IMG/VR virus record: IMGVR_UViG_3300025261_000058
Direction: 5' to 3' (one strand)
Length of the DNA: 64,000 bases
Origin: an uncultured virus (IMG/VR IMGVR_UViG_3300025261_000058)
Lineage: Duplodnaviria > Heunggongvirae > Uroviricota > Caudoviricetes
Shown here: positions 1 through 64,000 of the stretch, in pieces
How positions within the stretch are numbered: position 1 is the stretch's first letter
Layout: every line of letters begins with the position of its first letter
Made by a program: the position numbers and the translations under genes
The notes under the pieces: generated by a model
Told to the model about the DNA's origin: nothing
The model's database searches: none
Seen by the model: the letters and a program-made list of their open reading frames with translations, nothing else

Positions 1-678
1 TTATTCAAACAGGTTTGGGTTATTGGAAGAAAGAGAATCCTTCTTCCGCGGCGGCAACGGATACGCCTCAGCCCTCATCTCGTCAGCCGGATACAGGTTC
101 AGAAACGACCGCGCCTCGTCGGTCGATCGCGACCCTAGCCAATCATCGTATTCCTCAGGTCGCAATATCACCACTGAGCGCTTCTCAGCACCGGGCCGGT
201 GAAATCGCTTCATGAGCGGATGATCCTCCGCGTTGACCGTCAGCATCGTGAACGACAACGACACGCCCTCTGCGTCCTGCCATTCGCGCCACAATCCGGC
301 GATAGCAAGCGCTGGCCGATCCTTCACTCCAATGCGCCAGCGTACCGGCTTGCCGGTCTCATAGTTCGGCTCGAAAAACGACTGGCAGGGAATCAGGCAA
401 AGCTGCAGCTTCTTCCAGGCACCGCTAAAACTGCGCTTCTCGCCGAGCGACTCAGACCGAGCATTCATCGTGTCGAACACTTTCACGCCTGGCGGGATGT
501 GCTTGCGCGGCACCATGCCGAAGGTCGCCGGATCGGTCGACCTCTGACCATCGTGCAACCTCAGGATTGGGGCGACGTAGTCTTTGTAGGTCTCGGGCCG
601 ATAGTCGAAGTTGGGAGCCGGGAAGTCGGTGAACGCTTCGAACAGATCGCCTTGAGCCGGCTCGTAGTTCGTGCACAT
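1..678 (-). CDS. SOS response-associated peptidase (SRAP, YedK/HMCES family)
   Basis: Starts MCTNY (catalytic Cys2); NARSE, CLIP..F.EP, IAGLW, SFTMLT and H-R motifs. Confidence 0.92.
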   Translation of the reverse strand: MCTNYEPAQGDLFEAFTDFPAPNFDYRPETYKDYVAPILRLHDGQRSTDPATFGMVPRKHIPPGVKVFDTMNARSESLGEKRSFSGAWKKLQLCLIPCQSFFEPNYETGKPVRWRIGVKDRPALAIAGLWREWQDAEGVSLSFTMLTVNAEDHPLMKRFHRPGAEKRSVVILRPEEYDDWLGSRSTDEARSFLNLYPADEMRAEAYPLPPRKKDSLSSNNPNLFE

Positions 679-740
679 GGAAAGCTCCTGAACGCAGTTC
701 CAAGATAGTGCCACATGCTGCTGGCGAAATCCTGGCTATA

Positions 741-756
741 CTGTGTTTTTATACAG
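741..756. promoter_or_regulatory. LexA (SOS) box
   Basis: taCTGTGTTTTTATACAGt matches CTG-N10-CAG between divergent SRAP and small-gene cluster; overlaps a TATACT -10. Confidence 0.8.
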
Positions 757-764
757 TGTCTGCC

Positions 765-983
765 ATGGGCTTGTTCAACACCGAAACGACCGATCGCCAT
801 TGCCTTGGCTGCGAGCACTTTGCGGAGTGGCAGGCGGGCGGTGCGGTCATCCTCTGCATGCGCGGAGGCATCCCCTACGTTCAGGCTCAGCCCGAGCGGG
901 GATGTGTGCATTGGCTGAGGGCGGTCGGGGCCGACGACGAGCCGAGTATCAAGCGGAGGAACAATGACGCTAGACGATCTTGA
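765..983 (+). CDS. Small Cys-rich hypothetical protein
   Basis: ORF directly after SOS box; CxxC...C...C. Confidence 0.55.
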   Translation: MGLFNTETTDRHCLGCEHFAEWQAGGAVILCMRGGIPYVQAQPERGCVHWLRAVGADDEPSIKRRNNDARRS

Positions 984-1182
984 AGGTTTGGGAATTGTTG
1001 TTGGACGCATCGCCGATGCCGAGCTCGGAAACAAGTTCATCGCGTGCGTCGGCAAGGTCACTCATGGCCGCGTTAAGTCTGACGATGGGCAATACTGGAT
1101 GGGCGACACATCGCTAGAAGCGGCGATGCGATGCTATGAGGCGTCGGGCATGACGAGGCCGGAGCGGTCCGCCGCTGAATGA
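964..1182 (+). CDS. Hypothetical protein
   Basis: GGAG RBS; overlaps upstream gene. Confidence 0.6.
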   Translation: MTLDDLEGLGIVVGRIADAELGNKFIACVGKVTHGRVKSDDGQYWMGDTSLEAAMRCYEASGMTRPERSAAE

Positions 1183-1227
1183 CGGGTATGGGCATATTCC
1201 ATGCTGAACCGCTGCCAGGAGGTCGCC

Positions 1228-1458
1228 ATGGAAGAACCCACCTTTGACCCGTTCGAACAGCCGCCGCTTGTAAAAGCGCTGCTCGTCGCGTTGCACACTC
1301 TCGTGGTCCACGACTGCATGGAAGTGACGAGCGAGGGTCAAACATGGACGCTCGACTTCATACCTCAGATCAGAGAGATCGAAGCAGCGCTGAAGACTGC
1401 AGGAATCGATGCCACCAAGCCGATGCTTGCGCCGGTGAGATGGGCCGATGATGAATGA
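1228..1458 (+). CDS. Hypothetical protein
   Basis: AGGAGG RBS before ATG; coupled to ligase. Confidence 0.6.
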   Translation: MEEPTFDPFEQPPLVKALLVALHTLVVHDCMEVTSEGQTWTLDFIPQIREIEAALKTAGIDATKPMLAPVRWADDE

Positions 1459-2084
1459 TGGACGCATCCGACCTGATGCTGGCGACGCTTCACGGCCAAC
1501 CATTCTCCGATCCTGACTGGCTATTCGAACTCAAGTACGACGGGTTCAGATGTCTGGTCGTCAAGGCCGGCGAGGATGTGAATCTCTTGAGCCGAAACGG
1601 CAACCTGTTCAACGGGTCATTCCCTGACGTCGTGAAGGCGGTTGAGGCTATACCCGGCGACTTCGTATGGGATGCCGAATTGACGGTCGACGACGACACC
1701 GGGCGATCGGACTTCGAGCGGCTCCGACAGCGCGCGGTCACCAAAACACCGAAGAATGTCCGCGCCGCGGTGAAGTCCGATCCGGCCCGGTTGTATGTCT
1801 TCGATGCGCTGTCGATCGGCAGCGAAGACGTTCGCAACTTGCCGCTCATGGATAGGAAACTGCACCTGCGCGATTCATTCGAAAACACGCGCACACTGGT
1901 CTACGCGAGCGGCATCCCCGAAGAAGGCAGATTGGTTTTCGATGAGGTAGAGAACCTTGGGCTGGAAGGAATGATCGCCAAACGGATGGACTCCACTTAT
2001 CAGCGGGGTCGATCAAGGGACTGGCTTAAAATCAAGTACCAAGGGTATGGGCGACCGGCCGCCTTGGGCTGGGGCAGGAAGTAA
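1455..2084 (+). CDS. ATP-dependent DNA ligase, adenylation domain only (LigD/LigC-like)
   Basis: Motifs ELKYDGFR, DAEL, LYVFDAL, EGMIAK, WLKIK; ends without an OB domain. Confidence 0.88.
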   Translation: MMDASDLMLATLHGQPFSDPDWLFELKYDGFRCLVVKAGEDVNLLSRNGNLFNGSFPDVVKAVEAIPGDFVWDAELTVDDDTGRSDFERLRQRAVTKTPKNVRAAVKSDPARLYVFDALSIGSEDVRNLPLMDRKLHLRDSFENTRTLVYASGIPEEGRLVFDEVENLGLEGMIAKRMDSTYQRGRSRDWLKIKYQGYGRPAALGWGRK

Positions 2085-2101
2085 CGACCCGTGGAGGGAT
2101 C

Positions 2102-2395
2102 ATGACACACGACGAACTTCACCAAAGGCTTACCGAGCAGCTTCAAACGATGCCGCTCGGCACTTCCGCCGACCTGACGGACTTCGCGATCGCCTATTGG
2201 GACGGACACAAGGTCGTCTATGCGTTCTTGCGGGACGAAGGCTGCGGGCGCGTCGAAGAAGAGTTCGATTTCACCGAACACGAATTCGAGCAATGGGCGG
2301 ATGCCTTGGCAGCTTGGGAGAAAGAGCCGAGGTTTTCGGTGCGACCGGAGATTTTGGAGTGGCTGAAGGATGCGCCGCCGTTTGAGGCGGGCTGA
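2102..2395 (+). CDS. Hypothetical protein
   Basis: GGAGG RBS; acidic 97-aa ORF. Confidence 0.65.
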   Translation: MTHDELHQRLTEQLQTMPLGTSADLTDFAIAYWDGHKVVYAFLRDEGCGRVEEEFDFTEHEFEQWADALAAWEKEPRFSVRPEILEWLKDAPPFEAG

Positions 2396-2428
2396 AATGA
2401 TGAGCGCTCAGGGCGCGGGGGAGGGATA

Positions 2429-2614
2429 GTGGACAAATCGATTCAGAGTGCCGGGGCTAACGCTCGCGCAGCCGGATGCACCGAATTTGATAACCCATAC
2501 TACAAGGCCGAGAACATGCCTGCTGCGACAGGCGAGCGGGCGGAGGAATGGGCCGAAAAAGAAATCGCGTGGCGTCTTGGTTGGATAGCGGAAGACGCAA
2601 TTCGCAGGGATTGA
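2429..2614 (+). CDS. Small hypothetical protein (CrpP-related-like pattern)
   Basis: G..AR..G....DNPY...W..GW pattern. Confidence 0.5.
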   Translation: MDKSIQSAGANARAAGCTEFDNPYYKAENMPAATGERAEEWAEKEIAWRLGWIAEDAIRRD

Positions 2615-2647
2615 CGCGCTGCTCGATGGCAGGCGAGAGGAGGGAGT

Positions 2648-2872
2648 GTGGACTTTGAGTCATGGTTTCGCGCAGAGGTGATCGCCGATCGGCTCTACGG
2701 GGCAGACGAGGATGCGGCGCGCTTCACGTGGGATGCCGCGATGACGATCGCTGCGTCGGTTTGCGAGCGACATGCCGAGAACGCTGGCGACGATGAAGCA
2801 TATTCGGTTGGCTCTGGCTGTGCTGCTGAGATCAGGGCAATGAAGACCGCGCCGCAACCGGCGGGAGATTGA
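2648..2872 (+). CDS. Hypothetical phage protein
   Basis: GGAG RBS, GTG start. Confidence 0.5.
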   Translation: MDFESWFRAEVIADRLYGADEDAARFTWDAAMTIAASVCERHAENAGDDEAYSVGSGCAAEIRAMKTAPQPAGD

Positions 2873-3190
2873 TGTGCGCTCATGGGCGCGGGAGGAAGGG
2901 ATGATACCGATTTACGGCAGAAAGAGGTTTTACGAGATCAAAGAGCATTACGACGCCCGCACGCTATTGTCTTTCGCTGGCGGCCATTATTTCATCGTGG
3001 CCATTGAATATGACGTACGCACGGAGACTGGTTCATTTTCGGTCCAGCAGGTGACGTACGCGGATGCCTCAAAGGACACGTCGGTTCGTGATGCAATCTT
3101 GAGTAACCTGAATTGATCGTCGCCGGGGGGCGAGAGAAGAGGGGTGCCGTCCGAGGCATGTAGCAGCGCTTCGGACGGGAGTAAAGCAGT

Positions 3191-3577
3191 TTAAGCAGTT
3201 GCGGGGCCGTTGCCCCAATGCGACCAGCCAAAGGCGCGAACGCCTAACCACATGGCTTGTCGGGTAAGCCACGAGACGCCCGTTAAGGCTGACGCCTCAC
3301 GCAGAATCGCATCGGCCGTCTTGCGATCCACGATATGCGTTGAGTACGCGTAGTCATGGATGACGCTGGCCATGTTGGCAACGCCGCCGGCGAAGTCGTA
3401 GACGAAGGGGATTCTAGGCGTGCTCGCCAAGTCAGTAACGAATCCGGCCGGGACGGTGATGGTTAGCTTCGCCGCGTCAGACTGATAGACCAGCGGGGCG
3501 TTAAGCCGCCAGGTCGCCGGCCTATCCTTGATCAGGTCCGCGTCTAACACGTCATACGGCTTGACGAACGCACTCAT
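3191..3577 (-). CDS. DUF1353 family protein
   Basis: VPAGFVTDLAS.P and A.V.HDY.Y...R..AD..L motifs. Confidence 0.8.
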   Translation of the reverse strand: MSAFVKPYDVLDADLIKDRPATWRLNAPLVYQSDAAKLTITVPAGFVTDLASTPRIPFVYDFAGGVANMASVIHDYAYSTHIVDRKTADAILREASALTGVSWLTRQAMWLGVRAFGWSHWGNGPATA

Positions 3578-3996
3578 ACACCGCTCGCGGCCGATGCTGG
3601 ATCAGCAGTAGCCGGCAGCGAAGCCAGCACGCTCGACAGGACGATTTGCGCAACCGTTAGGTCGATGCCGATCTTCGTCTTGTCCTGGTCCGAAAGCGGC
3701 GATGCGTTGACGACGGCCATTACGGCCGGCAATGCCGTTGCACCGAGCGACTTCAGATCGGCGACGTTGACACTCGAGCCAGCAGAGCAGACTGCGGCCA
3801 CAATCGGCGCGGCGTCGGCTAGCTTGGCCTTGGCATCATCGCTGAGACCAACGACGGCTTGCAGAGAGGCAATTGCGGTTTGGGTTGGGGGACATACCTG
3901 CGCAGCGATTTGGGCGGGCGTTTTGACAGTGCCAGTGGTAGCACAGCCAGAGACGAGCGCGACAAGGCCTGCCGCGAGCAGCATAAATTTACGCAT
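3574..3996 (-). CDS. Lipoprotein in lysis cassette
   Basis: Signal peptide with lipobox LVSG-C. Confidence 0.75.
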   Translation of the reverse strand: MRKFMLLAAGLVALVSGCATTGTVKTPAQIAAQVCPPTQTAIASLQAVVGLSDDAKAKLADAAPIVAAVCSAGSSVNVADLKSLGATALPAVMAVVNASPLSDQDKTKIGIDLTVAQIVLSSVLASLPATADPASAASGV

Positions 3997-4034
3997 GGTG
4001 ATCCTCGATAGTTTGCCGCGAGCGCGGCGGGGAA

Positions 4035-4244
4035 TTACGCGGCGGGAGTTGCTTTGCCTGCAGCGCGCGTCTTGACGAAATCAATGCCGGCATGCACGCC
4101 GGCCACCAGGACGCCCGCCACCAACGATGAAACGCTGGGCGGTACAGGGACGTGGAATGCCAGTCCGAGAACCCATTCGACTGCGGGCATGAGGGTGGCA
4201 GTGGAAATGGCGATGCCGCCGGTAACTACGGCTGAATTGTTCAT
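4035..4244 (-). CDS. Holin-like membrane protein
   Basis: 69 aa, two hydrophobic segments, basic C-tail, near endolysin. Confidence 0.6.
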   Translation of the reverse strand: MNNSAVVTGGIAISTATLMPAVEWVLGLAFHVPVPPSVSSLVAGVLVAGVHAGIDFVKTRAAGKATPAA

Positions 4245-4786
4245 GCTTGCTCCTTGTGGAGTGACTTCAGTTCATCGGGTGAGTAGACGAAGCCGGGGAT
4301 CAGAAACGCCTGGACGCTCCAGACGGGGTCGCTTTCTTCGTGGCGTCCATGGCCCTTGCCGCGGTGATGAAGCTCGCAGAGGGGCAACTGGTTGTAGATC
4401 GAGTCCACAAAGGTTTCGGGCTTGGCCGGGTCGAACGATTCCCAATCGAAGCCCTGCGTCAGGCGAATCAAATCCCACACCGGATGCTTCTTGGGAATCG
4501 GCACCACGCGACCCAACTTGTGTGAGTGCATGACGTCGGTCTGGTTGAGTGCGACCGATCTAATCCAGACGAAGTCGACGGCATGGCTGTATGCCCACTC
4601 GAAAAATCGGTGATGGCTTTCCACCTTCTCGTCATCGCCGCAGACGGCGCATACATAGCCTCCCTCGGCTTTGAGTTCACGTTTGCTCGCTCGGAAGATG
4701 GCTGATTCGGTGCGGGGCTCATGGCCGGGATAAAAGACGTCTTCGGTCAGAGTCCGGTGAGTCTCGTGCGTGTCTTGTGCAGTCAT
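4241..4786 (-). CDS. His/Cys-rich hypothetical protein (HNH-like)
   Basis: CAVC...ESHH...NQLPLCELHH. Confidence 0.6.
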   Translation of the reverse strand: MTAQDTHETHRTLTEDVFYPGHEPRTESAIFRASKRELKAEGGYVCAVCGDDEKVESHHRFFEWAYSHAVDFVWIRSVALNQTDVMHSHKLGRVVPIPKKHPVWDLIRLTQGFDWESFDPAKPETFVDSIYNQLPLCELHHRGKGHGRHEESDPVWSVQAFLIPGFVYSPDELKSLHKEQA

Positions 4787-4836
4787 TTTCGTTTATTCGT
4801 TTGGCGGATATTCGGCGAATATTCGTCCGGCAGATA

Positions 4837-5307
4837 TTAGGAAGGCATAGCGCCCGTTTCCATTGCCTGGGCGAGACGCTTGGCGCGTGCGCCTACCTGA
4901 CCCGCCCACTTCGAGCTAAGCATCCCTGCCGCGGCGACTGCATACGAGCCGCGCTGCATGGCCGCGAGCGTGTTCTTGAAGCCGAGCAGGCCAGTGCCGA
5001 GTGCGGCGTTGCCGATCCCCATGTTGAAAGCCATGTTCGCGACGACTCTTTGACGAACCTCATCCATCTGTCGCCACCATGGAAGGTTGGCGTCGAGCTT
5101 GGCGAGGCTGGTTGAGATGTCGCGAGCGAGTAGCTGGTTGACCTGCGCATCCGAGAGCGGGAATGTCCAGGCGCTAGGAAGGGGCGAGACGTCCATGTTG
5201 TGACCGACTCCGCACGTGCGTTTAGGCGGCTTTGCGGTGTCCAGGTAGGGCACATACCTCACGCCTTCGTCGCGGCGCAGCTCGGCCTCGAGAAGGGCGG
5301 TATTCAT
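4837..5307 (-). CDS. Endolysin, T4-lysozyme-like glycoside hydrolase
   Basis: L.RDEG.R..PY.DT...T.GVGH, NMAFNMG, S.WA.QVG.RA.RL. Confidence 0.9.
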   Translation of the reverse strand: MNTALLEAELRRDEGVRYVPYLDTAKPPKRTCGVGHNMDVSPLPSAWTFPLSDAQVNQLLARDISTSLAKLDANLPWWRQMDEVRQRVVANMAFNMGIGNAALGTGLLGFKNTLAAMQRGSYAVAAAGMLSSKWAGQVGARAKRLAQAMETGAMPS

Positions 5308-5606
5308 CCTTGCCCCGGCCACTTGCCATGCATGAGACCCCACACAGCCGCCGCAAACGCGATGAATGGGCCGAACCACACGACGAACTTGCGAAGAACG
5401 CGGCCCGTCGCAGTGAAGAAGCCAATGCCGCCTTTGGCGAGCTTTAGAAGCTCGACTAGTTCTTTCGTATTCGACTCAACACGCAATGTCGCGTCGGTGT
5501 TTGCCGATAACTCAGCGCGCCAATCGCCGACTTGCTGCTCAATCGTGCTCATGCGTTGCTCCAGGGCGGTGATGCGTTCATCGCCGTGCGGGTGGGAGTG
5601 GTTCAA
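5304..5606 (-). CDS. Putative holin/antiholin (coiled coil plus C-terminal TM)
   Basis: TTG start inferred; coupled to endolysin; C-terminal hydrophobic helix. Confidence 0.55.
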   Translation of the reverse strand: MNHSHPHGDERITALEQRMSTIEQQVGDWRAELSANTDATLRVESNTKELVELLKLAKGGIGFFTATGRVLRKFVVWFGPFIAFAAAVWGLMHGKWPGQG

Positions 5607-5624
5607 AGGGAGGCCCCGGATAAG

Positions 5625-5646
5625 AAAAAGCCCTCCGAGGGAGGGC
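5625..5646 (-). terminator. Intrinsic terminator upstream of lysis genes
   Basis: GCCCTCC-CTC-GGAGGGC then TTTTCTT on minus strand. Confidence 0.6.
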
Positions 5647-5669
5647 GTTGGTCGATGTGAATTTATGTG

Positions 5670-5698
5670 TTGACAAGATACCCATTGGGTACGATACT
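5670..5698 (+). promoter_or_regulatory. Sigma70 promoter with palindromic operator in spacer
   Basis: TTGACA-17bp-GATACT; TACCCA-T-TGGGTA at 5679-5691. Confidence 0.8.
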
Positions 5699-5756
5699 TC
5701 GCATCACTGAGCCGCGCATATCGTGCGGTTCGCCACTCCGAAAGGAACGACATCAA

Positions 5757-6932
5757 ATGAAGAAATCTCTTCGTGCGCACTCCTGCGCAACTGGAACCGC
5801 CAATGAATTACGAGCCGCCCATCCCAGAAGACCTGGAGAGGCTGAAGGACGAGCTGGGCAAGAGCAGCGGCGAAATGGCCGAGTTGTTCGGGCTTGCCAG
5901 CGGACGACAGTGGCGCCGTTATCTGTCGACGGACGAGAACAACAAGCGGGACATGGGCATGCACATGCTCTTCTTCGCGATGGCTCGACTGGAACTCAAC
6001 CCAGAAGACATCGAGCGCGTCTTGGCTCGCATGCGCAAAGTCGGCGCAACGGTGGATCTGTCGGGGACCACTGGAGAAGAGGACTAGTAGCAGCCCTGAG
6101 CGTTTGCCTGGCTGCATGCGGCGGCGGAGAGAAGCCGGCCGAGCAGGTCGTAGCGAAAGCGGTCGGTCCTGCGGTCATCGTGCCAGCATCTGTTGTTTCT
6201 GATGCATCGGCTCCAGTGGCCGCATCAACGCCCGTTCCGCCGGTAACAGCATCAGAGCCCGCGGCATCTTCTCCGGGACCGGTGTCCGCGCCCGATCCAG
6301 CATCGACGCCAGTCGTGAAGATTGCGGTGTTCGGCGACGACGAGGTTGCCGGCTTTGCGCTTAGTCAGTACGGCATGCCAACTCTCGTCAGTCCGACCGA
6401 GCAAGCCGGCCTGCAGTCTTTGCTTCAGGCGAAGTTCAACGACACGGGAATCACGGTTGCCAATGCGGCGACAGGTGGCACGTCGAGTAGCCTGCAGAAC
6501 GAAATGGACGGCATGGACGGCGGAGGGTCAGCCGAACCGCAACGCATGGTCGCGTCAGGCGCAAGCATCGTCATTCAGGAGCACATGTTGAATGATGCGC
6601 TCGGCGGTGAAACTGTCGAGCAGTACGCCGGATACCTGACGCAATGGGTTGAGGACGCCAAGGCAGCCGGACTGACGCCAGTCCTTGAGGAAAGTGGGCC
6701 AGTTTGCGATGGCAACCACCCGCAGCTAGCCAGCTATGTCGATGCGATGAACGACGTCGGAAGAAGACTCAATGTCCCCGTCATTCATCAGTATTCGTAC
6801 GTCCAAGGCATCGCCGGATGGCAGTCGCATGTGACTGGGTGTTTGTACCCGGATGCGACGCTGCTCGCTGCGAAAGCTAACCAGGAACTGGCAGTCATTG
6901 CGCCGCTCGTGAAAGCTGCGCTCGGAGAATAA
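5757..6932 (+). CDS. SGNH/GDSL-like lipoprotein (start uncertain)
   Basis: Lipobox LAAC, Pro/Ala linker, IAVFGDD, N.A.GGT, ND, YP motifs with degenerate catalytic residues. Confidence 0.6.
   Translation: MKKSLRAHSCATGTANELRAAHPRRPGEAEGRAGQEQRRNGRVVRACQRTTVAPLSVDGREQQAGHGHAHALLRDGSTGTQPRRHRARLGSHAQSRRNGGSVGDHWRRGLVAALSVCLAACGGGEKPAEQVVAKAVGPAVIVPASVVSDASAPVAASTPVPPVTASEPAASSPGPVSAPDPASTPVVKIAVFGDDEVAGFALSQYGMPTLVSPTEQAGLQSLLQAKFNDTGITVANAATGGTSSSLQNEMDGMDGGGSAEPQRMVASGASIVIQEHMLNDALGGETVEQYAGYLTQWVEDAKAAGLTPVLEESGPVCDGNHPQLASYVDAMNDVGRRLNVPVIHQYSYVQGIAGWQSHVTGCLYPDATLLAAKANQELAVIAPLVKAALGE
5803..6087 (+). CDS. Small HTH (XRE-like) regulator
   Basis: L..LK.ELG.S..EMAELFGL..GRQWRRY pattern; alternative GTG at 5773. 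Confidence 0.7.
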   Translation: MNYEPPIPEDLERLKDELGKSSGEMAELFGLASGRQWRRYLSTDENNKRDMGMHMLFFAMARLELNPEDIERVLARMRKVGATVDLSGTTGEED

Positions 6933-6934
6933 TC

Positions 6935-7771
6935 ATGCATACGCAACAACGGGTGGTTCAGGCTTCACGCGGTCGCCGAGTTCCGCGTCAACAGGTTGCG
7001 GCATCTCGCACGAACCGCCGCGCTGGATCGCGGTGGCGTGCGGCGGCTGTAGCGATGTCGCTGGGCTGTGCAGCGGCTAGCGCGCATGCCGAATCCTTCT
7101 TTCAGATCGAAGCAGGCCTTGGCATGGCCAGCTTCACCACGTTGCAGGATGGAATGTATTTTCAGCGTGGATTTAGCCACCACTTCGACCTTCACGTGCC
7201 GGCCGGACGGGTTGGCATCGTCCTGAACGCCGTCGACTATCGGCAAGGCTCCGTTATCCCTGGTCTGCGCATTCATGCTGACTACATGAATTTTGGCTCG
7301 ACGCACATGACCAGCGACGCCGCACAAGATGCGGAAGACTTCACCTCTCAAGGTCGGACCGGCGGTTACGACGCGACCACCAAGGGATGCTACGACAACA
7401 ATTGCGGCGCCATTCGACGCTTCGATTCCACTGGCGGTTTGCAACTTGTCGCATTGACCGCGGAGCCATTCTGGCAGAAAGGCCCCTGGACCTTCGGCGT
7501 AGAATTCGGGGGGACCCTGTTCCGGAGCACATGGACGTCTACGGCGACGGTCGTGAGCGATACCTCGCCTTGGGGGCCTAAGGGCAGCGTTGAGGTGTTG
7601 CAGCACCAGCCACATATTCAGGGGGGCACTATCGTCGGCGCCTCTGTCGCGTATAAGGCGTTCTCACTGCGATACAACTATGTCTTTTGCCCCATCGGTA
7701 AATCAACCGCGAAGAACGTGCCGGCTGGATTTTCGGGCGCGCACATGCTTACTGTCGGATACACCTGGTGA
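6935..7771 (+). CDS. Outer-membrane beta-barrel protein
   Basis: Signal peptide ending AHA, amphipathic strands, C-terminal VGYTW. Confidence 0.7.
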   Translation: MHTQQRVVQASRGRRVPRQQVAASRTNRRAGSRWRAAAVAMSLGCAAASAHAESFFQIEAGLGMASFTTLQDGMYFQRGFSHHFDLHVPAGRVGIVLNAVDYRQGSVIPGLRIHADYMNFGSTHMTSDAAQDAEDFTSQGRTGGYDATTKGCYDNNCGAIRRFDSTGGLQLVALTAEPFWQKGPWTFGVEFGGTLFRSTWTSTATVVSDTSPWGPKGSVEVLQHQPHIQGGTIVGASVAYKAFSLRYNYVFCPIGKSTAKNVPAGFSGAHMLTVGYTW

Positions 7772-7927
7772 TGTGCGGGCATCGTCGGTACCGATTTGGC
7801 TCCGAAGCGATCCGTGACGATTCGGATGGGAAGCGACTTTCCGATCCGGTAAACATGTTACATAATCCACATTTTTCACGGCAACCGGCCCGAGCAAAGT
7901 CCTCGACCCGGATAATCTGGAGTGTGC

Positions 7928-8857
7928 ATGGATTCAGTTAAGCAAGATTTCGAAGCCAACGGTTTTGCCGTGTTCCCGTCATTCTATTCGCATGAGCAGA
8001 TCGATTCAGTCGTAGATTCGATTGCACGACGAAAGCTAGAACGCCCATTGAATGTTACGGTCGACTTGCTGGACACCGGTGAGCGCAGCCTTTTGGGCTT
8101 GCTGACGCCGCAAGAGATCGCCACGCGCCGGATGAAGATCAACGATCTGTTTCTGGACATGCCGAACGTGCGCGAACTAGCGCTCTCCGATCGTATTGCG
8201 CCGGTGTTGGAACGGTTATTAGGCCACACGCCAGCACTGTGCAATAGCTTGTATTTTGAGAAGGGAAGTCAGCAGCCAGCACACGTCGACTCGATTTACA
8301 TGACGCCGACGACCCCAAATCATCTGATAGCGATCTGGGTAGCTCTGGAAGATGCACACGAGGATGCAGGGCAGCTCGAGTATTTCCCAGGCAGCCACAA
8401 GATCGAACCGGTTGTCTTCAGTAACGGAACTCGCCATTTCGTACCATCTGAAATGCCGAGCTGGCACTCTTACATGGATGAGCAAGTTGAACGCATGGGC
8501 CTTGAGAAAAAGACGTTCTCAGCCAAAAAAGGCGACGTGTTCGTGTGGCACTCTAACTTACTACACGGCGGCGGGCCGATCGCCGACCCGGCTCGAACCC
8601 GCAAGTCATTGGTCTTCCATTATTTCTCGGCAGACGATGCGACGACTCTTGGTATGACGCTCGAAAGCCAATCATGCGCATATTGGATCAATCGTCCAAT
8701 CCAAGCCGTTCCCAGGGAGGCGTTCGACCGGGCCGAGTTTGAGAAAGCCTATCTGGAGAAATATGCGGACGTTGCTCAAGCAGTTCGCGAAGGCCATTTT
8801 GCTTCCGGCATCCAGCATTACCAACTTTTTGGAAAGGCGGAAGGCCGCGCCACCTAA
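7928..8857 (+). CDS. Phytanoyl-CoA dioxygenase (PhyH) family 2OG-Fe(II) oxygenase
   Basis: HVD...WVALED...G.L...PGSH...GDV..WH..L.HGG...R.S; C-terminal YL..Y.DVA...HY...G..EGR module. Confidence 0.88.
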   Translation: MDSVKQDFEANGFAVFPSFYSHEQIDSVVDSIARRKLERPLNVTVDLLDTGERSLLGLLTPQEIATRRMKINDLFLDMPNVRELALSDRIAPVLERLLGHTPALCNSLYFEKGSQQPAHVDSIYMTPTTPNHLIAIWVALEDAHEDAGQLEYFPGSHKIEPVVFSNGTRHFVPSEMPSWHSYMDEQVERMGLEKKTFSAKKGDVFVWHSNLLHGGGPIADPARTRKSLVFHYFSADDATTLGMTLESQSCAYWINRPIQAVPREAFDRAEFEKAYLEKYADVAQAVREGHFASGIQHYQLFGKAEGRAT

Positions 8858-8939
8858 GATCATCGGGACAACCAAAGCGTGTGGCGAAGCAGGTCCAGAT
8901 AGGCGAGCCGCCCGACTGCGGCTCCTGTATCCGGTTTTG

Positions 8940-9359
8940 TTAGGTGCCAGATGGATATGCGGGGCGCGTCGGCAGGGCTTGCGTTGGATCGCCCGAGGCT
9001 GCACTGACGATCGCGCGCAATGCCTTGCGATAGGTCGCCCATGCTGCCGGCGTCGGCACAGCGTTTTCATAGCAACGCAAGATCGTGAGGTCTGAGGCAT
9101 CAAGGGCCGCTTTGGCGCTAGCCTGGTGCAACGTCCACGCAATAGCGGCCTTTTCTGCTGCTACTTGATCTGCACTAGGCTGCACTGGCGCCACCAATGC
9201 GCCGTTGGCGATGGTCCAACCTGGGCTGCCGATACACGTCTGCCACTGTGCATCGGTTATTTCGATCGCCGTTACGCCATCAGGAACCGGACTGTCGATC
9301 GAATCGTAGAATGCGACGATGGCACCCGTCGAATCATATGCCGCAAATTTCTGGCTCAT
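8940..9359 (-). CDS. Tail fibre assembly chaperone
   Basis: Follows fibre; W..YR..LR...P..P C-terminus. Confidence 0.8.
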   Translation of the reverse strand: MSQKFAAYDSTGAIVAFYDSIDSPVPDGVTAIEITDAQWQTCIGSPGWTIANGALVAPVQPSADQVAAEKAAIAWTLHQASAKAALDASDLTILRCYENAVPTPAAWATYRKALRAIVSAASGDPTQALPTRPAYPSGT

Positions 9360-9364
9360 GGTTG

Positions 9365-10363
9365 TTAGTACCCGATTGCGATATAGAAAATGTTGCCACC
9401 GACGATTGCGGAAGCATTTGTTGTGTTGAAACAGTTAGCCTGTATGATGGTTCGCGTTGTATTGCTGGAAACCTGCGCGGCTCCGCCTAGCGTGTTTCCC
9501 GATTCTTGATAGTTGACGACTGCGGAAACGCACGCGGTCGGAAACGCAATTGGGAATACCGCCTGGACAAGCCCGCCCGCACCCGATACCAGAATCCCCC
9601 ACTGGATGATCAGGCCATTCGGAAGTTTTTGATAACCGCTGGCAGCGAGTGAATTTGCGAACTGGCTCAGATTCACCGCCTGATTCGCCAGAGCCGCAGG
9701 AAGCGTAGCCAGTGCGAGCGGGGAACTCGTGTTCGTCACTTGCCCCAACTGGACTGCATGCTGGGTCTGCGTAGCGGAGGCGACTTGGGACGCTCCACCG
9801 AGCGATTCGATGATGATCCAGGCGCCGTTTCCACCGTTGACGCCCGCTTGAACTAGGTACATCAGAATTGCGATGCCGACAGGCAGTTCGCCGCCCTGGA
9901 GAGGCTGCAATCCGAGGCCGTAGATCGGCTTTGCCGTCAGGCCATCGGGTGCGTACGTCGATGCGCCAGTGTTCGCATGGGCGATGCTGACGCGCTGAAC
10001 ATAGCCGGTCGAAGGGAGGGCGGTGAGTGGCGGCGTGTTCGCTGCGGCATAGGCATTCGCCGCGCCGGTATCCGCCAGGATGACCGCTTGTTTCGTTGCG
10101 TTTCTGATAGCCGCCAGAAGATTCGCCTCGAGCGTCGCAGTCGTGCCGTCATCAACGGCGTTTTGCCCCGACTGATCAACGATGAACTGCGCCAGTACCG
10201 CGGCCATGATGGACGACTGGCGCCACACCTTGTTTAACTGGTTCGACTGTGCGATACCAGCCTGAAAGCCGTTCTGTGTGACCGACGTGAGCGCCGCATA
10301 TGCGGACTGCGTGATGACGTTGGCGCTTCCGCCGACTGCAAACGGGATGAAGTCGTTCGACAT
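9365..10363 (-). CDS. Tail fibre protein
   Basis: N-terminal LNKVWRQSS baseplate anchor; C-terminal GYQKLPNGLIIQWG...FPIAFP...IAIGY. Confidence 0.88.
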   Translation of the reverse strand: MSNDFIPFAVGGSANVITQSAYAALTSVTQNGFQAGIAQSNQLNKVWRQSSIMAAVLAQFIVDQSGQNAVDDGTTATLEANLLAAIRNATKQAVILADTGAANAYAAANTPPLTALPSTGYVQRVSIAHANTGASTYAPDGLTAKPIYGLGLQPLQGGELPVGIAILMYLVQAGVNGGNGAWIIIESLGGASQVASATQTQHAVQLGQVTNTSSPLALATLPAALANQAVNLSQFANSLAASGYQKLPNGLIIQWGILVSGAGGLVQAVFPIAFPTACVSAVVNYQESGNTLGGAAQVSSNTTRTIIQANCFNTTNASAIVGGNIFYIAIGY

Positions 10364-10375
10364 TTACGATCCGAG

Positions 10376-10402
10376 AAAGAAAAAGCCGCCCGAAGGCGGC
10401 TT
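10376..10402 (-). terminator. Intrinsic terminator
   Basis: AAGCCGCC-TTCG-GGCGGCTT plus T tract. Confidence 0.75.
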
Positions 10403-10422
10403 GTCAGCGAGGGGGGGGGAGG

Positions 10423-11091
10423 TCAGGCCGGGATAACCCAGCCGCCAACATCGAATCCGGCGATGGACGCGGTTTCAACGTCCATGCCGAAAACTGGGGA
10501 GCCCGGCACACTCGGCAGGTAGTAGTTGTTAATGCCAACGCCCGCCGGACGCAGATTCAGATAGCCGCCGGTGAATAGAGCCAGCGTGACTGCATCTGGG
10601 GATGGGCCTACCAGCACGACATCCATCGTCATGTTCTGGTTGTCTTCGATCAGAATCGAATATCCAAGCGGCGAAAAGATCGTGTTCCAGGCTGTGTATG
10701 CGGTCGGAACTGTGCCGTCCCAATTGTTTGCAGCGATCGTTGCGTAAAGCAGGATTCGATACTGGTCGTCTGGCAAGGACACAAGTCCCGATGTCGGATC
10801 GAACGGCCCTAGCCAGGTGCCCTGATCGAACCCGAGTCCAGGTGTATCGAAACTGAAATAGACTCCCGTCAGTGGCAATGACAGTTTTCGAGACACGCCC
10901 ACCCATTCGCCTATCCGGTCTAGCTGCTGTCCGACCGCCGTATCTATGTCGTACAACTCAGGAATCGATGCAAGCAGGCTTCTACGGTCGACGGCCCACT
11001 GAGCGAGCAGCGATACCATCGCCATGAAACGTGGCGCGGATTGATGCTCACTCGTGATCAGCGATGTATAGTCGGTCAGTTGTGCTGTCAT
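10423..11091 (-). CDS. Baseplate wedge protein (DUF2612)
   Basis: DIDTAVGQQLD.IG.WVG..R, L.DD.YR motif; synteny. Confidence 0.85.
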   Translation of the reverse strand: MTAQLTDYTSLITSEHQSAPRFMAMVSLLAQWAVDRRSLLASIPELYDIDTAVGQQLDRIGEWVGVSRKLSLPLTGVYFSFDTPGLGFDQGTWLGPFDPTSGLVSLPDDQYRILLYATIAANNWDGTVPTAYTAWNTIFSPLGYSILIEDNQNMTMDVVLVGPSPDAVTLALFTGGYLNLRPAGVGINNYYLPSVPGSPVFGMDVETASIAGFDVGGWVIPA

Positions 11092-12521
11092 GGGAGAACG
11101 GTTACGTCAGCAGCGACGCATTGCGCGCCTTCGTTGAACGCCAGAGAAAGATCGCCGTTCACCAGCAACTGAGCGCCGGCATTTATCGTCTTACCGGTCG
11201 CAATAGCGGGCGTGAACGTGACAGCGTTCCCGGCGATGCCCGTGATGGTCGCCGTCAGTTGGGAGCCGTCCGATTGGTTGACGATGATCGATCGACCATT
11301 CGCGAGGCTTGCCACGTTTGCGACATTGATCGTGATCGCGCCGGCGTTGTACGGACCTCCCGTGACCAGCATGTCCGAACGGCCCTGATAGATGTTCGAG
11401 ATCGGCAGGTTGTACGTGTTACTCAGCGCATCGAGTTGCGCCTGTGTCAGGCCGGAACTTGACGTCGCTGCGTCGCCGGCCAGGTTCGCCGGCCCGAACA
11501 GTTTGCCGAGATACGAGTCTTGACCGATCGCGAAGCCGGACAGGTATGCGACGATTGCATTGACGATGAGCGTCTTTGTCGTCGACACATATCCGGCCAG
11601 CGGAACGATGGTGATCTGCGTCATTACCCCAACTTCCGTCATCTCGAAGAAGTTGATCGTGATGGGTACGCCCGCGGGATCGGTCACGGTGACGGACGTC
11701 GTACCGTATGTTCCGGTGCCGGGTGACTTCTTCGCCTCGACGGTCTGGGCGATGGCTGTGATGTCTCCGCCTTCTGCGACGACGGCGATCGAATGGCCGG
11801 GGATGCCGTTCGCATCGGTCGTGCCGCCCTGGTTTTCGTAGACTTCGTATCGGCCAACGCCGGAGACGTTGCCAACTGCAGCTTTGATCGCCTGCAACGG
11901 CGTCAGCGCTGACAGAGACGTCGAGGTCGATTGGCGCTTACGCAATGCAGCGTCTGTTTCGACGGGATCGCCCGGCGTGGCGGCAACAGCATTTGTCACG
12001 GTCTGCCAACCGCGCGTCGGCGTGTTGATCGTGTTGATAGCTCCGGCAATCGCCGTGATGGTCCCGGGCTGTTGTGCCGTCGCAGTGACGTCAATGGTGC
12101 CGCTGACAGGGATGGTCACAGACGCAGGCAGGTTCCACAGATTCCTGTTCGTGTCCTGTACGACGCCATTGATGATCGGCGTTCCTACCTGGCCACCGAG
12201 CGTTACGACTGCAGTGCTGTTGCTCGATGAATCTCGGCGTAGGCCATTGATCTTGACCTGGCTGGACAGCGCCGCACCTTGAGCATACGAGGGGGAGTAA
12301 CCGTTGTACGTTGTGACGTCGGCCTGATTGCCGTCGTTGATGATTTGAGCCAGAACGGCAAGCCACTGACCGTCCTGGCTATCCGGCTCGATATAGATGT
12401 CGCTGCCGTATATTGACTGGAAGCTTGCCTGTAACGACGCCAGTACGTCCGCGTAGCTCGGCGCACTGATCCCATTCTCGTCAATCGTGCAAGCCAGAGT
12501 TGCAAGCGGAAAAGTTGCCAT
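11088..12521 (-). CDS. Baseplate J/gp47-like protein
   Basis: G...ETDA.LR.R; synteny. Confidence 0.88.
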   Translation of the reverse strand: MATFPLATLACTIDENGISAPSYADVLASLQASFQSIYGSDIYIEPDSQDGQWLAVLAQIINDGNQADVTTYNGYSPSYAQGAALSSQVKINGLRRDSSSNSTAVVTLGGQVGTPIINGVVQDTNRNLWNLPASVTIPVSGTIDVTATAQQPGTITAIAGAINTINTPTRGWQTVTNAVAATPGDPVETDAALRKRQSTSTSLSALTPLQAIKAAVGNVSGVGRYEVYENQGGTTDANGIPGHSIAVVAEGGDITAIAQTVEAKKSPGTGTYGTTSVTVTDPAGVPITINFFEMTEVGVMTQITIVPLAGYVSTTKTLIVNAIVAYLSGFAIGQDSYLGKLFGPANLAGDAATSSSGLTQAQLDALSNTYNLPISNIYQGRSDMLVTGGPYNAGAITINVANVASLANGRSIIVNQSDGSQLTATITGIAGNAVTFTPAIATGKTINAGAQLLVNGDLSLAFNEGAQCVAADVTVLP

Positions 12522-12874
12522 CAGAGAGCCTGAGTAATTGTGGTCTGCCCGTACTGCGTATTAACTACCGCAGCGACTGTGAAGGTGCGCGTTCCGGGAT
12601 CGAGATGACTGGCATAGTCGACAATCTCTGTCACGCCCTGCGTCTCGAGAATTACTGCCTGGACGGCCAGATCACGTGTTGCCTGTGTGCCCGCGCCGAG
12701 GATCTCGGTGTTATATGGCGTGCCGGCCGTCTGGTCGAGGAACCATTCGCCCTGTATCAGCTTGAGACGCGTCTGGATTGCCTGCGCGACCGCTTCAGGA
12801 GAATCAACGAGGAAGTTGGCGCTGTTCTGCCCAAAGGTGTAGTCGCCGTTGGCGTCGAGGGTTCGGTATCTCAT
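12521..12874 (-). CDS. Baseplate sheath-initiator (gp25/gp46-like)
   Basis: RL....GEWFLD...G.PY. Confidence 0.8.
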   Translation of the reverse strand: MRYRTLDANGDYTFGQNSANFLVDSPEAVAQAIQTRLKLIQGEWFLDQTAGTPYNTEILGAGTQATRDLAVQAVILETQGVTEIVDYASHLDPGTRTFTVAAVVNTQYGQTTITQAL

Positions 12875-12876
12875 GC

Positions 12877-13665
12877 TTATCCACCCTTGATCGTCGATGT
12901 TAGGTGGGAGCTACTCATCTGCTGGTTCGGAACTCCGGCGCCCGACGATGCGTGCGTGTGCGAGTTGAACAGCGTCATGAACGCCGACGTCACCAGCGAC
13001 AGGAGCGATTGAGCTGAGGCGCCGAGACTAATCGAGGGTGCCGTGACCGATGCTGCCGAGCTCGCAGTCACCGAGACGTTCTGTGCGGTGATGCTGGCGT
13101 TGCCGGTGACATTGATCGTCGTGTTGCCGCCGACTGTTGCCGACCAGTTGGCGGGCGTCATGATGTCGATTTCGTGCGTCGTCGGGTTGAGTTGTAGGTA
13201 AGCCTCGCCGTCGTTGCTGCGAAGTTGCGCAGCCGTCGTGCTGATACCGCTGATCTTCGTCGCTTGCGAGAACGGCCCCGGGAGACAGAAGCCGTCCGAC
13301 AGGTCATGCATGCGAAATTCTGACTGCACCTGAACGCCGCCTGAGGAATACCATGCGTCGATGCAGCGCGAGGCGAACACGATCAGGCATTCATCGCCCG
13401 CGGCAATCGGAAAGGTCAGCGTGCATCCGCCGCCCCGCGGGAACACGACGGGGCAATCAAGAAGGAGCGGGAGCGCAGTCCATTGTGTCGAGCCGTCAGG
13501 GGCGCGCACTTGAGCCTTGATGGCCGGCTGCGCGACACATGTCACGGAGCCGGGGTCGAAGCTCTCTATAATCGCCGGCAGCGCCGTCCAGAGTTGCGCC
13601 TGATGACCATCAAGCGCCGTGCGGAGCACCTCTTGCGGGTCGTTGACGCGTTCTAACTGGAGCAT
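12877..13665 (-). CDS. Baseplate spike (Gp138 N-terminal/gpV-like)
   Basis: P...GDE.L.VF..RCID.W, R.HDLSDG, C-terminal HTH metal-binding motif. Confidence 0.85.
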   Translation of the reverse strand: MLQLERVNDPQEVLRTALDGHQAQLWTALPAIIESFDPGSVTCVAQPAIKAQVRAPDGSTQWTALPLLLDCPVVFPRGGGCTLTFPIAAGDECLIVFASRCIDAWYSSGGVQVQSEFRMHDLSDGFCLPGPFSQATKISGISTTAAQLRSNDGEAYLQLNPTTHEIDIMTPANWSATVGGNTTINVTGNASITAQNVSVTASSAASVTAPSISLGASAQSLLSLVTSAFMTLFNSHTHASSGAGVPNQQMSSSHLTSTIKGG

Positions 13666-13667
13666 TT

Positions 13668-14084
13668 ATGAAGAAAACCGTCGTTGGGGTTGCGTTAATG
13701 ACCGTGGCGGCCCTTGGCCTTGCCCAGTCTGCTGGCGACCGGCTGGGCGATGCTTTGCGCGCACCGCTTCCCGGCGCCCGAAAGCCAGACAGTCGGCTTC
13801 CCATCTATCTCAAGGCAGGGTCGCTCATCTGCGAACGATGGCAGGGGATGACGCGCGTTGCCGAGGAGGCGGCTCGAGCCGATGATTCGAGGCAGGCCAC
13901 CATCCTGCGCGACGCTGGATGCGCGATCGTCCCCGAGGATGTGGGAGTAACTCTGGTAGACATTGATCCGAAGTCGTGGGAAGGCGCAGCGCTTCGCACT
14001 TACGGGCTGACCAAGGTTTGGTGGCAGGAATCGAGCGGCATCAATGATGTTGGTTACGTCGGAACTGCCGCTCTGAGGAATTAG
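13668..14084 (+). CDS. Secreted hypothetical protein antisense to tail operon
   Basis: GGAG RBS, signal peptide MKKTVVGVALMTVAALGLA; fills the gap between two tail genes exactly. Confidence 0.7.
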   Translation: MKKTVVGVALMTVAALGLAQSAGDRLGDALRAPLPGARKPDSRLPIYLKAGSLICERWQGMTRVAEEAARADDSRQATILRDAGCAIVPEDVGVTLVDIDPKSWEGAALRTYGLTKVWWQESSGINDVGYVGTAALRN

Positions 14085-15040
14085 CCTGCCGCAGTCACCG
14101 ATTGGTTCTGATCGGCGGCCGAAACATCGACGGCGAGACAAATCATGTCGACATACCATGACTGTCCGCGGGAATCGCCTTCAAACTCTGCTTGCATGAC
14201 CCGATAGAATCCGGCCGCAGTTGTCGCAACCGCGACTGCTGCACTCTTGTACGTCAAGCCTTGTTGCTGGGTCGTGATGCTGTTAATGTCAGACTGCGCT
14301 ATTTGCACCAGGCAGCCGATGCGGATTAGCGGGTTAAGCAGAGCGCGAGCCCTGACCCCGTCTTGAGTCGCTTCAGGCACTCCGATCAAACCTGTCGTGG
14401 ATGATAGGACAACCGCCTCACCAGGCCGGTAGCCAGTGATCGGCACCAGTACGAACTGACCGTTTTGGATCGACCATCGGAAGCCATACTTGTTCGCCCA
14501 GTCTCGAGCGTAGTCTCGGCTCATCCCGAACAGAACTTTCCCGCGGGAAAGGGCCTGCGCTGTTCCGGCGGCAGATCCTGCGATCAAGCCGTTTGCGTCA
14601 TCAGCAAACTTGATCGGCGGCGTCCCGTTAGAAGAAGCAGCGCCGGTGATTGCGGTAATGACCTGTTGCGGAGTTCGGCCTGCTGCGAGGGACTGACTAA
14701 TTACCGAGAAGTTGGCCCACTCGTCACCGTCCGCCGCCCATATGTCAACGTAACTGTCGACGTTGCGCTCGCGACCTGTCGCTGTCTGCTTGATCGACCC
14801 TTGGAAGATGATCCCGAAGTTGCCGTTCTCGTATCCTGCCTGCAGTGTGATCGCATTGAACTCAGTGCCGATCTTTGCGACTGTCTGTGGCGAGAGGTTA
14901 TAGACGCGCACATACAGAGTGTTCGGCGTTTGCGCATCAGAGTTGGTCGTCCGGAACGTAAAGCGGAAGTCCGAGAGATCCAGTCCCTGCGTGCCAGTCG
15001 ACACGATCAGGCTCGCTTTGCGTCCAAACTGATTGCTCAT
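14081..15040 (-). CDS. Baseplate hub protein
   Basis: VYNLS...L.AGY...IF.G, GLIG.P, LLNP.I..G, GDSRG..WY. Confidence 0.82.
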   Translation of the reverse strand: MSNQFGRKASLIVSTGTQGLDLSDFRFTFRTTNSDAQTPNTLYVRVYNLSPQTVAKIGTEFNAITLQAGYENGNFGIIFQGSIKQTATGRERNVDSYVDIWAADGDEWANFSVISQSLAAGRTPQQVITAITGAASSNGTPPIKFADDANGLIAGSAAGTAQALSRGKVLFGMSRDYARDWANKYGFRWSIQNGQFVLVPITGYRPGEAVVLSSTTGLIGVPEATQDGVRARALLNPLIRIGCLVQIAQSDINSITTQQQGLTYKSAAVAVATTAAGFYRVMQAEFEGDSRGQSWYVDMICLAVDVSAADQNQSVTAAG

Positions 15041-15348
15041 TCTGTTATGGCGTAGAGGTGGGCGGTGGTGCCAAGCTTGTCGAACGACGGCACCGTGTCA
15101 GGAGAGTTGTCCGTCTGGGCGACGATCTTGAAGTTGAACCCCAGATGGCCGAACTGCTCGAGCAGATCAACGCCCGTCACCATCGGAATACCCGAGACGA
15201 TCGGATTTCCACTCGCGTCGGCGATGTCAATGATCCATGAAGCGTTTTGCACATTCCACTGCACATTGAACCCATACGTCGTGCCCGCCAGTGCGATGTT
15301 GAACGTCTGCGGCTCAGCCGACAATGGGATTTCGTAGTACGTCGTCAT
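15037..15348 (-). CDS. Baseplate plug-like protein
   Basis: GIP.V.GVDLL.Q motif; synteny. Confidence 0.7.
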   Translation of the reverse strand: MTTYYEIPLSAEPQTFNIALAGTTYGFNVQWNVQNASWIIDIADASGNPIVSGIPMVTGVDLLEQFGHLGFNFKIVAQTDNSPDTVPSFDKLGTTAHLYAITE

Positions 15349-16037
15349 GGCAAGGCGGAGACATTGATGTTGGGTGACGGAAGCGGGTATTTGACCCCGT
15401 AGTTTGTCGTCGCGCCGTTTTTCTCCGGATTCGCCATGTTTGATGAATCAGGAACCGTCACGGCCTGCGTCTGCGCCATCAGGATCTGGCGGCAGCCAAT
15501 GCGGATGATCGCTGAATTTTCTGTCTTCGCGTCTGTCGTGGTTGCAAGCGACTTGATCAGCATGTTCTGATAGATGCGCTTCCCGGTGTAGATCGTGAAC
15601 AGCGCGCGGTTAGCCTGCATCGACAAGAGTTGCTGATATGCGGCCTGCGACGGCGATCCTGAGCCGTTGGTGGCAAACATATCGACGATGCCGCCGATCG
15701 CCCGTGCCGTACCGATAATTGCCTGAAGTGCAGAACTGGCGTTCGCCGCAGCGCCAACTATCTGATTTCCCAGTCCCGAATTGTTTGGGCTATCTGACCA
15801 CCCTGCGGTGATCAACAATTCCGATGGGCGCTTGAACGCATGATCGGAGATCGTTGTTCCCTGCTCGACAGGGTGGTCGGTGACCTCCATGTCGTCGTTG
15901 TGCACTTCCTCGATCGTCGCGTCGGCAATGAAGAGCGATCCGGGTGACGCCTGATCCTCGAAGCCCCGCTTGGGCTTATGGGTGAGCAGCTGGATCAGAA
16001 TCTGCCCAGCCGCTGCCACATTCCCCAAAACGCTCAT
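15345..16037 (-). CDS. Tail tube initiator / Dit-like protein
   Basis: E.H......TDHPVE.G..ISDHA...P. Confidence 0.75.
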   Translation of the reverse strand: MSVLGNVAAAGQILIQLLTHKPKRGFEDQASPGSLFIADATIEEVHNDDMEVTDHPVEQGTTISDHAFKRPSELLITAGWSDSPNNSGLGNQIVGAAANASSALQAIIGTARAIGGIVDMFATNGSGSPSQAAYQQLLSMQANRALFTIYTGKRIYQNMLIKSLATTTDAKTENSAIIRIGCRQILMAQTQAVTVPDSSNMANPEKNGATTNYGVKYPLPSPNINVSALP

Positions 16038-17776
16038 CTGAATGCTCCAGCAAAGTTTCTAACCATGTCGCCGTTGACGCGGCCTTGTTCCGCACCGATA
16101 GCGCGGGCCGTGCCTTGCGGATCCGGCGAGCCAACGATATGGAACTCGTTGTGTTGCTGCATGCTGACGTTCGGGGCCGCTGACGATGAGCCGCCGAGGC
16201 GCGCTTTCTGTGCTTGATCAACTAGCGAACGGACATTGCCGTAGGCCCGTCCGTTCTCATGCTGGAAGATCGCTTGCGCGACGCCGCCCAACTGATCGCC
16301 GCTCAGATGAGCGTCTGCCGAGACGCCGAGTTTCTTTGCAACCGCGTCAATGTAGGCGGACGTGTTGTTCTCGTTGGCCGGCGCCCAGCGAGAGATGATC
16401 TTGCGTACGGAGTCATAGCCCTTGGAGACGTAGCCCTCAAGCAACTTGATAGCCGCCTTGATTCCATCCTCCATTGACGCGAATACAGCAAAGCGGCCAT
16501 CCGAGCCCGTCGCTCCCATCGACTTGGCGAAGTTTCCGTAAACGATGTTTCCAGGGTTGTTGTTTCTGATGCCGCGAGGTGCATTCGATGCCTTACTTCC
16601 AGGCAATTCGATGATTGTGCCGAATGGCTGTTGACCATCGTCGGCAGGGCCGGCAGAGCTTGACGGCGCCTTACCGCCGCGATTCGCAGCACCGTTGAAA
16701 TCGAAAGTCGTCGGATCGATCTCCCCGGCGGCCGCCTGATGCTGTTTCAGATAGTCTGCTTCGCCGGTGTTCAAATCCTCGCTGTGGAACATCAGCGCGA
16801 TAGGGCCCAGCACCTTCAGCAAACCGCCAATGGCGCCGCCAGCCGCAACCGCACCTAGTTTTCCAACGGCAGATACGAGGTTCAGTATGGCCGTCACGAG
16901 CGGCATCAACTGGATTGCAGCCAATCCGATCAGAATGCCTTTCAGGCCGCCGAGCGCGTGATAGACAGAGGCGAAGTCGTCTCCGACCTTCTTCCAGTCG
17001 ACGCTCTTAATCCAGTCGGCCAGGCTCTGGACTGCATCAGCGATGTTCTGCGCGACTTCGCCGGCATGGTTTTCAGCGAAGCGTTCGAACTCATTGACTA
17101 GCGGCGTGAGCACCGGCGCCAGTTTCGACTCAATGACGATCCACACGTCGTTGAACGTGTCCTTGACCGCGCGGATCGAATTATTGAAGTCCTTTCCAGC
17201 TTCGGCTGCCTGATCCGGATCAATACCGAACGCGGCGAGCTTGCTGGCGTATTTCTTTTTCTCGTCTTCCAACTTCGGAAGACCATTTTCGAGCATCAGC
17301 AGCGTGTCGGGATCAATTCCGAACAACTGGGCGTAGGCGGCAGCGACATACGGCTGCATGCCCTTCATCTTCTCGATGAAGCCGGTGAATCGTTCCGCCG
17401 GGTCGCCACCCTTGACGCCAAGCGAGTCGAGCAGCCCGCCCGAGCCGGGGTTGAGGCGAAGCGTGCGGGCGAAGCCTTCCAGAGCACCTTGCGCCTGGTC
17501 TGCAGTCAGGCCAATCTGGCCGGCCGCATACCGCAGCGCCATGATGTTCCCAACGGTCGCTCCGGTGCGCTGTGACGCATAGTAAAGATTCTCCATCTGA
17601 CTGGAGATGATCTTTACGCCGGCGACTACACCGGCCGCGGCCGCCGCGACTTCTACGCCGACTTTCATGACCGACTTGGTGACGCCCTCGACCGACGTCG
17701 TGAACTTCTTCATCGCGGTCTCGTCCACCTGGAATCCAAGTGAGACGAGGAACTCGCGCAACACGTTATCGCTCAT
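16034..17776 (-). CDS. Tape measure protein with lysozyme-like domain
   Basis: EFLVSLGF start, helical Ala-rich body, RGIRNNNPGNI...RWAP..EN.T..Y. Confidence 0.85.
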   Translation of the reverse strand: MSDNVLREFLVSLGFQVDETAMKKFTTSVEGVTKSVMKVGVEVAAAAAGVVAGVKIISSQMENLYYASQRTGATVGNIMALRYAAGQIGLTADQAQGALEGFARTLRLNPGSGGLLDSLGVKGGDPAERFTGFIEKMKGMQPYVAAAYAQLFGIDPDTLLMLENGLPKLEDEKKKYASKLAAFGIDPDQAAEAGKDFNNSIRAVKDTFNDVWIVIESKLAPVLTPLVNEFERFAENHAGEVAQNIADAVQSLADWIKSVDWKKVGDDFASVYHALGGLKGILIGLAAIQLMPLVTAILNLVSAVGKLGAVAAGGAIGGLLKVLGPIALMFHSEDLNTGEADYLKQHQAAAGEIDPTTFDFNGAANRGGKAPSSSAGPADDGQQPFGTIIELPGSKASNAPRGIRNNNPGNIVYGNFAKSMGATGSDGRFAVFASMEDGIKAAIKLLEGYVSKGYDSVRKIISRWAPANENNTSAYIDAVAKKLGVSADAHLSGDQLGGVAQAIFQHENGRAYGNVRSLVDQAQKARLGGSSSAAPNVSMQQHNEFHIVGSPDPQGTARAIGAEQGRVNGDMVRNFAGAFR

Positions 17777-18365
17777 CGATTGCTCTCCGCGTGCCGTCTG
17801 AGTATTTCTTCGTTAGCGGCTCGCACATCGAGCGCGTCATTGAGGAGGGCGACATCTTCAAGGCCCAACGTCCCATCAATCAGGGACTCATATTTGCAAA
17901 GCCCGTCCATGACGGGTCTAAGGAGCCAGTCCTCCCCGTCGGGCAGCGACAGCAGCGTGACGTTCGCCGTTTGACTGCCGGTTATGCCGCTGCCGCGCCG
18001 GGAAAAAAACCCGACAGATTCTGCTGGATCACCTTTACAGCAAGCTGGATCATCTGGCCCATGTCGATGTCCTCGAACATCAGGCCGCCACCGCGGGCAA
18101 TGACCGGCGCACCTTGGCCATTCGGTTGCAGACGCTGGCAGACGCCGAGGCACACGTCTAGCACGTAGTCGACATCCTCATCCGACATGCCGGACAGCGC
18201 ATCGGTGAGCGGGCCGATGAATGCCGCAAAGCCCGCAGCCTTGTCCGGAATGCCACTCATGCCCGCAAGCAGCGGAGCGAGGCGCCGTGCCACGTGGAAC
18301 TGCTTGCGTGCGTCGATGCGGCCAATCCGATACTTCTGGCCGCCGACTTCTACGATGTCAGTCAT
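17773..18365 (-). CDS. Tail assembly chaperone pair (17982-18365 plus -1 frameshift extension to 17773)
   Basis: G GGT TTT slippery site at 18006-18012; downstream ORF is in the -1 frame. Confidence 0.8.
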
Positions 18366-18368
18366 TCA

Positions 18369-18812
18369 TTACACCCCGATTGACAGCGCCGGATCCATCA
18401 CGCCGATGTCGAAAACCCATTCGATCGTGCCTGCTTCCATCGCAAAGGTGTTGTTGGGGAACTTGCTGAACGCGACCTGCTGACAGGAATACTGCTCACC
18501 GCGCACGATGTCTGAGCCAGCCAGGACGTTTTGCGCCCAGTTGGCCGACGACGTGCGCTGGAAGTTGTACATCGCCGAAAGTTTGCCATTCGTAGGCGAT
18601 GTCTTCAGAAGTCTCACGGTCGCCTTGCCGCCCTTGCCGGGGTTCAGGCTATGCATCACCGTCCCGTCCGCGCCAATGACCATCGTGTTGGCGTTCTCGA
18701 CGAATTCGAAGGTCACGCCTTCTTTCGCATCGCCAGCGCCATCTCCCAAGGTGATCGAGCCGCCCGGGCCCGTGAGAGTCAGGGCAAAGTCCTGAAACGA
18801 ATAAGTGCTCAT
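18369..18812 (-). CDS. Tail tube protein (DUF3277)
   Basis: TYSF.D, GADG, LL.TSP.N. Confidence 0.85.
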   Translation of the reverse strand: MSTYSFQDFALTLTGPGGSITLGDGAGDAKEGVTFEFVENANTMVIGADGTVMHSLNPGKGGKATVRLLKTSPTNGKLSAMYNFQRTSSANWAQNVLAGSDIVRGEQYSCQQVAFSKFPNNTFAMEAGTIEWVFDIGVMDPALSIGV

Positions 18813-18824
18813 GTGTTTTCTCGC

Positions 18825-20639
18825 TTATTGGTTGACGGTCACAGCGAAATCGATCGTGTGCACGGCGCCTGCGAGCTTCACAGCGATCTGGAACGGAACG
18901 GACTTTCGCGCTGCTCGATCGGCCTGGCTTTGCGATGCCACGCTCGGCTGATACACGTAGTAGCCTTTCGCGAGGTAATCGCCCTGATTCAGGGTTCCGA
19001 ATCCACCGCTATTCCAAGTACCCGGCGCAAACAGTCCATTGCTGACGTACTGCTGGCACACGCCCTCAATGACGGTCGCGAGGATGTGCATACCAGCGTC
19101 GGTCTGCGGGATCTTGGTCGTGCTGGTGTAGAGCGCGTTGAACAGGGCCGTCTGCACGTCGATGCAGAAGGCGTCCATGCCAATGATCGTGTCGATGTAC
19201 TCGCCGGACGCAACCTTGGCAGGCTCGATGATCGTCGTACCGTTGTTGTAGGCGACGAAAACGTTGCAGTTCTTGCCTTCCAGTGCCGCAATCTGCGTGG
19301 CGTTGAGCGTTTCCGCTGCGACGCCAGGCTCCTGCTTGTACATCAGCGTGATCACCGTGTTGTTGCCGGTGTAATCTACGGTCAACTGGCGACCGAGCAG
19401 CGAACTCACTGCGTAGGCGCTGTTGCTCGAGTACTGCGTGGCGGTCTTGTTGTAGCCGAGCGCTTGAAGTTGTGCGGCGATGTCGGTCGTCGTGACCGAA
19501 TTCAGCACGCCGGCTTCCTGTGTCGTGACACCGTAGAAGTGCTTGTTGGTGGTCGACTCGATGAACGCAGCGAGCGCGATGTGATCTGCGTCCGTGGCCT
19601 GTGGCACCGTCAGGCCATACCACTGTTGGCCGAACTGGTTGTCAAAGAGTGCTGCAGCTGCGACTGCCGATTCCGCAGCGGCGCCCTGAGCGACATAAGC
19701 GCCCGACGATGCAGCCGTCATGCCGAGCATGGACGAGATGTCCGTACCGGCGCCACCCGAGAGCGTAGCTCCAGAGACGGTGCCAACCGAGCCGGCGAGC
19801 GTGAACGCGTTGCCTGCAGTCCCTGCCGTCTTGTAGACAACCTGAAGGGCAGTGCCCGCCTGGTTGACTGAGTAGACGGCCTTCGACAGATTGACGTCGG
19901 TCGACTGATTCAGGAACGTGACGGCATTGGCTAGCGTCGCGCCAAGGTTTGCGCCGATCAGAATCTGGTTTCCGGTCGTCAGTGACGAGACGAACGTGAC
20001 AGCGGTACCGCCGATCGTGACAGTGGCCGCTGCGCTCGGGTTGACCGAATAGGTGACCGAACCGAACGCCGTTGGCGCCGATGCAAAGCTCAGCGTGGAC
20101 GTTGCGCCGGTCGTGCCGTCCGTGATCTGGAATTGGGCGAAGCTCGAATTCCACACGCACGTTGACCCGGGCACCGCGGCAGCGAGTGCGGTCTGGATAA
20201 GCGCGGCAATACCGTTCAGGTTAGTCGACGAGCCAAAGCTTGCCGGCGAGATTGTGTACGGCGAGCCGTTGATCGTGATCGAGAATGCTGGGGCGGTGAT
20301 TGCAGTCCATGCGGAAATAGCTTGGGCTGCAGTCGAAAGCGTGGCGCCAAACAGTTGGGCGCCGGTGGCGGTCTGCGCCCAGCGGCCGATCAGCACATTG
20401 GCCGGCTGCGGCGACTGGCCGAACCACGCCACGGCAGCGAGGTATTCTGGCGCGGTCGTGCCAAAGTCCGCGGCAACAGCCGACGTGCTCAGGTATTCGC
20501 GCATGCGTGACGCTGTGTCGATCACGGGCGACGAGCCAAGAATCAACTCGGTGTTCAGGTTCTGCGCCTGCGCTGCGTTCGGAGACAGGTTCACAGTCCC
20601 CTGAATCAGCCGGGAGATAGGCAATTGACTCGTCGTCAT
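18825..20639 (-). CDS. Tail sheath protein (DUF3383)
   Basis: DFG...PEY.AA..WF.QSP.P, KIPQTD.G, LAGAVH. Confidence 0.9.
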   Translation of the reverse strand: MTTSQLPISRLIQGTVNLSPNAAQAQNLNTELILGSSPVIDTASRMREYLSTSAVAADFGTTAPEYLAAVAWFGQSPQPANVLIGRWAQTATGAQLFGATLSTAAQAISAWTAITAPAFSITINGSPYTISPASFGSSTNLNGIAALIQTALAAAVPGSTCVWNSSFAQFQITDGTTGATSTLSFASAPTAFGSVTYSVNPSAAATVTIGGTAVTFVSSLTTGNQILIGANLGATLANAVTFLNQSTDVNLSKAVYSVNQAGTALQVVYKTAGTAGNAFTLAGSVGTVSGATLSGGAGTDISSMLGMTAASSGAYVAQGAAAESAVAAAALFDNQFGQQWYGLTVPQATDADHIALAAFIESTTNKHFYGVTTQEAGVLNSVTTTDIAAQLQALGYNKTATQYSSNSAYAVSSLLGRQLTVDYTGNNTVITLMYKQEPGVAAETLNATQIAALEGKNCNVFVAYNNGTTIIEPAKVASGEYIDTIIGMDAFCIDVQTALFNALYTSTTKIPQTDAGMHILATVIEGVCQQYVSNGLFAPGTWNSGGFGTLNQGDYLAKGYYVYQPSVASQSQADRAARKSVPFQIAVKLAGAVHTIDFAVTVNQ

Positions 20640-20654
20640 TGTCGGTTCCTAGAA

Positions 20655-20682
20655 ATAGAAAAGCCCGCAGTTAGGCGGGCTC
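20655..20682 (-). terminator. Intrinsic terminator
   Basis: AGCCCGC-CTAACT-GCGGGCT plus TTTCTATTT. Confidence 0.65.
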
Positions 20683-20704
20683 GGAAAGCGTTGCTTGGGG
20701 TTTG

Positions 20705-21283
20705 TTACTGGTCGACGATGACCGACTCGGTGCGAGGATCGGAATCAACCGACGCCTGCGCGGAGAGGACGTTGAGGACTTGGTACGTGCGGACGACGCG
20801 TCGCCGGATTCGCATGCTCAGATCGAAGCGGCGAATCCATTGCTGGTTGACCAGCTCAGGCGCCGTCACCGTCGATCCGACTTCGACGAGGCCCATTTCG
20901 TACTGGTCGAGCGTCGAATTGTTTTGTGAGACGTACATCCCGTCGCGGGCCTGCGCTGCGTTGCTCAGCGCGTTCAGACCGTAGAAGCTGCACAGGACAG
21001 TGATGATCTCGTGGCGAATGAACGTTTCAGACAGGCCGTCCGTGTGCATCTGCTCATAGGAGTTGGCGTCATGCTCGATGCCAGTGACGCCGACGGCGCA
21101 CCAGTTGGTCGCGGGGTCCGGTTGCTTCGGTACGGTCGGCTGCCAGCGAGGGCGAACCATGTTTCCGGGAAGACCGGTAATACCGACGATCAGTTGCTGA
21201 AAGATTGAATCGAGGTCGGCGTCTTCGGTCGGAGGCGTTCCGGTAGGCTGCAGATATCCTGCGACAGTTGAATCGTTAGCCAC
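20705..21283 (-). CDS. Neck/tail terminator protein
   Basis: VRPRWQ...P motif; synteny. Confidence 0.7.
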   Translation of the reverse strand: MANDSTVAGYLQPTGTPPTEDADLDSIFQQLIVGITGLPGNMVRPRWQPTVPKQPDPATNWCAVGVTGIEHDANSYEQMHTDGLSETFIRHEIITVLCSFYGLNALSNAAQARDGMYVSQNNSTLDQYEMGLVEVGSTVTAPELVNQQWIRRFDLSMRIRRRVVRTYQVLNVLSAQASVDSDPRTESVIVDQ

Positions 21284-21656
21284 TTGACCCTCCATATAAG
21301 GGGATCAGTTCGCAGTTCGCTGCAGTAAAGCCGATGCCGAAGCGGGACCAGTCGCCCACGTTAGTCACGGTGTATCGGCGACCATTCCACGTCACGATGT
21401 CGGCATCGAGCCCATCGCTGCCAGCCTGCAACAGGAACTGGCTGTGTACGGTAATGGAACCATTGATACGCGATCCTTCCGCGAGACGCATCAGCAGGTC
21501 ACCGGTATTGTTCGTGACCACGCCATAGAAGGGAGTCGAGTTCTGCGCGTCGACCGCTATGCCGTCATTGCCTACCGTCTGCGTGTTACGCGTGCAGACG
21601 AGCGAATCCACGAAATCCGGATCCAGCAGGATTTCGGCGACGTCTAACAGGGGCAT
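21276..21656 (-). CDS. Head-tail adaptor/stopper
   Basis: LDV..IL.DPDF, D.V.W.G..Y.V. Confidence 0.7.
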   Translation of the reverse strand: MPLLDVAEILLDPDFVDSLVCTRNTQTVGNDGIAVDAQNSTPFYGVVTNNTGDLLMRLAEGSRINGSITVHSQFLLQAGSDGLDADIVTWNGRRYTVTNVGDWSRFGIGFTAANCELIPLYGGSSG

Positions 21657-22222
21657 TATTTTTTCTCGCGGACGACGTAGGTTATGGCGTTTCTAAGCGA
21701 CCCTGTGTTGACCAGTGCAACGATGCCGGCGGAGTTCTGCGCCTGCGCCGGATCGGTGCCACTCGCAACATCTTCCAGATACGCCTTCTCATCTGGCCGC
21801 ATGCTCTTCGTCTGCCTGCTGCGGTTCCGGTTGCGGATAGTTTCCGGCGAGAGCGCTGGTGGGATGTTAGAGCCGATCTTTCTCTTCGCTGATTGGGAGG
21901 CGACCATGCCTGCGCTGCTCATCTGCCGCTCAGCGACTGACAGATTGCCGCTTAGCGCGGCGTCTGCAGCTTTGCCAAGGCGATCGGCACATTCTGACTG
22001 TACATCCTGAACGCCTGGAACAAGGAACGGGCGGGCGGGCACGTTGTGCGCCGGAGACCCGGTCTCCATAACGTACCCGATCTGTGCATTGGTGATAGGC
22101 GTATCGGTGCGCTCGGGCGCGCTATCGGGGATACCAACCAGCACATCCTTACCCTTCAACTTGTTGATGGCGTCGATGATTGCCTTCATGTTGTCGGCCG
22201 TCATCGTTGCGCCAGATTTCAT
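21656..22222 (-). CDS. Neck protein (HK97 gp10-like)
   Basis: VLVGIP, NA.IG...E.G.P..N.PARPFL, L.NTG.LR.AITY. Confidence 0.75.
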   Translation of the reverse strand: MKSGATMTADNMKAIIDAINKLKGKDVLVGIPDSAPERTDTPITNAQIGYVMETGSPAHNVPARPFLVPGVQDVQSECADRLGKAADAALSGNLSVAERQMSSAGMVASQSAKRKIGSNIPPALSPETIRNRNRSRQTKSMRPDEKAYLEDVASGTDPAQAQNSAGIVALVNTGSLRNAITYVVREKK

Positions 22223-22228
22223 GTTGCC

Positions 22229-22624
22229 TCAACAGTTGATTTGCAGCCCACCGGCGCCCATCATGCGGGCCAGCGTCAGGTACCGCACGCCATAGGACGT
22301 AAGGTTCCAGAATCCGCCGCCGTCGATGGTTGCGGCGGACGTGTCGTAACTGACACTGACTTTGTCGACTGACTTCGACGCGGTTGGCCCTGTCATTACG
22401 CCCGGAGCGCCGCCAGCCGCTGCTGCGGTCTCGTCTCGCACCGACAGCACAAGGTGATGGGCTGTGACGAGCTCAATTCCGATGTTGGTCAACTCTACCC
22501 ATCGATCAGCGTTGACCAGCGATGCCGCCACCGTCAGCCACGTTTGAATCAACGAGTCCGGATAACGAGTCGGGTCGTTGAATTCGGGGAAGTCCGATCG
22601 TAGCTGAGCAGGTGTGACGGTCAT
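22229..22624 (-). CDS. Head-tail connector (DUF4054)
   Basis: R..FPEF...YPD, AH.L, W..T.YG. Confidence 0.8.
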   Translation of the reverse strand: MTVTPAQLRSDFPEFNDPTRYPDSLIQTWLTVAASLVNADRWVELTNIGIELVTAHHLVLSVRDETAAAAGGAPGVMTGPTASKSVDKVSVSYDTSAATIDGGGFWNLTSYGVRYLTLARMMGAGGLQINC

Positions 22625-22809
22625 GGTTTCGCAGTACGTCCGGGTTTGCGTTTTTCTTCTGCCGCGACTTCAGATGCGGCTTCGTCGCTATGCAGCACTA
22701 CCCACCAGTGGTTCTCATACTCGGCGGGGATGTCCTGCCCGGCCACAAATGACAGCGGCCGGCAGTCGTCGCGGGTCAGGGTGAAATCCTGATTGGCGAT
22801 GCGGGTCAT
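22621..22809 (-). CDS. Small phage head-associated protein
   Basis: F.AG..IP....HWWV..H; follows capsid gene. Confidence 0.6.
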   Translation of the reverse strand: MTRIANQDFTLTRDDCRPLSFVAGQDIPAEYENHWWVVLHSDEAASEVAAEEKRKPGRTAKP

Positions 22810-22866
22810 ATTATGCTCCGGTAATCAGCCGGGAGAAGTCAACTGGTAACAACTCCCGGCGTCCGC

Positions 22867-23934
22867 TTAGATGCCGTCGCGGTAGCTGACCGTAGTCGAA
22901 TAACGAAACTCGACCTGACCGAAACGCGCCCAGTACGTCGTGATCTGGTAGAGCGAGCGGTATTCCAACGGCGTGCGTTGCAATTCGGTCATCGGGTACT
23001 GGACATACTTCTTGTCCTTGTTATACGCGACCATGCGGTCAACCGTGCCCAACGTGCCCGGCGTGCCGCCCACGCCTGCACCGATCAGCCACTTGAGCGG
23101 GAGGATTTCCAGCTTCGTGCCCGACTTCGTGCAGATGTTGTTCTCGAGCAGGTAGGTCAGGATCGAGTAGTTCGCCGCGGTGTTGACCATCGTCGACGCA
23201 AGGTAGCCATACTGCGCCGGCGGAATCATCAGGCGGTTCGGCATCACCTTCCAGCCGGCATTCGCCCAGGTCGTCGTCAGGATCTCGTTGACGTCCGCGA
23301 GAATCTGCGCAGGCGTCTTCGTGGTCCATGCCGTGCCAGAGCCAGTGCCGACAGCGGGAACGTTCGACGGCGTAATTACGCTCGTCGCATTCACCAGGCC
23401 GGCAGTGCCGATAGTGGGATCGCCAAAATAGACCAGATTGTCCAAGTCCATGTTGCGCTTCAGGTTCATTGCTTCAACCTTCTGCGCGTCGACCGGCTGA
23501 CCTAGCGCCTGCGCCTTCACCAGTTCGGGAACTGTATATTTGACTTCGGCACCCCACAGACGAACCTGTTGAGCGGTCTTGCCGATGTCGAGCGACGGGC
23601 CAGCGATTGCGTTGCCCTCGTTTGAAATCCAGTTGATGCCGCCCGGCGTCATGCCGCCAGCCATCGCGAACGCCGAGTTCGTGAACGACGCGATTTCATC
23701 AGCCGGGGAGACGTCGGTGCGAATGTCGATGTCGCGCGACCAGGTGAATTCGACCAGCGGCTCGTTGAGCGTTTGATCCAGACGTTCGAGCTGGCCGACG
23801 AGGAATGCGCCGGTCGAGTCGATCGTCATCTGATCGTAGGTCATCATGCCATCGGTCGTGAAGTGGCGAGCGAACTTGCGCGACGCTTCAGCGATTTCCC
23901 GGCGCTTGAGGAATTTTTGAACAGACATGTCCAT
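22867..23934 (-). CDS. Major capsid protein (DUF2184)
   Basis: FL..QLE.LD....EPL....W.RDI; synteny. Confidence 0.9.
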   Translation of the reverse strand: MDMSVQKFLKRREIAEASRKFARHFTTDGMMTYDQMTIDSTGAFLVGQLERLDQTLNEPLVEFTWSRDIDIRTDVSPADEIASFTNSAFAMAGGMTPGGINWISNEGNAIAGPSLDIGKTAQQVRLWGAEVKYTVPELVKAQALGQPVDAQKVEAMNLKRNMDLDNLVYFGDPTIGTAGLVNATSVITPSNVPAVGTGSGTAWTTKTPAQILADVNEILTTTWANAGWKVMPNRLMIPPAQYGYLASTMVNTAANYSILTYLLENNICTKSGTKLEILPLKWLIGAGVGGTPGTLGTVDRMVAYNKDKKYVQYPMTELQRTPLEYRSLYQITTYWARFGQVEFRYSTTVSYRDGI

Positions 23935-23952
23935 TGTTTTGTTGCTCCAGAA

Positions 23953-23978
23953 ACGAAAAAACCCGCCGGAGCGGGTCT
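23953..23978 (-). terminator. Intrinsic terminator/attenuator
   Basis: ACCCGC-TCCG-GCGGGT plus T tract. Confidence 0.6.
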
Positions 23979-24009
23979 GTAAGCGGATGCGCGGTTAAGC
24001 GCCGGGGAT

Positions 24010-24516
24010 TCAGATGTTGAACGCGATTTCCGTAATCCCGTATGCATCGGCGGGACCGGTGAAGTAGGTGTTGCTCGGCAGCGCGACAGTGTTCGTGCTG
24101 TCGGCGGCAGCCTCGAAGCCACCGAGCGGCTTGCCCGCCGCAGCGCCAGCAACGCGCACGTAGACGGTGCCGCCCTTGGCCGCGGCAGCGACACCGCCCA
24201 GCGAGACCATCACGTAGCCGCGCTTGAGGATGTCCGTCACGCCAGACGTCGGCGGCGTCGACGTGCCGAGCGGGTCAGTGCCGTTGCCTTGAATCGGGTA
24301 GGGGCGCAGATTGATGCCGTACACCAGGGCAGCGGTATCGGCCGAGTTGTTGATCGGCTGCACCTTGCCCGACACCAGTTTGACCGGCACACCGAACAAA
24401 GCAGGCGGCGTTGCCGAGTCGATCAGTTGCGTTTCGATCGTGGCGACTTCAGCGCGTTGGAGGTCACCGGCGAAACCAGCCGGCATGCGGAATTGATAAG
24501 CTTGCAACGAGGGCAT
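24010..24516 (-). CDS. Capsid cement/decoration protein
   Basis: RMP.G..GD, ..RGY..V, GG.VYVR. Confidence 0.75.
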   Translation of the reverse strand: MPSLQAYQFRMPAGFAGDLQRAEVATIETQLIDSATPPALFGVPVKLVSGKVQPINNSADTAALVYGINLRPYPIQGNGTDPLGTSTPPTSGVTDILKRGYVMVSLGGVAAAAKGGTVYVRVAGAAAGKPLGGFEAAADSTNTVALPSNTYFTGPADAYGITEIAFNI

Positions 24517-24525
24517 GTCGGCTCC

Positions 24526-25956
24526 TTACTTACGTTTCGACCAAAATTCGTCGTGGATCTGATTGATGTCTTTTGCTTCTGCCGCTGCGTCGGTGGTCTT
24601 ACGCGCGACGGTCATGTTCTTGCGCTTGACGAGTTCCGATGCTGCGTGGAATGCCATCTTGGCTGCGGCGCAATCCATCTTGGACACGTCGGCGTCACCG
24701 GTGATGGCTCGCACGAGATCGGCGTTATCGTTTGTCAGCGCTGCACGCAGGGCGCGGCGACGCAGAACGCAAATCGAGTCCGCGGTCTTCTTGCCGTCCG
24801 CCTTGGCGTCGAACGTTGGCAACTTCACGCCCGGGGCGAGGATTTCGGCGCGGGCCTTGGCGTCCTGGAACTCGTCGCGGAACGAAGCTGAATCGTTGGT
24901 CGACTTCTTCTCGTCGTCCTTCTTTTCCTCTTCTTCGTCCGAATCGTTTGTTTCCTCGGACTCTTCCATTTCTTCGGCTTCGTCTTTGGTTTCCTCGTCC
25001 TTCTTCTCTTCTTCAGAGTCGTTGGTCGGGCCAGCTTCGAGCTTCGAAACCCGCTCGCCGATTGCTGCAACGGACTCGGCGACAGCCTTGATCGCGTCCA
25101 TGACCTGAGCCATCGGATCAGCTTCGGACTCGTCGTCCTTCGTTTCTTCCGCTGCGTCGGCCTTTTCGGCGCCGGGCATGTGAATGTGGATGGCGGGGAC
25201 GTTGCCAGCCGCGCCGTCTTCGTCTTTGACTTCCTCAGACAACGCTTTTTCGAAGGCTTCCGAATCGCGCGTCATGAAGAGCTTGCGCAGCTTGTCCTTG
25301 AGGGATTCAGCGCCTTTCTTCGTTGCCATTAATGGATCTCCAATGGAGGTTGGTAGTGAGTCCTGCACGGAGCAGGCTTCGCCGCAGCGGGCCGAGCCCG
25401 CCAGCAGCGCAACGTGGTTGCCCACGATGTCCGTTTGCCGAGCACGTCCCGGCGCGATCTGCAGATATCCCGCGTCGTACCCGCAGGAGATTTCTTTGAG
25501 CCGCTTGGTCTGCACGTCATGAATGGCGCCCTTGTCTTGAATCAGGAGGTCAGCCATCAAGAAGTCACTCATTTCGCCGTCGCCGCGGCGCACGTTGTGG
25601 ACGGACCCTTTGGCGTAGACGATCCAGTTATCTGGCGTGACTGGCTCGCGCGGGTGCTCGATCGTTACCGGTGCGCCTTCGAACGATGCGATGGCCTCTG
25701 GATTGAACACCTCATCCTCGGTTCGCTCGACTTCAATCACGCCGTCCTTATCTTCGATATCCGGAAGTTCGGTCGCGGCGTAGTCTTGGACGCCGATGCG
25801 AGCGATCGGCACGTCCTGACAGAGAAGGGCGCCACTGGCCAGCAGCGACTGCTTCGGGCCGATCTGCTCAGTAGCGAGCATGCCGCTGGCCGTGATTGCA
25901 TCTTTCGTCGGCGCGCGCTTGCTCACGCACGCTTTGCATTCGCAGGCATTGGACAT
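24526..25956 (-). CDS. Prohead protease/scaffold (DUF2213)
   Basis: SFEG.PVT..HP, E.SCGYD, NHVAL....RCG; acidic C-terminal half. Confidence 0.88.
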   Translation of the reverse strand: MSNACECKACVSKRAPTKDAITASGMLATEQIGPKQSLLASGALLCQDVPIARIGVQDYAATELPDIEDKDGVIEVERTEDEVFNPEAIASFEGAPVTIEHPREPVTPDNWIVYAKGSVHNVRRGDGEMSDFLMADLLIQDKGAIHDVQTKRLKEISCGYDAGYLQIAPGRARQTDIVGNHVALLAGSARCGEACSVQDSLPTSIGDPLMATKKGAESLKDKLRKLFMTRDSEAFEKALSEEVKDEDGAAGNVPAIHIHMPGAEKADAAEETKDDESEADPMAQVMDAIKAVAESVAAIGERVSKLEAGPTNDSEEEKKDEETKDEAEEMEESEETNDSDEEEEKKDDEKKSTNDSASFRDEFQDAKARAEILAPGVKLPTFDAKADGKKTADSICVLRRRALRAALTNDNADLVRAITGDADVSKMDCAAAKMAFHAASELVKRKNMTVARKTTDAAAEAKDINQIHDEFWSKRK

Positions 25957-26015
25957 ATAAGGAACGTAGGGAGACCCGCGCGGAGCGGGCTAAGTGATTG
26001 TTCAGACGCGGAATT

Positions 26016-26043
26016 TTGCGTTTATGGCAACTGGGTCTATAAT
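26016..26043 (+). promoter_or_regulatory. Sigma70 promoter opposite to the head operon
   Basis: TTGCGT-16bp-TATAAT. Confidence 0.65.
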
Positions 26044-26050
26044 TGATTTT

Positions 26051-26123
26051 GAGACCCCGGACGTTCAAACCATCCCGCCCTGGCAGCGTGTGAGGTACGT
26101 TACTTAAACGGCGGTCTCTTTTT
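26051..26123 (+). ncRNA. Candidate ~70-nt hairpin sRNA
   Basis: Starts 8 nt after TATAAT; GAGACC/GGTCTC closing stem followed by T5; no ORF. Confidence 0.5.
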
Positions 26124-26616
26124 ATTTCACGATGCCGTGGTCGTAATAGCGGCGCCCGTCTGAATACCGCTTCACAGTCAGGATTGCGTTGTGATGCTGT
26201 CCGTCAATCTCGATCGGAGCGTGATACGTCTCCACAGACAGAACGTTGACATCGCCACGCTTGTCTGATGCCGTTGCAATCAACTTCGCGTTCTCAAGCA
26301 GGGAAGGTATGGCCGGGACCGTCCTGACTAAGGTGTCGGATGCTCCAGACAGCGTGTGCTTGACGCCCTTCCTGGTCACCTCAATTTCATTGCCAGTAGC
26401 TCGGTTGCTGAACGACTTTCCGATAAAGCGATCGGCATGTTCCAAGGCTTTCTGCCGAAGTTCCTTCATGCTCGTGTAGTCACCGAGCTCGTCGCCTTTC
26501 AGTGCTACAGCGCCACCACCACCCGCTCCGAATTGCCCATTCTCCTTACGCGGATGGTTTTGTTCCTCCCACTTCGCGTCGTGAACGTGGAGGTAAATAT
26601 GAAGCGCTTGGGGCAT
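26122..26616 (-). CDS. LPD3/BECR-fold-like polyvalent-protein domain with N-terminal HPR..G.F motif
   Basis: W.E..HPR..NGQF then N..TG..I.V...G..H...LL..A...Y...I.I.G......TVK....G..YYDH. Confidence 0.65.
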   Translation of the reverse strand: MPQALHIYLHVHDAKWEEQNHPRKENGQFGAGGGGAVALKGDELGDYTSMKELRQKALEHADRFIGKSFSNRATGNEIEVTRKGVKHTLSGASDTLVRTVPAIPSLLENAKLIATASDKRGDVNVLSVETYHAPIEIDGQHHNAILTVKRYSDGRRYYDHGIVK

Positions 26617-27363
26617 CTAGTCAGGGATGATGGGTTCGGCATAGCATCGGCAATTCCAGATACATCCAGGGTGCGCACGCTCGCCAGATCGCTCATCGGC
26701 GACGGGCGGGTTGTTCCACTGGAAAATCTTGCCGTTGAGCGCACGGTGATCGCTGCGTACGGTCGAATCGCCGCTGGTGCGCCAGATGTACGAATCGGCG
26801 CCTATGTGTTCGGCGCGAGCCTGGGTCAGAGTGGCCGCGGTCCTCGCGGTCTCTGTGCGTGCAATCAATACAGCGCGAGAGGTGGTGACTTCCTCAGTGC
26901 GCAGAATCTCTTTCGCGATCTCGCTGGCCCGTGTGCTGTTCTCGACACCCTCAAGAGTGAGCCGATGCACCCGCTGCGCCGCCTCAAGCGGAATGCTCTG
27001 GATGAGCGTTACCTGCTCGGCCAGCAGCTGCTGCATCACGCGGCCGGTCGGCGCATTGCGGATTTCTTCGCGAAGGCCGCGGGACAGATCCTTGGCCATC
27101 GTCGCCCACGCCTGTTCGTCACGTAGCGCGACGTCCATCAGCATGTCGCTTGCGGTTTGCGTCGCCCAGCCTCTGAGCATGTCCGAGTAGGCTTTGAGCA
27201 ACTGCTCGATGGTCGGGACCGCACTCATGTCGCCGGGAGTGAACGGCGACACAATGGAACCGACCTGCTGCGCGACCTTGCGAAGTTGCAGGGCATAGCG
27301 TTGCTCGGCGCGGCCCGTCTTGACCGGGTTGCGGCTGCGCTTGCGGTCAAGGGTGAGGGTCAT
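26617..27363 (-). CDS. MuF/SPP1 gp7-like head morphogenesis protein
   Basis: RA.LIARTET, Y.W.T.GD..VR..H..L.G..F.W, HPG...NCRC. Confidence 0.92.
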   Translation of the reverse strand: MTLTLDRKRSRNPVKTGRAEQRYALQLRKVAQQVGSIVSPFTPGDMSAVPTIEQLLKAYSDMLRGWATQTASDMLMDVALRDEQAWATMAKDLSRGLREEIRNAPTGRVMQQLLAEQVTLIQSIPLEAAQRVHRLTLEGVENSTRASEIAKEILRTEEVTTSRAVLIARTETARTAATLTQARAEHIGADSYIWRTSGDSTVRSDHRALNGKIFQWNNPPVADERSGERAHPGCIWNCRCYAEPIIPD

Positions 27364-28811
27364 TTCTTTTTACGCAGGCGTTTGAGCCACGATACAGCGC
27401 TGCCCGAATCGCCAGTCAGATTCGACACGTCAGGTAAGTCCATCTCACCAGGTGGCGGGGCGTTCTTTTCCTGTTCTTCGGCTTCGTTGATCGCGTCGTC
27501 AGAAATTGAGCCAAACATGCCAGTGTTCGGAGCAGATGCTTTCAGCTCCTTCATACCGCCACTGACGGTCAAAAGATTCGCATCGACGGCAGCCGTAACA
27601 GCATCCACGGTCGACTTGGCGATCTCTGACTTTTCCTTCTCCGACATTTCCTGAAGGTTGCGGAACTCAAACGCGAAGTCGTCGGGCAATGGCTTGCCGA
27701 GCGTCGACATTGACATGACCGACAGCAGGCGATGCAGCGGATTACGAAGGCGCCGCTCCTGGTTCTGCTTGACCTTCTCATGCCACTGCTTCATCTCGCC
27801 TTCGCCGGTTGCGTTCAGACCAGTAGGCGACTGTCCGAACAGGCGAGTGAAGGGCATCCCGAGCGCACCGCACAACTGCTGCGCGAACTGGGTGAGCATG
27901 TCGGAGAGGCCAGAGAACGCGTAGGTATGCGCTTCGAACTTGTCTTTGGCATCAACCAGCGTCATACCTTCGTTGGTCTGTGCCTCGCGTGTGTATTTGA
28001 TCTGCGCATTGAGACCAGCAAGTGCGGGGCCGCCGGCCGCGATGATGTCGCGAAGCCCGTCGATTGTCATCGTGCGCAGATGCGCCTTGTATATCAATTG
28101 GCCGGCTCCGACCGATGCGCTATCGAACGCGATCAGTCGATCCCACATCGGTTCAAGGACCGAGAGGCCCCAGCCATTCTCTGCGACGCGCTGATAGAAC
28201 GGCAGATCCATGCCGTCGAGCCGAATCACGCGCGAGTAGTGGATCTTGGCCTTGGGAATGGCCGCGTAGTCGGCGATGACGTTGTAGAAGACCGGCTTGC
28301 CCATGTCGGGGCCGAACTCTGTCACCACATCGCCAACGGGCGGCGACACCATCCAGCGGTCAAGGATAAGCAGCCCCTTGAACTGATCTTTGGCTATCGT
28401 CTCCACACGCAGCGGAGTGGCGAAGTCCTGCCCGTCGATCAGCATCACAGCGAGGCAGCCGCCGTACAGATTCGCCCACTTGCCGTCGTCACACAGCGCA
28501 TCCCAGATCGCCAGGCGCATCATGTCGCGCTCGATCATCGAAATGTCTTCCGGCTCAAGACCAGACATTTCGATGCCGCACCGGGTCATGTCTTCCGGCA
28601 TCGCATCGACGGCCGCGCGGACTACCCAAGAGCCGCGATACGCAGCCTCGAGGTTTATGCGGTTGCGGCTTTGATACGACAGCGCGTACTGCGAAGCGCT
28701 CGACTGGTTATTGGTGCCCCAGCCGAGGCTCGCCGAAGCGTTCTGGAAACTGTCCGATGTACGGACTGCCTGCACCACGCCGGCCTTCTGGTTTCGACGT
28801 GACTTGGACAT
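27360..28811 (-). CDS. Portal protein (DUF1073)
   Basis: YR.SW....VD...EDM.R, IH.SR, P.T.LFG.SP.G.NATG. Confidence 0.88.
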   Translation of the reverse strand: MSKSRRNQKAGVVQAVRTSDSFQNASASLGWGTNNQSSASQYALSYQSRNRINLEAAYRGSWVVRAAVDAMPEDMTRCGIEMSGLEPEDISMIERDMMRLAIWDALCDDGKWANLYGGCLAVMLIDGQDFATPLRVETIAKDQFKGLLILDRWMVSPPVGDVVTEFGPDMGKPVFYNVIADYAAIPKAKIHYSRVIRLDGMDLPFYQRVAENGWGLSVLEPMWDRLIAFDSASVGAGQLIYKAHLRTMTIDGLRDIIAAGGPALAGLNAQIKYTREAQTNEGMTLVDAKDKFEAHTYAFSGLSDMLTQFAQQLCGALGMPFTRLFGQSPTGLNATGEGEMKQWHEKVKQNQERRLRNPLHRLLSVMSMSTLGKPLPDDFAFEFRNLQEMSEKEKSEIAKSTVDAVTAAVDANLLTVSGGMKELKASAPNTGMFGSISDDAINEAEEQEKNAPPPGEMDLPDVSNLTGDSGSAVSWLKRLRKKK

Positions 28812-28856
28812 GCGCGAGTGAATCCTTGCTTATGGAGGCGCGGGCGCCGGGTAGAT

Positions 28857-30245
28857 TTATCCTGCGAGCGCGGCCCACTGAGCGAGGCCGCCACCAATCA
28901 AATGCGAGAACGCGCGAGAGAGCGAGTCGATCTGATCATCAAAACTGCCGTTCGGGAACATGCGCATTTCGTCGATCAATGCAGCGTTCCAACTGCCGCG
29001 CAGCATGACGACGTTGCCAACGTTGACCTGTGCTGCGAATGGCTCGGCTCGCGTGACCTTGTCGCCCGATTCAGGGGACGTCGTCACCGGATAGCCGACG
29101 AGCTCGCGCGTCAGGTAAAGAACCTGCGTTTTGCCTGCTTGTCCCGGGTCTTGCGGGATGCTGATCTTCGTCGACACGCCATCTAGCGAGGCGGTGTTGA
29201 CCATCGCCGCGTCCCGCTCATCGGGGCCGACGCGCAGCCTGACCATGTCGCCGATGATGAAGCGTCCATCCGGCAGGCGGCCAATCTTGCCGCCGGCAGT
29301 AAAGTCGCCATCCGTCGTGCTCGCCAAGTCCCAGCCGCGCACCCATTGGATATGTCCATAGGGCAGTGCGTCGATGGTCTGGATTTGGTCGGGCTTGAAG
29401 ATGCCGCCTTCAGCCGGCGCCGGTCGTTGCTGATACTGCCCAGCAAACGTATAGGGCGATGCCGCTTCCATGCGGCGCAATTCTTCGACTGAATGCTTCT
29501 CAGGCCAGAGCGCTGTGCCGTCATCCTGCAGGGCAGGCAGACAGACGCGTTCCCACTTCTCGCCGTTGCCGCCGTTCAGCAGCCACCCGGCAAGGTCGCT
29601 CTCATGCAACCTCTGCATGATGAGGATGATCGGCGTGTCGGGGCTGTTCTTCCGTGATTCAAACGTGTTCTGAAACCAGTCGATCACGTTCTGACGCATT
29701 ACGTCCGACCGGGCTTCATCTGCCTTGTGCGGATCGTCGATCAGAAGGGCGCCGCCGAAACCGGGGCGATGCTTGCCAGCGCCGTAACCGGTGATCGTGC
29801 CTCCAGCGCCCACGGCGTACATGATGCCGCCAGCCGTCGTGCGCCATTCGTCCTTGGCCTGGCTGTCTTCGCGCAGGCCAACAGACGGAAAGATTGCCTT
29901 GTACTCGGCTTCCTGCACCAGCCCGCGGACGTCCCATGAGGACGCTGCAGCGAGGCGCGATGAATACGACGTGTAAATGAATTCGCTGTCAGGCGCGTGG
30001 CCAAGCGACCAGCCGACGAAATTCTTGACGATCTCCGTCTTGGAGTAGCGCGGCGGGATGTTGATGATGAGGCGCTTGCACTCACCACGAAACACCCGCA
30101 TTAGCGCTTCGCAGACCGTCGCATGGTGCTGTGCCTGCTGCCACGTGTATCCGCGGCGGTTGACGAACATCCAGCGCGTGAACCAGAAGAGGTCGGCCAT
30201 CGACAGCGAACGGTAAGAGCGCCGTTCCGTATCGCTGAATTCCAT
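28857..30245 (-). CDS. terL: Terminase large subunit
   Basis: NIPPRYSKT, GG.ITG.G, IDDP.K, MQRLH..DL.G, QYQQ.P, WDLA, DDQID. Confidence 0.95.
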   Translation of the reverse strand: MEFSDTERRSYRSLSMADLFWFTRWMFVNRRGYTWQQAQHHATVCEALMRVFRGECKRLIINIPPRYSKTEIVKNFVGWSLGHAPDSEFIYTSYSSRLAAASSWDVRGLVQEAEYKAIFPSVGLREDSQAKDEWRTTAGGIMYAVGAGGTITGYGAGKHRPGFGGALLIDDPHKADEARSDVMRQNVIDWFQNTFESRKNSPDTPIILIMQRLHESDLAGWLLNGGNGEKWERVCLPALQDDGTALWPEKHSVEELRRMEAASPYTFAGQYQQRPAPAEGGIFKPDQIQTIDALPYGHIQWVRGWDLASTTDGDFTAGGKIGRLPDGRFIIGDMVRLRVGPDERDAAMVNTASLDGVSTKISIPQDPGQAGKTQVLYLTRELVGYPVTTSPESGDKVTRAEPFAAQVNVGNVVMLRGSWNAALIDEMRMFPNGSFDDQIDSLSRAFSHLIGGGLAQWAALAG

Positions 30246-30249
30246 AGCC

Positions 30250-30915
30250 TCATACCTTCGGGTTCGCGGCGTTCTCCGTCAAAACCTGCTTGATCTCTGC
30301 CAGTGTGGCCGGCGGTGCGTTGTTCACGGTGACCGATGGAGCTGGAGGCGGCGTCTGTTCTTCTGCGACACCGTATGCCTCGCGTTCGAGTCCGATCAGC
30401 GTCTTGAGCGTCTCGGCCAGCTTTTTCATGCTGTCAACGCGTGTTGCGCCTGAGATGACCTTGCGGTACACGTCATTGCGCTTGTCCTGACCTTTCTCGT
30501 CATCGGAGCGGAGCATCTCGCCCAACTGTTCGAAGAGATCGACGTTGTCTGTCTCGACTTCCAGTTCACCCAGCAGGTTCATTGCGATGCCACGCGCCCG
30601 GGAAATATCCTTGCGGTGCGCGAGTCGGATATTGGCGATGACCTGCGCGTTCGCCTCAACAATGACCGCATCGGTTGCCGCCTTGGTTTCCGTGGCAACC
30701 TGGCTGGCAACTTCACGCTTGGCAACCAGCGCTTCGGCCTTGGCCTGTATGCGTTTGCCGAGATCGCGCTCCCATCCTTCGGCCTTGGCCTTCTTCTGGA
30801 TTGCGGTGTGCGAAATCCCTTGTGCGGCTGCAATCTCCCGCACCGACAGTAAGCCGGCCCGATAGTCGGCTTCAATGCGCTCCCAGTCCGGCGTGGCCTT
30901 CTTTGTTTGCGCCAT
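30250..30915 (-). CDS. terS: Terminase small subunit
   Basis: PDWE.IE..YRAG..S.REIA HTH; LI.LEREAY; upstream of TerL. Confidence 0.85.
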   Translation of the reverse strand: MAQTKKATPDWERIEADYRAGLLSVREIAAAQGISHTAIQKKAKAEGWERDLGKRIQAKAEALVAKREVASQVATETKAATDAVIVEANAQVIANIRLAHRKDISRARGIAMNLLGELEVETDNVDLFEQLGEMLRSDDEKGQDKRNDVYRKVISGATRVDSMKKLAETLKTLIGLEREAYGVAEEQTPPPAPSVTVNNAPPATLAEIKQVLTENAANPKV

Positions 30916-30986
30916 AGTGTTTCCTCAATATCTCGGCGGCACAACCAAGCAAGCCGCCACTAGCAGGTAGTAGGCGAGGAGGGGTG

Positions 30987-32171
30987 TCATGCTGCCGCCT
31001 CAAACATCTCAGGCACCACCGTATTGCGCGCTACCTCGCCATATTGAACGTGGTAGGTAATGGCCTGTGCGGAGCGCTCCGAGACGTAGCCGTGACGGGC
31101 AGAGTGAGCGTCATTTGCCGCCAGCGTTCTATGCTGCACGACTGTAACGCCCGTATGCTCTTTCTCGTCTTTGTGGTGTTGGTGACCTGTGTGGATCACG
31201 CGCTTGGTCGTCGCGCCCCACATTGCCGGAAATTTCGCGGCAAAGAGAAGGGGCATGTTTTCTTTCCTGGTCAGGTGTCCATGATGGAAGCCCAGCATGT
31301 TTGTGCCATGCTGCCACGCGTAGTAGGGCGACTCGGAGTCGATCACAGTCACCCGCGGCTCGTTCTCGTATAGCGCGCGGAACATAGCTCGAAGCCACAC
31401 ACTGGAACTGAGGTCGTGATTGCCTTCCGCCATCAGTACGACAACCTTATCGTGCCGCTCCAGAGCGAAATCAATGATCCGGCGCAGGACACGAATGGCC
31501 ACGCCGACGATCTTCGAGTACCGGCCGTCCTGGTCCAAAATGTTCTGGTGCAAGGGCGTCACTGGCAACATGCCGCCGGAACCGTCCGAATGAAGGAAGT
31601 CGCCGAGCTGTGCGACGAATGCTGTACTTGCCTTCGGAGCGGCCTCGATCATGTGTGCGAACGCGGATACCAGAGTGCGCTCGGCAATCTTCAAATCCCA
31701 GTCCGCGCCGGTTTCCTTACCCCATGCCAGCATTCCCAGGTGGTAATCGGTGAATGTGTACAGATTGCACAGCGCGTCACTCGTGCCCTTGGGCATCGGC
31801 GCCGGCCTCATCCGCGGCAGCGTCTCAGCCATCGCGGCACATGCCTCTCGGAAGATTTCTTCCTGGCGCGATTTGTCAGCTTTCGCCTTTACCCATTGTC
31901 CGGTCGGCTGGCCATCGGCATTGAAGTACGTCGAGACGCCGTCAGCGGTAAAGCCATCGGGCACCGAGTGGACGAAATGATGCTCCGGGCTATACCCCAT
32001 CTTCGCCGCACGCTTCTCCAGATTACCCAGAGCGCGAATCAGAACGCTGTGATGCAGCCCGAGAGCCTTGGCTGCGAGCGTGGGCTTGCCGTGCTTCTCG
32101 ACGGCTTCGAGAAAGGAAATTTCCCGGGCATCGGCAAATTCTCGCAAACGCGGGTCAAATTGTCGTGCCAC
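30987..32171 (-). CDS. HTH plus calcineurin-like metallophosphoesterase
   Basis: TDYHLG, GDFLHSD, GNHD, HHGH, GHQH motifs. Confidence 0.82.
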   Translation of the reverse strand: MARQFDPRLREFADAREISFLEAVEKHGKPTLAAKALGLHHSVLIRALGNLEKRAAKMGYSPEHHFVHSVPDGFTADGVSTYFNADGQPTGQWVKAKADKSRQEEIFREACAAMAETLPRMRPAPMPKGTSDALCNLYTFTDYHLGMLAWGKETGADWDLKIAERTLVSAFAHMIEAAPKASTAFVAQLGDFLHSDGSGGMLPVTPLHQNILDQDGRYSKIVGVAIRVLRRIIDFALERHDKVVVLMAEGNHDLSSSVWLRAMFRALYENEPRVTVIDSESPYYAWQHGTNMLGFHHGHLTRKENMPLLFAAKFPAMWGATTKRVIHTGHQHHKDEKEHTGVTVVQHRTLAANDAHSARHGYVSERSAQAITYHVQYGEVARNTVVPEMFEAAA

Positions 32172-32180
32172 GGTTTCCCC

Positions 32181-32396
32181 TTAAGACGTCAATTTTGGTT
32201 TGAACTCAATGCACCAGTCGTCCGGATTGACTTCCGGCCACTCAGCGCTTGATACGCCGGTGGCCGGGTCATAGACGAACACTGGCGGGTAGCGCCGGCA
32301 GCGCATGCCTTCGGTCCGGCTGCAATGGACAGCTCGACATTCCTTGCAAATCTCCGTGCGCTCAGCGACGACTTTGACTGTCTTGCGAGCTGCCAT
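32181..32396 (-). CDS. Small Cys-rich phage protein
   Basis: C..C...CRRYPP...WP.V..DDWC.EF. Confidence 0.7.
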   Translation of the reverse strand: MAARKTVKVVAERTEICKECRAVHCSRTEGMRCRRYPPVFVYDPATGVSSAEWPEVNPDDWCIEFKPKLTS

Positions 32397-32410
32397 CGGA
32401 GATCCAGAAT

Positions 32411-32439
32411 AAAAAAGCCAGCAGCCTTTCGGCGCCGGC
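32411..32439 (-). terminator. Intrinsic terminator closing the ncRNA tract
   Basis: GCCGGC-GCC-GAAA-GGC-T-GCTGGC plus T6. Confidence 0.7.
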
Positions 32440-32868
32440 AGACGTCGAAGGGGGAGTCGACGCGAGGAGAATTGGATGAAAGCTACTTTGTCGCAGACCG
32501 CGTGACCCGCAGGTGGCTATCGCCAGGCGCGTCGCTAATTTCACCTTCGTGGCGGCGCACTCCCGGAGCAGTCCCAAATCCGGCCGGATCTACCCACCGC
32601 GTTGTCGCAGAAGGCTATGGCTTGCTTTGTCCGCGCTGAATGCGCCTGCATGAAGGGCCTCGTTTCGTGAGGCTCTACGGCGATTGACCAGTTCGCACCG
32701 AACGAGGTTAAGAACTGCCTTGATAGCTCATGCGAGCCCAATCGGGCGGCAGACACCCGCTTGTCCGGTCTCTGCTCCCGGCATGTTCTTGCCGCTTACG
32801 ATTATGCGGCGTCTGTGTTGGTGCTTTCCTCGTGCCACTAAGGGGCAAACAGCCCAGACCGATTTCGT

Positions 32869-32966
32869 TGAGAGTGGCCGGCGCTGATCTCCGGCACGTC
32901 CGGTTCTCTTGCACTTCCCCGGCTCCGGGGCAGGGTTGGGCGCATCAGCCTGCGCATTCACTCTCA
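32869..32966 (-). ncRNA. C4-type antisense RNA (P1 c4 / P4 CI-like)
   Basis: TGAGAGTG AAT GCGC-AGGCTGAT-GCGC ... GCCGG-AGATCAGCG-CCGGC CACTCTCA matches the recalled C4 consensus scaffold. Confidence 0.8.
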
Positions 32967-33168
32967 CGGCTGACGACTGCGCGCAGCATAAGGTTCGCTT
33001 ACCGGCGCAAACAGATGATCAATCTGTCGCAACCGTGCCCTGCACCACCGCAATCGTCATGCGTGAAAGCGATATCGACATAACGATATCGAACCAATTT
33101 GCTCTCACGACTGACGCCTTGTTGGCCCACCCCGGTAGCTCCCGAAGCCAAAGCGTCATGCGCGAAAG
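32961..33168 (-). ncRNA. Two tandem same-scaffold hairpin RNAs (32961-33069, 33102-33168)
   Basis: Both CTTTCRCG-CA-TGACG...CGTCA-GY-CGTGAGAG, with unrelated inner domains. Confidence 0.6.
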
Positions 33169-33468
33169 GGCTCCGCCGCCCGTATCAAACTGCTACGCCG
33201 ACCGTAGTTGGCGGCGAAGCGGGGATCATGGCTTGGGAAGATTGTCCCTGCGCGGACGAATGTCCATGTCACACCTCAATCAAGTTTATCCATCGGATCG
33301 CAACACTGCCGGCCGTCGATCAACTCTCGCGCGCACCACCAACAGCGAACGGCTCGCAAACGTCGATCAGCCACTCCGAGTAGCCGGTAAGGGTGTGGGC
33401 GCATGCGAGGTGCCACGTTGCGGCCACCATCGGGCCAAAGGTGAGGATTGACTCCCAACCATCGAAAG

Positions 33469-34389
33469 TCATGTCGCCTCTCGCTCCACGAATTCCCATC
33501 TGTATCCGTAAGCGCTTTTCCTGCGCCCGGCGCACACATGGCTCAGGTATGAAGACGTAGCCTTTGATATTCCCGAGTCTTTCAGCCAGATCACCGCATG
33601 CACCAGCGATTCAAACACCTTGCCGGTATCAACGATTCTGACGGGCTTTGCCCTTGCTGCGAATGATGCTGCAGCGGCTTGGGCCCTAGCTTCTGGTGAT
33701 CGAGCGTTCATCGCCGCCGATAACTTCGCCCTGTGATCATCTGACAGGCGCTTGCCCATGCGGGCTGCGGACAACTTAGCGCGCGTCTCTGCAGTCACAA
33801 CCCGGTTCTTCAGCCGTTCAGACCTCCTGCGCCGCTCATCGGGAGATTGACCAAACAGTGTGCTCTTGGCGGACAAGATTGCTTTGGTTTCGGCAGATAG
33901 AGGTTTCCCCCGCCTTGCTTGCGCGGACCTCGCTATCGCCTCGGTCGTCGGCGACTTTCCTTTGCGAATGGCAGATGCTTTCTCCCGCCACTCCGGAGTA
34001 TCCCGGATCGCCCTCATAGCCGCCCTGGCAGCCGCGGACATCTTTCTGCCAGTCAAGGCAGCAGAAATCTTGTGGCATGTCGCCTCAGGGCGTTTCATGC
34101 CGAGATGACTGCCCGCAGTCTTGCAGATGTTGTAGCCCGGCACCAAGCAATCAATAGCTAGCTGCTCATACATGAGCAAATCAGGCTTTCCGCAGATCAA
34201 CAGGATCTCAAACCGCAACCCTGACTCGCCATGCTTTTTAAATGCCGATTGCAGATGCGGGTTATGGTGCGACCCTGCTCGAAGGTGATGAAGATGGACA
34301 TGCCACCTTCTTCTGATATTAACCGCCGAGCCTACGTATTGCTTCCCAGACGCGCTGGTAATGGCATAAATGCCAGCAACGTTATTCAT
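33469..34389 (-). CDS. GIY-YIG homing endonuclease with NUMOD3-type repeats
   Basis: GIYAI...YVGSA..I.RRW..H, E, YN; repeated G.K.S.ET.AK.S. Confidence 0.92.
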   Translation of the reverse strand: MNNVAGIYAITSASGKQYVGSAVNIRRRWHVHLHHLRAGSHHNPHLQSAFKKHGESGLRFEILLICGKPDLLMYEQLAIDCLVPGYNICKTAGSHLGMKRPEATCHKISAALTGRKMSAAARAAMRAIRDTPEWREKASAIRKGKSPTTEAIARSAQARRGKPLSAETKAILSAKSTLFGQSPDERRRRSERLKNRVVTAETRAKLSAARMGKRLSDDHRAKLSAAMNARSPEARAQAAAASFAARAKPVRIVDTGKVFESLVHAVIWLKDSGISKATSSYLSHVCAGRRKSAYGYRWEFVEREAT

Positions 34390-34510
34390 TCTTTACCTTG
34401 ACTAGAGGTAGACCATTTGAGGGGCGCGGAAGATTGGCGGTCAAACCAACCGTGTCGGGAGCTACCCTATCCGCGCTCTGCAATTATATCTGCTTCACAG
34501 CCTTCCTCAA
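34390..34510 (-). promoter_or_regulatory. Internal promoter and structured 5' leader of the GIY-YIG gene
   Basis: TTGAGG-16bp-TATAAT (34510-34483); GCGCGGA/TCCGCGC closes two hairpins. Confidence 0.6.
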
Positions 34511-34630
34511 TTCATCCAGCCGGGCGATCATCGAAGCCCTCAGCGCCGGATCGATGTTGCGCATGCGCTCGAGGTCCAGTTCCAGGCTGTCGATTAGGTC
34601 TTGTGCGTTCATATCGAATTCTCGCTGGCG

Positions 34631-34879
34631 TCAGTCGACCAGCTCGACCCTCATTGCAGAGGGAGTGGGGCACGGGACGGCCGACACAGCGCCGGCCCCA
34701 GCGGGGAGATCAAATAGGGATTCGGCACGTTTGCGCGCTTCGCTCCATTCCTTACGGACAGTCAGCGTTCGGCGCTTCTCGGCGCGTTTCTCTGCGTTGG
34801 CTTGAGCCGCCTGGTTTTCCTCAAGAATGCGCTCGGGATTCCCGTACATTCGGGATTCGAGGGGAGAGGGAAATCGCAT
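34631..34879 (-). CDS. Hypothetical protein, first late gene
   Basis: Directly after tR'; YG.P..IL motif. Confidence 0.5.
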   Translation of the reverse strand: MRFPSPLESRMYGNPERILEENQAAQANAEKRAEKRRTLTVRKEWSEARKRAESLFDLPAGAGAVSAVPCPTPSAMRVELVD

Positions 34880-34889
34880 GGCGGAGCCG

Positions 34890-34930
34890 GAAATGAAAAA
34901 GCCCCGCGAGCTTTTAGGCTGGCAGGGCTT
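34890..34930 (-). terminator. tR'-like terminator
   Basis: AAGCCCTGC..AGC-loop-GCT.GCGGGGCTT plus TTTTCATTT. Confidence 0.7.
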
Positions 34931-35039
34931 CGGAAATTCTGAGACGAGTTTACCCACTCGCGGGGATTTGGGGTGAGCCTTTCGGCTCTACTGCACAGCC
35001 TTCCGACACAGAAGGCCGACAATCAAGCAGTACGGGCAC

Positions 35040-35067
35040 AGTATATACCAGATGCGGTGTTGTGCAA
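35040..35067 (-). promoter_or_regulatory. Late promoter (pR'-like)
   Basis: TTGCAC-16bp-TATACT downstream of Q-like gene, ~140 nt before a terminator. Confidence 0.65.
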
Positions 35068-35098
35068 CAACTATTTTCTAGATTTTGTTGTTTACTGG

Positions 35099-35362
35099 TC
35101 AATACAAATTTTCGGAATACAACGTGCCGCCGTTCGAATCGTCGCCGCCGACGCGACGGATGATCTGGCCTGCGGCCTCTGCGACCTTCCATGCATCGGT
35201 GCGACTCAGGAACGCACCTTTGTTGTCGATAAACCCCTGATCAACCGGATCGCCTTCGGTATGGAGCTTGTGCATGAAGGCATCCCAATGGCGAATGCCA
35301 AGAACGACCTCACCGGTGAAGCGCTTTCGGTTGGCGGCGCAGACAATGCGATGAATTGTCAT
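35099..35362 (-). CDS. Conserved phage hypothetical protein
   Basis: IVCAA...G.RH...QGF.D..G.FL.R..A..VA...L.SE.LY. Confidence 0.75.
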   Translation of the reverse strand: MTIHRIVCAANRKRFTGEVVLGIRHWDAFMHKLHTEGDPVDQGFIDNKGAFLSRTDAWKVAEAAGQIIRRVGGDDSNGGTLYSENLY

Positions 35363-35583
35363 GACGTTGTCCCCTTCAGTACACGCAGGCGTGATTCGAG
35401 CTGCTCTATTTCTGCTTGGTGGTCGCGCTCTATACGCGCATGCTCGATAGGAATTTGAGCGTTGATAGACCTAACCAGTGCTTCAGCCTCGTGTACCGAT
35501 AGGTTATAGCTCGCAGTGGTGTCCACGTCATAACCTGACCATTGGTCTCGGATTTTTGTGGGTATCGAAATACGAATGCTCAT
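35359..35583 (-). CDS. Hypothetical protein
   Basis: ATGA-coupled on both sides. Confidence 0.6.
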   Translation of the reverse strand: MSIRISIPTKIRDQWSGYDVDTTASYNLSVHEAEALVRSINAQIPIEHARIERDHQAEIEQLESRLRVLKGTTS

Positions 35584-36089
35584 GCCGCCTCCCGCATCAG
35601 CGAACTTACCTTGCTACCTGTCGCCGCGATAGACGCCATCATGCAAGTCATCGTCTTGTCGAAGTTCTTCTGATGCTTCGACCACGATTCGACCGGCAGG
35701 CCGGCGGCCAAAGCGCGCTCGCTATCGGAGTGCCTCTTGACACCTGAGCCGTCACATTTCGGGCACTTGTCGTAACGCGCGCCGTTGAGGATCAGACCTG
35801 CACCATTGCACGGGACGCAGTTGTCGAGCACGAATTCTTTGATGCAAGCCGTTGCCAGTTTCTGCGCGTAGGTCAGTTCAACACCGAGCGAGCATTTCGC
35901 CTTGTGCGCCAAAAGATGAATTGCCCGCTTTCCCGCCGCGGCGTCCGAGCCAAACTTGAACCGGAATAGGGCGGCGCCGAGCGGGTCAGAAAGGCCCATC
36001 GCTGTGAGTCGATCGACCGATTTCTCTTCCCGCTCATTCCACGCGAGATTCGAACTTCTGACGTCACTTGCATACTTGTCTTTGAACAT
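35580..36089 (-). CDS. Late antiterminator Q-like protein
   Basis: C..C.G.G...C.KC.GSG zinc finger; position upstream of pR'. Confidence 0.7.
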   Translation of the reverse strand: MFKDKYASDVRSSNLAWNEREEKSVDRLTAMGLSDPLGAALFRFKFGSDAAAGKRAIHLLAHKAKCSLGVELTYAQKLATACIKEFVLDNCVPCNGAGLILNGARYDKCPKCDGSGVKRHSDSERALAAGLPVESWSKHQKNFDKTMTCMMASIAATGSKVSSLMREAA

Positions 36090-36408
36090 CACGAACCCCG
36101 CACGTGGAAACAAAATGTTGTTGATTAAACACATGAAACTCTGTTATGAATTCTAGCAGAAAAGCGCTTCGTAGTCCTTATTTGAAGCGCTGTCAATCAC
36201 CTGTTTTGCGATTATTCTTCGAGCCCTGTAACGCCGTACATGTACATCGGCTCTGCCGGCTTCTCTACCTCTGTAACTGGCGCATCCCGATACTTCCTCC
36301 GCTTAGTCGGCGCAACGTAGCGGGGACGGTGGAGGAGGTACACAGCAGCGAAGACTGCGCAGTTGAATACGCCTAGGCCGTAGAAGCCGACGCAGAGGAT
36401 TACGGTTT

Positions 36409-36753
36409 TCATGCGGCACCTCGCGTAGCGTCCACTCGCTCCTTATATCCCCTCAGAAAATCGATGATCTTCATCTGCAACTCCGGATAGATTTGCGTCT
36501 TATGCTTGACCGTGATGCGTAGCGTCCCTGGCTGATTCGAATCGTCGAATGAGTTTGCGTCGAGCGCATCGCATGTTGCGACTAGAAGGTGCAAGAGTTC
36601 GGCATCCTCCCGCAGCGCTCGCACCTCGCCGATCAGATCGATGATTGCAACGGGAGTGGCCGCAGCGCTATATGCCTCCCACGCCGGCCGCAACCCGTTT
36701 GTGCCATTTAGCGCCGCCTTCGCCAGCGCTTCCAGTGCGTCGATGTCGATCAT
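36409..36753 (-). CDS. Ead/Ea22-like protein
   Basis: ID..ALE.LAKAA...AA.P..I..LI.EV..LR.DA. Confidence 0.55.
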   Translation of the reverse strand: MIDIDALEALAKAALNGTNGLRPAWEAYSAAATPVAIIDLIGEVRALREDAELLHLLVATCDALDANSFDDSNQPGTLRITVKHKTQIYPELQMKIIDFLRGYKERVDATRGAA

Positions 36754-36980
36754 TGCTGCGTCTCCCTTCCCATTCCAGTGCCGTCGCTCTCGTAGACTCC
36801 GGCCGTCCATTGCGTGTATGCCTCGGCCAGACCTGCGTTGAGGGCTGGGCGGTTGTCGAGCAGGGCGCGCATCCGGCGCACCTCTGCTATCAAAGCGAGC
36901 ACATTAGCCGAAGTAGCCGCGTATCCCCACGGATCACCAGCCTTAGCGATGCGCTCGATTTCGTCGATGTCAATAGTCAT
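36750..36980 (-). CDS. Ead/Ea22-like small protein
   Basis: IDIDEIE.IAKA...A....VLALIAEV. Confidence 0.5.
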   Translation of the reverse strand: MTIDIDEIERIAKAGDPWGYAATSANVLALIAEVRRMRALLDNRPALNAGLAEAYTQWTAGVYESDGTGMGRETQQ

Positions 36981-37375
36981 GCTTGCTCCTTTGCGCGTTC
37001 AGAATCGACCAAATCCAGCGCACGCGTTATGCCATTCCCGGTCATGTTGTCCTCGTCGCTCGTGCCTTCGTAAATGGCGCGCTGGGCACGGACTGCTTCT
37101 TCCAGCGCCAACAGCGCGCCAAGCATCTGATAAGCCCGCACTCGCTCAACCGGAATGTCACCGCGCTCGACCAGGAACCGTGCGCGCGATACCTGGTTGT
37201 CGTGGTTCGACTGCCAGTGATTGCGCTCGGTGATTGCCTCGGATGCATGATCTACGGCGTCTTGCCAGCGCCGCTTCCAGTCGGCACACTCCGACTCAAG
37301 CGCCTCATAATCGGAGTGCCGCACGTAGACGCCGTTCTCTACCGGCATTGAGCTAGTTCCGTATCGCTGAACCAT
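36977..37375 (-). CDS. Hypothetical phage protein
   Basis: AGGAG RBS; V.RY...G.YV...DY..LE. Confidence 0.65.
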   Translation of the reverse strand: MVQRYGTSSMPVENGVYVRHSDYEALESECADWKRRWQDAVDHASEAITERNHWQSNHDNQVSRARFLVERGDIPVERVRAYQMLGALLALEEAVRAQRAIYEGTSDEDNMTGNGITRALDLVDSERAKEQA

Positions 37376-37428
37376 GTTTGTCTCCTATACCTTGGCAATT
37401 AGTGGTGAGGGATAAGTTTTGGCGGGCT

Positions 37429-38214
37429 TCATGCGGCTTCCGCCTTCTTGGCGAGATACTTCCTAACGATCTCTTCCTCGCTGAGCCCCTTGCGCCGGAA
37501 GTGATAGAAGGATGAAATCGGTATGCCGGCGTCGCGCATCCATTCGGTGGTTATCTTTGATACGCCATCGACGACTATCGACTTCTTCCAGAATCCATCC
37601 GGGTTCGTTTCAAAAACTTCGTCTAGCGGCAAGCCGCGCCTTAGGCGCTGAATGAACGTGGTGTAAGGGATGCCGTACTGATCGCACCATTCTGCGACGC
37701 ATTTCCGTTCGCCGCGGTATTCAACGATGTTGCTTGTTGACTTGTTCCAATGCTGCTCCCTTTTGGTCGCCCAGCGGCAATTACCGGGCTCGTAGTTGCC
37801 ATTTACGTCATCGCGCTCGATGGTCATGCCCGGTGGTTTCTCTCCCATATCGGCCAAGAAGTTCTCGAAAGAATGCCGCCACCGTTCGCACACCGCTATC
37901 CCTCGGCCGCCGTATCGAGCGTAGCGCGACGCCTTCGGGTTTGTGCAGCGCGTAATCATTCGCGCCCACACGGCATACTCCGGGGTTTTGCTTAGTCCAT
38001 GAGTACGCGCTCGATCGCCAGTTGCCTCAAAGGCAAGGCATCCGCAACTCTTCGATTTTCCCGCAGCGACATTAGGTATCGATATTTCCTTCGTAACCCC
38101 GCAATCGCACGCAAATATCCCGTAACGCGTATTGGAGCGTCGTTCAGCGATCTCCTCTTTAAAGGTCAACCGCCCGAACCTGTCATTAGGCTGCATAACG
38201 TGTTTCGGTTTCAC
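37429..38214 (-). CDS. HNH-type (His-Me finger) homing endonuclease-like protein
   Basis: FGRLT, C.CDCG, SCGC, W..M..RC...YGGRGI.VC.RW, ER.D.NG.Y.P.NCRWAT; start uncertain. Confidence 0.8.
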   Translation of the reverse strand: MKPKHVMQPNDRFGRLTFKEEIAERRSNTRYGIFACDCGVTKEISIPNVAAGKSKSCGCLAFEATGDRARTHGLSKTPEYAVWARMITRCTNPKASRYARYGGRGIAVCERWRHSFENFLADMGEKPPGMTIERDDVNGNYEPGNCRWATKREQHWNKSTSNIVEYRGERKCVAEWCDQYGIPYTTFIQRLRRGLPLDEVFETNPDGFWKKSIVVDGVSKITTEWMRDAGIPISSFYHFRRKGLSEEEIVRKYLAKKAEAA

Positions 38215-38812
38215 GTTCTCTCCTTGCCTTTGCACGTCTCGCCTTTTTCCGGAAAATCCGCTTGAGGCGAGTCAGATAATCAATGTCAAACTTCCGTACA
38301 GACTGATCAACCTCAAGCGCCTCGATTGCTTCGAGGCCGAATTTTTCGATCATTCCCTTGCGCATCTCAACGGTGTTCGACCCTAGGTACCTATTGCACT
38401 TAACGCATTGTGCGGCGCAGTTTTTCAGGTTGAACCGGTGATGTGCGGCGCTTCCGGTGCTGCGGTAATGCCCGCAATCGACAGCGCCGCCGAACGCTTC
38501 CCTCGACGGGATGCCGCAGCTAATGCAGGGCAACCCGTAGTCGCGCTCTCGCACGTAGGCGTTAAAGGCGGCTTGCGCCTCCTTCAAATGCGCCCCGCGA
38601 GTCTTGGTTTTTTCGAGCGCAACTCGAATCGACTTCTTCTCCTCGCGCTTGGCCTTGGCCGCTTGCTTTGCCTTGGCCGTCTCGGTCAGAGCTATTGCGC
38701 AAGGGACGCTGCAAGCCTTGGACATGCTTGAAATAGGGGCAAAACTCGCGCCACAATTTCGGCAGCGTTTGGGCTTTAGTTTCTTCTTGACAGGAAGGGA
38801 AGAGCGGATCAT
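38186..38812 (-). CDS. ninG: NinG/Rap recombination endonuclease
   Basis: AQ.AFN.YVR.RD...PCISCG, D.GHYRS.G.A, N...QC..CN. Confidence 0.9.
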   Translation of the reverse strand: MIRSSLPVKKKLKPKRCRNCGASFAPISSMSKACSVPCAIALTETAKAKQAAKAKREEKKSIRVALEKTKTRGAHLKEAQAAFNAYVRERDYGLPCISCGIPSREAFGGAVDCGHYRSTGSAAHHRFNLKNCAAQCVKCNRYLGSNTVEMRKGMIEKFGLEAIEALEVDQSVRKFDIDYLTRLKRIFRKKARRAKARRERETETRYAA

Positions 38813-39014
38813 TTCCACTCCGTCCAATGCTTGCCGCAGTCGAGACATTCGCAGGCAGTCCAGTAGCGGTCATCCGCGGCACACCAATTGCCGGTATCGC
38901 TGTTTGCTGTGCGCTTCACCGCCTCGTGCGGGCAACTTGCTTTCAGCATGGCCAAGTCGCTTTGCACTGCGGCCAGGCGTCGTTCCAGTTGGATGCGCTT
39001 TCGCTGGATCTCGG

Positions 39015-39359
39015 TCATAACGTCTTCGCCTCCACTCGCCGGCTGGACTCGATGGAGCGCCATGCTTCAATGCGGGCCTGGGCCGCTACCATTAGCCAAC
39101 GCAGACGTTCCTCTTCCTCTACAGCAGCCATGAGGGCAAGGAGATGCTCGTTGTAGCTTTGGTCGGCATATGCCTCGCGCTCCTGGGCTACGGCGGACTT
39201 GTGGCCAGAGCGCTCCGCGTCCTGCATCAAGATCGCCTTCTTGGTTTTTCTGAACTCTTCTAGATAGATGCGCTCTGACTTTGCTTTCGCGTACGCCGGC
39301 GCGTTGTCTCTGATGAAGTCGAGCGCGCGGAAAATGTTGATTTCGCCTTCGTCCGTCAC
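39015..39359 (-). CDS. Conserved helical phage protein
   Basis: QEREAYA...Y...I..WR...S..R. Confidence 0.7.
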   Translation of the reverse strand: MTDEGEINIFRALDFIRDNAPAYAKAKSERIYLEEFRKTKKAILMQDAERSGHKSAVAQEREAYADQSYNEHLLALMAAVEEEERLRWLMVAAQARIEAWRSIESSRRVEAKTL

Positions 39360-39761
39360 GCCTTCACCTCACTAGCCAGATACTCCGCGGTGGCCGTCGA
39401 CATGAGCGCATCCATTGCAGATTCGAGTGCGTACAGCAGTTCCATGGCACTTTTGGTGCGGAACCCTTGGGCGCTGGCTTCCTCGACCTTGCGGGAGAGC
39501 GTCGCTACCTTGACAACGTATTCGGCTGAGTTGTTCATGCTGTTTGCCCTCTCCAGGTGAGGTTTTGATCGATCAATGAACTTCCGCCTTCCCGGTCTAG
39601 CCACAGTTGGCGAACTTCGTCCCAATACACCGTCCAGTCGTACATCCAGCCGGCGTCGAAGAACTGAGCGCGGTAATTGCCGGGGCGGACCGGCTTTACG
39701 CTCGGCGGGTACCAATCGGTGAGGGCCACCCAAGCCCCGTTGATAATGCAAACGTCTTCGA

Positions 39762-40088
39762 TCACTTGGCGGCCTCCGCACTGACGCGGATCTTTGGCTG
39801 GACGAGCAGCCAGCCTATAAAGAACGTGATCGCGCACGCCGTCATCCCGGACCAGACCATCAGGCCGACAGTCAGCGCAGTACTCGCATGGGTGTATGCG
39901 TGGAAAACCATGCTTCGACGGCGCGTTTCTTTATCCGCCACGAATGCGGCCAACAAAATCAGAATGGCAAACGTCCACAGAATGAAGGTCAGGAACGGCC
40001 TGGCGGCGTCGACATGCTCAACCTTCCACAGATAGAAGCAGCCGAAAACCACTGCGTCGGTCGATAGTGCGTAGATCCATTTGCTCAT
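39762..40088 (-). CDS. Membrane protein
   Basis: Three to four hydrophobic segments. Confidence 0.6.
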   Translation of the reverse strand: MSKWIYALSTDAVVFGCFYLWKVEHVDAARPFLTFILWTFAILILLAAFVADKETRRRSMVFHAYTHASTALTVGLMVWSGMTACAITFFIGWLLVQPKIRVSAEAAK

Positions 40089-40549
40089 GCCGTCTTCTCC
40101 GTGTTGTTGTTCGTGTAGACCGAGCCAGGCTGCCCGGGCTCGTTGCTATTGGTGCAAGCCAGTTCGTGGTTGCTTGCCTTGGGGCAGCGCTTGTTACCGC
40201 AAGTCGGGCAGAGGATCATGCGTGTCGCGGCCAACGGGATCGGGCCGAATGCACTGGTCCGCAGGGACTTGTCCTCAATGCACTTGTGGCAACCGCATTC
40301 CTTGCCGGATGCAACCAACTCCCAGAAGTTGCTATCCACGAATCGAGCGATGTCGGCGTCGATGGACGATTGAGACTCGACGATCTCTTGGACCTTCTGT
40401 GCTGCGATCGCCCGGCGCTGCGCTTCCTGAAGCCGACGCGCGTACTTATCCGGCGAGCAAAACACGCCATCCTCAGCCATCCAGTCAAGCATCTGGCGAT
40501 GCGTGAGGCCGATAACGAGTTGCGAGGGTTCTTTGAGTTCTGTGCTCAT
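40085..40549 (-). CDS. Cys-rich hypothetical protein
   Basis: MILCP.CGNKRCP.A..H..AC..SN.PGQ.GS.Y. Confidence 0.7.
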   Translation of the reverse strand: MSTELKEPSQLVIGLTHRQMLDWMAEDGVFCSPDKYARRLQEAQRRAIAAQKVQEIVESQSSIDADIARFVDSNFWELVASGKECGCHKCIEDKSLRTSAFGPIPLAATRMILCPTCGNKRCPKASNHELACTNSNEPGQPGSVYTNNNTEKTA

Positions 40550-40821
40550 GCCGGCTCCTTGATGTTGTCGGTTACTTCGTCGTTGGCGGGTAGGCCGCTG
40601 ACGGGGCGGAGCCAGTCGTCAGGCGCGAGGTGTAGGGTCGACAGCCTTCTGTTAGTGCCATCGGGGCGAGCGGTCATCATCGGCCGAGGTGAATTCACGA
40701 CCCAGCAGAACCCCAGTCCACCCCAATCCCCATGTGCCTTTACAACTTCGACGATTGCGCCCACGCCGCGGCCCTTCAATGACTTGATCACGATCGCCAG
40801 ATCCCCAGGTTTGCAGTTCAT
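40546..40821 (-). CDS. Hypothetical phage protein
   Basis: MNCKPGDLA...D..LRP. Confidence 0.7.
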   Translation of the reverse strand: MNCKPGDLAIVIKSLKGRGVGAIVEVVKAHGDWGGLGFCWVVNSPRPMMTARPDGTNRRLSTLHLAPDDWLRPVSGLPANDEVTDNIKEPA

Positions 40822-41396
40822 GCGACCTCCATTTCTTCTTCGGGTGAATCGGTCAGGTGGATGTAGACACGGCCCGAATCATTTGCGCCAACCCGCGGGC
40901 ATTCGCCTTGCAGTTGCATCAGCATGTTTTCGAACGGATTCCGCTTTGCAGTTCGCATCCGATACGCAAGTCGCCCGAGACGGCGGCGCTCCTCGATCGA
41001 CTGACGCGGCGGTTTCGGCGCGTCTGGACCAACTCCGGGCGACCATCTTTCGATGTGGTGGCCGATATAGGTCTTCCAGTCCGAGACATAGACACCTGAG
41101 CCGTGCCGCGAGCGGATGACATCGCAGGCGTGCTTATGCGAGCAGCCGAACTTAATGCGCAGTTCCTCAATGGTTTGTCCGGGGTTCTGTTTAAGTTCTC
41201 GCTCCATCGCTGGCCAAAGCCATTGCGTGTCGCCGCGTTTCTTTGTCGCGTCGCCGGCGAGCTTCGTAACCATGCACTTGATGCCACCGATTGGGCGATC
41301 GGGCAGCAGATGCGCCATCGCCTTGACGGTCTTGCCGCTCGTCAGGATGTCGCGGGCAATTGCGATCTCCTCATCGGACCATTTCTTGGCTCCCAT
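40818..41396 (-). CDS. Putative DNA-binding protein
   Basis: WS.EE...L..R start, HTH-like middle, G.GPDAP.P. Confidence 0.6.
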   Translation of the reverse strand: MGAKKWSDEEIAIARDILTSGKTVKAMAHLLPDRPIGGIKCMVTKLAGDATKKRGDTQWLWPAMERELKQNPGQTIEELRIKFGCSHKHACDVIRSRHGSGVYVSDWKTYIGHHIERWSPGVGPDAPKPPRQSIEERRRLGRLAYRMRTAKRNPFENMLMQLQGECPRVGANDSGRVYIHLTDSPEEEMEVA

Positions 41397-41405
41397 GGCG
41401 CGCTC

Positions 41406-41855
41406 CTAGAAAGGGATGTCGGAATCCATCTCATCGAAGCCACCGCCAGCCGGCGCCTGTTGTTGCGCACGTTGCGGCGGCTCCTGACGACGCTGCGGTT
41501 GCGGACGCTCGCCACTTTCTGGACGGCCCCCAAGCATCTGCATCTGGTCCGCAACGATGTCCGTCGAATAGCGATCGGTGCCGTCCTGCGCTTGGTATTT
41601 ACGCGTGCGGATCTTTCCTTCGATGTAGACCGTCGAGCCCTTCTTCAGGTACTCGGAAACGATCTCGGCGAGGCGACCGAAGAACGACACGCGGTGCCAC
41701 TCGGTGGCTTCCTTCATTTCGCCGCTCTGCTTGTCCTTGTAGCGGTCAGTCGTTGCCAGGCGGATGTTTGCTACCGAGTCACCGCTCGGCAAGTAGCGCA
41801 CTTCAGGATCTGCGCCGAGGTTGCCCACGAGAATCACTTTGTTTACTGCTGCCAT
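41406..41855 (-). CDS. ssb: Single-stranded DNA-binding protein
   Basis: [20 protein letters not shown]-terminal DIPF. Confidence 0.97.
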
Positions 41856-41874
41856 TTCTAACTCCGTAAATTGA

Positions 41875-42378
41875 TTAAGCCGCTTCCAACATCATTTCTT
41901 CGAACTCGGTTTCCTTCGATCCGCCCTCGACCCGCGCAGTCACGACGTTGATGCAGTCGACCACCAGTTCACGGCTCGCAATTTCAAGCTGGGCGTCGTG
42001 AACGGCGAGGGCGGTACTGACGCGGTCGGCATCGTCTCCGGAAAGCTTCCAGACACCAGTCAGATCGCCGTGCTTCTTGGCGCGCACGATGGCCGCCATG
42101 CCGGCTTCGATGTCAGCGAGGTATTCAGCGCCGACGCCTCGAGCCGGGTCTTTCGCCAGTTCATGCGCGACGTCGATTGCGCTTGCCAGCACGTAGAGAG
42201 AATCCTTGTCGCCGCCTTTAAGCAGTCGATCGAGAGCGATGTGTGCTGCGATTTCAATGTCGCGCTTTGCATCCTCGCGGATCGGCATACGGGCAACGGC
42301 GCGCTCCATGATTACGGCGCAACGCTCCAGGCGACGGTTCGGGTTGTACTTCTTTCTCGGTTTTTGGCTGCGGCTCAT
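41875..42378 (-). CDS. Hypothetical phage protein
   Basis: KPRKKY start; HDAQLE motif. Confidence 0.7.
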
Positions 42379-42624
42379 ACGACCTTCGCGCGATTAGTAC
42401 TACTACCTACGTCGATTTCAGTTATTTCCATCATTCCCCCGTCTTCTATCTATTTGCCCACCGCTCACTCTTGATCGCGGCCCACAATTCTTTCTTCGCT
42501 ATCTCGCCCTGCCGGCTGCCGTACTTCTCGCTAACGGATTCGACGAGGCTCTTTGCCTTACCAAAATCACCGCGCCGGCCGTCGCGTACCGCCTGGGTGA
42601 AGCGAGCTAGGCAGGCTTCGGCGG

Positions 42625-43989
42625 TCATTCAAAACCCCGTCTCGATCTGGGGCGCTCCGATTGGCCGAACGAATGCCCTGGCGCCAGATCCTCGAAGCGA
42701 GTGAAGTCGCCGATATAGGCCGCCGCAACACGTCCGGTCTCGCCTTGCCGTTGCTTCGCGATGATGATTTCAGCAATTCCGCGGTCCATCGAATCGGGGT
42801 GATAAACCTCATCCCGGTACAGAAAAAGGATCGTGTCGGCGTCGGCTTCGATGTCGCCCGAATCCTTCAGGTCCGACATGATCGGGCGCTTGTCGGTACG
42901 CTCCTCGCACTTCCGCGAGAGCTGCGAGAGGGCAATCACAGGAATGTCCAACTCCTTCGCCAGGGACTTCAGCCCCTTCGTGATTGCGCCGATACGCAGG
43001 TCGTGGCGCTCTTCGGAGCCCATCGCCATCAGGCCCAGATAGTCGACCACCAGCAGCGATAGGCCATGCTTGCGTTTTATCTGCCGCGCCTTAGAGCGGA
43101 CCTCGAGCATCGTCAGGCCAGGCTGATCGTCTAGATACAGTTTCAATTGGGTGATTCGCTGAGTGGCGACAGTGATCCGGTCCCAGTCATCGTTTGACAG
43201 AAGATGCGGCTCACGCAGGCGGCGCATCGACACGCGGCCCTGCATTGATACGTTGCGCTGCTGCAACTGAGAAACCATCATTTCCATCTCAAGCACGAGG
43301 GCCGGCGCTTCGACTGAAACGTGATTGGCAATGCCGAGTGCCAGAGCCGTTTTACCCATGGCCGGCCGGGCGGCCACGATCACAAGATCTCCGCCATTCA
43401 TGCCGCCGCCGAGCTTGTGGTCGAGATCCCGCAGGCCGGTCGGAATCGGCTTACCCTTACCTTCGATGCGCTCCTCGAGCTTCGTCAGGTAGTCACCAAG
43501 GCTTTCACCGGCAAGCGCCGGCTCGGACTTCACGCGCGCCTCGGCCAACTTCTCCAGCTTTTCCTGCGCGCGGTCGATCAGTACCACTGCCTCGTCGGGC
43601 GTCGTCACCACCGAATCCTGAATCTCAGACGCCACCACCAGCAGGCCGCGCTTTTGCGCACGGTCGCGGACGATCTGTGCGTAGCGGGCAATGTTCGACG
43701 CGCCCGGAGTGTTCTGAGCCAGCGCGTTCAGGTAGGAGAGCCCCCCCACGTCATCAGACTTGCCCTTAGCGGATAGCCGCTCATAGACCGTCATCACGTC
43801 AGCCGGAATGCCGGCGGCGATCATGCCGACGATCTCAGCGTAAATTGCACGATGATCGCCGCGGTAAAAATGCTCAGTGCGCAGGTCGCCGACTCGGTCG
43901 ATAGCGTCGTTGTCAATCAGCAAGGCGCCAATCACGCTTTGCTCGGACTCTACCGATTGCGGCGTGGTGCGCAGGTCGTTTGCGGTCAT
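42625..43989 (-). CDS. dnaB: Replicative DNA helicase
   Basis: AARPAMGKT, VVDYLGL, LSQLSR, DLKDSGDIE.DAD, KQRQG. Confidence 0.95.
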   Translation of the reverse strand: MTANDLRTTPQSVESEQSVIGALLIDNDAIDRVGDLRTEHFYRGDHRAIYAEIVGMIAAGIPADVMTVYERLSAKGKSDDVGGLSYLNALAQNTPGASNIARYAQIVRDRAQKRGLLVVASEIQDSVVTTPDEAVVLIDRAQEKLEKLAEARVKSEPALAGESLGDYLTKLEERIEGKGKPIPTGLRDLDHKLGGGMNGGDLVIVAARPAMGKTALALGIANHVSVEAPALVLEMEMMVSQLQQRNVSMQGRVSMRRLREPHLLSNDDWDRITVATQRITQLKLYLDDQPGLTMLEVRSKARQIKRKHGLSLLVVDYLGLMAMGSEERHDLRIGAITKGLKSLAKELDIPVIALSQLSRKCEERTDKRPIMSDLKDSGDIEADADTILFLYRDEVYHPDSMDRGIAEIIIAKQRQGETGRVAAAYIGDFTRFEDLAPGHSFGQSERPRSRRGFE

Positions 43990-44894
43990 TGTTTAGCCTC
44001 GCGGTGGTACTTGTTTTCAACAGCGTTCTTGAAGCCAGCCGGCGACATCAGGAAATCGATCGTCGCAATGAACGGGGGCTTCCCCGGCTGAGGCTTCGCG
44101 TTACCGGTCAGAAAGTCGGAGTCCGCGCAAACCTCAAAAAATCGCTTCCATGCGGCCAGACCTTCGGAGCCGGTCTTGTAGCCAAAAGGGCCGACCTGGT
44201 CGAGCACTGCAGCCTGGTTCCACCTCGCACGAATCGCCTTGCGGCGCGCATCGTCGAGAACACGAACCTTCGGATTAGCAGGCATGCACGCGTGATACAG
44301 GTCAACGATCTGCTGCACAGGGCAGACAGGAACTCCCTTGATGCCGCGCTCCCCGGTCACTTCGCCGTTACCTTCGCGGTCCTTGGTCGTGTCGGCAGCA
44401 GGCGCCTTGGCGCTGCTGTCGGCAGAGGCGTAAGCCTCTTGCTTTTCACATGCAATCAGTGAATCAGTAGTCAGAGAATCAGAGATACAAGAGCCAAGTG
44501 CTTCCTCTTCCGACTCGTCGCCATCACTCTCATGGCTGGAAGTGCTTCGAACCATGGTCAGAAGTTCTTCAGGGCAAGGTGGCAAGTTGCTTACAGTTTC
44601 ATTCGAGTGCGGCTTCTGATGTTTCAAGAAGTTCGCAATCTGGATGCACCGCAGACCGTTCACTTCGTACCGAACGATGAATCCGCCAGATTCGAGACCG
44701 CTCAGGATTTCGTCTGCGTCTGCATCGTCATAGGGAAGCGCCTTCGCTTTGATCTTCCGCGGACGATCCTCTAGACGTCCATCACGATCAGCGAGCATCC
44801 ACAAGTAGATGAACAGGAGTCGGGCAATGGGTTCGAGGTCAGCAAGATCCTCGTTCTCCATGATTCCCGGTTTGATGTTTCTGGCTCTTGCCAC
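43986..44894 (-). CDS. Replication initiator (O-like)
   Basis: MARARNIKP, LW..AD..GR, F.KHQ; upstream of DnaB. Confidence 0.85.
   Translation of the reverse strand: MARARNIKPGIMENEDLADLEPIARLLFIYLWMLADRDGRLEDRPRKIKAKALPYDDADADEILSGLESGGFIVRYEVNGLRCIQIANFLKHQKPHSNETVSNLPPCPEELLTMVRSTSSHESDGDESEEEALGSCISDSLTTDSLIACEKQEAYASADSSAKAPAADTTKDREGNGEVTGERGIKGVPVCPVQQIVDLYHACMPANPKVRVLDDARRKAIRARWNQAAVLDQVGPFGYKTGSEGLAAWKRFFEVCADSDFLTGNAKPQPGKPPFIATIDFLMSPAGFKNAVENKYHREAKQ
44454..44484. repeat. Short ATCAG/GTCAG tandem repeats inside initiator gene (candidate ori iterons)
   Basis: AATCAGT GAATCAGT AGTCAGA GAATCAGA. Confidence 0.45.
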
Positions 44895-44897
44895 GTG

Positions 44898-45698
44898 TTA
44901 CTCCGTCCAGCCTTCGAGTACCGCTTTGAATTCGGTCCAGTTTCGAACAGACTTGGCAAGCGCGACAATTTCTTCGGGATCCATGCCGTTCGCGACCGCG
45001 CCCTTCATAAGGTTCATCGCTTGCGCTTCATTGACATAGATGCGGTTGCGAATGATGCCGCGAGCGTAATAGAGCTTGCGCATGGATTCCGGCATCGCGG
45101 CGTTGCGGCAGATGCCGCCGATCTTCGACCATGCAAGGTTGGCGGATTCGCTCGTCGCGTTCCCTTCACTGTTGAACTTGATGTATTGGCGCCCGGCGAT
45201 ATCGATGGCGTCCAATACTGCGATGAGACCAAACGTCTTGAGCAGTTTCCGAGCTGCGTTTTGTCCCGTTTCGTTCAGGTGGAAACCGGGAACCGTGTCG
45301 CTCCACGTTGCCTCAATCTGTTGCAGCGAATCCTCGTCGATCGCCTTCAGCCCGTCGCGCCACTGAAGCATCATTTCCAGTTGTTCGCGGCGCTCGTTCA
45401 GTTCCTCGAGCTGCTGACGCTGCTTGGCGACGACTGAATCATCTGACAGTAGGCGGTCAGACTTGCCGCTGTTGCAGTCAAAGCAGGAGGTGATGTAATT
45501 CATCATGTCGTCGTCGCCGCCCTGGCTGACAGGGTGGATATGGTCGACGTTCAGAACCACTTCAGGAGCGCACTTGCCGCAGTATTGGCATTTGAAGGAA
45601 TCGCGCTTGAAAACTTCGAAGCGAGTCTTTTTCCCAATAGCCTTGCGCTTTGTCGCCTTGCCACCATCAACTACTTTCAGTGCCTCGCCCATCATCAC
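44898..45698 (-). CDS. HNH endonuclease domain protein
   Basis: RFEVFKRD.F.CQYCG, VDHI.P...GG, N..T.C..CN.GK. Confidence 0.88.
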   Translation of the reverse strand: MMMGEALKVVDGGKATKRKAIGKKTRFEVFKRDSFKCQYCGKCAPEVVLNVDHIHPVSQGGDDDMMNYITSCFDCNSGKSDRLLSDDSVVAKQRQQLEELNERREQLEMMLQWRDGLKAIDEDSLQQIEATWSDTVPGFHLNETGQNAARKLLKTFGLIAVLDAIDIAGRQYIKFNSEGNATSESANLAWSKIGGICRNAAMPESMRKLYYARGIIRNRIYVNEAQAMNLMKGAVANGMDPEEIVALAKSVRNWTEFKAVLEGWTE

Positions 45699-46241
45699 TT
45701 CCCCTTGATCATTCTGACCAGCGACACACAGAGCATGTGGGCCTGCTGTTGTTTCGATTGCTTGGTCTTCAGATGGCCGATGTTCCGCGCCATCTCAAGT
45801 TGACGCTCCTGCTCGGGCGTCTTCGTCGACAGGAGATCGCGCTTCATCCAATCACCCCGATCAGTTCACCAACGGTCCACACGATCACGACGCAGATCCA
45901 GACCGTCGAGCAGAACAACAAGAACGCTTTCATTCCACCCTCCAGGCGGGACCGGTTAGTCGGTATTGCTACCTTCGAATCTGCTGACTGAAAAATTGAC
46001 CGGTACATGGCGCTAAAAAAACGGCTTTCGCCGCGGTTGTCGATTTGCTTCATGTCCGGTCTCTTTATCCGCTATGCGTCCGAAGTCGGTTCAGGTTTTT
46101 CGGTCGCTACGATGTGCAATGCCTGCGTCAACCTCCGATCACCGGCCGCCTGCATTGCCACCGCTTGTTGAACGTCTCCAGCCCCCTTTGCTACTGCGTC
46201 TGCGAATGCTGCTCTGCAGATCTCTCTTGCGTCCTCATACT

Positions 46242-46613
46242 TCATGCCACCTTCTTGCCCATCTGGGCCTGCCACTCTTCCATCAGGTTCAATGAGACCT
46301 TTCGGACGAGGTATTGAGTGATTGCCCGATTGCCGACAGCCGCCTCGAACGCTGCGATCTTGTCTGCCGGTAACGAGCGCCGGCGCTGCCCTTTCGGATT
46401 GACTTCATCGCTGCTGAGGTAATCCGAAAGATGCTGGGGAAGCAGCTCGCAGACTTCTGCGAGGCGAGCTTTCGTCATGCCCTTGATGCGGCGATTGCTC
46501 CACGCCAGCAGAACGGCATCACGAAAACTGGCGCACGCCGCAATCTCACTGCTGGGCAGAAAGCCCGAGCCGTTGACTGCGCCGCCCATCATCTGAAGTT
46601 CTTCGCTGTTCAT
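46242..46613 (-). CDS. CII-like regulator
   Basis: HTH MTKARLAEVC.L..QHLS; GN....Q.L; position after cro. Confidence 0.65.
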   Translation of the reverse strand: MNSEELQMMGGAVNGSGFLPSSEIAACASFRDAVLLAWSNRRIKGMTKARLAEVCELLPQHLSDYLSSDEVNPKGQRRRSLPADKIAAFEAAVGNRAITQYLVRKVSLNLMEEWQAQMGKKVA

Positions 46614-46631
46614 AGTTGAAATTCAAATCGC

Positions 46632-46651
46632 TAACCTGTTGCGTAACCTGT
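46632..46651. repeat. Direct repeat TAACCTGT-N4-TAACCTGT (possible CII-type site)
   Basis: Between cro and cII, where lambda pRE lies. Confidence 0.4.
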
Positions 46652-46715
46652 CAGCGGTAGGGCCAAATAAGAGGCGGCTCAGGCCACCTCTAACTAAGAA
46701 AAATCAATGAATCGT

Positions 46716-47003
46716 TTAAATCACCGCTCGAGCCTGTTTCGTACCTTTGTTAGTCCCGCCGACCGGGGGCTGACTGTCGTCGCTCGCGGCATACGAGTCG
46801 ATGCCATCGCCCCACAGATCAGGGCGAAGCTCCGCGAGAGTGAAACGTGGATCAGCTTCGACAAGGTCTTTGCAGAGTTTGGCGCCAGGCTTACGTCCCG
46901 GTCGCGTGCAAAGATAGAGGTACTCGACCGACCTGCCGATCTTCGCGGCAAGCGCACGGCGCTCGTCAGGCTTGGTAGTGAGGAACCACGTTCGAAGATC
47001 CAT
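46716..47003 (-). CDS. Cro-like (YdaS-type) regulator
   Basis: HTH, ELRPDLW motif, divergent from repressor. Confidence 0.8.
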   Translation of the reverse strand: MDLRTWFLTTKPDERRALAAKIGRSVEYLYLCTRPGRKPGAKLCKDLVEADPRFTLAELRPDLWGDGIDSYAASDDSQPPVGGTNKGTKQARAVI

Positions 47004-47036
47004 TTAGTCAGCACCGAGAAATCATGTAGTGCTGTC

Positions 47037-47065
47037 AGCATAGATCAAAACGATGTGCGACTCAA
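47037..47065 (-). promoter_or_regulatory. pR with overlapping operator (47040-47058)
   Basis: TTGAGT-17bp-TATGCT; GCACATCGTTTTGATCTAT. Confidence 0.7.
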
Positions 47066-47136
47066 GCTTTTTGCTTTGCTAAATCAAATCTTTTTGCACG
47101 TTGATCAAAATGATTGATCCCGTCATCATTCGCACC

Positions 47137-47895
47137 ATGAAAACGGTGAAAGAGATCCGGTTAGAGAATGCGCGCGCGCTCGCACACGAGGGCCCGGCCG
47201 AGTTCGCGCGTCGAATAGACAGCAGCACGCAGCAGGTCAATCAGTTCATGGGGCCGTCGCCGACTCGCAACATCGGCGACAAACTGGCGCGCCGTATCGA
47301 GGGGGCGTTTGGCAAGCCAGAAGGGTGGCTTGACGTCGAGCACATAACCGGCAGCGCCGATGCATCAATCAGCGGAACAAGGTCAGCCGTACTCGAGAAA
47401 TTGCTGCCAGAAGGAAGCGGTAACTTAGTCACATGGGAGACCCCGGAAGATCTCGAGCCCGACGACGACCGGGTGTGGATCGACCGTTATGACTATCGTT
47501 ACTCAGCGGGGAATGGCGTGATTCAATGGGAAGTACGACAAAAAAAGGCGCTGCCGTTTGATATCGGTTTCTTCAAGGCCCTTGGTGTGCGCCCACAGGA
47601 TTGCAGGTTGGCCCAGGTTCACGGTCGGAGCATGGAGCCGTATCTGTTCAATAAAGACATGATGATGATTTGCATGGCGAAGAACCGGGTGAAGGACGGT
47701 CTGATTTACGCCGTGACGTTTCAGGATGAACCGCTGGTGAAGCAGATCTTTAAGGAGCCGGAGGGCGCTCTGAGGCTGCATTCCTACAATCCAGAGTTTC
47801 CCGACAAGATCATCGCCGCGGACCAGCTGGAAGGGCTTCAGATCGCCGGAGAGGTTGTGTATCGATCCGGTTCAGGCTTGGCCGGCGGTAATTAA
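47137..47895 (+). CDS. CI-like repressor, HTH plus S24 peptidase
   Basis: RNIG..LAR.IE......GWLD; SAG cleavage site, G.SMEP, VKQ, S.NP. Confidence 0.92.
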   Translation: MKTVKEIRLENARALAHEGPAEFARRIDSSTQQVNQFMGPSPTRNIGDKLARRIEGAFGKPEGWLDVEHITGSADASISGTRSAVLEKLLPEGSGNLVTWETPEDLEPDDDRVWIDRYDYRYSAGNGVIQWEVRQKKALPFDIGFFKALGVRPQDCRLAQVHGRSMEPYLFNKDMMMICMAKNRVKDGLIYAVTFQDEPLVKQIFKEPEGALRLHSYNPEFPDKIIAADQLEGLQIAGEVVYRSGSGLAGGN

Positions 47896-47968
47896 GACCG
47901 CTAAAAACCACAAATACGGGGTAGCCGATGGCGGTCGATCTGACTGACCATCTTTGCAGCACTGAACG

Positions 47969-47995
47969 ACCCGGCCTCGGCCGGGTTTTTCATTT
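47969..47995 (+). terminator. Intrinsic terminator after cI
   Basis: ACCCGGC-CTCG-GCCGGGT plus TTTTCATTT. Confidence 0.8.
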
Positions 47996-48190
47996 CCGCC
48001 TCTGCTCGAAGCCCTCCCGCCATAACGTAGCACCGACCGACGTCAACACGGCCAGGTCGTCTCCCCCGAATCTCTCCCAGTTCTGCGCAAGCCAGCCTGC
48101 GAAGCCGGCGCACGCGTAGTCAATCGGTACGTCTGCTCGGCCCTCGACGTTCAATCGCTCGAAAACCGTTATCACGTCGTCTGCGGTCAT
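47990..48190 (-). CDS. Small hypothetical protein
   Basis: GGAGG RBS; convergent with cI. Confidence 0.55.
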   Translation of the reverse strand: MTADDVITVFERLNVEGRADVPIDYACAGFAGWLAQNWERFGGDDLAVLTSVGATLWREGFEQRRK

Positions 48191-48241
48191 CTCAGCCTCC
48201 TAGTACCCACCTTCAGTCTAGACGGCGATCCCTCTATCTGA

Positions 48242-48353
48242 GCAAATCTTTATGATCTATTGAAGCTATGCAGGCGATAGAAATAATTGTTCGCTCCGAG
48301 CAAATCTTTTTGCGACATAGCGCTTGGCAAAGCAAATCAAATTGATCTATGAT
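48242..48353 (+). promoter_or_regulatory. pL with operators at 48242-48260 and 48332-48350
   Basis: TTGGCA-18bp-TATGAT; two GCAAATC-N4-TGATCTAT copies matching the pR site. Confidence 0.7.
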
Positions 48354-48399
48354 TCTCTCCATACCGCAACACAACGCAACGACGGAGAAGGGGATTGAA

Positions 48400-48606
48400 A
48401 TGAGCCCGAACAACCTTAATGCATTCCGCGCGATTGACGAAGTCTTCGACGGAACTTTCATGTTGACGTTTGGCGGCCCGCTCGACGCACCGGAGATGAT
48501 TCCGAACGGCTCGATGGTCGCGCATGAATGCCACACGATCCTCGCCGGTTCAGCACTTCGCTTGGGCGCGCACAACAAACCGTGCATATCGTTCCAGGTG
48601 CGCTAA
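48400..48606 (+). CDS. First pL gene, hypothetical protein
   Basis: Purine-rich RBS; 68 aa. Confidence 0.6.
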   Translation: MSPNNLNAFRAIDEVFDGTFMLTFGGPLDAPEMIPNGSMVAHECHTILAGSALRLGAHNKPCISFQVR

Positions 48607-48608
48607 CA

Positions 48609-48658
48609 GGTCGAAACCGCTTCGGCGGTCTGAGCGTAAGGCGCTCACTGACGAGACC
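48609..48658 (+). ncRNA. Type II hammerhead ribozyme
   Basis: GGTC-GAAA-CCGC(TTCG)GCGG-TC-TGAGCG(TAAGG)CGCTCA-CTGACGA-GACC: complete core and three perfect stems. Confidence 0.92.
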
Positions 48659-49350
48659 GTGAATTACCCGCAGTAGAAGCACCCGCCCCGGCAGAGCCGG
48701 ATCGCGGTTTGGGTCTTTAAGCGTAATCGGAAAGATAAACGGACGTGAAACAGTCGTCCAGACACGTTGGTGTCCCTCCCTTGGCCTGGCTCGGAGGAAG
48801 AAGAAAGAGCCTGAAACGAGGACAGATGATCCTCAGATGCGAAAGCATCGCCCAGCACACCGTGGCGCGGTAACGGGTGCAAACCATGCGGGATCGGGAG
48901 ACAGACTGGTCCCGCATGTGTAGCAGTTTTTCTGAGAGAGCCGCTGAGCTCCCGTCACAGACTGAGTATCCGCCGTTAGTAGCCGCATAGATCCGTGGTC
49001 CCCCATAACCCGGTAGCGCCGAACCCGGCTCGAAGGTCTCCCTGATAGCAACAGCGCTCTCTCAGAAACACTGCACCGAAATTGCACCCAGGTAGATGGA
49101 CATCAAACTCCATCGGTGTGTGCGACTCGCTGGCGGACGAGTGATAAAGACTTCGCCTCCACACCCTTTGAAGCGCGGGCCTGGCAAGCTGTGGATAGGG
49201 TCACGAGAACGGTTCTACGCCAACGAACGCCGGATACGTAACCGGCACGAATTCTGAGTCCCCTAGCCGCGGCCGATTCGCTGAGTCGGCGGCGGTTAGG
49301 TGATTCTCACATGATGGCATTCAGTACAACTTATTTCATCGGGATTTGAA

Positions 49351-49686
49351 ATGGCGATGACGTCGCTGATGGCGTCGCTAAAGAGATTGGAGGCTGATAT
49401 GAAGATGATCGAGAAAGCTGTAGCGAGACAGGATGACGAGGCTGATGACGACATTGAGGAAGCTCGCGAAATCCTCAAGTCATTAATCGAGAACATCCGG
49501 GCGGATGGGCATTACTCGATAGAGGCAACTTGTACCTTTATCCAACAGGCCATGAACTGCCTTCCCATGACCACTGATATCCGGCCGATAAGCATCGATC
49601 TTGATTCTCCGCGCAGGGTTGTATTGGTTTTCAGAACCGCTGCCGATGCCGAAGCGTGGATCGCTAGTCAAGAGATTGGAGGTTGA
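49351..49686 (+). CDS. Hypothetical protein
   Basis: ORF after the structured leader. Confidence 0.5.
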   Translation: MAMTSLMASLKRLEADMKMIEKAVARQDDEADDDIEEAREILKSLIENIRADGHYSIEATCTFIQQAMNCLPMTTDIRPISIDLDSPRRVVLVFRTAADAEAWIASQEIGG

Positions 49687-49687
49687 G

Positions 49688-50185
49688 ATGAAGGGTAATC
49701 AATCAGGTTTGGCTCGTGATGAGGCGAGTGTGGACTTGCCCTTAGAGCCGAAGCGCCACGATTACGTCGCAGATGCTGTGCGATTCGGCGAGTGCGAGCA
49801 ATGCGCGAAGCGCGACAACCTGCACCCGTTGGGCGGCGCTATGGTTTGCGGCGGTTGTTCGCAAGCCAGCTATCTCTCTGAATGGCAGGACTATGCAGCG
49901 CAACTGCGCGCCCTTCTCGTCAAATCTAGCGCAGCCACTGTTAGCGATGCCGCGAGTGCAGAGCCAGCCGTAAATGTTGGAACACTGACCGCGGAAGAAC
50001 TGCGATTCGTGGAGCTTGTGCGCGATAACCCAGGGTGCAAGCTGAATAGTGGCGAAGCATGGACCGAAACCGGGCCGCTATGGACACGGCTCGAAGCAAT
50101 GAGCTTGATCGAATGTGTGGGGTCATATAAATGGCGCATCAATATCGCCGAACTATGTGCCCGCGCCGCATCTTCAGGAGGCTGA
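49688..50185 (+). CDS. Modular hypothetical protein
   Basis: GGAGG RBS; contains shared linker repeat. Confidence 0.6.
   Translation: MKGNQSGLARDEASVDLPLEPKRHDYVADAVRFGECEQCAKRDNLHPLGGAMVCGGCSQASYLSEWQDYAAQLRALLVKSSAATVSDAASAEPAVNVGTLTAEELRFVELVRDNPGCKLNSGEAWTETGPLWTRLEAMSLIECVGSYKWRINIAELCARAASSGG
49925..49958 (+). repeat. 34-bp exact direct repeat, copy 1
   Basis: TCTAGCGCAGCCACTGTTAGCGATGCCGCGAGTG identical to 58235-58268. Confidence 0.95.
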
Positions 50186-50251
50186 AATGCTCGACCTCAT
50201 AGCAACTCTCAAGCTGGCTTACCTGGCAGATACGCAGGGTAGGAGTTAATC

Positions 50252-50479
50252 ATGAACGAAATCAAAGATGGTGGCCCGGCGTTTCCGTGCGACGAGCAGA
50301 TCAGGGATTCGATGATTTATCAGCCTGAGCCCGGTATGACGCTGCGTGACTACATGGCGGCGAAGGCGATGCAAGGAATCTGCGCCCATCCCGATACATG
50401 GGGATTGCGCATTCACGAGATCACCGAGCACGCGTACGACATTGCCGACGCCATGCTACGCGCCCGAGGCCAATCATGA
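50252..50479 (+). CDS. Conserved small phage protein
   Basis: GGPAFP...GMTLRDY.AAKAMQ...AY..ADAML.AR. Confidence 0.8.
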   Translation: MNEIKDGGPAFPCDEQIRDSMIYQPEPGMTLRDYMAAKAMQGICAHPDTWGLRIHEITEHAYDIADAMLRARGQS

Positions 50480-50807
50480 ATTGGCAACAAGACATGACCA
50501 TCATCGACGGCAGACTGTACGCGGGCGACAGGTGGCTGGGCAGTTTCTCATCCCACTCTGCGGCGATGGCTGGCATTCAGATCATGCGCAACGGCAGCAG
50601 CGATGTTGAGCTTGCTGAGGATGACCGCGATCTTCTCGCGGCGATTGATGCGGACGAGGTTTGAGATGTTCTACACCGACTTCGGATTCCGGGCCTGCGT
50701 GCCGAGAGTCTCCAACTACATCCTGACGTTCGCGCGGCACTTCGACGTCTATTCCAATTCACGGCTGGTCATGTCTGTGGACTACAGCCAAATCGCGTGG
50801 TGCTTAC

Positions 50808-51158
50808 ATGAAACCTTTCGACCTTGAAGCCGCCAAGCGTGGTGAGCCTGTTTGGGTGCGCGCCGACAAGCACAACCCTTGGTATGAGCACGCGTGGTTT
50901 GTCGGAGTGACAAAGACCGGGCGTCCGATTATCGAATGGCCAGATGGCGAAGTTCGATCAGTCAGTAACGCCGGCGAGCGGCTTTGCATGGCACCCCGCA
51001 AAAAGACGGTGTATGTGAACGTCTACGACATGCGCCTTAATTCATACGCGGGCAACAGCGCTGCAACGTTCGATAGCGAAGCTCTGGCACGCGACAACGC
51101 TGACCGCAACGGAGTTGGGATGCTAGCGGTTGCTGTGCCAATTGAGATCGGGGTGTGA
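50808..51158 (+). CDS. Hypothetical phage protein
   Basis: MKPFDLEAAK.G.PV...L.MAP. Confidence 0.7.
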   Translation: MKPFDLEAAKRGEPVWVRADKHNPWYEHAWFVGVTKTGRPIIEWPDGEVRSVSNAGERLCMAPRKKTVYVNVYDMRLNSYAGNSAATFDSEALARDNADRNGVGMLAVAVPIEIGV

Positions 51159-51159
51159 C

Positions 51160-51693
51160 ATGACCGACAAGACAGACAGCCGGTTAAACACCGATGCCGC
51201 TTCAAGGGCGTTCGAAGAATCGAAATACTACTTCACCGGCGAAAGCCCGGTGCGTCGCGTCGAAGATTGGCGGGTGTGGATCGACGCGTGGAACGCCGCA
51301 CTATCTGCCAGCCAGCCGAAAGCACTACCGAATCTCGCCGTCTGGTACGGATCCATGCCCGAGAGCAACGGAAAAACGAACTGGACAGCGATCTTACACG
51401 CAGGCGAGATCTGGAAAGGAATCACGATCGACCGCTCAGAATACCCAGATCGCGTGCGCTATGAAGCCGATCGCATGCGCTGGATGATCGGCGAACTGGA
51501 ACAACAGCCGTCCATTCTTGACTACGACGCGGACAAGCATAGCGGGTATGTGTCGCCTGTCAGCCAGCCTAAAGCGCTGACGGACGAAAAGATCGACGCC
51601 GCGATCCTTGAATGGTTTTCATACGAGCGCAATCAGGACGATTTTCGAGCCCGCATGCGCGCTGCAATCATTGCTGCCACGGAGGCCAAATGA
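51160..51693 (+). CDS. Modular hypothetical protein
   Basis: VWYG.MPESNG..NWTA module flanked by two SQPKAL linkers. Confidence 0.7.
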   Translation: MTDKTDSRLNTDAASRAFEESKYYFTGESPVRRVEDWRVWIDAWNAALSASQPKALPNLAVWYGSMPESNGKTNWTAILHAGEIWKGITIDRSEYPDRVRYEADRMRWMIGELEQQPSILDYDADKHSGYVSPVSQPKALTDEKIDAAILEWFSYERNQDDFRARMRAAIIAATEAK

Positions 51694-51952
51694 ACGCCTG
51701 TTATTTCGCTCTGGGCGCATGGTGTGGCGCCGTTACGGTGTGCATCCTGTTCATCCGCGGCGCCAATCCGCCAGAGCGAGTCGATAGACGTATGGAGTGT
51801 GAGCAATGAAACCCGCAATCGACGACTGGATCGAATTCACCCGCGCATCGATTGACGAGCAGTTGGCTGAGATTGCGGCGAAGGATGAGGCCGCGTGGCA
51901 GGTCTTCCGAGCCAAGCTGTTTGAAGCGCTGGATCAATAACGGAGAGTTGGA

Positions 51953-52192
51953 ATGAGCCAATTTAACGAAGAACAACTGAAAGAACTCGAAGTCGTCTTC
52001 GGCCTGAAGCGAGAAGAAAGTTTGCCGGTGCGCGACGGGCGCGTGACACGAGATTCGATGGTCTGGTGGCGCGGATCGAAGGGACCCGAGCAAGTGCGGG
52101 CTGATAGCGGAACGCACTGGCACAACATCAGTTCCTTCCCCGATGTCTATCAGTTGAAGCAACCGGTGTATCGCGTCGAGTACTTCGATTGA
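51953..52192 (+). CDS. Hypothetical protein
   Basis: GGAG RBS. Confidence 0.55.
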   Translation: MSQFNEEQLKELEVVFGLKREESLPVRDGRVTRDSMVWWRGSKGPEQVRADSGTHWHNISSFPDVYQLKQPVYRVEYFD

Positions 52193-52594
52193 TTCCCCGA
52201 AGCCAGCGCGGCACAAACAGCGCCTAGCACCGGGTGGGATGCCCGGGCCTTGAGTGATGGTGATTGGCCTCTAAGGGTTGTACCGGCGAGCCAATGTCCC
52301 CTTAAGAGGACTGCCAGTCGCTATCGCTCAGGGCAAAAGCGGATTCTGCGCGGAAGGCAGTACGAGTAAGCGCAGTGCAGCGAGTAGCTCTGGCAAATTA
52401 TCAGGAGTCCATATGGGACAGCACGCAAATCAACGCGCTTGGGCCGAATTCGAGCGCAGGCAGCGCAAGGCGCAAGACGACTACTTCGAGTCCGAGCCGC
52501 CGATCACAGACGACGAGCTGGCCGAGATTGCAAGCGACAAGCACTTCGAGCGGATCGACTACCCGCGCACGAATCGGCAGTGGGGAGGATGGCA

Positions 52595-52975
52595 ATGAGC
52601 GAGATCAAGCATACGCCGGGGCCGTGGAAGCTCATGCCCCGCGAAGTGTTGGAAGACGACAGCGTTTATTCCACGCACATCGTCGGCGGCCCCCGCGAGG
52701 TTCAAGTCTGCCTCCTAGAGTCATTCGAATCCGCGAAACGAGCACATGACAACCCGGAAATGAAATCCGCAGTGTTCGAAGCTAACTGCCGCCTGATAGC
52801 CGCCGCGCCTGACCTCTACGAAGCGCTCGAAAGTATCCGCCGATACGGGCTGGACACCCTCTCAGGGCGAGCAGACGGCGGAGAAGATGACCGTCAGTGG
52901 CAGCGCGAAGCAGTCAACGAAATGACCAAGCGTGCTCGAATCGCAATCGAAAAAGCCACCGGGAGCCAGTCATGA
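52595..52975 (+). CDS. Hypothetical phage protein
   Basis: KHTPGPW...AN.RLIAAAPDL.EAL. Confidence 0.8.
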   Translation: MSEIKHTPGPWKLMPREVLEDDSVYSTHIVGGPREVQVCLLESFESAKRAHDNPEMKSAVFEANCRLIAAAPDLYEALESIRRYGLDTLSGRADGGEDDRQWQREAVNEMTKRARIAIEKATGSQS

Positions 52976-53147
52976 GCGCCACATACGAGATACACGACGG
53001 CTGCACGACATGCATATCTGATGCCGGTCGCGACCGCTTAGCAGAAGAGCAACGCCAGCGCCAAGCCGAGATCCTGATGTGGACCACGGCCGGCTCTATC
53101 GGCGCGATTGCTGCACTGGTGCTTAAACAACTACTCGGAGGTTAACC

Positions 53148-53339
53148 ATGTTTTCGAGAGACATCCAGCACTACCGCTATCGCACGGCACGCACGATGAC
53201 TGAGGCGTTTGGTCCGAACAGCAAACTGCACGTCGAGCGCGAGAGTGACGTGAAGGCGTGGATCTGGGCGATTGGCTGCGGCGTGGCTATCGGCTGCGTC
53301 TGGTGGATCTGCGTGGCGCTTCGGGCGGGGGCGGCATGA
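53148..53339 (+). CDS. Small membrane protein
   Basis: RT..EAFGP motif plus C-terminal TM. Confidence 0.6.
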   Translation: MFSRDIQHYRYRTARTMTEAFGPNSKLHVERESDVKAWIWAIGCGVAIGCVWWICVALRAGAA

Positions 53340-53530
53340 CCCAGCACTACGACAACGCCATCCACATGATGGAAGTGCAGGGCGGCTCTTTCGTCCAGTC
53401 ATTGGCCCACTGCTACCTGATGGCCGATCCAGTCAACAAAACAAAGCTTCGCGACACGTTCGCCGGTTACTTCGAAAACTACGAGCACCGGTTTGATCTG
53501 TGGAAGCAACAACAGAGGGAAGCAGCATGA
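53336..53530 (+). CDS. Hypothetical protein
   Basis: M...GGSF...L......AD..N...L...F. Confidence 0.65.
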   Translation: MTQHYDNAIHMMEVQGGSFVQSLAHCYLMADPVNKTKLRDTFAGYFENYEHRFDLWKQQQREAA

Positions 53531-54579
53531 GCACAGCACTTTCAGTACGCCAGGAATTCGGCGCACAAGAGACGACCAACGCACTGGTCGAAACCGCCTC
53601 GACGGCCATTGCGGCCAAGGCGAAGGCAATGGTCGAGGCCCGCTACGTGATGGCGATGCGCCAGCCGCGCAATTGGGATCAGGTGCGGCAGGACTTGATG
53701 AGCGAGTGCAAGCGGCCATCCTTCGCGCACAACAAGAGCGCGTACTACCGCAAGCCGATCGGCCAAGGTGTAGAGGGTCTGGGGATTCGCTTCGTGGAAG
53801 TCGCGTTGCGTTGCATGAAGAACGTGCTGGTCGAGACGTCCATGACATTCGAGGACGACGCTAAGGAGATTCATTGCGTCAGCGTAACGGACCTGGAATC
53901 GAACCTGACCTATCCGCTGGATGTGCGGGTGTCGAAGACGGTCGAGCGCTCGAAGCCGGCCGACGATGGTTCGTATCTCTCGGTCCGAAAGAATAGCTAC
54001 GGCAAGATGGTCTACACCGTTCCGGCCAACGATGACGACTTGCTCAACAAGCGCGGCGCCCTGATTTCCAAAGCTGTACGGACGCTTGGTCTGCGGATTA
54101 TTCCGGGCGATCTACAGGACGAAGCAGAGGAAATCATCAAGGCGGTCCGAATGAACGAAGCCGCCCGCGATCCGGGAGCGGAACGGAAGCGCATCGCCGA
54201 TGCATTCGCTGAAATCGGCGTGAAAGTCGAAGACCTAACGAAGTATCTTGGCCACGCGCTTGATACGTGCTCGCCCGCAGAACTGGTAGATCTGCGCGGC
54301 ATCTATGGCGCGATCAAGGACGGCGAGGCCACCTGGAAGCAGGTTGTCGAAAACAAGGCCGAGCAGGGCGGGGAGGGCAGCGAAAGCGGCTCAACGAGCG
54401 CCAAGGTGATTCCGGTCTGCACTGCCGATGACTTCGAGAAAAAGTCACCTGAATGGCGAAAGCTGATCGTCGAGAAGAAAAAGACGCCCGCCGAGTTGGT
54501 CAAGATGATCGAGACGAAGACCAAACTCAGCGAAGAACAGAAACTGACGCTGGACTCATGGAGCCACGAGAATGACTGA
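53527..54579 (+). CDS. Putative single-strand annealing recombinase
   Basis: Coupled to YqaJ exonuclease; AYY..P.G...EG..IRF.E, DLE.N, SKA.R. Confidence 0.6.
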   Translation: MSTALSVRQEFGAQETTNALVETASTAIAAKAKAMVEARYVMAMRQPRNWDQVRQDLMSECKRPSFAHNKSAYYRKPIGQGVEGLGIRFVEVALRCMKNVLVETSMTFEDDAKEIHCVSVTDLESNLTYPLDVRVSKTVERSKPADDGSYLSVRKNSYGKMVYTVPANDDDLLNKRGALISKAVRTLGLRIIPGDLQDEAEEIIKAVRMNEAARDPGAERKRIADAFAEIGVKVEDLTKYLGHALDTCSPAELVDLRGIYGAIKDGEATWKQVVENKAEQGGEGSESGSTSAKVIPVCTADDFEKKSPEWRKLIVEKKKTPAELVKMIETKTKLSEEQKLTLDSWSHEND

Positions 54580-56179
54580 CCGCATAACTCACGACCTGAT
54601 TCAAGGCTCGGATGAATGGGCACAGTTCCGCCTGACGAAGTTCGGCGCCAGCGAGGCCGCTGCCATGCTCGGAATCTCGACGAAGGCCAAGCGCACCGAA
54701 CTGCTTCACATGAAGCATACCGGCAATCCCAAGGAGTTCAGCGAGTGGGTTCAGAAGAACATCCTGGACTACGGTCACGAAGTAGAAGCGCTGGCCCGGC
54801 CCATCATCGAAGAACTGATCGGGCAGGACTTGTACCCAGTGACGCGTTCGCTGGGCGTGCTTTCAGCATCGTGTGACGGCCTGACGCTCGACGACGAGAT
54901 TGCATTCGAGCATAAGCAGTGGAATGCGACTCTAGCCGAATCGGTGCGCAATAAGGTGCTGCCGGAAGAGTATCAGCCGCAGTGCCAGCAAATCATGCTG
55001 GTGGCCGGCGCGCAGAAGGTCATCTTCGTATGCTCAGACGGCACGCGAGACAACATGGAATACATGGAGGTCTACCCGGATCAGGCTTGGTTCGAGCGGA
55101 TCATCGACGGCTGGGTGCAGTTTGAAAAAGACCTGGCCGCCTACGTGCCGCAAGTCATCGAAGAAAAGCCGATCGGCCACACGCCTGAAACGCTTCCCGC
55201 GCTGCACATCGAACTCAGCGGTGTTGTCAAGCATAGCAACCTCCGCGATTTCAAGGCTCACGCACTGGCTGTCTTCGCAGGTATCAACCGCGAACTGACG
55301 ACCGACCAGCATTTCGCCGACGCCGAGAAGACCGTCAAGTGGTGCGAAGACGTCGAATCACGACTCAAAGCGGCGAAGGAGCACGCGCTGAGCCAGACGC
55401 AGAGCATCGACGAATTGTTCAAGACCATCGACGACATCGGTGCCGAGGCTCGCCGCGTCCGGTTGGATCTCGACAAACTGGTGACCAAGCGCAAGACCGA
55501 AGTCAAGGATTCGATCATCGCCGGCGGCCGCAAGAAATTTGCTGATCACTGCGCGGCACTCGCGGCAGATCTGGCCTTGGGCGACGTTCGGCTTGAAGTG
55601 GCGGCGCCCGATTTTGTCGGCGCAGCGAAGAACAAACGGACGATGGCAAGCCTGCACGATGCGATCGACACGGCGCTGTCCAACGGCAAGATTGCCGCCG
55701 ATGCCGTCGCCCGCGATCTGCGTGCGAAGCTCGACTGGTACAAGCCGCACGGCGAAGCTCATGGCTTCCTATTCCGCGACCTGCAATCACTGATCCAGAA
55801 GCCCGCTGAGGACTTCCAATTGGCCGTCACCACGCGGATCGAACAGCACAAGCAGGCAGAAGCGGAGAAGGTAAAGGCGGCGCCGCCGCCCACACCCGCA
55901 GTCGTGGCGCCAGCGCCGATCGCCACGAAGCCAGTTCAGGTCGCAGCGCCTTGGATTGGCACTACGCCGACCGGCGCTCCGACACTGCGTCTTGGCCAGA
56001 TTAACGAACGACTGGCACCGATCGCTTTGACAGCCGAAGGCTTAGTGGCTCTCGGATTCAAGCACGCAGCCACCGACAAGGCTGCCAAGTTGTACCACGA
56101 GGAAGTTTTCCCTCAGATTTGTGCAGCGCTGATCGAGCACATCGATGCGGCGGCTCGCGGGCTTGCTCACGCAGCCTAA
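54572..56179 (+). CDS. YqaJ/lambda-exonuclease family protein
   Basis: QGS.EW...R....ASE, G...E..AR, AS.DG, EHK, Q.QQ. Confidence 0.9.
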   Translation: MTDRITHDLIQGSDEWAQFRLTKFGASEAAAMLGISTKAKRTELLHMKHTGNPKEFSEWVQKNILDYGHEVEALARPIIEELIGQDLYPVTRSLGVLSASCDGLTLDDEIAFEHKQWNATLAESVRNKVLPEEYQPQCQQIMLVAGAQKVIFVCSDGTRDNMEYMEVYPDQAWFERIIDGWVQFEKDLAAYVPQVIEEKPIGHTPETLPALHIELSGVVKHSNLRDFKAHALAVFAGINRELTTDQHFADAEKTVKWCEDVESRLKAAKEHALSQTQSIDELFKTIDDIGAEARRVRLDLDKLVTKRKTEVKDSIIAGGRKKFADHCAALAADLALGDVRLEVAAPDFVGAAKNKRTMASLHDAIDTALSNGKIAADAVARDLRAKLDWYKPHGEAHGFLFRDLQSLIQKPAEDFQLAVTTRIEQHKQAEAEKVKAAPPPTPAVVAPAPIATKPVQVAAPWIGTTPTGAPTLRLGQINERLAPIALTAEGLVALGFKHAATDKAAKLYHEEVFPQICAALIEHIDAAARGLAHAA

Positions 56180-56341
56180 ACCTCCACGCGTTCCCCACCC
56201 CAAGCGATGTAGCCCACTCGGGTATTGATCTCGCCAAACAGCGGGTGAGGGGACGCGCCTATACCAGTCCCGCAGACAGCACAGTCTGCGGCGTGTTTGG
56301 GGCGGCCGGTCTGGCGCCTCCTTTTTAGAGAATCAGGGGCT

Positions 56342-57070
56342 ATGAATGAGTTGGCTCTTTTCGCAGGCGCTGGTGGCGGAATACTCGGCGGCCACCTTCT
56401 TGGATGGCAAACCATCGTCGCAGTTGAACGTGATGCCCACGCAGCACAAATTCTGGCACAGAGGCAAAACGATGGAGCCATCCGACCATTCCCAATTTGG
56501 TCTGACGTCACGAGTTTTGACGGAAAGCCATGGCGAGGCATTGTTGACGTCGTATCGGGCGGCTTTCCATGCCAGGACATTAGCGTTGCCGGCACCAAGT
56601 TGGGCCTCGAAGGCGAGCGCAGTGGGCTCTGGTCGGAGTTCTTCCGGATTGTGGGCGAAGTTCGACCCGGCTTCGTGTTCATTGAGAACAGCCCAGCACT
56701 CGTTACTCGAGGACTCGACCGCGTGCTCGCCGATCTTGCCTCCATCGGGTTTGATGCTCGCTGGTCGTGTCTATCAGCGGCCCAGCTTGGCGCCTGTCAC
56801 GAACGTAACCGCGCCTGGATCGTTGCCCACTCCTCTGAAGTCATGGGGCCGGCGCGGGCCGGGCTTATCGAACAACCTCGACAACTTGCGATGCAGCCTT
56901 GGAGTTACGAAGGAGTGTCTAGCGATAGTGGACGCCGTTGGGTGGAGATGGCCCGCAAGTTTCGTCGAATGGATGATGGGCTGGCCTTTGCAGTGGAGCG
57001 CACTGAAGCCATTGGAAATGGGCAGGTTCCAATCGTGGCAGCAACAGCATTCGACCTTCTCACGCGCTGA
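56342..57070 (+). CDS. C5-cytosine DNA methyltransferase, alpha chain (motifs I-VIII, X)
   Basis: LFAGAGG, GGFPCQD, ENS, H.R.R.W, IGNGQVP. Confidence 0.9.
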   Translation: MNELALFAGAGGGILGGHLLGWQTIVAVERDAHAAQILAQRQNDGAIRPFPIWSDVTSFDGKPWRGIVDVVSGGFPCQDISVAGTKLGLEGERSGLWSEFFRIVGEVRPGFVFIENSPALVTRGLDRVLADLASIGFDARWSCLSAAQLGACHERNRAWIVAHSSEVMGPARAGLIEQPRQLAMQPWSYEGVSSDSGRRWVEMARKFRRMDDGLAFAVERTEAIGNGQVPIVAATAFDLLTR

Positions 57071-57080
57071 AGCGGCGTGA
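56346..57080 (+). CDS. Overlapping +1 frame methyltransferase beta chain (motif IX)
   Basis: 244-codon ORF with LPTP and FVEWMMGWP..W. Confidence 0.75.
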   Translation: MSWLFSQALVAEYSAATFLDGKPSSQLNVMPTQHKFWHRGKTMEPSDHSQFGLTSRVLTESHGEALLTSYRAAFHARTLALPAPSWASKASAVGSGRSSSGLWAKFDPASCSLRTAQHSLLEDSTACSPILPPSGLMLAGRVYQRPSLAPVTNVTAPGSLPTPLKSWGRRGPGLSNNLDNLRCSLGVTKECLAIVDAVGWRWPASFVEWMMGWPLQWSALKPLEMGRFQSWQQQHSTFSRAEAA

Positions 57081-57100
57081 CCTAACCGAGCTAAATCATA

Positions 57101-57517
57101 ATGCAGACAAAGAATTGCCGCATCTCCCTGGAATGCAAGCCTATCGAAGCATTTACTCGGAACAAGGCTAGCTCTGTTGGATTCACGCGCGTATGCAAAT
57201 CTTGCACGAATGCGAAAAGTCGAGCTTACGCGAAGTCAAGACCTGAGAAAGTCAAAGAGAAGCGGTCGCAGAAGAAAGCATTGAATGCTGCTTTGAATCT
57301 CAGTTACCGGCAGCGATATCCCGAACGAATGATAGCGAACACCATTTGCAAGCGAGCTGTTGCAGAAGGGATAGTGAAAAGGCACCCATGTTGGGTATGT
57401 GGCGAAACAAAAGTCGAAGCTCACCATGCGGATTACAGCCAACCTCTCGATGTCGTATGGCTGTGCCGCCTTCATCATCGCCAAGCGCATGCACTAGCGC
57501 GGGAATTGGAGAAATAA
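57101..57517 (+). CDS. HNH-like zinc-binding protein
   Basis: CK.C; PC.VCG....AHH.DYS.PL.V.WLC..HH..H. Confidence 0.75.
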   Translation: MQTKNCRISLECKPIEAFTRNKASSVGFTRVCKSCTNAKSRAYAKSRPEKVKEKRSQKKALNAALNLSYRQRYPERMIANTICKRAVAEGIVKRHPCWVCGETKVEAHHADYSQPLDVVWLCRLHHRQAHALARELEK

Positions 57518-57518
57518 A

Positions 57519-58121
57519 TTGACGACAAACGACAGCAAAGACCAGGGACGCGAGGCACTGAGCGAGGCAGAGATCCGCAAGAGCATGACGTCGGACCATA
57601 TCCAGCTTGAACGCAAACTCACCTGCGAGGCGATCGATGGTGCCATTGCATTTGGTTACCAAAACACGAACCCTCCGCCGAGCGATGATCATTGGCTTGC
57701 GCCTTACTGGAAGACCGGCCGCAAACAGGCTGAGTTAGAAGCCGCCCTCGCTACCAGTGCATCCGCTCTCGCTCGCGATGAGGCGACGGGTAATCGCGAG
57801 TTCCACGAAGCCGCAGTAAAACTAGTTCGCGACATGATGGACGCTTGGTCAGACGGCCGGCGTTTGGCGGAATGCCCGGCCATCGGATGCCGCATAAACG
57901 CGCTGCTTACCGCGGCCACTGGTGGAGATGCCGCGAGTGTGACAAGCGTTGCGGACTGGGAGATTTCTTCTATCGCCAATGAACTGTGGCAATTGGCTGA
58001 TCAATGTGGCTACGAACAGTTCCGTGACGCTGTCTCGACACATCTAAAGAAGTCGTACAGCGATGGGTGGTCTGACCATCAGAACGGCGCAGCATCGGTG
58101 ACTTACGGGGACCAAAAATGA
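57519..58121 (+). CDS. Modular hypothetical protein
   Basis: TTG start with GGAG RBS; degenerate linker repeats. Confidence 0.6.
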   Translation: MTTNDSKDQGREALSEAEIRKSMTSDHIQLERKLTCEAIDGAIAFGYQNTNPPPSDDHWLAPYWKTGRKQAELEAALATSASALARDEATGNREFHEAAVKLVRDMMDAWSDGRRLAECPAIGCRINALLTAATGGDAASVTSVADWEISSIANELWQLADQCGYEQFRDAVSTHLKKSYSDGWSDHQNGAASVTYGDQK

Positions 58122-58783
58122 CGCACGATGAAATCATGGCAACAGCAAGCCATTACTCGGAAGTGGATGCGCAAGGCTACGTGCGGTTTTGCGAAGATGA
58201 TCTGATCAACTTCGCAGACGCCCTTCTCGCCCCCTCTAGCGCAGCCACTGTTAGCGATGCCGCGAGTGTGCTGAGCAATGAGCAGATCATCGAGCGCTGC
58301 AAAGCGGCTGGCATTAAGTGGATACCGCCCGAGTTGCCTGACGACTGCGATTATGAAATGGGCTTCCCCGGCTCGTTCGACATGGTAACCATGGACGAGA
58401 TGCGCGCGCTTCTCACCGCTGCCAGCGATCAGGCGTCGGGGCAGGCGGTGCCAAAAGGATGGAAGTTGGTCCCGATTGTGCCAACACGCGGGATGCCGGT
58501 AGCGGGTGGATTGGTCCCGCGCGGCGAACACCTTTTTCATCATCCTGGCGGTGGCGACGAGCGTATCGAAGTGATTGGCTTCGGGAAAGCCTGCGAAGTT
58601 TGGGCCGCCATGCTTGCCGCCGCCCCCTCTCCCGCCGTGCGCGAAGCCGGGGACGGCGTGACGCTGACGGATAGCGACATTCTCGTACTGTGGGACCAAA
58701 CCATGGCTCCGGACGACGATGAGAACCGTGAGCACAAACTGATCGTACGCTTCGCCCGCGCCCTTCTTAAGGAGGCCAAGTGA
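58118..58783 (+). CDS. Modular hypothetical protein
   Basis: VP.GWKLVP..PT..M...W.AMLAAAP; FARALL. Confidence 0.7.
   Translation: MTHDEIMATASHYSEVDAQGYVRFCEDDLINFADALLAPSSAATVSDAASVLSNEQIIERCKAAGIKWIPPELPDDCDYEMGFPGSFDMVTMDEMRALLTAASDQASGQAVPKGWKLVPIVPTRGMPVAGGLVPRGEHLFHHPGGGDERIEVIGFGKACEVWAAMLAAAPSPAVREAGDGVTLTDSDILVLWDQTMAPDDDENREHKLIVRFARALLKEAK
58235..58268 (+). repeat. 34-bp exact direct repeat, copy 2
   Basis: Identical to 49925-49958. Confidence 0.95.
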
Positions 58784-59556
58784 TGGACGCGCACCTCGCA
58801 GCATATTTCAGGAATCACCTAGCGTACGACGAGGTGACCGGTATAGCCACATGGCTTACAGGACGACGCGCCGGCGACGCTGTGGACGGCAGGACGCACA
58901 AGGGATACGTCTCTATCCACATCGCAGGTCATAACCGGCCGTTGCATCGAGTGATCTGGACAATGGTGACTGGTGAATCCCCGTCTTTGCAGATCGATCA
59001 TATCGATGGCGTGCGAGACAACAATCGAATGGATAACCTGAGACTGGCGAACAGCATCCAGAACAACCGGAATAAGTTGGCGTTCAGGTCCAACACCACG
59101 ACCGGCCTGAAAGGCGTTACCAAACGGATGGGTCGCTATTCCGCTCGAATCCATATCGGCCCGGAACTTCGACACCTCGGTACGTTTGCGACGATGGATG
59201 AAGCGGCGCATGCCTATAACAAGGCGGCGATTGCTGAGTTCGGCGAATTCGCAGTTCTCAACCCAATTGGCCTTGTCCAAGAAATAACCGGTCATGACCT
59301 GAAAATTGAGGTCGTGGGCGCAGACCAAGGAGCAATCATGTCGCGAGGGCATCACGAACTGCAGGTCTTCGCCTCGGAAGCTCAGCAACATGGCTTTGCT
59401 TTTTCGATGGATTCCCTTGAGCACGTATGGTTTCGCCCGATTCCGAACAAATACGATCCGAACAAGACATGTCGCTTTGTGCCTGCCGTGCCGGAATCGA
59501 GAGGATCATTCCCAGCCACTTATGTTCGCCTTCTACGCGAAGCGGGGAGCCGGTGA
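58780..59556 (+). CDS. HNH-AP2 endonuclease with C-terminal extension
   Basis: HRVIW, IDHIDG...NN...NLR, G.KGV, HLG.F....EAA.AY. Confidence 0.85.
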   Translation: MMDAHLAAYFRNHLAYDEVTGIATWLTGRRAGDAVDGRTHKGYVSIHIAGHNRPLHRVIWTMVTGESPSLQIDHIDGVRDNNRMDNLRLANSIQNNRNKLAFRSNTTTGLKGVTKRMGRYSARIHIGPELRHLGTFATMDEAAHAYNKAAIAEFGEFAVLNPIGLVQEITGHDLKIEVVGADQGAIMSRGHHELQVFASEAQQHGFAFSMDSLEHVWFRPIPNKYDPNKTCRFVPAVPESRGSFPATYVRLLREAGSR

Positions 59557-59701
59557 TATGAGCCTTATTTCATGCATTTACTTCCTGTGCGGCGCATTGA
59601 CCGTTGGCTGCATCTGGGTGTGTGTCGAAACAGCCAGAATTCAAAAACGTATTCGGAGGCTCCGATTCACCCTATCCGCCCAGCAAGCAAAGGAATAGAA
59701 C

Positions 59702-60223
59702 ATGAGTGACACGATGCTTTTTGGCATTCTCCGTATGCCGCTAGATATGGTTCTCTCCGACCCATTATCGACTGCGCAGTTTCATAGCTGCGCTCAAGGC
59801 GCCGCCGCTCTCATAGAGCAGCAAGCCGCCCGCATCGCCGAATTGGAAGAAGCCATCCGAAAGCAAGCCAATGCTGCCCGGTGCCTCGCCGACGCAACTA
59901 TCCGTGACGCGTCGATCCGTCAAGAGTTGGCAGAGAAGGCGCGCGCCGAGTCGTCACCAGAAGTGCTCGCGTCTGAGCGACAGGCTAACGCGATGCTGAC
60001 AGAAGAAAACGAACGGCTGACGGCGCGCATCGCCGCCCTCGAATCCGCTTCGAAGGATGCGATACGGCGGGAGGCGATCGAGCAGGCTGCGAAGCACATG
60101 GATTCACGCGCCGCTGAATTCAGGGGTTGCGGAAACCACACGGCAGACACGATGGCGCGCGTTTTCGAAGCCGAGGCTGACGCTATCCGCGCCCTGTCTC
60201 AAAAGGTAGGAGACCAGCAATGA
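59702..60223 (+). CDS. Coiled-coil hypothetical protein
   Basis: AAGGA RBS; LASER.ANA.LT.E. Confidence 0.65.
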   Translation: MSDTMLFGILRMPLDMVLSDPLSTAQFHSCAQGAAALIEQQAARIAELEEAIRKQANAARCLADATIRDASIRQELAEKARAESSPEVLASERQANAMLTEENERLTARIAALESASKDAIRREAIEQAAKHMDSRAAEFRGCGNHTADTMARVFEAEADAIRALSQKVGDQQ

Positions 60224-60233
60224 GCACTGTGTT

Positions 60234-60488
60234 TCAGTTAAGCCGCGCTGGATTGTCTTCAACGAATTGTCGAGCGGCAGCAAGCGCTTCTTCGGACGTA
60301 TCGAAATTAAGGCCCTTTGGGTTTGGCACCTTAACCCACGCGTCTTCCTCGCGTTCATTGTTCAAGCGAACATGGGCGACGAGTTTCTTTTCGCATGTGC
60401 GCTCGAATCCCACGACGCCGCCGGAGATCACTTCGCGAAGCCGAAGTTCGAAACGTCGGTCCGACACTGAGAATTCAACACTAGGCAT
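60234..60488 (-). CDS. Hypothetical protein opposite to the early operon
   Basis: GGAGAG RBS before ATG 60488. Confidence 0.55.
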   Translation of the reverse strand: MPSVEFSVSDRRFELRLREVISGGVVGFERTCEKKLVAHVRLNNEREEDAWVKVPNPKGLNFDTSEEALAAARQFVEDNPARLN

Positions 60489-61232
60489 GCGGCTCTCCAA
60501 GTTTGCTTTTCGAGGATCGTAACATGGCCGCTGCACAACTAGTTCCCGGTATTAGTGAGGGTAGTCGCATGACCCTCTACACAGTCCGCGCCCAAGCGCC
60601 GGACGACATCATCGCCGCATCTTGCAAGCGCGAGACGGACCAATGAACCACCTCAACAGCCGCCGAGCATTCGAAGAATCGCACCGGTCGTTCTCGCTGG
60701 CAAAGCAGCCCACGACGTATCAGGTGCATGACCTTTGCAGCAAGTTCGCACAGATGGTCGCCGATGATCGACGGTACAAGATATCTGTGGGGCTGTCTGC
60801 GGCGGGGATTAATGTTGTTCGTGAGCCGAGGACAGGGAAATGACCAGTCATGACGAAACCGCGGTGAACCTGAGACTGGTTGCCGCCATGGCCGCGAAGA
60901 TGGCAGGCAAGGTCGAGCAGCGCGCACTCTGGCCCGGCGACCTTGAGGAAGCAATTGCGCAGATGCAGAAATGGCTAGCGGAGATTGTGGGATGACTGAA
61001 CTGAACGATTTGGAAGCAGTGAAAGCTGAGCTTCAATGGTGCATCGCCGAGGGCACTTATGGCCCGCGCACGGGCGCAGCGTTGCGCTGGGCATTGGAGA
61101 TGATTGAGCAGATGGAAGCGGAGAAGCAGGCGGCATGACCGAAGCGCTGGAAAAGATTCTGGCCGTTACCGCGGCCTGGTGGAAGATTGAATATCTGGTC
61201 GCTTAGGCGGCCAGTTTTGTTTTGGAGGTCAA

Positions 61233-61523
61233 ATGGAGCGACGAGAGGTTGTCGACCTGTTCGGCGAGACGGTCGTCATCGAGGTAAGCGAGGCCAAAGG
61301 AGTTCGCAAGCCGACGCGTCCGAACGGGTACGCGGCGCCGCCCGGAAGCGGGCCAACAGGCGAGACATGCAAAAACTGTGAGCATGCGGTCCGAGTCAAC
61401 AACGGAACGGCAGGCACCTATCGCAAATGTGCGCTCATGCGGGCGAATTGGACGGGCGGGCCAGGGAGTGACATTCTCTTTCGGTCGCCCGCTTGCAGAC
61501 ATTGGGAGAGCGAGAAAAAATGA
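61233..61523 (+). CDS. Cys-rich phage protein
   Basis: GYAA.PG.GP.GETC..C.H...KC.L. Confidence 0.7.
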   Translation: MERREVVDLFGETVVIEVSEAKGVRKPTRPNGYAAPPGSGPTGETCKNCEHAVRVNNGTAGTYRKCALMRANWTGGPGSDILFRSPACRHWESEKK

Positions 61524-61735
61524 ACGAATCGATGTTTCTGTCCGAGGATGAGCTCGTGGAGATGACCGGCAAGGTTAGGCACCCGGCACAGGTTCGCGTT
61601 CTGAATCGCCTTGGCATCGATCACAAGGTGCGGCCGGACGGCTCGATAGTCGTGCTCCGGGCCGTCTCGCAACGCGTCTTGGGCGATCGCACGCCGAAGG
61701 CTACTATCAAGACGTGGGAACCCGTCTTCAACTAA
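61520..61735 (+). CDS. Excisionase-like protein (DUF4224)
   Basis: FLS.DEL..MTG.....Q...L...GI......DG...V.R; upstream of integrase. Confidence 0.8.
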   Translation: MNESMFLSEDELVEMTGKVRHPAQVRVLNRLGIDHKVRPDGSIVVLRAVSQRVLGDRTPKATIKTWEPVFN

Positions 61736-61737
61736 TC

Positions 61738-62790
61738 ATGCCGCGTCCAAAGAGCAAAGAAAATCAGGGCCTCCCGAAGCGCTGGACGGCCCACCACGGC
61801 GCCTACTACTATCAGGTGCCGCTGGGGCAGGAGAGCGCGTGGGACGGCAAACGCAAGTTCCGGCTCGGCGCGACGCTGCCTGAGGCCTATCGGACATGGG
61901 CAGATCGCATTGGCCGGACTGACAACGTACGGACAGTCGGCGATCTGCTGGACCGGTATGTGTTGGAAGTTATCCCCACAAAAGCGGCGTCTACGCAAAC
62001 GCAGAATCGCGCGTCGCTGAAGTTCATCAGGGAGAAGTTTGCCACCGCGCCACTAACAGCGGTGAAGCCATCGCACATCTACAAATATCTCGATTGGCGT
62101 CCGGCCAAAGTGCAGGCGAGGCGGGAAATTGAGATCTTGTCGCATGCTTTCACCAAGGCGGTGGAGTGGGGCTACATCGACAAGCATCCGTTCAAAGGCG
62201 AGGTCCGCAAGGAGGGCTCCAAGCCGCGCACGCGATACGTTGAAGATTGGGAGATCGTTGAATGCCTGTCGATCGAATCCAAACGCAAGAAGGGTAGCGT
62301 TCTGGCCGTCCAGTCGTATATCCGTGTGAAGCTGCTCACAGGGCTGCGCCGCGGTGATCTGTTGCGCCTGCGCATGGCTGACCTGAAAGACGACGGCATC
62401 CATGTGACACCCTCAAAGACCGCGGACTCGACCGGCAAGCGGGTGATTATTCAATGGTCCGACGAGTTGAGGGAAGCGGTGGCGATGGCAAAAGGCGCTC
62501 GACCCGTGCAGCTGGGGCCGTTCCTGTTCTGCAATCGGGCAGGGGAATGCTACATCGACGAGGCGTCCGGACGCGCCGGCGGATGGGAATCTCTATGGCG
62601 GGGATTCATGGCTCGCGTGCTTGACGAAACCAAGGTCACCGAGCGATTCACCGAGCACGATTTGCGAGCGAAGTGCGCGAGCGATGCGGAAACGCTGGCT
62701 CATGCGCAGGCACTTATGACTCACGCCGACAGCCGGATAACAGACCGCGTCTATCGCCGGAAACCGGAGATGGTGAAGCCGCTGCGCTAG
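61738..62790 (+). CDS. int: Tyrosine integrase
   Basis: TGLRRGD, K, HDLR, H, Y catalytic residues. Confidence 0.95.
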   Translation: MPRPKSKENQGLPKRWTAHHGAYYYQVPLGQESAWDGKRKFRLGATLPEAYRTWADRIGRTDNVRTVGDLLDRYVLEVIPTKAASTQTQNRASLKFIREKFATAPLTAVKPSHIYKYLDWRPAKVQARREIEILSHAFTKAVEWGYIDKHPFKGEVRKEGSKPRTRYVEDWEIVECLSIESKRKKGSVLAVQSYIRVKLLTGLRRGDLLRLRMADLKDDGIHVTPSKTADSTGKRVIIQWSDELREAVAMAKGARPVQLGPFLFCNRAGECYIDEASGRAGGWESLWRGFMARVLDETKVTERFTEHDLRAKCASDAETLAHAQALMTHADSRITDRVYRRKPEMVKPLR

Positions 62791-62924
62791 GCAAAAAGTG
62801 GGTTATTCGGATAGGGTATTGCACGACAGTTAAAGGCTTAGCGGGGAGTAGTTCAAAAATCTATAACCCACGTCGATTGTCTGTCATCGTTATGTAGCAA
62901 GCGAATCCGATCAATGGGCGTACC

Positions 62925-62967
62925 GGTTAATAGCCTATCCGGGGTTCGAATCCCCGTCTCTCCGCCA
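62925..62967 (+). tRNA. 3' fragment of tRNA-Ser (att core duplication), not a full tRNA
   Basis: Half variable arm, T arm CGGGG-TTCGAAT-CCCCG, acceptor strand TCTCTCC-G-CCA; no 5' half upstream. Confidence 0.85.
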
Positions 62968-63141
62968 GAATACCTTTGTGCCTATAAATGACTGATTTAT
63001 AAGGCCGTAACGTGTTGGCGAATTCTCGCTAACCACACAATCTACACGCATTCCCACCACATGTAGGCAATCGTCAGGAGACGGTTCGAGAGCCAATCGA
63101 CGTCCTTTCTGGATGAAGTTGAGCTGCTACAGAACATCCTT

Positions 63142-63846
63142 GTGTCACACGCGACTAACGGCCCTACGTCCGATGGCGACTATGTGACACTGAGGGCCTC
63201 CCTACTGGCGCGCGCGGACTATGCGCCACTTGTTCCGAGATTCGTGCGTACCTGCCGCGACCTGAGCCAGTTCTGGCAATTCATAAAACACAAGTTTCCG
63301 AGTTACGCAGAGCGGCGGTTGTTTTTGTGGGACGAGTTCAGGCCTCTCCTGGAGCGAATCGAAGGGGCCGGGACGAGTCCCGCCGATTCGGCAGTTACTG
63401 CGGCCATCGAGAAGTTCGATAGCGAGCATGTGCTGGCTGCATGGAACAAGGCATTGGAGAGGAAGCAGGCGGACCCAGAGGGCGCGATAACGATGGCGCG
63501 TACTCTTCTTGAGACCATGTGTAAGCATATTCTGGACGAGCGCGACGTATCTTACGGGGAATCGCCTGACCTGCCGGAACTCTACAGGCTCACATCTAAG
63601 GCATTGAACTTGGCTCCCAGTCAGCACACTGAGGGAGTCTTTAGGCAAATCCTGGGCGGCTGTCAGTCGGTGGTGGAAGGGCTGGGTGCCCTCCGAAACA
63701 AGCTTAGCGATGCGCACGGCACAGGCAAGCGCGCAGTAAAGCCCGCAGCAAGGCATGCTGAACTCGCAGTGAACCTGTCGGGAGCACTAGCCCTCTACCT
63801 GTTGGCCACACTAGAAGCCACAGGCCAGACTCCATCTGGGCAGTAA
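63142..63846 (+). CDS. Abortive-infection C-terminal (Abi_C) domain protein; start uncertain
   Basis: D.EGAIT.AR.LLE..CK.IL, LRN..SDAHG, A.LAVN. Confidence 0.8.
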   Translation: MSHATNGPTSDGDYVTLRASLLARADYAPLVPRFVRTCRDLSQFWQFIKHKFPSYAERRLFLWDEFRPLLERIEGAGTSPADSAVTAAIEKFDSEHVLAAWNKALERKQADPEGAITMARTLLETMCKHILDERDVSYGESPDLPELYRLTSKALNLAPSQHTEGVFRQILGGCQSVVEGLGALRNKLSDAHGTGKRAVKPAARHAELAVNLSGALALYLLATLEATGQTPSGQ

Positions 63847-64000
63847 GGCCGAAGTAGGTAGTCTGCCAGGTCATTGGTAAGTGCCATACGTCCTCAGCTA
63901 TTCCTTTCCATCCGCCTATCCGCGGAGGAAAGAGGCAGGCCGTTTCTCGGTAGAACGATTCGCCAATGTCGTCGTGAACCACGTTCACAGAGTCCGAGGC

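Follow-up and report, generated by a model that had tools for sequence, protein, structure and literature searches.

The LPD3 locus in the head operon

The window, by which we mean the whole stretch of 64,000 nucleotides that was analysed, makes up almost the whole of a provirus record of 65,238 bases from an uncultured virus. By inspection, the provirus carries a repressor-like and an integrase-like gene, and the phage is temperate. According to Pfam and PHROG, the order on the minus strand is terminase, portal, MuF, LPD3 gene, DUF2213 head maturation protease, cement and major capsid. The LPD3 gene is separate from MuF, i.e. MuF ends at 26617 and LPD3 has an ORF of its own. The 165-nt gap downstream of it holds an RNA gene. 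The features of the region are:

24526..25956, minus strand: DUF2213 head maturation protease/scaffold gene (Pfam DUF2213, PHROG 530), the downstream neighbour, given as context.
25975..25994, minus strand: small GC-rich hairpin ahead of the protease gene, from folding.
26015..26043, plus strand: predicted sigma-70-type promoter of the small RNA, from the sequence (12.4 bits).
26051..26123, plus strand: small structured RNA of 73 nt, from folding, the covariance model R1 and pair counts.
26076..26088, plus strand: apical stem-loop CGC-[CCUGGCA]-GCG of the RNA, from sequence and folding; type C has a GAAA-capped stem instead.
26102..26108, plus strand: 7-nt 3' bulge ACUUAAA of the RNA (ACUYAAA in the closest types).
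26122..26616, minus strand: 164-aa LPD3 gene (Pfam PF18798, E 8e-31).
26617..27363, minus strand: short MuF head-morphogenesis gene (Pfam Phage_Mu_F, PHROG 324), the upstream neighbour, outside the cassette.

A hairpin similar to that at 25975..25994 is found at sites without LPD3, which makes it a part of the host operon rather than of the cassette. The gap between the LPD3 gene and the next gene contains no plausible immunity ORF of at least 60 aa, in agreement with a preliminary description of this DNA, which had noted that no protein immunity gene is adjacent. A PADLOC scan gave no defence-system match. The cassette is also present in cultured phages, e.g. BgManors32.

Predicted fold of the LPD3 protein

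An N-terminal leader, HxD/WxExxHPRxxNGxFG, precedes the LPD3 domain (26143-26472). The Pfam match to LPD3 (PF18798) covers residues 49-158 with 107 bits against a cut-off of 27. It is the only family found by the Pfam scan at E 0.1, which gave no PBECR or MuF_C profile, and the toxin families ToxN, CptN and TenpN had no match in the Pfam and PADLOC scans.

To evaluate the fold we used a model of the domain made from 52 sequences (pLDDT 95.3). It contains a beta-hairpin, a short pre-alpha helix, a longer helix and four strands, and this predicted secondary structure agrees with the description of Colicin-like BECR domains, i.e. a pre-alpha helix, a helix and a four-stranded meander. Structurally, the model comes closest to CdiA-CT of Serratia BWH57 (Z 6.1, rmsd 3.0, 80 aligned) and CdiA-CT Kp342 (Z 5.7, rmsd 3.4, 88 aligned). 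BrnT has a Z of 5.0, followed by RelE-type toxins, MqsR, YxiD and colicin D; the full-length model gave similar matches. Judged from their titles, BECR-type toxins make up 12 of the 14 top rows, and the non-BECR chain TraM ranks fourth. All these Z-scores are below 8, a range that may reflect a common fold only. The best Foldseek E was 7e-3, with none at or below 0.001, and a sequence search of solved structures with the LPD3 domain found no match. The preliminary description had called the gene LPD3/BECR-like and proposed structure prediction as a check. The LPD3 assignment is confirmed by the profile score, and a BECR-type fold is supported by the colicin-like topology of the pLDDT-95 model, with middling structural scores (Z ~6, at best 6.1).

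Characterised members of the Colicin-like BECR group mostly cut tRNA, and their site consists of Lys-His on the pre-alpha helix together with conserved residues on the last strand (bioRxiv 10.64898/2026.08.28.747851). CdiA-CT Kp342 has a Lys-Tyr-Thr triad (PMC9086364). In the LPD3 protein, K86-H87 lies on the pre-alpha helix and Y158, D159 and H160 on the last strand, an arrangement that agrees with the Colicin-like site by sequence position only. Among 176 diverse domain rows, Y158 is conserved in 96%, D159 in 79%, H160 in 68% and H/K87 in 77%. Position 87 is His in just 45% across the wider family, so some members may be inactive. The domain would then be a catalytically active RNase, and most likely one that cuts tRNA.

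The protein is probably made late and packaged in the head, given its head-operon position, the portal fusions in relatives and a D-[A/S/G] motif before the HPR leader. This motif is present in 49 of 51 proteins and resembles motifs in the neighbouring protease; our literature search on DUF2213 cleavage specificity found no useful source for such a rule. In one locus (L214, 3259 onward; L numbers are our locus handles) a 149-aa ORF has the leader HIHI...FEESKHPR..NGQFG without an LPD3 domain, so the leader appears to be a portable module, perhaps for head packaging.

A promoted small RNA faces the gene

The promoter had been described as TTGCGT-16-TATAAT opposite the gene, and both boxes are there: the -35 box TTGCGT at 26016-26021, a 16-nt spacer and the -10 box TATAAT at 26038-26043. 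The -35 box agrees with the consensus at three of six positions. A weight matrix of approximate sigma-70 frequencies reads the site best as TTTGCG-17-TATAAT and ranks it among only three plus-strand sites of at least 11 bits across the 64 kb. In relatives the -10 box is retained and the promoter spacer has diverged. Other strong sigma-70-type sites in the window lie at 5693 (+), 48348 (+) and 34488 (-), the first of them in the tail region.

The RNA, which probably starts near 26050, is an irregular hairpin with a closing stem, a 7-nt 3' bulge, a GAGG/CCUU-type stem, internal loops, an apical stem-loop and a U tail. Stem P1 joins 26051-26059 to 26109-26118 and includes the closing pair GAGACC (26051-26056) with GGTCTC (26113-26118); P2 joins 26060-26064 to 26097-26101. 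The T5 tract (26119-26123) shares its last two bases with the LPD3 stop codon (26122-26124). The RNA of about 70 nt first described, closed by GAGACC/GGUCUC and ending with U5 at the stop codon, is thus found as reported. The apical loop CGC-[CCUGGCA]-GCG, also pointed out then, is present at 26076-26088 and is not universal, as 5 of 31 rows have a GAAA-capped stem. The most constant unpaired segment is the 3' bulge ACTTAAA at 26102-26108, not the apical loop.

Taken alone, these elements of the window are within chance, because the RNA has a fold z of -1.7 and a stock scan called neither a promoter nor a terminator at the RNA. Rfam gave no match among 4227 models for the window RNA (best E 3.6) and none in 8 related loci. 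A look for transcripts gave one run (X1), which covers only 25742-25892 and speaks neither for nor against the RNA. The observation, a promoter and a hairpin RNA facing the LPD3 gene, is real, and it rises above chance through the comparison with relatives.

The RNA is conserved in sequence and structure

Between the window and L004, the RNA is identical at 73 of 73 positions, fourfold-degenerate sites of the gene at 22 of 50, the promoter spacer at 10 of 16 and the LPD3 protein at 139 of 164. Further relatives keep 67 (L008), 63 (L006), 54 (L010) and 61 (L009) bases of the RNA, and 3-5 of the 16 spacer positions.

The covariance model R1 was built from 25 members, and 31 distinct sequences were aligned with it. 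In this structure-guided alignment 80% of the cells pair. Two-sided changes are seen at 15 of 21 pairs, a count that leans towards pairing since the alignment is fitted to the structure; in the same fitted alignment the covariation is 0.336, compared with 0.169 for shuffled and 0.05-0.17 for slid controls. The unguided RNAalifold found 11 pairs, six of them with two-sided changes, and the mean fold z of the 31 family members is -2.8. Judged from these alignments, the RNA is under purifying selection and its stems covary. A search of the 64-kb window with R1 gave one match, the next best scoring 15 bits.

RNA and gene are gained and lost jointly

We compared 80 viral loci with a related MuF gene, using R1, which detects the RNA type of the window only. 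LPD3 is present at the MuF-DUF2213 site in seven loci, which represent three distinct sequences. The RNA was found in all seven and in none of the 73 others (E < 0.1), nine of which have no downstream DUF2213 match. None of the seven LPD3-bearing MuF loci has a C-terminal extension of MuF. In the loci without LPD3 the site is empty or holds small ORFs or HNH- and GIY-YIG-like genes; free-standing HNH-like/GIY-YIG-like endonuclease genes are seen there in L165, L166, L170 and L174. The exact 21-nt core of the RNA occurs in only eight viral contigs, all with close LPD3 relatives, and these are the same eight that were found by protein. In a search of 400 genomes, only 5 had a PF18798 match. Gene and RNA are gained and lost jointly.

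An antisense promoter follows LPD3 domains across the family

The preliminary description had suggested a survey of LPD3/PBECR genes for such convergent units. We used 30 LPD3 clusters at 60% identity with enough flank, after dropping 14 LPD3 matches without a locatable end motif, and approximate promoter weights. An antisense promoter of at least 10 bits lies within 240 nt of the domain end in 21 of 30 clusters, compared with 1/30 on the sense strand, 1/30 upstream and 2/30 further downstream. The distance from the domain end to the end of the -10 box is 90-125 nt in most clusters. The promoter is seen even within ORFs that continue for hundreds of codons.

A second score was computed from the protein only, by averaging over codons. 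It reaches at least 7 bits for an antisense promoter after 93 of 137 LPD3 domains, compared with 13 on the sense strand. After ART-PolyVal control domains the same score is found in 28 antisense and 28 sense cases of 115; the difference between LPD3 and ART has a p of 3e-11. In one 2377-aa protein, units follow PBECR3 and both LPD3 domains, and no unit of at least 10 bits follows ART or MuF_C; this gene has three further antisense promoter matches that are not after a mapped domain end. PBECR3 genes in Neisseriaceae-like and other loci have a convergent RNA family of their own. No convergent RNA was found in the inspected stretch of L292, a PBECR3 locus.

Each nuclease type has its own RNA

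In Neisseriaceae-type phages the domain forms the C-terminus of the portal protein, after the same HPR leader motif. This C-terminal domain is exchangeable, being LPD3 of type X, Z, Y or W, or PBECR3, and for types X, Y, W and PBECR3 each nuclease type is followed by its own RNA fold. The RNA types map onto protein clades where these are supported (Y 100/99, C 100/100). Matching of RNA and protein types is also what physical linkage alone gives. Type B RNAs are near-identical whether the gene stands alone (L009) or is part of a long fusion (L040, L071).

Extra RNA units are found in 31 loci, many of them near-duplicates, with eight distinct arrangements, and the full cognate genes are mostly gone. 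The stacked units in relatives are mostly of different types. The largest stack described here, at L280 1878-2640 (also in L290), packs six RNA units, which belong to five or six types, and five promoters into 760 bases. It sits between portal-PBECR3 and MuF, and the lost genes are left as short 3' stubs only. A longer LPD3 stub is kept with its RNA in L111, a PBECR3-type RNA is kept in L037 where the PBECR3 gene is gone, and in L055 a W unit and a second copy of Y are present, both with promoters of their own. The AT-rich loci L132 and L136 contain stacked LPD3 C-terminal stubs, RNAs and promoters of other alleles, with RNAs unrelated to that of the window.

The X-type RNAs of L041 (2510-2585) and L045 (2490-2560) are circularly permuted relative to one another, a sign of a folded element. 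Orphan X copies in L044, L047 and L053 have changes in the closing stem or core. Trimming of the coding parts, with RNA and promoter left whole, is what a collection of immunity genes should show. The stack junctions are marked by repeated MuF-start sequences, and from the sequences the stacked RNAs could be recombination scars.

Beyond the PBECR3-type RNA, L070 (3780-3880) and L037 (~2730-2830, minus strand) share a promoter-led structured unit without an Rfam match, and L279 has another unit beyond its PBECR3 RNA.

The 3' bulge resembles a tRNA anticodon loop

In 28 of 31 rows the 3' bulge contains UYAAA. The tRNAs used for comparison were read from G001 and G004 loci. An exact tRNA 7-mer is found in the bulge of 14 rows, the other 17 having no exact match. 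The 13 closest rows have ACUUAAA or ACUCAAA in the bulge, the sequences found at positions 31-37 of tRNA-Leu(UAA) and tRNA-Leu(CAA). Among the seven single transitions in the bulge, only the one at the wobble position keeps a tRNA match, and 4 of 105 arrangements of the bulge match some tRNA loop. The joint chance of the anticodon match is ~1-2% over three candidate segments, for a match that was noticed after the fact. The base following the bulge is C; it is A in the tRNAs. Read as a T-loop motif, the bulge would fit equally well. Given the antidote model described below, we consider the chances for and against tRNA mimicry by the RNA about balanced. The PBECR3 RNA has a hairpin, CG-[UUUCGGA]-CG, that fits the anticodon-loop pattern but equally a UUCG loop.

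Several other readings were set aside. The apical loops match a tRNA 7-mer in 2 of 31 rows, out of register, and we rejected them as anticodon mimics because position 37 is a pyrimidine and the loop is replaced in type C. A likeness to the T-arm/D-loop of tRNA-Pro was discarded, as chance alone should give, roughly counted, one 11-mer match of this kind. Codon avoidance was rejected as evidence for a tRNA-Leu target: UUA/UUG codons are scarce in MuF genes beside LPD3 (27/295 vs 177/1074), a scarcity due to GC3 (mean residual -0.02), and the AGA/AGG control shifted equally.

The search for a trans target in the window gave none that is convincing; the best was 13 nt and is treated as chance. 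It is a match to the apical stem-loop at 34020-34032, within a GIY-YIG gene (33469-34389, minus strand), which makes the RNA complementary to the GIY-YIG mRNA, probably by chance.

A model for the cassette and its rivals

We put it at a little better than an even chance that the LPD3 protein is a virion-borne RNase blocked by a cognate protein-binding RNA, which is possibly a tRNA-loop mimic. The head operon would then carry a two-part cassette, a gene for a predicted colicin-like BECR ribonuclease and a facing, separately promoted RNA that binds and blocks the enzyme and gives allele-specific immunity. The RNA would be made from a host-type promoter in lysogens and right after DNA entry, with no translation needed. 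It would act on the protein, probably as a decoy with a tRNA-like loop (ACUYAAA) that the enzyme cleaves slowly or not at all. Such a poison-antidote unit would spare lysogens and cells that keep the incoming genome, and cells or rival phages without the matching RNA would be harmed. The orphan stacks would be the RNA versions of orphan immunity arrays, and as such add support to an antidote role. A translation-free antidote would suit a toxin that stops translation.

The preliminary description had proposed a similar mechanism, a virion-associated nuclease neutralised by a decoy RNA. The LPD3 domain, a BECR-type fold and the separately promoted RNA are supported; the type III features and the argument against antisense are not.

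A wider reading is more tentative, and we regard it as possible rather than probable. Here LPD3 and PBECR would make up a large phage polymorphic-toxin system with RNA immunity, in which the alleles are injected from the virion and tRNA-loop-mimicking RNAs come from the incoming genome, with tRNA-Leu(UAA/CAA) as the target in the present case. If the RNA-immunity reading is true, destruction of the phage DNA would deprive the host of the antidote and leave it poisoned, and arrays of orphan RNAs against rival alleles would be gathered by phages and perhaps by hosts. Immunity would be kept as a library written in RNA rather than protein, with up to six RNA genes per enzyme gene.

Silencing in cis, in the style of lambda OOP or of a type I toxin-antitoxin, is in our view unlikely. 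The RNA would pair with the late mRNA past the LPD3 stop codon, RNase III would cut the duplex, the leaky LPD3 message would be destroyed in the lysogen, and the RNA structure would serve only stability and the initiation of pairing. The convergent layout with its own promoter and terminator is what this predicts, and every base of the RNA can pair with the operon mRNA, in its intergenic part and at two nucleotides of the stop codon. On the mRNA strand no U-tract closes the hairpin, so read-through is expected. It had been argued earlier that the RNA barely overlaps the ORF and so is no simple antisense; the overlap is small, as stated, but the conclusion does not follow: late mRNA that reads on past the gene would contain the full complement of the RNA, and cleavage by way of lambda OOP, too, takes place outside the coding sequence of cII (PMC5869508). 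The bulge, moreover, holds a YUNR U-turn. YUNR U-turns are common in antisense recognition loops. However, any transcript of the opposite strand is complementary in cis, and this alone would not keep a non-coding 73-mer unchanged as synonymous sites saturate; the invariant unpaired bases and the one fold per allele are left unexplained as well. A single RNA would cover the operon message, yet L280 keeps six folds and five promoters. Where the domain is fused to the portal or lies in a giant virion protein, the phage cannot do without the target message, and as portal-fused nucleases must be made in lytic growth, silencing of the mRNA should be unable to guard against them.

Somewhat less likely again, we think, is that the RNA is a working partner of the protein, as scaffold, guide or decoy in an LPD3-RNA ribonucleoprotein that acts against host defence RNAs or proteins, or in a selfish mobile module. 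The insertion site is also taken by HNH- and GIY-YIG-like genes, which would suit a mobile module, and Iyer et al. suggest that PBECR domains may target CRISPR RNAs (PMC5512222). In L120 the promoter of the RNA abuts a CRISPR array of five repeats. On the other side, the loops are constant across insertion sites (L009, L040, L071) and are not site guides, the window offers no convincing trans target beyond the 13-nt match, and RNAs are kept after loss of the protein, which fits immunity better than a cofactor. The RNA as an insertion-site guide was rejected on the same ground, as its loops do not track the site. This CRISPR-like array (L120, region 756-1030) is on the RNA's strand of a 1-kb metagenome contig and starts ~40 nt upstream of the RNA promoter.

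That there is no functional RNA, the hairpin being a terminator or scar and the promoter-like site chance, would explain the fold z of -1.7 alone and the empty stock scan, and is very improbable in view of the selection, the inner-stem covariation, the promoter enrichment against four kinds of control and the co-occurrence with the gene.

Comparison with known systems

To our knowledge, the type III layout is the only one in which an RNA is known to act as antidote to an RNase, and polymorphic toxin systems use proteins for immunity. Our literature search, mostly outside subscription journals, found no description of an RNA linked to LPD3 or PBECR. The present analysis contributes the test of joint gain and loss, the comparison with ART domains, the RNA folds specific to each allele, the stacks of orphan units and a candidate for the loop that is mimicked. 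The RNA units are invisible to annotation and many are antisense inside coding linkers. The system is testable with a 500-nt gene and a 73-nt RNA.

In type III toxin-antitoxin systems (ToxIN, CptIN, TenpIN) a non-coding RNA blocks an endoribonuclease by direct binding, as we propose here, and the antitoxins are specific for their own toxin (PMC5086642). There, RNA and toxin share one operon in which tandem RNA repeats and a terminator precede the toxin gene, and the toxin processes the repeats into pseudoknots (PMC5086642). The RNA of the cassette is in contrast a single unrepeated hairpin, downstream, on the opposite strand and with its own promoter, while the protein is LPD3/BECR and the setting a phage head operon. 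The cassette would work like a type III system, as suggested earlier, but it is not a member of type III: the upstream antitoxin in the same operon, the tandem repeats and a ToxN/CptN/TenpN toxin are all absent.

Lambda OOP is likewise a small RNA with its own promoter and terminator that converges on the 3' end of a phage gene (PMC5869508). Unlike the RNA proposed here, it pairs with mRNA and partly overlaps cII (PMC5869508). The cassette differs from OOP in its selected unpaired bases, in having a fold per nuclease allele and in RNAs that outlast their genes. Convergent type I toxin-antitoxin loci also have a small RNA facing the 3' end of the toxin gene.

The closest solved folds belong to the CdiA-CT Kp342/colicin D group of tRNases (PMC9086364), with Z 5.7-6.1 and 14-15% identity. 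This group has protein immunity and bacterial export (PMC9086364), whereas LPD3 here is phage-borne with an RNA. The main text of the bioRxiv preprint 10.64898/2026.08.28.747851 does not contain the term 'LPD'. Fremin et al. 2023 (PMC10690425) list one uninterpreted 48-nt Bacteroides-phage candidate, DNAVirus_4052, upstream of LPD3; its taxon and position differ from those of the cassette.

The MuF polymorphic toxins (Jamet et al. 2017, PMC5576092) are also found in the packaging module of temperate phages, with a variable toxin-like domain beside or fused to head proteins, and their C-terminal domains swap between relatives, as here. In the cassette an RNA gene takes the place of the small downstream immunity ORF of the MuF toxins (PMC5576092), and the domain is free-standing or fused to the portal, not to MuF.

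Iyer et al. 2017 (PMC5512222) described PBECR domains as predicted virion-delivered RNases fused to MuF and portal, present in up to 26% of polyvalent phage proteins. Their main text names LPD3 once, not placing it among the BECR domains, does not use the word 'antisense' and describes no RNA partner (PMC5512222). They could not say what PBECR cuts or how the phage survives (PMC5512222). A cognate RNA gene behind each domain is a possible answer to the question of survival, and stacked orphan RNA immunity genes would be new.

What the first reader, a model, noticed from the sequence alone, without database searches (positions are those of the whole stretch)
32961..33168. Tandem constant-scaffold, variable-cargo hairpin RNAs
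Seen: two adjacent units share CUUUCRCG-CA-UGACG ... CGUCA-GY-CGUGAGAG (13 bp with the same 2x2 internal loop; the R change keeps pairing as A-U versus G-U). They enclose unrelated structured inserts of ~80 and ~37 nt and are separated by a perfect GATATCG/CGATATC hairpin. Inference: a repeat-plus-guide array in which a processing stem (RNase III-like) delivers different guides. One insert has a target in this genome; I found no target for the other.
Basis: partly seen in the sequence, partly recalled or inferred. Interest (0 to 1): 0.7.

Follow-up and report, generated by a model that had tools for sequence, protein, structure and literature searches.

The report
Phage RNase III stems, swappable cargo
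Two repeated RNA hairpins in this phage's late transcript belong to a widespread family absent from Rfam, with a fixed base and a swappable top; the host enzyme RNase III likely cuts them to free small RNAs and a tRNA-shaped RNA, and the tops as a group show no sign of being base-pairing guides.

Summary
The constant part is smaller than reported: ACG-CA-UG...CA-GY-CGU in a stem of about 20 bp. I found 215 such units (189 unrelated inserts) in phage and prophage loci, with strong covariation and no Rfam match. A published RNase III matrix picks one register in 160 of 188 units; stem positions my patterns did not fix agree. The predicted cuts would release 53- and 95-nt hairpins and leave a tRNA-shaped RNA with a 1-nt leader; its acceptor strand is the stem's own 3' arm. 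Near-identical phages swap inserts. The guide idea fails as a general rule: own-genome matches are at control level, and insert 1 and its 'target' occur without each other in relatives. That target is, however, the core of int-alpA-type leaders, so insert 1 may be antisense. No cleavage is shown. The scan noted similar RNase III stalks with swappable cargo on other DNA; I found no note with this core.

The parts
33102..33168 (-). Unit U1: stem with 2x2 CA/GU loop enclosing insert 1 (33153-33117); predicted cuts 33161|33160 and 33108|33107, 53-nt product
   Evidence: 51.5 bits, in the training set; score -28.7, best register
32961..33069 (-). Unit U2: stem with 2x2 CA/GC loop enclosing insert 2 (33054-32976); predicted cuts 33062|33061 and 32967|32966, 95-nt product
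   Evidence: 60.9 bits, in the training set; score -21.3, best register
33062..33107 (-). Spacer between the predicted cuts (46 nt); holds the GAUAUCG/CGAUAUC hairpin (33090-33071) and is predicted to reclose as a 7-bp stem with a 2-nt 3' overhang
   Evidence: z -2.64
32869..32965 (-). tRNA-shaped RNA: 7-bp acceptor-like stem (5' strand 32965-32959 is U2's 3' arm), D-like hairpin, variable middle, T-like arm; not called by ARAGORN or Rfam
   Evidence: acceptor pairing about 0 in the precursor; same arms with other middles in L365, L212
32540..32660 (-). Degenerate third unit (CA/GC loop kept, flanking pairs changed); the same slot holds another insert in relative G306/L365
   Evidence: (E 0.003); its RNase III score was not validly computed (index slip)
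32411..32439 (-). Hairpin plus U6, likely the terminator closing the non-coding block
   Evidence: sequence and fold; not listed by the terminator scan
34400..34476 (-). int-alpA-type leader of the GIY-YIG gene; holds the 12-nt complement of insert 1 (34466-34455)
   Evidence: shares the 15-nt core that Rfam RF02996 hits in 11 of 18 sampled loci; this copy itself is not scored by RF02996
33469..34389 (-). GIY-YIG homing endonuclease gene directly upstream of the non-coding block
   Evidence: phrog_314, E 9e-31
34483..34510 (-). Sigma-70-like promoter match (10 of 12) pointing towards leader, nuclease gene and units
   Evidence: 2 sites found, 1.4 expected by chance: weak
35580..36134 (-). Q-like antiterminator gene; places the block at the head of the late operon, before the phosphoesterase-like gene (30987-32171) and terminase (28857-30245)

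Best explanation
The two units are copies of a conserved phage RNA stem that host RNase III likely cuts on both strands, which would chop the non-coding head of the late transcript into separate stem-closed RNAs. Shown: the stem, its covariation, its spread and the swapping of inserts. Inferred: cuts at CG|CAUG on the 5' arm and CAGYCG|U on the 3' arm; release of a 53-nt and a 95-nt hairpin and a 46-nt spacer; and, because U2's 3' arm is also the acceptor strand of the next module, that the tRNA-shaped RNA folds only after the cut, with a one-base leader that RNase P could trim. The shared arms likely also act as crossover points that let phages exchange cargo. For the cargo I favour folded RNAs recognised by shape (protein ligands or decoys) over base-pairing guides; this last step is the weakest (about 35%).
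For: Family: 217 unique units in the fetched loci against 0-1 in shuffled loci; 215 kept, 189 insert clusters. 93.8% of cells paired against 74.6% shuffled and 32-48% slid; 265 two-sided changes against 81. With only the 3' arm fixed, 29 of 30 loci had the 5' arm; with only the 5' arm fixed, 36 of 66 had a partner with 15 or more of 17 pairs, 28 of them CAGYCG. RNA strand: 313 G.U against 26 A.C cells; 49 of 49 nearby tRNAs on the same strand. RNase III: the pair matrix of PMC6212723 (Table S4) peaks at one register in 160 of 188 units, median -24.4, 120 of 188 above that paper's -25.5 line; the order of seven inner positions not fixed by my patterns ranks in the top 0.14% of 5040 orderings, with U.G and U-A at J and K, the UA/UG distal box of PMC1540722. 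Rfam tRNA hits in L564 and L517 start exactly at the G after CAGYCGU. Acceptor-like partner plus adjoining hairpin downstream in 29 of 160 units against 6.6 shuffled, loci selected for that module left out. Swaps: G306/L365 is 97% identical upstream but holds another insert; G001/L225 holds insert 1 in another context; 129 of 142 homologous insert hits sit inside a scaffold. Precedent: the mapped RNase III double cut between dicF and dicB encloses an RNA that begins like the same tRNA-shaped module.
Against: No cleavage or RNA end was observed; only assembled contigs were available. The units share ancestry, so 188 scores are not 188 tests; against best-of-14-register controls the median unit is matched by 14% of rethreaded stems and 2% of own-pair permutations. 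U1 scores -28.7, below the -25.5 line. The matrix is from E. coli, and mismatches at B and C are rare in it. The look-alike arm upstream of dicF is cut 6 bp outside the register my rule gives, and the model does not score it. rRNA leader and trailer strands were not top hits of the arm profiles in 4 rrn loci. Most units (131 of 160) show no tRNA-shaped partner by my test. Inserts are only modestly folded (median z -0.5). The core was fixed by my search patterns, so its invariance is partly built in.
Confidence: 0.68

Rival explanations
1. Repeat-plus-guide system: RNase III frees inserts that act as antisense guides; insert 1 binds the loop of int-alpA-type leaders in front of nuclease and replication genes of this or rival phages.
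For: Insert 1 displays GAGCUA in a loop, complementary to the UAGCUC loop of a core held by about 1800 IMG/VR stretches; 0.03% of 20000 shuffles hit that core (chosen after the fact); the core leads nuclease genes (18 of 34 ORFs scanned) or replication initiators (11 of 34); insert 1 is conserved in L225 with the loop unchanged.
Against: Own-genome matches of 12, 13 and 14 nt or more: 28.9, 7.9, 0% against 23.7, 8.4, 2.7% in other genomes and 20.9, 7.4, 1.3% shuffled (38 inserts); 3 of 101 in flanks. G001 has insert 1 but no exact 12-nt site in its draft genome, and its own int-alpA has a non-matching loop; G306 has the site but no antisense copy. The hairpin is near-palindromic, so sense and antisense differ by two bases, and sense copies occur in three other inserts. 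Targets in hosts or other phages were not tested broadly.
Confidence: 0.13
2. The stem is a binding site (for RNase III without cutting, or for another protein) that folds, protects or gates the next RNA rather than being cleaved.
For: The 2x2 loop is strongly preferred (28 of 36 unbiased partners), more than cleavage alone would seem to need; PMC1540722 describes substrates that bind but are not cut (passages).
Against: Loop variants, some more fully paired, occur in 8 of 36; A/A', D and J/K pairs fit the cleavage pattern; the tRNA-shaped RNA cannot pair its acceptor while the stem stands.
Confidence: 0.11
3. Selectively neutral remains of tRNA clusters, shuffled by recombination.
For: Many inserts hold tRNA-like scraps (11 of 189 with a T-loop motif); 154 of 215 inserts had no non-identical homolog in my loci.
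Against: Extensive compensatory change in the stem, and insert families recur in different contexts.
Confidence: 0.05
4. A DNA-level hairpin recombination site (attC-like) for cassette exchange.
For: Imperfect inverted repeat around variable DNA; an integrase gene is the best hit of the nearest upstream ORF in 6 of the loci scanned.
Against: The wobble-bearing strand is the transcribed one; most loci lie elsewhere, for example before terminase genes (11 loci); no excision joint appeared in laid contigs.
Confidence: 0.03

Closest known systems
RNase III double-cut stems of the Qin prophage dicBF operon (E. coli K-12; sites 1649182/1649251 and 1649454/1649584 in PMC6212723 supplements; 10.1101/2023.04.14.536235)
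   Same: Prophage transcript cut into small RNAs at stems; the dicF-dicB stem encloses an RNA starting like the same tRNA-shaped module; the upstream cut follows a CG step next to a mismatch.
   Different: There the stem encloses the tRNA-shaped RNA; here it overlaps its acceptor strand. My model does not score the DicF stems, and the look-alike 5' arm is cut 6 bp further out.
Phage T7 early and lambda N-leader RNase III sites; rRNA leader-trailer stems (T7 and lambda recalled, not read here)
   Same: Stem of about 20 bp with an internal loop that would punctuate a long transcript.
   Different: Here the stems flank non-coding cargo that is swapped between phages. The Pseudomonas 16S stem strands look similar by eye in reversed order but did not rank first in a profile scan. 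The lambda late leader gave no hit.
c4 / P4 CI antisense RNAs and CRISPR- or TIGR-type guide arrays (features recalled)
   Same: Structured small RNAs processed from a precursor; one insert is complementary to a leader loop.
   Different: No Rfam match, no enrichment of targets, mostly single units, no recurring effector gene.
int-alpA RNA motif (Rfam RF02996)
   Same: The 'target' leader shares the 15-nt core and a spacing of 80 nt to the start codon (median 76).
   Different: It is the putative target, not the units; the window copy is below the model's threshold.

Membership tests
RNase III substrate (E. coli rules) | Duplex of about 22 bp around the cut | tested here: met
   9 bp + 2x2 loop + 8-10 bp, covarying
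RNase III substrate (E. coli rules) | G-C/C-G pairs at A and A', A-U/U-A at D and D', UA/UG distal box | tested here: met
   A, A', D and largely D' were fixed by my patterns, J/K were not
RNase III substrate (E. coli rules) | Score at or above -25.5 in the PMC6212723 matrix | tested here: inconclusive
   U2 -21.3 met, U1 -28.7 not met; family 120 of 188
RNase III substrate (E. coli rules) | rnc-dependent double cut with 2-nt 3' overhangs | not testable with these tools
   only contigs, no raw reads
Guide array (CRISPR/TIGR-like) | Many tandem units | tested here: not met
   12 of 105 loci of 4 kb or more have 2 or more units; 30 of 35 genomes have one; highest seen 4 (L390)
Guide array (CRISPR/TIGR-like) | Guides match targets above chance | tested here: not met
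   own genomes only; host and foreign phage targets not surveyed
Guide array (CRISPR/TIGR-like) | Dedicated neighbouring effector gene | tested here: not met
   98 flanking ORFs, no single recurring family; 44 further ORFs not sent
c4 antisense RNA | Match to the Rfam models | tested here: not met
   no hit at gathering in the window or at E 10 in 32300-35700
tRNA (module 32965-32869) | Cloverleaf with anticodon arm and TTC T-loop, called by ARAGORN or Rfam | tested here: not met
   acceptor-like stem and two arms only
int-alpA (leader 34476-34400) | RF02996 score | tested here: not met
   core sequence and position shared

The most novel reading that the evidence does not exclude
Temperate phages carry a plug-in small-RNA system: one standard RNase III stem delivers a large, exchangeable library of RNAs, some of them trans-acting antisense RNAs; insert 1 would kiss the conserved loop of int-alpA-type leaders and so control homing-nuclease and replication-initiator genes of rival phages across taxa.
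Probability: 0.13. Interest if true: 0.82.

Novelty: new variant of a known kind. Interest (0 to 1): 0.52.

Why it matters
It defines a searchable RNA signal found in hundreds of phage contigs, including the cultured phages Bcep22 and CSP3, that marks unannotated small RNAs and predicts their ends to the base. The overlap of the stem with the acceptor strand of tRNAs and tRNA-shaped RNAs suggests an RNase III gate on tRNA folding, an arrangement my searches did not find described. At least 189 distinct enclosed RNAs become testable, and insert 1 offers a direct probe of the untested int-alpA leader.

Tried and rejected
Rfam on the window and on 20 homologous loci: no family for the stem. blastn of the block against named phages: one 32-nt hit. 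Pattern scans with the full window arms were mostly chance (211 loci, 6 new true units). Idea that the 5' arm is always the 3' end of an upstream tRNA-like body: no enrichment (29 of 184 against 28.7). Derivation from the 16S leader-trailer stem: suggestive by eye, not top-ranked. DicF upstream stem as direct homolog: cuts differ, no model score. Lambda late leader: no hit. Model search of genomes: 6 of 150 in the family of G001, 0 of 151 in the genus of G004, but only 27 candidates per genome were scored, so these are floors. A 16-mer of insert 1 in IMG/VR gave 13 loci, 12 of them outside any scaffold and likely chance. RNA libraries X11, X17, X24 (one study) hold pieces of related modules from other organisms, as contigs that show no strand or ends. 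L301 and L308 were dropped as likely chance before counting. Literature: nine searches plus int-alpA showed no description of this motif; the alignment files of PMC10690425 could not be read (3 of 6 held files searched), so it may be among those 10,006 candidates.

Full report
Setting. The window is nearly all of a 65,238-bp temperate lambdoid phage record (classed as provirus, 100% complete) with CI-like repressor, integrase, Q-like gene and several homing nucleases. The host is likely a Burkholderiales bacterium: 73% DNA identity to a Paraburkholderia prophage next to the block, terminase 60% like Bordetella phages. The finding lies in about 1 kb without credible genes (33468-32397) on the minus strand, downstream of the Q-like gene and a GIY-YIG gene, upstream of the packaging genes.

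Observation. The two units, arms, 2x2 loops, inserts of 37 and 79 nt and the spacer hairpin are as described. The minus strand folds with z -4.06, the plus strand with -2.03. No tRNA or Rfam family is called. U2 is stable in all folds; U1 is stable in local folds and displaced in two unrestricted folds that include downstream sequence.

Family. Scans with the full arms gave mostly chance hits, but a few had outer stems that changed on both sides. Fixing only the 3' arm plus downstream bases gave 30 loci, 29 with the 5' arm, and showed that the constant part is ACG-CA-UG ... CA-GY-CGU. In all, 217 unique units against 0-1 in shuffled loci; I dropped L301 and L308, leaving 215 in 189 insert clusters, enclosed length 39-125 nt, median 63. 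Inner pairs 1-7 are 87-99% paired against 45-85% expected (the filter demanded some of these). On 77 aligned units 93.8% of cells pair, with 265 two-sided changes. Fixing only the 5' arm, 36 of 66 unique hits had a partner with 15 or more of 17 pairs; 28 had CAGYCG and 8 had loop variants. G.U cells outnumber A.C cells 313 to 26 and all 49 tRNAs within 1 kb are on the same strand, so the fold is an RNA fold on the transcribed strand. Named carriers include Bcep22, CSP3, Paraburkholderia, Chromobacterium and Massilia. Of 98 flanking ORFs scanned (142 listed from 72 of 82 loci; 44 not sent), terminase genes follow in 11 loci and integrases precede in 6; no family is universal.

RNase III. I scored each unit with the pair counts of 85 E. 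coli double-cut sites (PMC6212723, Table S4). One register wins in 160 of 188 units (176 with the central 12 positions), median -24.4; 120 of 188 pass the paper's -25.5 line; U2 scores -21.3, U1 -28.7. That register puts the CG/CG pairs between the cuts, U-A at D, and U.G plus U-A at J and K, matching the UA/UG distal box of PMC1540722 (abstract). I had guessed this register beforehand from recalled rRNA cut sites. The units are related, so this is closer to one test than to 188. Fair controls: best-of-14 registers, 14% of rethreaded stems and 2% of own-pair permutations match the median unit; the order of the seven inner columns that my patterns did not fix ranks in the top 0.14% of 5040 orderings in 157 units. 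Against: the look-alike arm upstream of dicF is cut 6 bp outside this register and is not scored by my model; rRNA stem strands were not top profile hits. No cut was observed.

Coupling to tRNA-shaped RNAs. U2's 3' arm is also the 5' strand of a 7-bp acceptor-like stem that closes at 32876-32870. In the precursor this stem has pairing probability about 0; after the predicted cut it forms. The cut would leave one U before G+1. In L564 and L517 Rfam tRNA hits begin at exactly this G (ARAGORN did not call them). A downstream partner with adjoining hairpin occurs in 29 of 160 unselected units against 6.6 shuffled, so the coupling is real but not general. A hairpin usually ends 5-8 nt before the core (82 of 184 at one offset, background 12). 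The E. coli dicF-dicB double cut encloses an RNA that starts like this module, a precedent for RNase III release of such RNAs from prophage transcripts (also 10.1101/2023.04.14.536235, passages).

Cargo. Relative G306/L365 is 97% identical through the nuclease gene and upstream hairpins, then has one unit with another insert, the same tRNA-shaped arms with another middle, and another insert in the degenerate third slot. Insert 1 recurs with two changes in a Paraburkholderia prophage. Of 142 non-identical insert homologs, 129 lie in a scaffold and most of the rest in visibly degenerate ones. Insert 2 had no homolog beyond identical copies.

Guide test. Own-locus antisense matches of 12 nt or more: 3 of 101, against 2.2% and 2.0% in controls. 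Whole genomes (34 fetched plus the window; 38 inserts; sense and antisense pooled): no excess at 13 or 14 nt, slight at 12 nt. G001 has insert 1 without the exact site and its neighbouring int-alpA has another loop; G306 has the site without an antisense copy. Yet the site is not random: its 15-mer occurs in about 1800 IMG/VR stretches, is the core of int-alpA (RF02996 hits 11 of 18 sampled loci), lies a median 76 nt before an ORF, and leads nucleases or replication initiators. Insert 1 shows the complement in a loop; 0.03% of shuffles do (post hoc). The hairpin is near-palindromic and sense versions occur in inserts L462, L513 and L608, so a shared structural hairpin explains it as well. I give the antisense reading about 13%.

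Comparison and verdict. It works like known RNase III processing stems (Qin dicBF read here; T7, lambda N leader and rrn recalled). It is not a member of any Rfam family, and fails the array, target and effector tests for a guide system. Papers seen: PMC6212723 (passages, one section, supplement tables), PMC1540722 (passages, figure legends), 10.1101/2023.04.14.536235 (passages), PMC10690425 (passages, 3 of 6 supplements), PMC5737381 (passages; no 'alpA' in the main text; supplements not seen); all others as search listings only. Ten searches found no description of this motif, but unread supplements may hold it. Earlier scan notes describe similar stalks with swappable RNAs on other DNA; none found holds this core. 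Verdict: real, new variant of a known kind, interest 0.52.

Noticed in passing
window 34476-34400 (-): int-alpA-type leader before the GIY-YIG gene; by eye its second loop (UUUGACC) is complementary to bases near the ribosome-binding region.
   Followed up: partly
window 35070-34893 (-): By eye a promoter-like TTGCAC-16-TATACT followed by a folded leader and terminator, pR'/tR'-like; weak Rfam hits there were terminator matches only.
   Followed up: no
window 33420-33320 (-): A further long hairpin with CUCGCAUGCGC ... GUGCGCGCGAGAG arms, possibly a more degenerate unit; its 3' arm could pair with U1's 5' arm.
   Followed up: partly
window 32860-32670 (-): More hairpin modules between the tRNA-shaped RNA and the third unit; the CUCACGAAACGAG hairpin also precedes units in L014 and L086.
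   Followed up: no
L620 953-502 (-): Three units in a row after a Q-like gene, alternating with tRNA-shaped bodies; one body's 3' acceptor strand is the next unit's 5' arm.
   Followed up: partly
L225 1011-945 (-): int-alpA with a GGGGAUACCCC hairpin in place of GGGUAGCUCCC, suggesting loop variants of this family.
   Followed up: partly
L365:1396-1509 laid on runs X11, X17, X24: RNA libraries of one root study hold many contigs with the same D-like and T-like arms but different middles.
   Followed up: partly
window 33469-34389, 37429-38235, 44898-45698, 57101-57517, 58780-59556: Five homing-type nuclease genes in one temperate phage.
   Followed up: no
L223 (MAG labelled Mucilaginibacter) and L424: The same tRNA-derived insert in a Bacteroidota-labelled contig and in a phage locus; possible misbinning or wide host spread.
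   Followed up: no

Follow-up and report, generated by a model that had tools for sequence, protein, structure and literature searches.

The described RNA closest to the leader analysed here is int-alpA (RF02996; Weinberg et al. 2017, PMC5737381), the Rfam consensus of which already has a loop and a tail able to pair. In the main text of PMC5737381, as far as accessible, alpA has 0 mentions, and two alternative boxes, palindromic loops and an antisense partner are all absent from it; the supplement may cover the pseudoknot or the loops. In the accessible portions of the literature int-alpA figures as a table entry and a gene-order label only, and its placement between integrase and alpA genes is deduced from the name of the motif. 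Literature searches with the motif letters and the concept of the leader and cassette described below found nothing relevant.

In the c4/CI systems a processed RNA resides near toxic genes, and the antisense loop has two alternative target boxes, one of which lies at the ribosome site. The P1/P7 c4 antisense RNA motif (RF01695) is listed in PMC2864571. IsrK, a phage leader RNA of Salmonella Gifsy-1, switches translation on its own long transcript by way of a second copy that works in trans (PMC4825925). The sequence-only reading of the locus studied here had proposed a pair of the c4/CI type, in which a small hairpin RNA tames or activates the GIY-YIG endonuclease gene next to it by means of a 12-nt complement to the gene leader. 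We hold instead, with moderate confidence, that the 12-nt match links two independent modules, an int-alpA-type leader and an RNA cassette, which we call cassette A.

The mobile nuclease unit and its leader

The window, i.e. the whole stretch of 64,000 nucleotides of viral DNA that was analysed, includes the late region of a temperate phage, where the locus has a Q-like gene on one side and the terminase genes on the other. Window features described below are on the minus strand. The late region starts with a Q-like antiterminator gene (35580-36134; PHROG 127, E 2e-7), the product of which has relatives in Paraburkholderia genomes, and continues with a possible late promoter (TTGCAC-16-TATACT, 35040-35067), spotted by eye and absent from the promoter-scan list, and with a terminator-like hairpin followed by a U-run (34890-34935; z -4.23). 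A sigma-70-like promoter (TTGAGG-16-TATAAT, 34483-34510; 10/12 match) precedes the gene encoding a GIY-YIG and NUMOD3 homing-type endonuclease of 306 aa (33469-34389; PF01541, PF07460; PHROG 314, E 9e-31). Sigma-70-like sites in the promoter-scan region are as many as expected (2 found, 2.1 expected); across the leader family, a -10-like hexamer stands ahead of 29 of 80 leaders, versus 1 of 80 control windows.

Three contigs from run X11 join positions 33445/33447 to 34493/34500, with 18-25 other letters in between. Lacking 33446-34492, they define a mobile unit of about 1.05 kb, made of the -10 box, the leader and the nuclease gene; the -35 box is left outside. Leader and GIY-YIG gene thus move together. 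Upstream of Q the window hosts a second selfish-type nuclease gene (37429-38235, minus strand; HNH, PHROG 374), ahead of which model R1, built from relatives, finds no int-alpA-type leader. A tRNA scan of the window gave no hits, and BLAST searches of phages and plasmids with the region, or with cassette A, returned one 32-nt match, the rest being noise.

The leader folds into an int-alpA-type three-way junction (34424-34476), in which P1 (34476-34470 with 34430-34424) encloses hairpin 1 (34467-34457), whose core (34455-34466) is the upstream 12-nt arm, and P2 (34451-34432, loop 34444-34439). The 15-mer around this arm has at least 119 viral matches, and those listed read almost entirely as leaders. 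The RF02996 cut-off was passed by 13 of 20 tested relatives of the window leader. In the window, Rfam models found nothing at cut-off and six chance-level matches at E 10, and the leader itself has no RF02996 match even at E 10. A model derived from 63 relatives, the window leader excluded, recognises it at 38.8 bits (E 6e-8), and finds no other copy in the window. P1 and P2 covary, as double-change cells are 262 versus 71.5 in shuffles for 75 sequences, in an alignment fitted to the model with training sequences included, where the three pairs of hairpin 1, fixed by the search pattern, are uninformative. The sequence-only reading is supported as to the leader, a genuine structured RNA that is conserved, as the family and its covariation indicate, but it missed the kinship of this RNA with int-alpA of Rfam.

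RF02996 matches occur in 43 of 150 Paraburkholderia genomes. A manual count of the genes located 3' of 75 leaders, with start codons assigned by script, gave 19 nucleases, 17 replication-type genes (DUF1376, HTH_36, lambda P), 3 Bro-N/Rha, 2 other, and 34 without a Pfam match. AlpA is found in none of these 75 ORFs, and the window copy heads the GIY-YIG gene. The window leader is probably a divergent member of a widespread class of int-alpA-type switches, which head homing nucleases and replication initiators.

Several observations made along the way concern the diversity of the class. In L002, L020 and L031 the leader begins right behind an apparent tRNA 3' end. Some int-alpA RNAs (L719:6435-6524, minus strand; L720:905-995, plus strand; L730; L734) have no box 2 (see below) or start codon, and in L719 and L720 a terminator-like hairpin after box 1 closes the RNA, which suggests that stand-alone small-RNA forms may exist. 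Similar HNH-type genes of 241 aa, located downstream of the array (L292:11285-12095, plus strand; L525:5243-6053, minus strand), have int-alpA leaders differing in hairpin 1 and in loop-box pairs, the P2 loop of L292 being that of the window. A separate recurring motif shares the 14-mer TAGGGTAGCACCCG, followed by TAACAGCG and a strong Shine-Dalgarno, but has neither P1 nor P2; it heads seemingly similar phage ORFs (L528, L536, L564, L566, L568, L585, L588, L597, and others in L526-L645).

The P2 loop is complementary to two boxes. Box 1 (34416-34420), able to form a pseudoknot, and box 2 (34396-34402), which overlaps the AAGG Shine-Dalgarno ahead of the ATG at 34389, can each make 5 Watson-Crick pairs with the loop. 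In the 84 parsable leaders, out of 112 distinct ones, box 1 sits just behind P1 and box 2 at the Shine-Dalgarno. Mean loop pairing is 5.8 Watson-Crick pairs with box 1, versus 3.4 in swapped pairs (maximum 3.7), and 5.1 with box 2, versus 3.8 (maximum 4.1); neither value was reached in 200 swap rounds. Plausibly, the ribosome site would be free when the P2 loop pairs with box 1, and blocked when it pairs with box 2 on the Shine-Dalgarno. We regard it as fairly probable that leader and cassette A are independent modules, and that the leader is the self-contained translation switch of the mobile nuclease unit, of which A is not the dedicated partner. This toggling would provide a testable mechanism for an orphan Rfam motif heading many phage nuclease and replication genes.

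Hairpin 1 may add a further level of control. In 50 of the 58 listed RF02996 matches in Paraburkholderia, all those read, hairpin-1 loops are GACG, GGCC, GCGC, CGCG, GAUC or AGCU. Palindromic loops and GACG tetraloops are known as dimer links in retroviruses (PMC516450). A 4-nt palindrome occurs in 11 of 21 distinct hairpin-1 interiors, where 6.4 are expected by within-shuffle (P 0.018) and 3.9 by pooled controls (P 0.0004), P values that are optimistic because the 21 interiors are related; counting wobble pairs and GACG, self-complementary interiors are 15 of 21. The common UAGCA variant is not palindromic. That the loop is usually self-complementary suggests, by analogy, dose sensing based on dimers: two leader copies might kiss via hairpin 1, the putative docking site, through a self-complementary or GACG loop, and output would depend on transcript dose with either sign, being on or off at high dose.

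Payload-swapping cassettes of the late RNA array

Beyond the nuclease gene the late strand carries an array of RNA hairpins. It opens with a conserved hairpin (33170-33220; z -2.19) matched in related prophages, and is followed by cassette A (33102-33168; z -3.67; homologues in L343 and L499), in which an apex with the loop GAGCUA rests on a constant base stem that includes a C.U mismatch. The downstream 12-nt arm (33134-33145), complement of hairpin 1 of the leader, coincides with the apex. Cassette B (32960-33069; z -3.92 at 33070-32940) has the base stem of A and an unrelated, longer apex. A probable third cassette with a degenerate stem (32545-32655) is a weak candidate suggested by folding (z -0.92), and a terminator-like hairpin (32405-32440; z -3.30 at 32470-32400) ends the array.

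The downstream element is therefore a real hairpin RNA, as had been surmised, and belongs to a larger family. The stem pattern has 109 viral matches, and a stricter form identified 67 distinct cassettes plus one reverse-strand duplicate. Cassette apexes are unrelated to each other, at least 67 distinct cassettes being built on one base stem. Although the pattern would have admitted a pair at the central position, 66 of 67 cassettes have a mismatch there; the four positions that follow inward are paired in 57-62 of the 67, and the remaining stem was fixed by the pattern. The base helix, of about 18-20 bp with a conserved central mismatch, resembles that of RNase III-processed cassettes, and we take the constant stem to be a candidate RNase III-like processing site. 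Cassette A would probably be cut from the late transcript at this stem. Comparison of 18 cassette loci with Rfam gave no match but neighbouring tRNAs, and the family is uncatalogued in Rfam.

G.U pairs in the stem and the orientation of tRNAs suggest that cassettes are on the late strand. In the 10 loci read among those found via the Q-like protein, the array position hosts a hypervariable set of tRNAs and hairpins, and tRNA-Ser, -Trp and -Tyr were found on the late strand in 5 of 14 array loci of related prophages. Cassette A is part of the late RNA array of its host phage.

Cassette loci were found in L312-L424, L289-L305 and L167, besides the window (33168-32545, minus strand); L292, L293, L299 and L305 have stems of a second type. 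Payloads are compact, and may be tRNA-like (L290, L291), H-type pseudoknot-like (L339) or T-loop-like (L342, L423). A lone A homologue (L343:3990-4070, minus strand) lies behind an ORF resembling a terminase small subunit, in a phage of different organisation, and, standing alone, suggests that cassettes move singly. The D arm of an array tRNA-Trp (L499:1267-1339, minus strand; L297:9155-9226; L293:8699-8771) contains GGUAGCUC, an 8-nt complement of the loop region of A; tRNA-Trp with GGUAGCUC and cassette A are found in one array in G531, and the complement is probably incidental.

Additional homologues of A proved elusive. No further one was found among 32 viral matches, beyond L343 and the window itself, nor in 38 genomes of another genus, nor in 341 genomes of the family. 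A metagenome scan gave 40 matches, of which only the window's own sequence features the cassette stem, and the matches listed for a loose stem-plus-loop pattern are noise.

Cassette A and the leaders: chance, antisense or pair

Two exact 12-nt complements (33134-33145 and 34455-34466), set 1309 nt apart, are both on the minus strand and flank the GIY-YIG/NUMOD3 gene (34389-33469); no further exact copy is present in the window. Minus-strand folding reproduced the structures initially proposed, the GGG-UAGCU-CCC hairpin in the leader and the GAGCUA loop atop a long stem downstream, with a z of -3.67 for the downstream element and, for the leader by itself, of -1.2 to -1.4. At spacings of 60-1400 nt the window has 6 pairs of exact inverted 12-mers, and the repeat as such is therefore ordinary. 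The Markov expectation for any leader 12-mer within 2.7 kb is 0.013, the earlier rough estimate being 0.5%, and lowers to 0.00017 for the 15-nt conserved core. Both arms being G/C hairpins around AGCU, a chance match should be likelier than these figures. A scan with the downstream 15-mer gave 47 exact matches, which are chance-like except for the source of the window; G001, L158, L288 and L429 are the window sequence itself, and not independent.

It is an even bet that the complement is a coincidence between two G/C hairpins with AGCU-type loops, and that A, like the other payloads, has an unrelated job, as a tRNA-like decoy or a protein sponge. The abundance of comparable inverted 12-mers fits such a hypothesis, as do the choice of this case for its match, the lack of co-inheritance of leader and A, and the count of 12-nt complements around 50 cassettes with context, which are 1 on the same strand, that of the window, and 2 in the opposite-strand control. 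Less easily explained by coincidence are the location of the match on the 15-nt conserved core, and two further signals, loop tracking and a second seed, which point to pairing with leaders, and which are considered next.

Alternatively, A could be a processed, trans-acting antisense RNA directed to leaders of the GGGUAGC(U/A)CCC type, carried by incoming nuclease modules or by replication genes of rival phages. This hypothesis has perhaps one chance in three, spoken loosely, can be compatible with the leader having its own switch, and includes the possible targeting of the same leader in rival phages, the second option of the sequence-only reading. The alternative draws on the existence of a second common leader form, with A for U, which has at least 120 matches (55 of 88 tested are true leaders); two further core variants occur among 12 matches in 401 genomes. 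The sole loop change among the three copies of A (GUGCUA in L343) is the exact 11-nt complement of the A-form. A possible second seed, GGUGGG in the window (33126-33131) and GGCAGG in both homologues, faces CCUGCC, the commonest 6-mer (41) of 121 core-masked leaders. A complement of CCUGCC lies 3' of the loop in 2 of 3 copies of A. When the 12-mer and the core are masked, these two CA-type copies are still complementary to 46% (at least 6 nt) and 19% (at least 7 nt) of the 121 leaders; either level is reached by 0 of 446 control windows, matched in length and drawn from 50 other apexes, and by about 3% of shuffles (42 and 54 of 1500). The UG version of the window pairs with CCUGCC by wobble only; its mean of 7.4 pairs exceeds the 97th percentile of 406 controls. 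On 53 U-type leaders apex-only binding, partly by construction, reaches -13.9 and -13.5 kcal/mol, and the L343 apex binds A-type leaders at -8.9 versus -4.7 for U-type ones; 48 other apexes, in the same apex-only comparison, bind at -2.9 +/- 1.9. Both GAGCUA copies lie at most 1.5 kb from some int-alpA leader, as does 1 other distinct locus among 75, a count obtained with a leader model having stems mis-registered by one column, which may miss leaders.

Several data weigh on the opposite side. The independent copies of A are only three, the case was selected because of its match, and testing of the second seed followed its visual discovery. In Paraburkholderia, the likely host genus, 213 genomes contain 1 U-type and 0 A-type leaders, and other hairpin types prevail. 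The A of G531 ranks 31st of 51 apexes against its own neighbouring leader; whole cassettes barely bind (mean -2.9 on U-type leaders, +2.2 for L343 on A-type); the 3' arm of the window A is unremarkable by Watson-Crick count; a second change in L343 breaks an end pair; and other apexes perform no better than a sense control against other hairpin types. The broader notion that A binds int-alpA leaders in general was discarded, having failed on 29 of 37 parsable Paraburkholderia-type leaders. Nonetheless, the U/A (T/A) tracking and the second seed of A are hard to ascribe to chance alone.

Were A to act in this way, its loop would kiss hairpin 1 and zip to 12 bp; its 3' arm would then pair with CCUGCC, bridging P1, so that P2 would open and the switch be reset. 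The order of the two seeds is such that A could run across P1 as a new junction. Phages would then need nothing but RNA to silence selfish nucleases and competitors, or to trip them; for specificity, the U/A leader variants found in nature offer a ready-made test. A more speculative scenario, which we consider rather doubtful, is that phages of the Burkholderiaceae type hold modular arrays of nuclease-released RNAs, with A as an allele-matched antisense against a pan-phage leader that counts transcripts by loop-loop dimers, the whole amounting to an RNA-only conflict over homing nucleases and replication initiators.

A protein or a small ligand, in place of another RNA, is an unlikely partner for hairpin 1 and the junction; it would make the leader a riboswitch-like or autogenous control element. 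The leader has the anatomy of an expression platform, and its junction letters (UAG, CGAA, CUG) are strongly conserved in distant phages, as such a role would suggest. Yet, the sequence of hairpin 1 varies freely while the self-complementarity of the loop is kept, orthologous nuclease genes in L292 and G531 have different hairpins, and the proteins encoded downstream of leaders are mutually unrelated.

The dedicated c4/CI-like pair initially envisaged, with A as tamer or activator of the GIY-YIG gene, is very improbable. It could invoke the proximity of A and leader on one transcript strand, and the binding of the released window apex to the window leader (-12.0 kcal/mol, versus -9.6 for the G531 apex). 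However, A is located about 280 bp outside the mobile unit, and a 75-kb contig from run X4 keeps leader and gene, with 51 other letters at the apexes of A and B; the contig covers 33157-34908 with 41 differences, and none falls inside the leader among the 40 of 132 rows listed. A 12-nt complement was found within 3 kb of 0 of 80 other leader loci, and complements of at least 9 nt near the 80 leaders (7, versus 2 in a direct-copy control) lie in contexts that are not cassette-like. The leader core is absent from all other cassette loci, and 17 other loci found via the Q-like protein have neither this core nor an A loop in the array. G531 carries in an equivalent array an A with an identical loop, and no matching leader in 11.4 Mb; another int-alpA leader, preceding an HNH-type gene, lies there 1.5 kb from A. 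In L343 (record 81% complete) A is likewise present without a matching leader. The 12-bp duplex does not form when leader and A are simply cofolded (-0.9 kcal/mol), and no binding is predicted for whole cassette A on the window leader (+1.4). The occurrence of leader without A in a near-identical phage, and of A without matching leader, along with the lack of predicted binding of unprocessed A, leave the pair unsupported, as does the anti-RBS switch that the leader already has. An origin of A as an inverted leader copy was considered and dropped, because segment order differs.

Comparison with described systems

The window leader shares with int-alpA the three-way junction and the junction letters, and is too divergent for the Rfam model. 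What recalls c4/CI is that a single loop is complementary to either of two boxes, of which one is at the ribosome site. Here, however, the loop complementary to the ribosome-site box is the P2 loop, placed inside the leader itself, and not that of cassette A; moreover, neither the window nor the cassette loci match C4 covariance models, and A neither lies between the targets, nor is co-inherited or covaries with them. IsrK has no sequence or Rfam match to the window leader, and invades a long helix, according to the accessible part of its description, whereas the proposal for the leader is a kissing-type hairpin together with a short pseudoknot between loop and box. The palindromic and GACG loop classes of retroviral dimer-linkage hairpins, as far as described in the portion of PMC516450 available, recur in hairpin 1, an analogy that implies no homology. 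As in the tRNA clusters of lambdoid late operons, arrays of the related prophages hold tRNAs on the late strand; what distinguishes them, and is brought to light here, is an uncatalogued family of payload-swapping RNA cassettes, with constant stem and variable payload and without an Rfam counterpart, interspersed between the tRNAs of late operons.

What the first reader, a model, noticed from the sequence alone, without database searches (positions are those of the whole stretch)
48609..48658. Perfect type II hammerhead ribozyme immediately after the first pL gene
Seen: intact CUGACGA and GAAA core, GUC triplet (cleavage predicted after C48630) and three fully paired stems, starting 3 nt after the stop of ORF 48400-48606. 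Known: hammerheads occur in phages with unclear roles. Inference: self-cleavage detaches the first cistron and creates a 5'-OH end for the downstream structured RNA tract and early genes.
Basis: partly seen in the sequence, partly recalled or inferred. Interest (0 to 1): 0.7.

Follow-up and report, generated by a model that had tools for sequence, protein, structure and literature searches.

The report
Phage pL type II hammerhead ribozyme
A temperate Burkholderia-group phage carries a complete hammerhead self-cutting RNA motif two bases behind its first early gene, where it likely cuts that gene's message off a long non-coding RNA; it is an ordinary new member of a phage ribozyme kind described in 2011.

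Summary
Confirmed. 48609-48658 is a complete type II hammerhead, with the cut predicted after C48630. It is the only one in the genome, and none arose in 150 shuffles. A pseudoknot is not supported. Twelve pL-type copies pair fully, with compensatory changes at all six stem I pairs. The hammerhead of phage Bcep176, assayed in 2011, has the same build and also sits 2 nt behind an early gene's stop. Most relatives separate two genes. Here and in several Burkholderiaceae lambdoid phages the ribozyme instead precedes a hairpin, a boxA-like site about 45-57 nt away and a long non-coding tract. It is optional: 3 of 17 pL regions found without using it carry one. Best reading: a constitutive processing site that leaves both pieces with hairpin-capped ends; cleavage is untested. 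The scan found this arrangement before in other genomes (e1-8187281, e1-8187586, e1-8349809). Known kind, modest interest.

The parts
48608..48658 (+). Type II hammerhead ribozyme (stem II open, 4 bp; stem III 5 bp with UUCG; stem I 6 bp with a 5-nt loop); cut predicted after C48630
   Evidence: Sequence; fold; genome scan and shuffles; covariation in 12 pL-type copies
48608..48608 (+). A just 5' of stem II, the positional equivalent of the last A of loop II; predicted Hoogsteen partner of U48637
   Evidence: A in 165 of 171 distinct relatives, not part of the search pattern; contact described for type I/III ribozymes in PMC11875169
48637..48637 (+). U1.7, first base of loop I; predicted tertiary partner of A48608
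   Evidence: U in 166 of 171 relatives; 151 of 153 with a 17-nt stem-loop I
48400..48606 (+). First pL gene, 68 aa, function unknown; SD-like GGAGAAGGGG at 48384-48393
   Evidence: Two homologues at 74% and 69% identity over the full length; no PHROG family; no usable Atlas hit
48324..48353 (+). pL promoter-like site TTGGCA-18-TATGAT, overlapped by an operator-like repeat
   Evidence: a consensus match alone is at chance level: 2 found, 1.8 expected; the motif [AC]AAATC-W4-TG occurs 4 times in the genome, at 47085, 48243, 48301 and 48333; similar -10 context in relatives
48683..48707 (+). Hairpin between the ribozyme and the boxA-like site; the sister phage's sequence diverges right after it
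   Evidence: the inner stem CCGGC/GCCGG reads CCAAC/GTTGG in L176; divergence point
48712..48723 (+). boxA-like site (core TCTTTAA at 48714-48720), 53 nt after the ribozyme; more degenerate than in relatives
   Evidence: Burkholderiaceae rrn leaders have TGTTCTTTAAAA or GATCTTTAAAA about 190-205 nt before the 16S primer site; relatives have GATCTTTAACA or GCTCTTTAACA
48659..49350 (+). Non-coding modular tract that would head the 3' cleavage product; the first start codon with an SD-like motif is 740 nt after the ribozyme
   Evidence: structured windows at 48811-48960 (z -3.7) and 49261-49410 (z -3.6), while 7 of the 12 windows are above z -1; replaced in the sister phage
47101..47895 (+). cI-like repressor, context for the pL assignment
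   Evidence: phrog_4, E 1.9e-25
47968..47995 (+). Intrinsic-terminator-like hairpin after cI, upstream of pL
47990..48190 (-). Small antisense-oriented gene (phrog_21839) between cI and pL, used as a marker to find related pL regions

Best explanation
This is an intact type II hammerhead motif that likely cuts the phage's pL early transcript constitutively after C48630, which would split the first-gene message from the boxA-led non-coding RNA and early genes behind it. Shown by sequence and comparison: the core, three stems under compensatory selection, the conserved A48608/U48637 pair of positions, and the location 2 nt behind a stop codon. Inferred: (1) with a 4-bp stem II and a 6-bp stem I, the A-U Hoogsteen contact replaces the pseudoknot and gives cleavage on a scale of seconds to a minute; (2) only the 4-bp stem II links the products, so they part and do not re-ligate; (3) the upstream piece (about 270 nt) ends in the stem III hairpin plus a 2',3'-cyclic phosphate, and the downstream piece starts with a 5'-OH directly on the stem I hairpin; both ends are predicted to slow exonuclease and 5'-monophosphate-dependent RNase E attack; (4) the net effect would be to uncouple the lifetime of a swappable first gene from that of the rest of the operon. 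It is an optional module, not a core switch.
For: Unique in the genome, 0 in 150 shuffles. 170 of 171 pattern matches in the fetched loci, duplicates included, fold as hammerheads although the pattern fixed neither stem I nor most of stem III. In 12 pL-type copies 156 of 156 cells pair, all 6 stem I pairs change on both sides, and slid controls pair 25-44%. Among 171 distinct relatives, a stop lies within 15 nt upstream in 104 (background 10%) and an SD plus start within 40 nt downstream in 148 (background 23%): the kind is a gene-boundary cutter. Native 5' flanks hinder the fold less than shuffled ones: native worse than the shuffle mean in 43 of 162, as expected for constitutive folding. The gene in front differs among pL copies. 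Perreault 2011 showed cleavage of prophage polycistronic RNAs in vitro and in E. coli, and 14 of 18 consensus hammerheads tested were active.
Against: No cleavage or transcript data for this phage. In nearest-neighbour models the three stems form together with probability about 0.5 in isolation but 0.2 or less, often under 0.01, with naked native 5' flanks; these models ignore the tertiary core. The ribozyme is missing from most related pL regions (14 of 17), so any benefit is small or conditional. The stabilising effect of the ends is recalled general knowledge, and RNase E can also cut without 5' sensing (PMC2948425, listing only). One study found the U1.7 contact not essential for enhanced rates in trans (PMC11875169).
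Confidence: 0.65

Rival explanations
1. The cut serves the downstream RNA: it matures the 5' end of the boxA-led structured RNA, or frees it from the ribosome-loaded first cistron so that host Nus factors can assemble an rrn-like antitermination complex.
For: A boxA-like site follows at 49-57 nt in the window, L010, L035, L133, L162 and L173; similar spacing by eye in L176, L196 and L142. It resembles the host rrn leader signal. The copies were fetched partly with downstream motifs, which biases the spacing.
Against: Most boxA-bearing pL regions lack the ribozyme. In Bcep176 the boxA-like site lies about 640 nt upstream of it, and in L172 a gene follows without boxA. Polymerase reaches boxA 1-2 s after the ribozyme is made (elongation rate recalled), while a minimal A-U-contact hammerhead ran at 0.6 per min at 0.5 mM Mg2+ (PMC11875169 table): too slow unless polymerase pauses.
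Confidence: 0.15
2. Cleavage is gated by translation of the first gene: a ribosome on the stop codon covers A48608 and the GGUC-GAAA strand, or the naked end of the ORF forms an anti-hammerhead helix.
For: The stop-to-stem II distance peaks at 0-4 nt (88 of 171), within a terminating ribosome's footprint (recalled). Holding the ORF unpaired raises the predicted fold from 0.006 to 0.49 for 48361-48662.
Against: The competing helix is no stronger than chance: 25-77% of 200 shuffled flanks are at least as inhibitory. Several pL copies lie 25-190 nt from the nearest stop found (L133, L142, L162, L182). Short spacing is also explained by compact genomes.
Confidence: 0.1
3. The motif is a near-neutral hitchhiker that survives as part of a conserved joint for modular recombination; it may cut, but with little effect on fitness.
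For: Patchy presence (3 of 17). Relics keeping only the 5' half follow the first gene in L136 and L158. An A6C slow variant exists in Bcep176. Exchanges occur on both sides: different genes upstream, and a different tract downstream in the sister phage.
Against: Compensatory changes at every stem I pair with a near-invariant core need selection on the RNA fold; a DNA joint would conserve sequence rather than pairing.
Confidence: 0.1

Closest known systems
Hammerhead of Burkholderia phage Bcep176 (NC_007497.1 12168-12237; Perreault et al. 2011, PMC3088659)
   Same: Type II, A before GGUC, 4-bp stem II, 17-nt stem-loop I with U1.7, 2 nt behind the stop of a short gene (gp32) in the left early region; the paper's primer matches this site.
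   Different: Bcep176 has A6C (kobs under 0.1 per min), a longer stem III, and its boxA-like site upstream; the window has a consensus core with the boxA-like site 53 nt downstream.
Type II hammerheads of bacteria and prophages, Rfam RF02276 (Perreault 2011)
   Same: Same core, topology and prophage intergenic setting; the paper already proposes processing of long phage transcripts into gene-length mRNAs and scored the U..A loop contact for type II (Fig. S5 text).
   Different: The Rfam model has a 2-bp stem II and a longer stem-loop I, and the paper's consensus includes a loop I / 3'-tail pseudoknot. This subclass has a 4-bp stem II and no pseudoknot enrichment (23 of 153 against a control mean of 22.7). 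0 of 61 subclass members in 20 loci reached the gathering score, while 2 of the 6 other hammerheads there did.
Minimal hammerhead with the AL4:U1.7 Hoogsteen contact (sTRSV / Schistosoma; O'Rourke et al. as described in PMC11875169)
   Same: 4-bp stem II, U seven bases 3' of the cut, A at the position of the last loop II base.
   Different: Here loop II is open, so the A is a 5' dangling base next to a stop codon; the contact is inferred from conservation, not shown.
Lambda pL leader (nutL boxA-boxB followed by an RNase III site; recalled)
   Same: A processing site and a boxA-like signal near the start of the left early transcript.
   Different: The cut is RNA-catalysed, lies upstream of boxA and leaves a 5'-OH; no N gene or boxB was identified here.

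Membership tests
Hammerhead ribozyme, type II | Core C3-U4-G5-A6-N7-G8-A9 and G12-A13-A14 | tested here: met
   CUGACGA 48648-54 and GAA 48613-15
Hammerhead ribozyme, type II | A15.1-U16.1 pair and NUH triplet | tested here: met
   A48616-U48629, GUC ending at 48630
Hammerhead ribozyme, type II | Three helices; I and III closed by loops, II open | tested here: met
   Fold; 156 of 156 cells paired in 12 copies
Hammerhead ribozyme, type II | A tertiary contact aligning stems I and II | tested here: inconclusive
   U1.7, the 5' A and a purine after stem II are present and conserved (164 of 171 for A and U; 151 of 171 purine); the penultimate loop pyrimidine is absent (G; variable in the family). 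The contact itself was not observed.
Hammerhead ribozyme, type II | Site-specific self-cleavage giving 2',3'-cyclic phosphate and 5'-OH | not testable with these tools
   Needs an assay or end-mapping reads
Rfam RF02276 / Perreault pseudoknot consensus | Loop I pairs with the 3' tail (pseudoknot, 4 bp or more) | tested here: not met
   A 4-bp GUAA/UUAC match exists in the window, L133 and L176 but is broken in L162, L173, L172 and L156, which have the same loop start; no enrichment in the family
Rfam RF02276 / Perreault pseudoknot consensus | Score at or above the gathering threshold (37 bits) | tested here: not met
   No hit; the subclass is generally missed
Lambdoid nut / rrn antitermination site (downstream neighbour) | boxA sequence | tested here: inconclusive
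   The TCTTTAA core matches host rrn leaders but the 3' bases differ; clearer in relatives
Lambdoid nut / rrn antitermination site (downstream neighbour) | boxB bound by an N protein, or demonstrated Nus-dependent read-through | not tested
   No N-like gene was searched for systematically; function not testable here

The most novel reading that the evidence does not exclude
In Burkholderiaceae lambdoid phages the ribozyme, hairpin and boxA form one cassette: the hammerhead, timed by the ribosome leaving the first gene's stop codon, severs the translated RNA from the transcribing polymerase so that host Nus factors can load an rrn-type, N-free antitermination complex. That would be a self-cleaving switch coupling translation to antitermination.
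Probability: 0.07. Interest if true: 0.75.

Novelty: new member of a known kind. Interest (0 to 1): 0.28.

Why it matters
The role of self-cleaving ribozymes in phages is still open (PMC6765202 and PMC6155905, passages seen). This single-copy, consensus-core example in a repressor-controlled early operon is a clean test case: natural relatives exist with it, without it and with relics, and a sister phage has the same ribozyme but another tract. As a side result, a large pseudoknot-free type II subclass (about 590 IMG/VR stretches for one stem II sequence alone) is missed by Rfam's gathering threshold, so phage hammerheads are under-annotated. The element itself is not surprising.

Tried and rejected
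1) Pseudoknot of loop I with the 3' tail: no enrichment, and broken in close relatives. 2) Regulatory anti-hammerhead helix from the ORF end: within chance. 3) RAGATH-16 match at 48607-48673 (21 bits, E 0.53, gathering 65.6) and a type III reading that borrows a GAAA about 80 nt downstream (E 0.54): chance-level. 4) More hammerheads in the genome: none of types I-III. 5) Expression: no RNA holder listed. Four DNA/unknown runs laid as contigs showed no listed variants, and none spans the ribozyme; neither result says anything about activity. 6) BLAST of the region against cultured phages found only pieces of the downstream tract, and chance hits for the ribozyme. 7) Neighbourhoods of the two ORF 48400 homologues could not be fetched; scans returned only the two contigs with the identical protein. 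8) L169 was a chance match inside a gene and was dropped. Of the 45 hits (26 distinct matches), most were chance; six distinct matches were recognisable pL modules, one with a ribozyme. 9) Two papers searched for the boxA sequence did not print it, so host rrn leaders were used instead. 10) Literature searches showed no paper on hammerheads in front of boxA in lambdoid pL regions. The library is open-access only, and Perreault's Dataset S1 text was cut when stored and its .doc file was unreadable, so members of this subclass may be listed there.

Full report
Observation. The + strand at 48609-48658 reads as a complete type II hammerhead: 4-bp open stem II, GAA-A, 5-bp stem III with a UUCG loop, GUC triplet ending at C48630, 6-bp stem I with a UAAGG loop, and core CUGACGA. 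The isolated motif folds into this junction as MFE and centroid. The energy z-score is modest (-1.85). The combined core-and-stem scan finds this one site in the 65,238-base genome, and no type II site in 150 dinucleotide shuffles on both strands. Rfam reports nothing at gathering level and only chance-level matches at E<=10.

Context. The genome is a temperate phage with contractile-tail genes, terminase, a RecE-like exonuclease and an integrase. Its marker-gene relatives lie in Paraburkholderia, Caballeronia, Burkholderia and Trinickia genomes. A cI-like gene (47101-47895, +) and a cro-like gene (47003-46716, -) are divergent. A terminator-like hairpin follows cI, then a small antisense-oriented gene, then a promoter-like site at 48324-48353 (alone at chance level). 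One operator-like motif occurs four times in the genome: once between cro and cI and three times around this promoter. ORF 48400-48606 has an SD-like motif and two full-length homologues at 74% and 69%. Its function is unknown. The ribozyme starts after a 2-nt spacer. Behind it are a hairpin (48683-48707), a boxA-like site (48712-48723) and about 690-740 nt without a gene start. Three rrn leaders from two Burkholderiaceae genomes carry TGTTCTTTAAAA or GATCTTTAAAA at the expected place; the other five loci fetched were not examined, most lying too near contig ends. The window's copy matches the TCTTTAA core only.

Family. A pattern fixing stem II and the core hit an estimated 590 stretches of IMG/VR; 125 were returned, from 13 of 64 parts. 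170 of 171 matches, duplicates and window copies included, fold as hammerheads. Scanning those loci gave 171 distinct ribozymes without the window's copies. Positions outside the pattern are strongly fixed: A before stem II in 165, U at 1.7 in 166, both in 164, and a 17-nt stem-loop I in 153. Stem I pairs 1-6 vary freely but stay paired. Loop-to-tail pairing of 4 bp or more occurs in 23 of 153, against 22.7 in controls, so there is no pseudoknot. This is the geometry of the AL4:U1.7 Hoogsteen contact known from type I and III ribozymes (PMC11875169, passages; PMC6155905, passages), here with loop II open. Perreault's Fig. S5 already scored this contact for type II. The sample is biased towards one stem II sequence. 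In 20 loci Rfam's gathering scan found 0 of 61 such ribozymes and 2 of 6 others. The usual setting is gene-stop-ribozyme-SD-gene: a stop within 15 nt upstream in 104 of 171 (background 10%), and an SD and start within 40 nt downstream in 148 of 171 (background 23%). The window fits the first half and not the second.

The pL subset. The same slot (pL, one or a few short unrelated genes, ribozyme, hairpin, boxA-like site, long tract) is filled in L010, L035, L133, L142, L162, L173, L176 and L196. In L156 and L182 the contig ends before boxA, and in L172 a gene follows instead. Twelve copies (the window, ten of these without L142, and Bcep176) give 156 of 156 paired cells and two-sided changes at all six stem I pairs; the 0 of 500 shuffle result does not correct for relatedness, but slid controls pair only 25-44%. 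L142 has a C-A mismatch at the base of stem I. The element is optional. Among 37 loci fetched by cI or the marker gene, 19 showed a boxA-like site (17 after merging two duplicate pairs; some regex hits may be chance), and 3 of the 17 have the ribozyme in front. L136 and L158 keep only a GGTC-plus-hairpin relic behind their first gene. The pattern matched 3 of 401 sampled Burkholderiaceae genomes. A sister phage (L126/L128; also in a 740-kb contig, L183) is identical from 47891 to 48707, carries another tract, and rejoins at about 49252-49299.

Known relative. Bcep176's hammerhead lies at 12168-12237, 2 nt behind the gp32 stop in the left early region, with the same build and an A6C core. The primer in Perreault's supplement matches it, and the paper gives kobs under 0.1 per min. 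I read passages, sections 6 and 11, the text of Fig. S5 and supplement searches of that paper. It reports prophage hammerheads flanking variable genes, cleavage in vitro and in E. coli, and proposes processing into gene-length mRNAs. A 2019 review says the purpose is still undefined (PMC6765202, passages).

Mechanism. Shown: motif, selection on pairing, position. Inferred: constitutive cleavage, parting of the products (only four base pairs link them), and hairpin-capped ends on both pieces (for the predicted folds; the nuclease preferences are recalled), so that the first gene's message and the rest of the operon decay independently. Against this, equilibrium models often lose the short stem II when naked flanks are included (0.2 down to under 0.01). 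But 25-77% of shuffled flanks do as much harm in the window, and across 162 family members native flanks are milder than shuffled ones, which argues against a designed off-switch. A role in antitermination is tempting from the spacing, but most boxA sites have no ribozyme, the order is reversed in Bcep176, and published rates for minimal A-U-contact ribozymes at 0.5 mM Mg2+ (0.6 per min) are slow against transcription.

Earlier notes of this scan. Three reports on other genomes describe the same arrangement, and two cover the leader behind boxA, one in this genome. They are leads, not support.

Verdict. A real, probably active, ordinary member of a published kind. Interest 0.28.

Noticed in passing
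window 48708-49251 versus L126 4309-4773: The sister phage is identical on both sides but carries a different non-coding tract of about 470 nt: a clean modular swap starting just before the boxA-like site and ending at a shared hairpin (49252-49299).
   Followed up: partly
L017, L107, L180, L190, L083, L096 and others: Arrays of 4-9 type II hammerheads, each fused to the next gene's SD; the 4-bp stem II / 17-nt stem-loop I subclass is missed by Rfam's gathering threshold (0 of 61 in 20 loci).
   Followed up: partly
L136 about 4997-5035; L158 (reverse strand) about 4655-4695; L161 (reverse strand) about 4833-4860: Relics of the ribozyme's 5' half (GGTC or similar plus a GCCGC..GCGGC hairpin) behind the first pL gene or genes; the same hairpin is the stem III extension of the intact copy in L035.
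   Followed up: partly
L035 3736-3821: A tRNA-like element (Rfam tRNA, 44 bits) embedded as one module inside the non-coding pL tract.
   Followed up: no
window 48888-48916 and 48921-49074: Long helices in the tract (a 13-bp CATGCGGGA..TCCCGCATG stem; a long stem enclosing about 100 nt); similar stem-with-insert modules recur in relatives in different orders.
   Followed up: no
L173 (reverse strand) 3214-3459 and L035 4371-4580: Small basic proteins starting with a QRTRAEILAKR motif, one as first pL gene; the arginine-rich start recalls N-type RNA-binding peptides (resemblance from memory only).
   Followed up: no
window 47990-48190 (-): Conserved 66-aa gene (phrog_21839) lying antisense between the cI terminator and pL in many Burkholderiaceae phages; function unknown.
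   Followed up: partly
window 48287-48303: Terminator-like hairpin with a T-rich tail overlapping an operator-like repeat just upstream of pL; may insulate pL from read-through.
   Followed up: no
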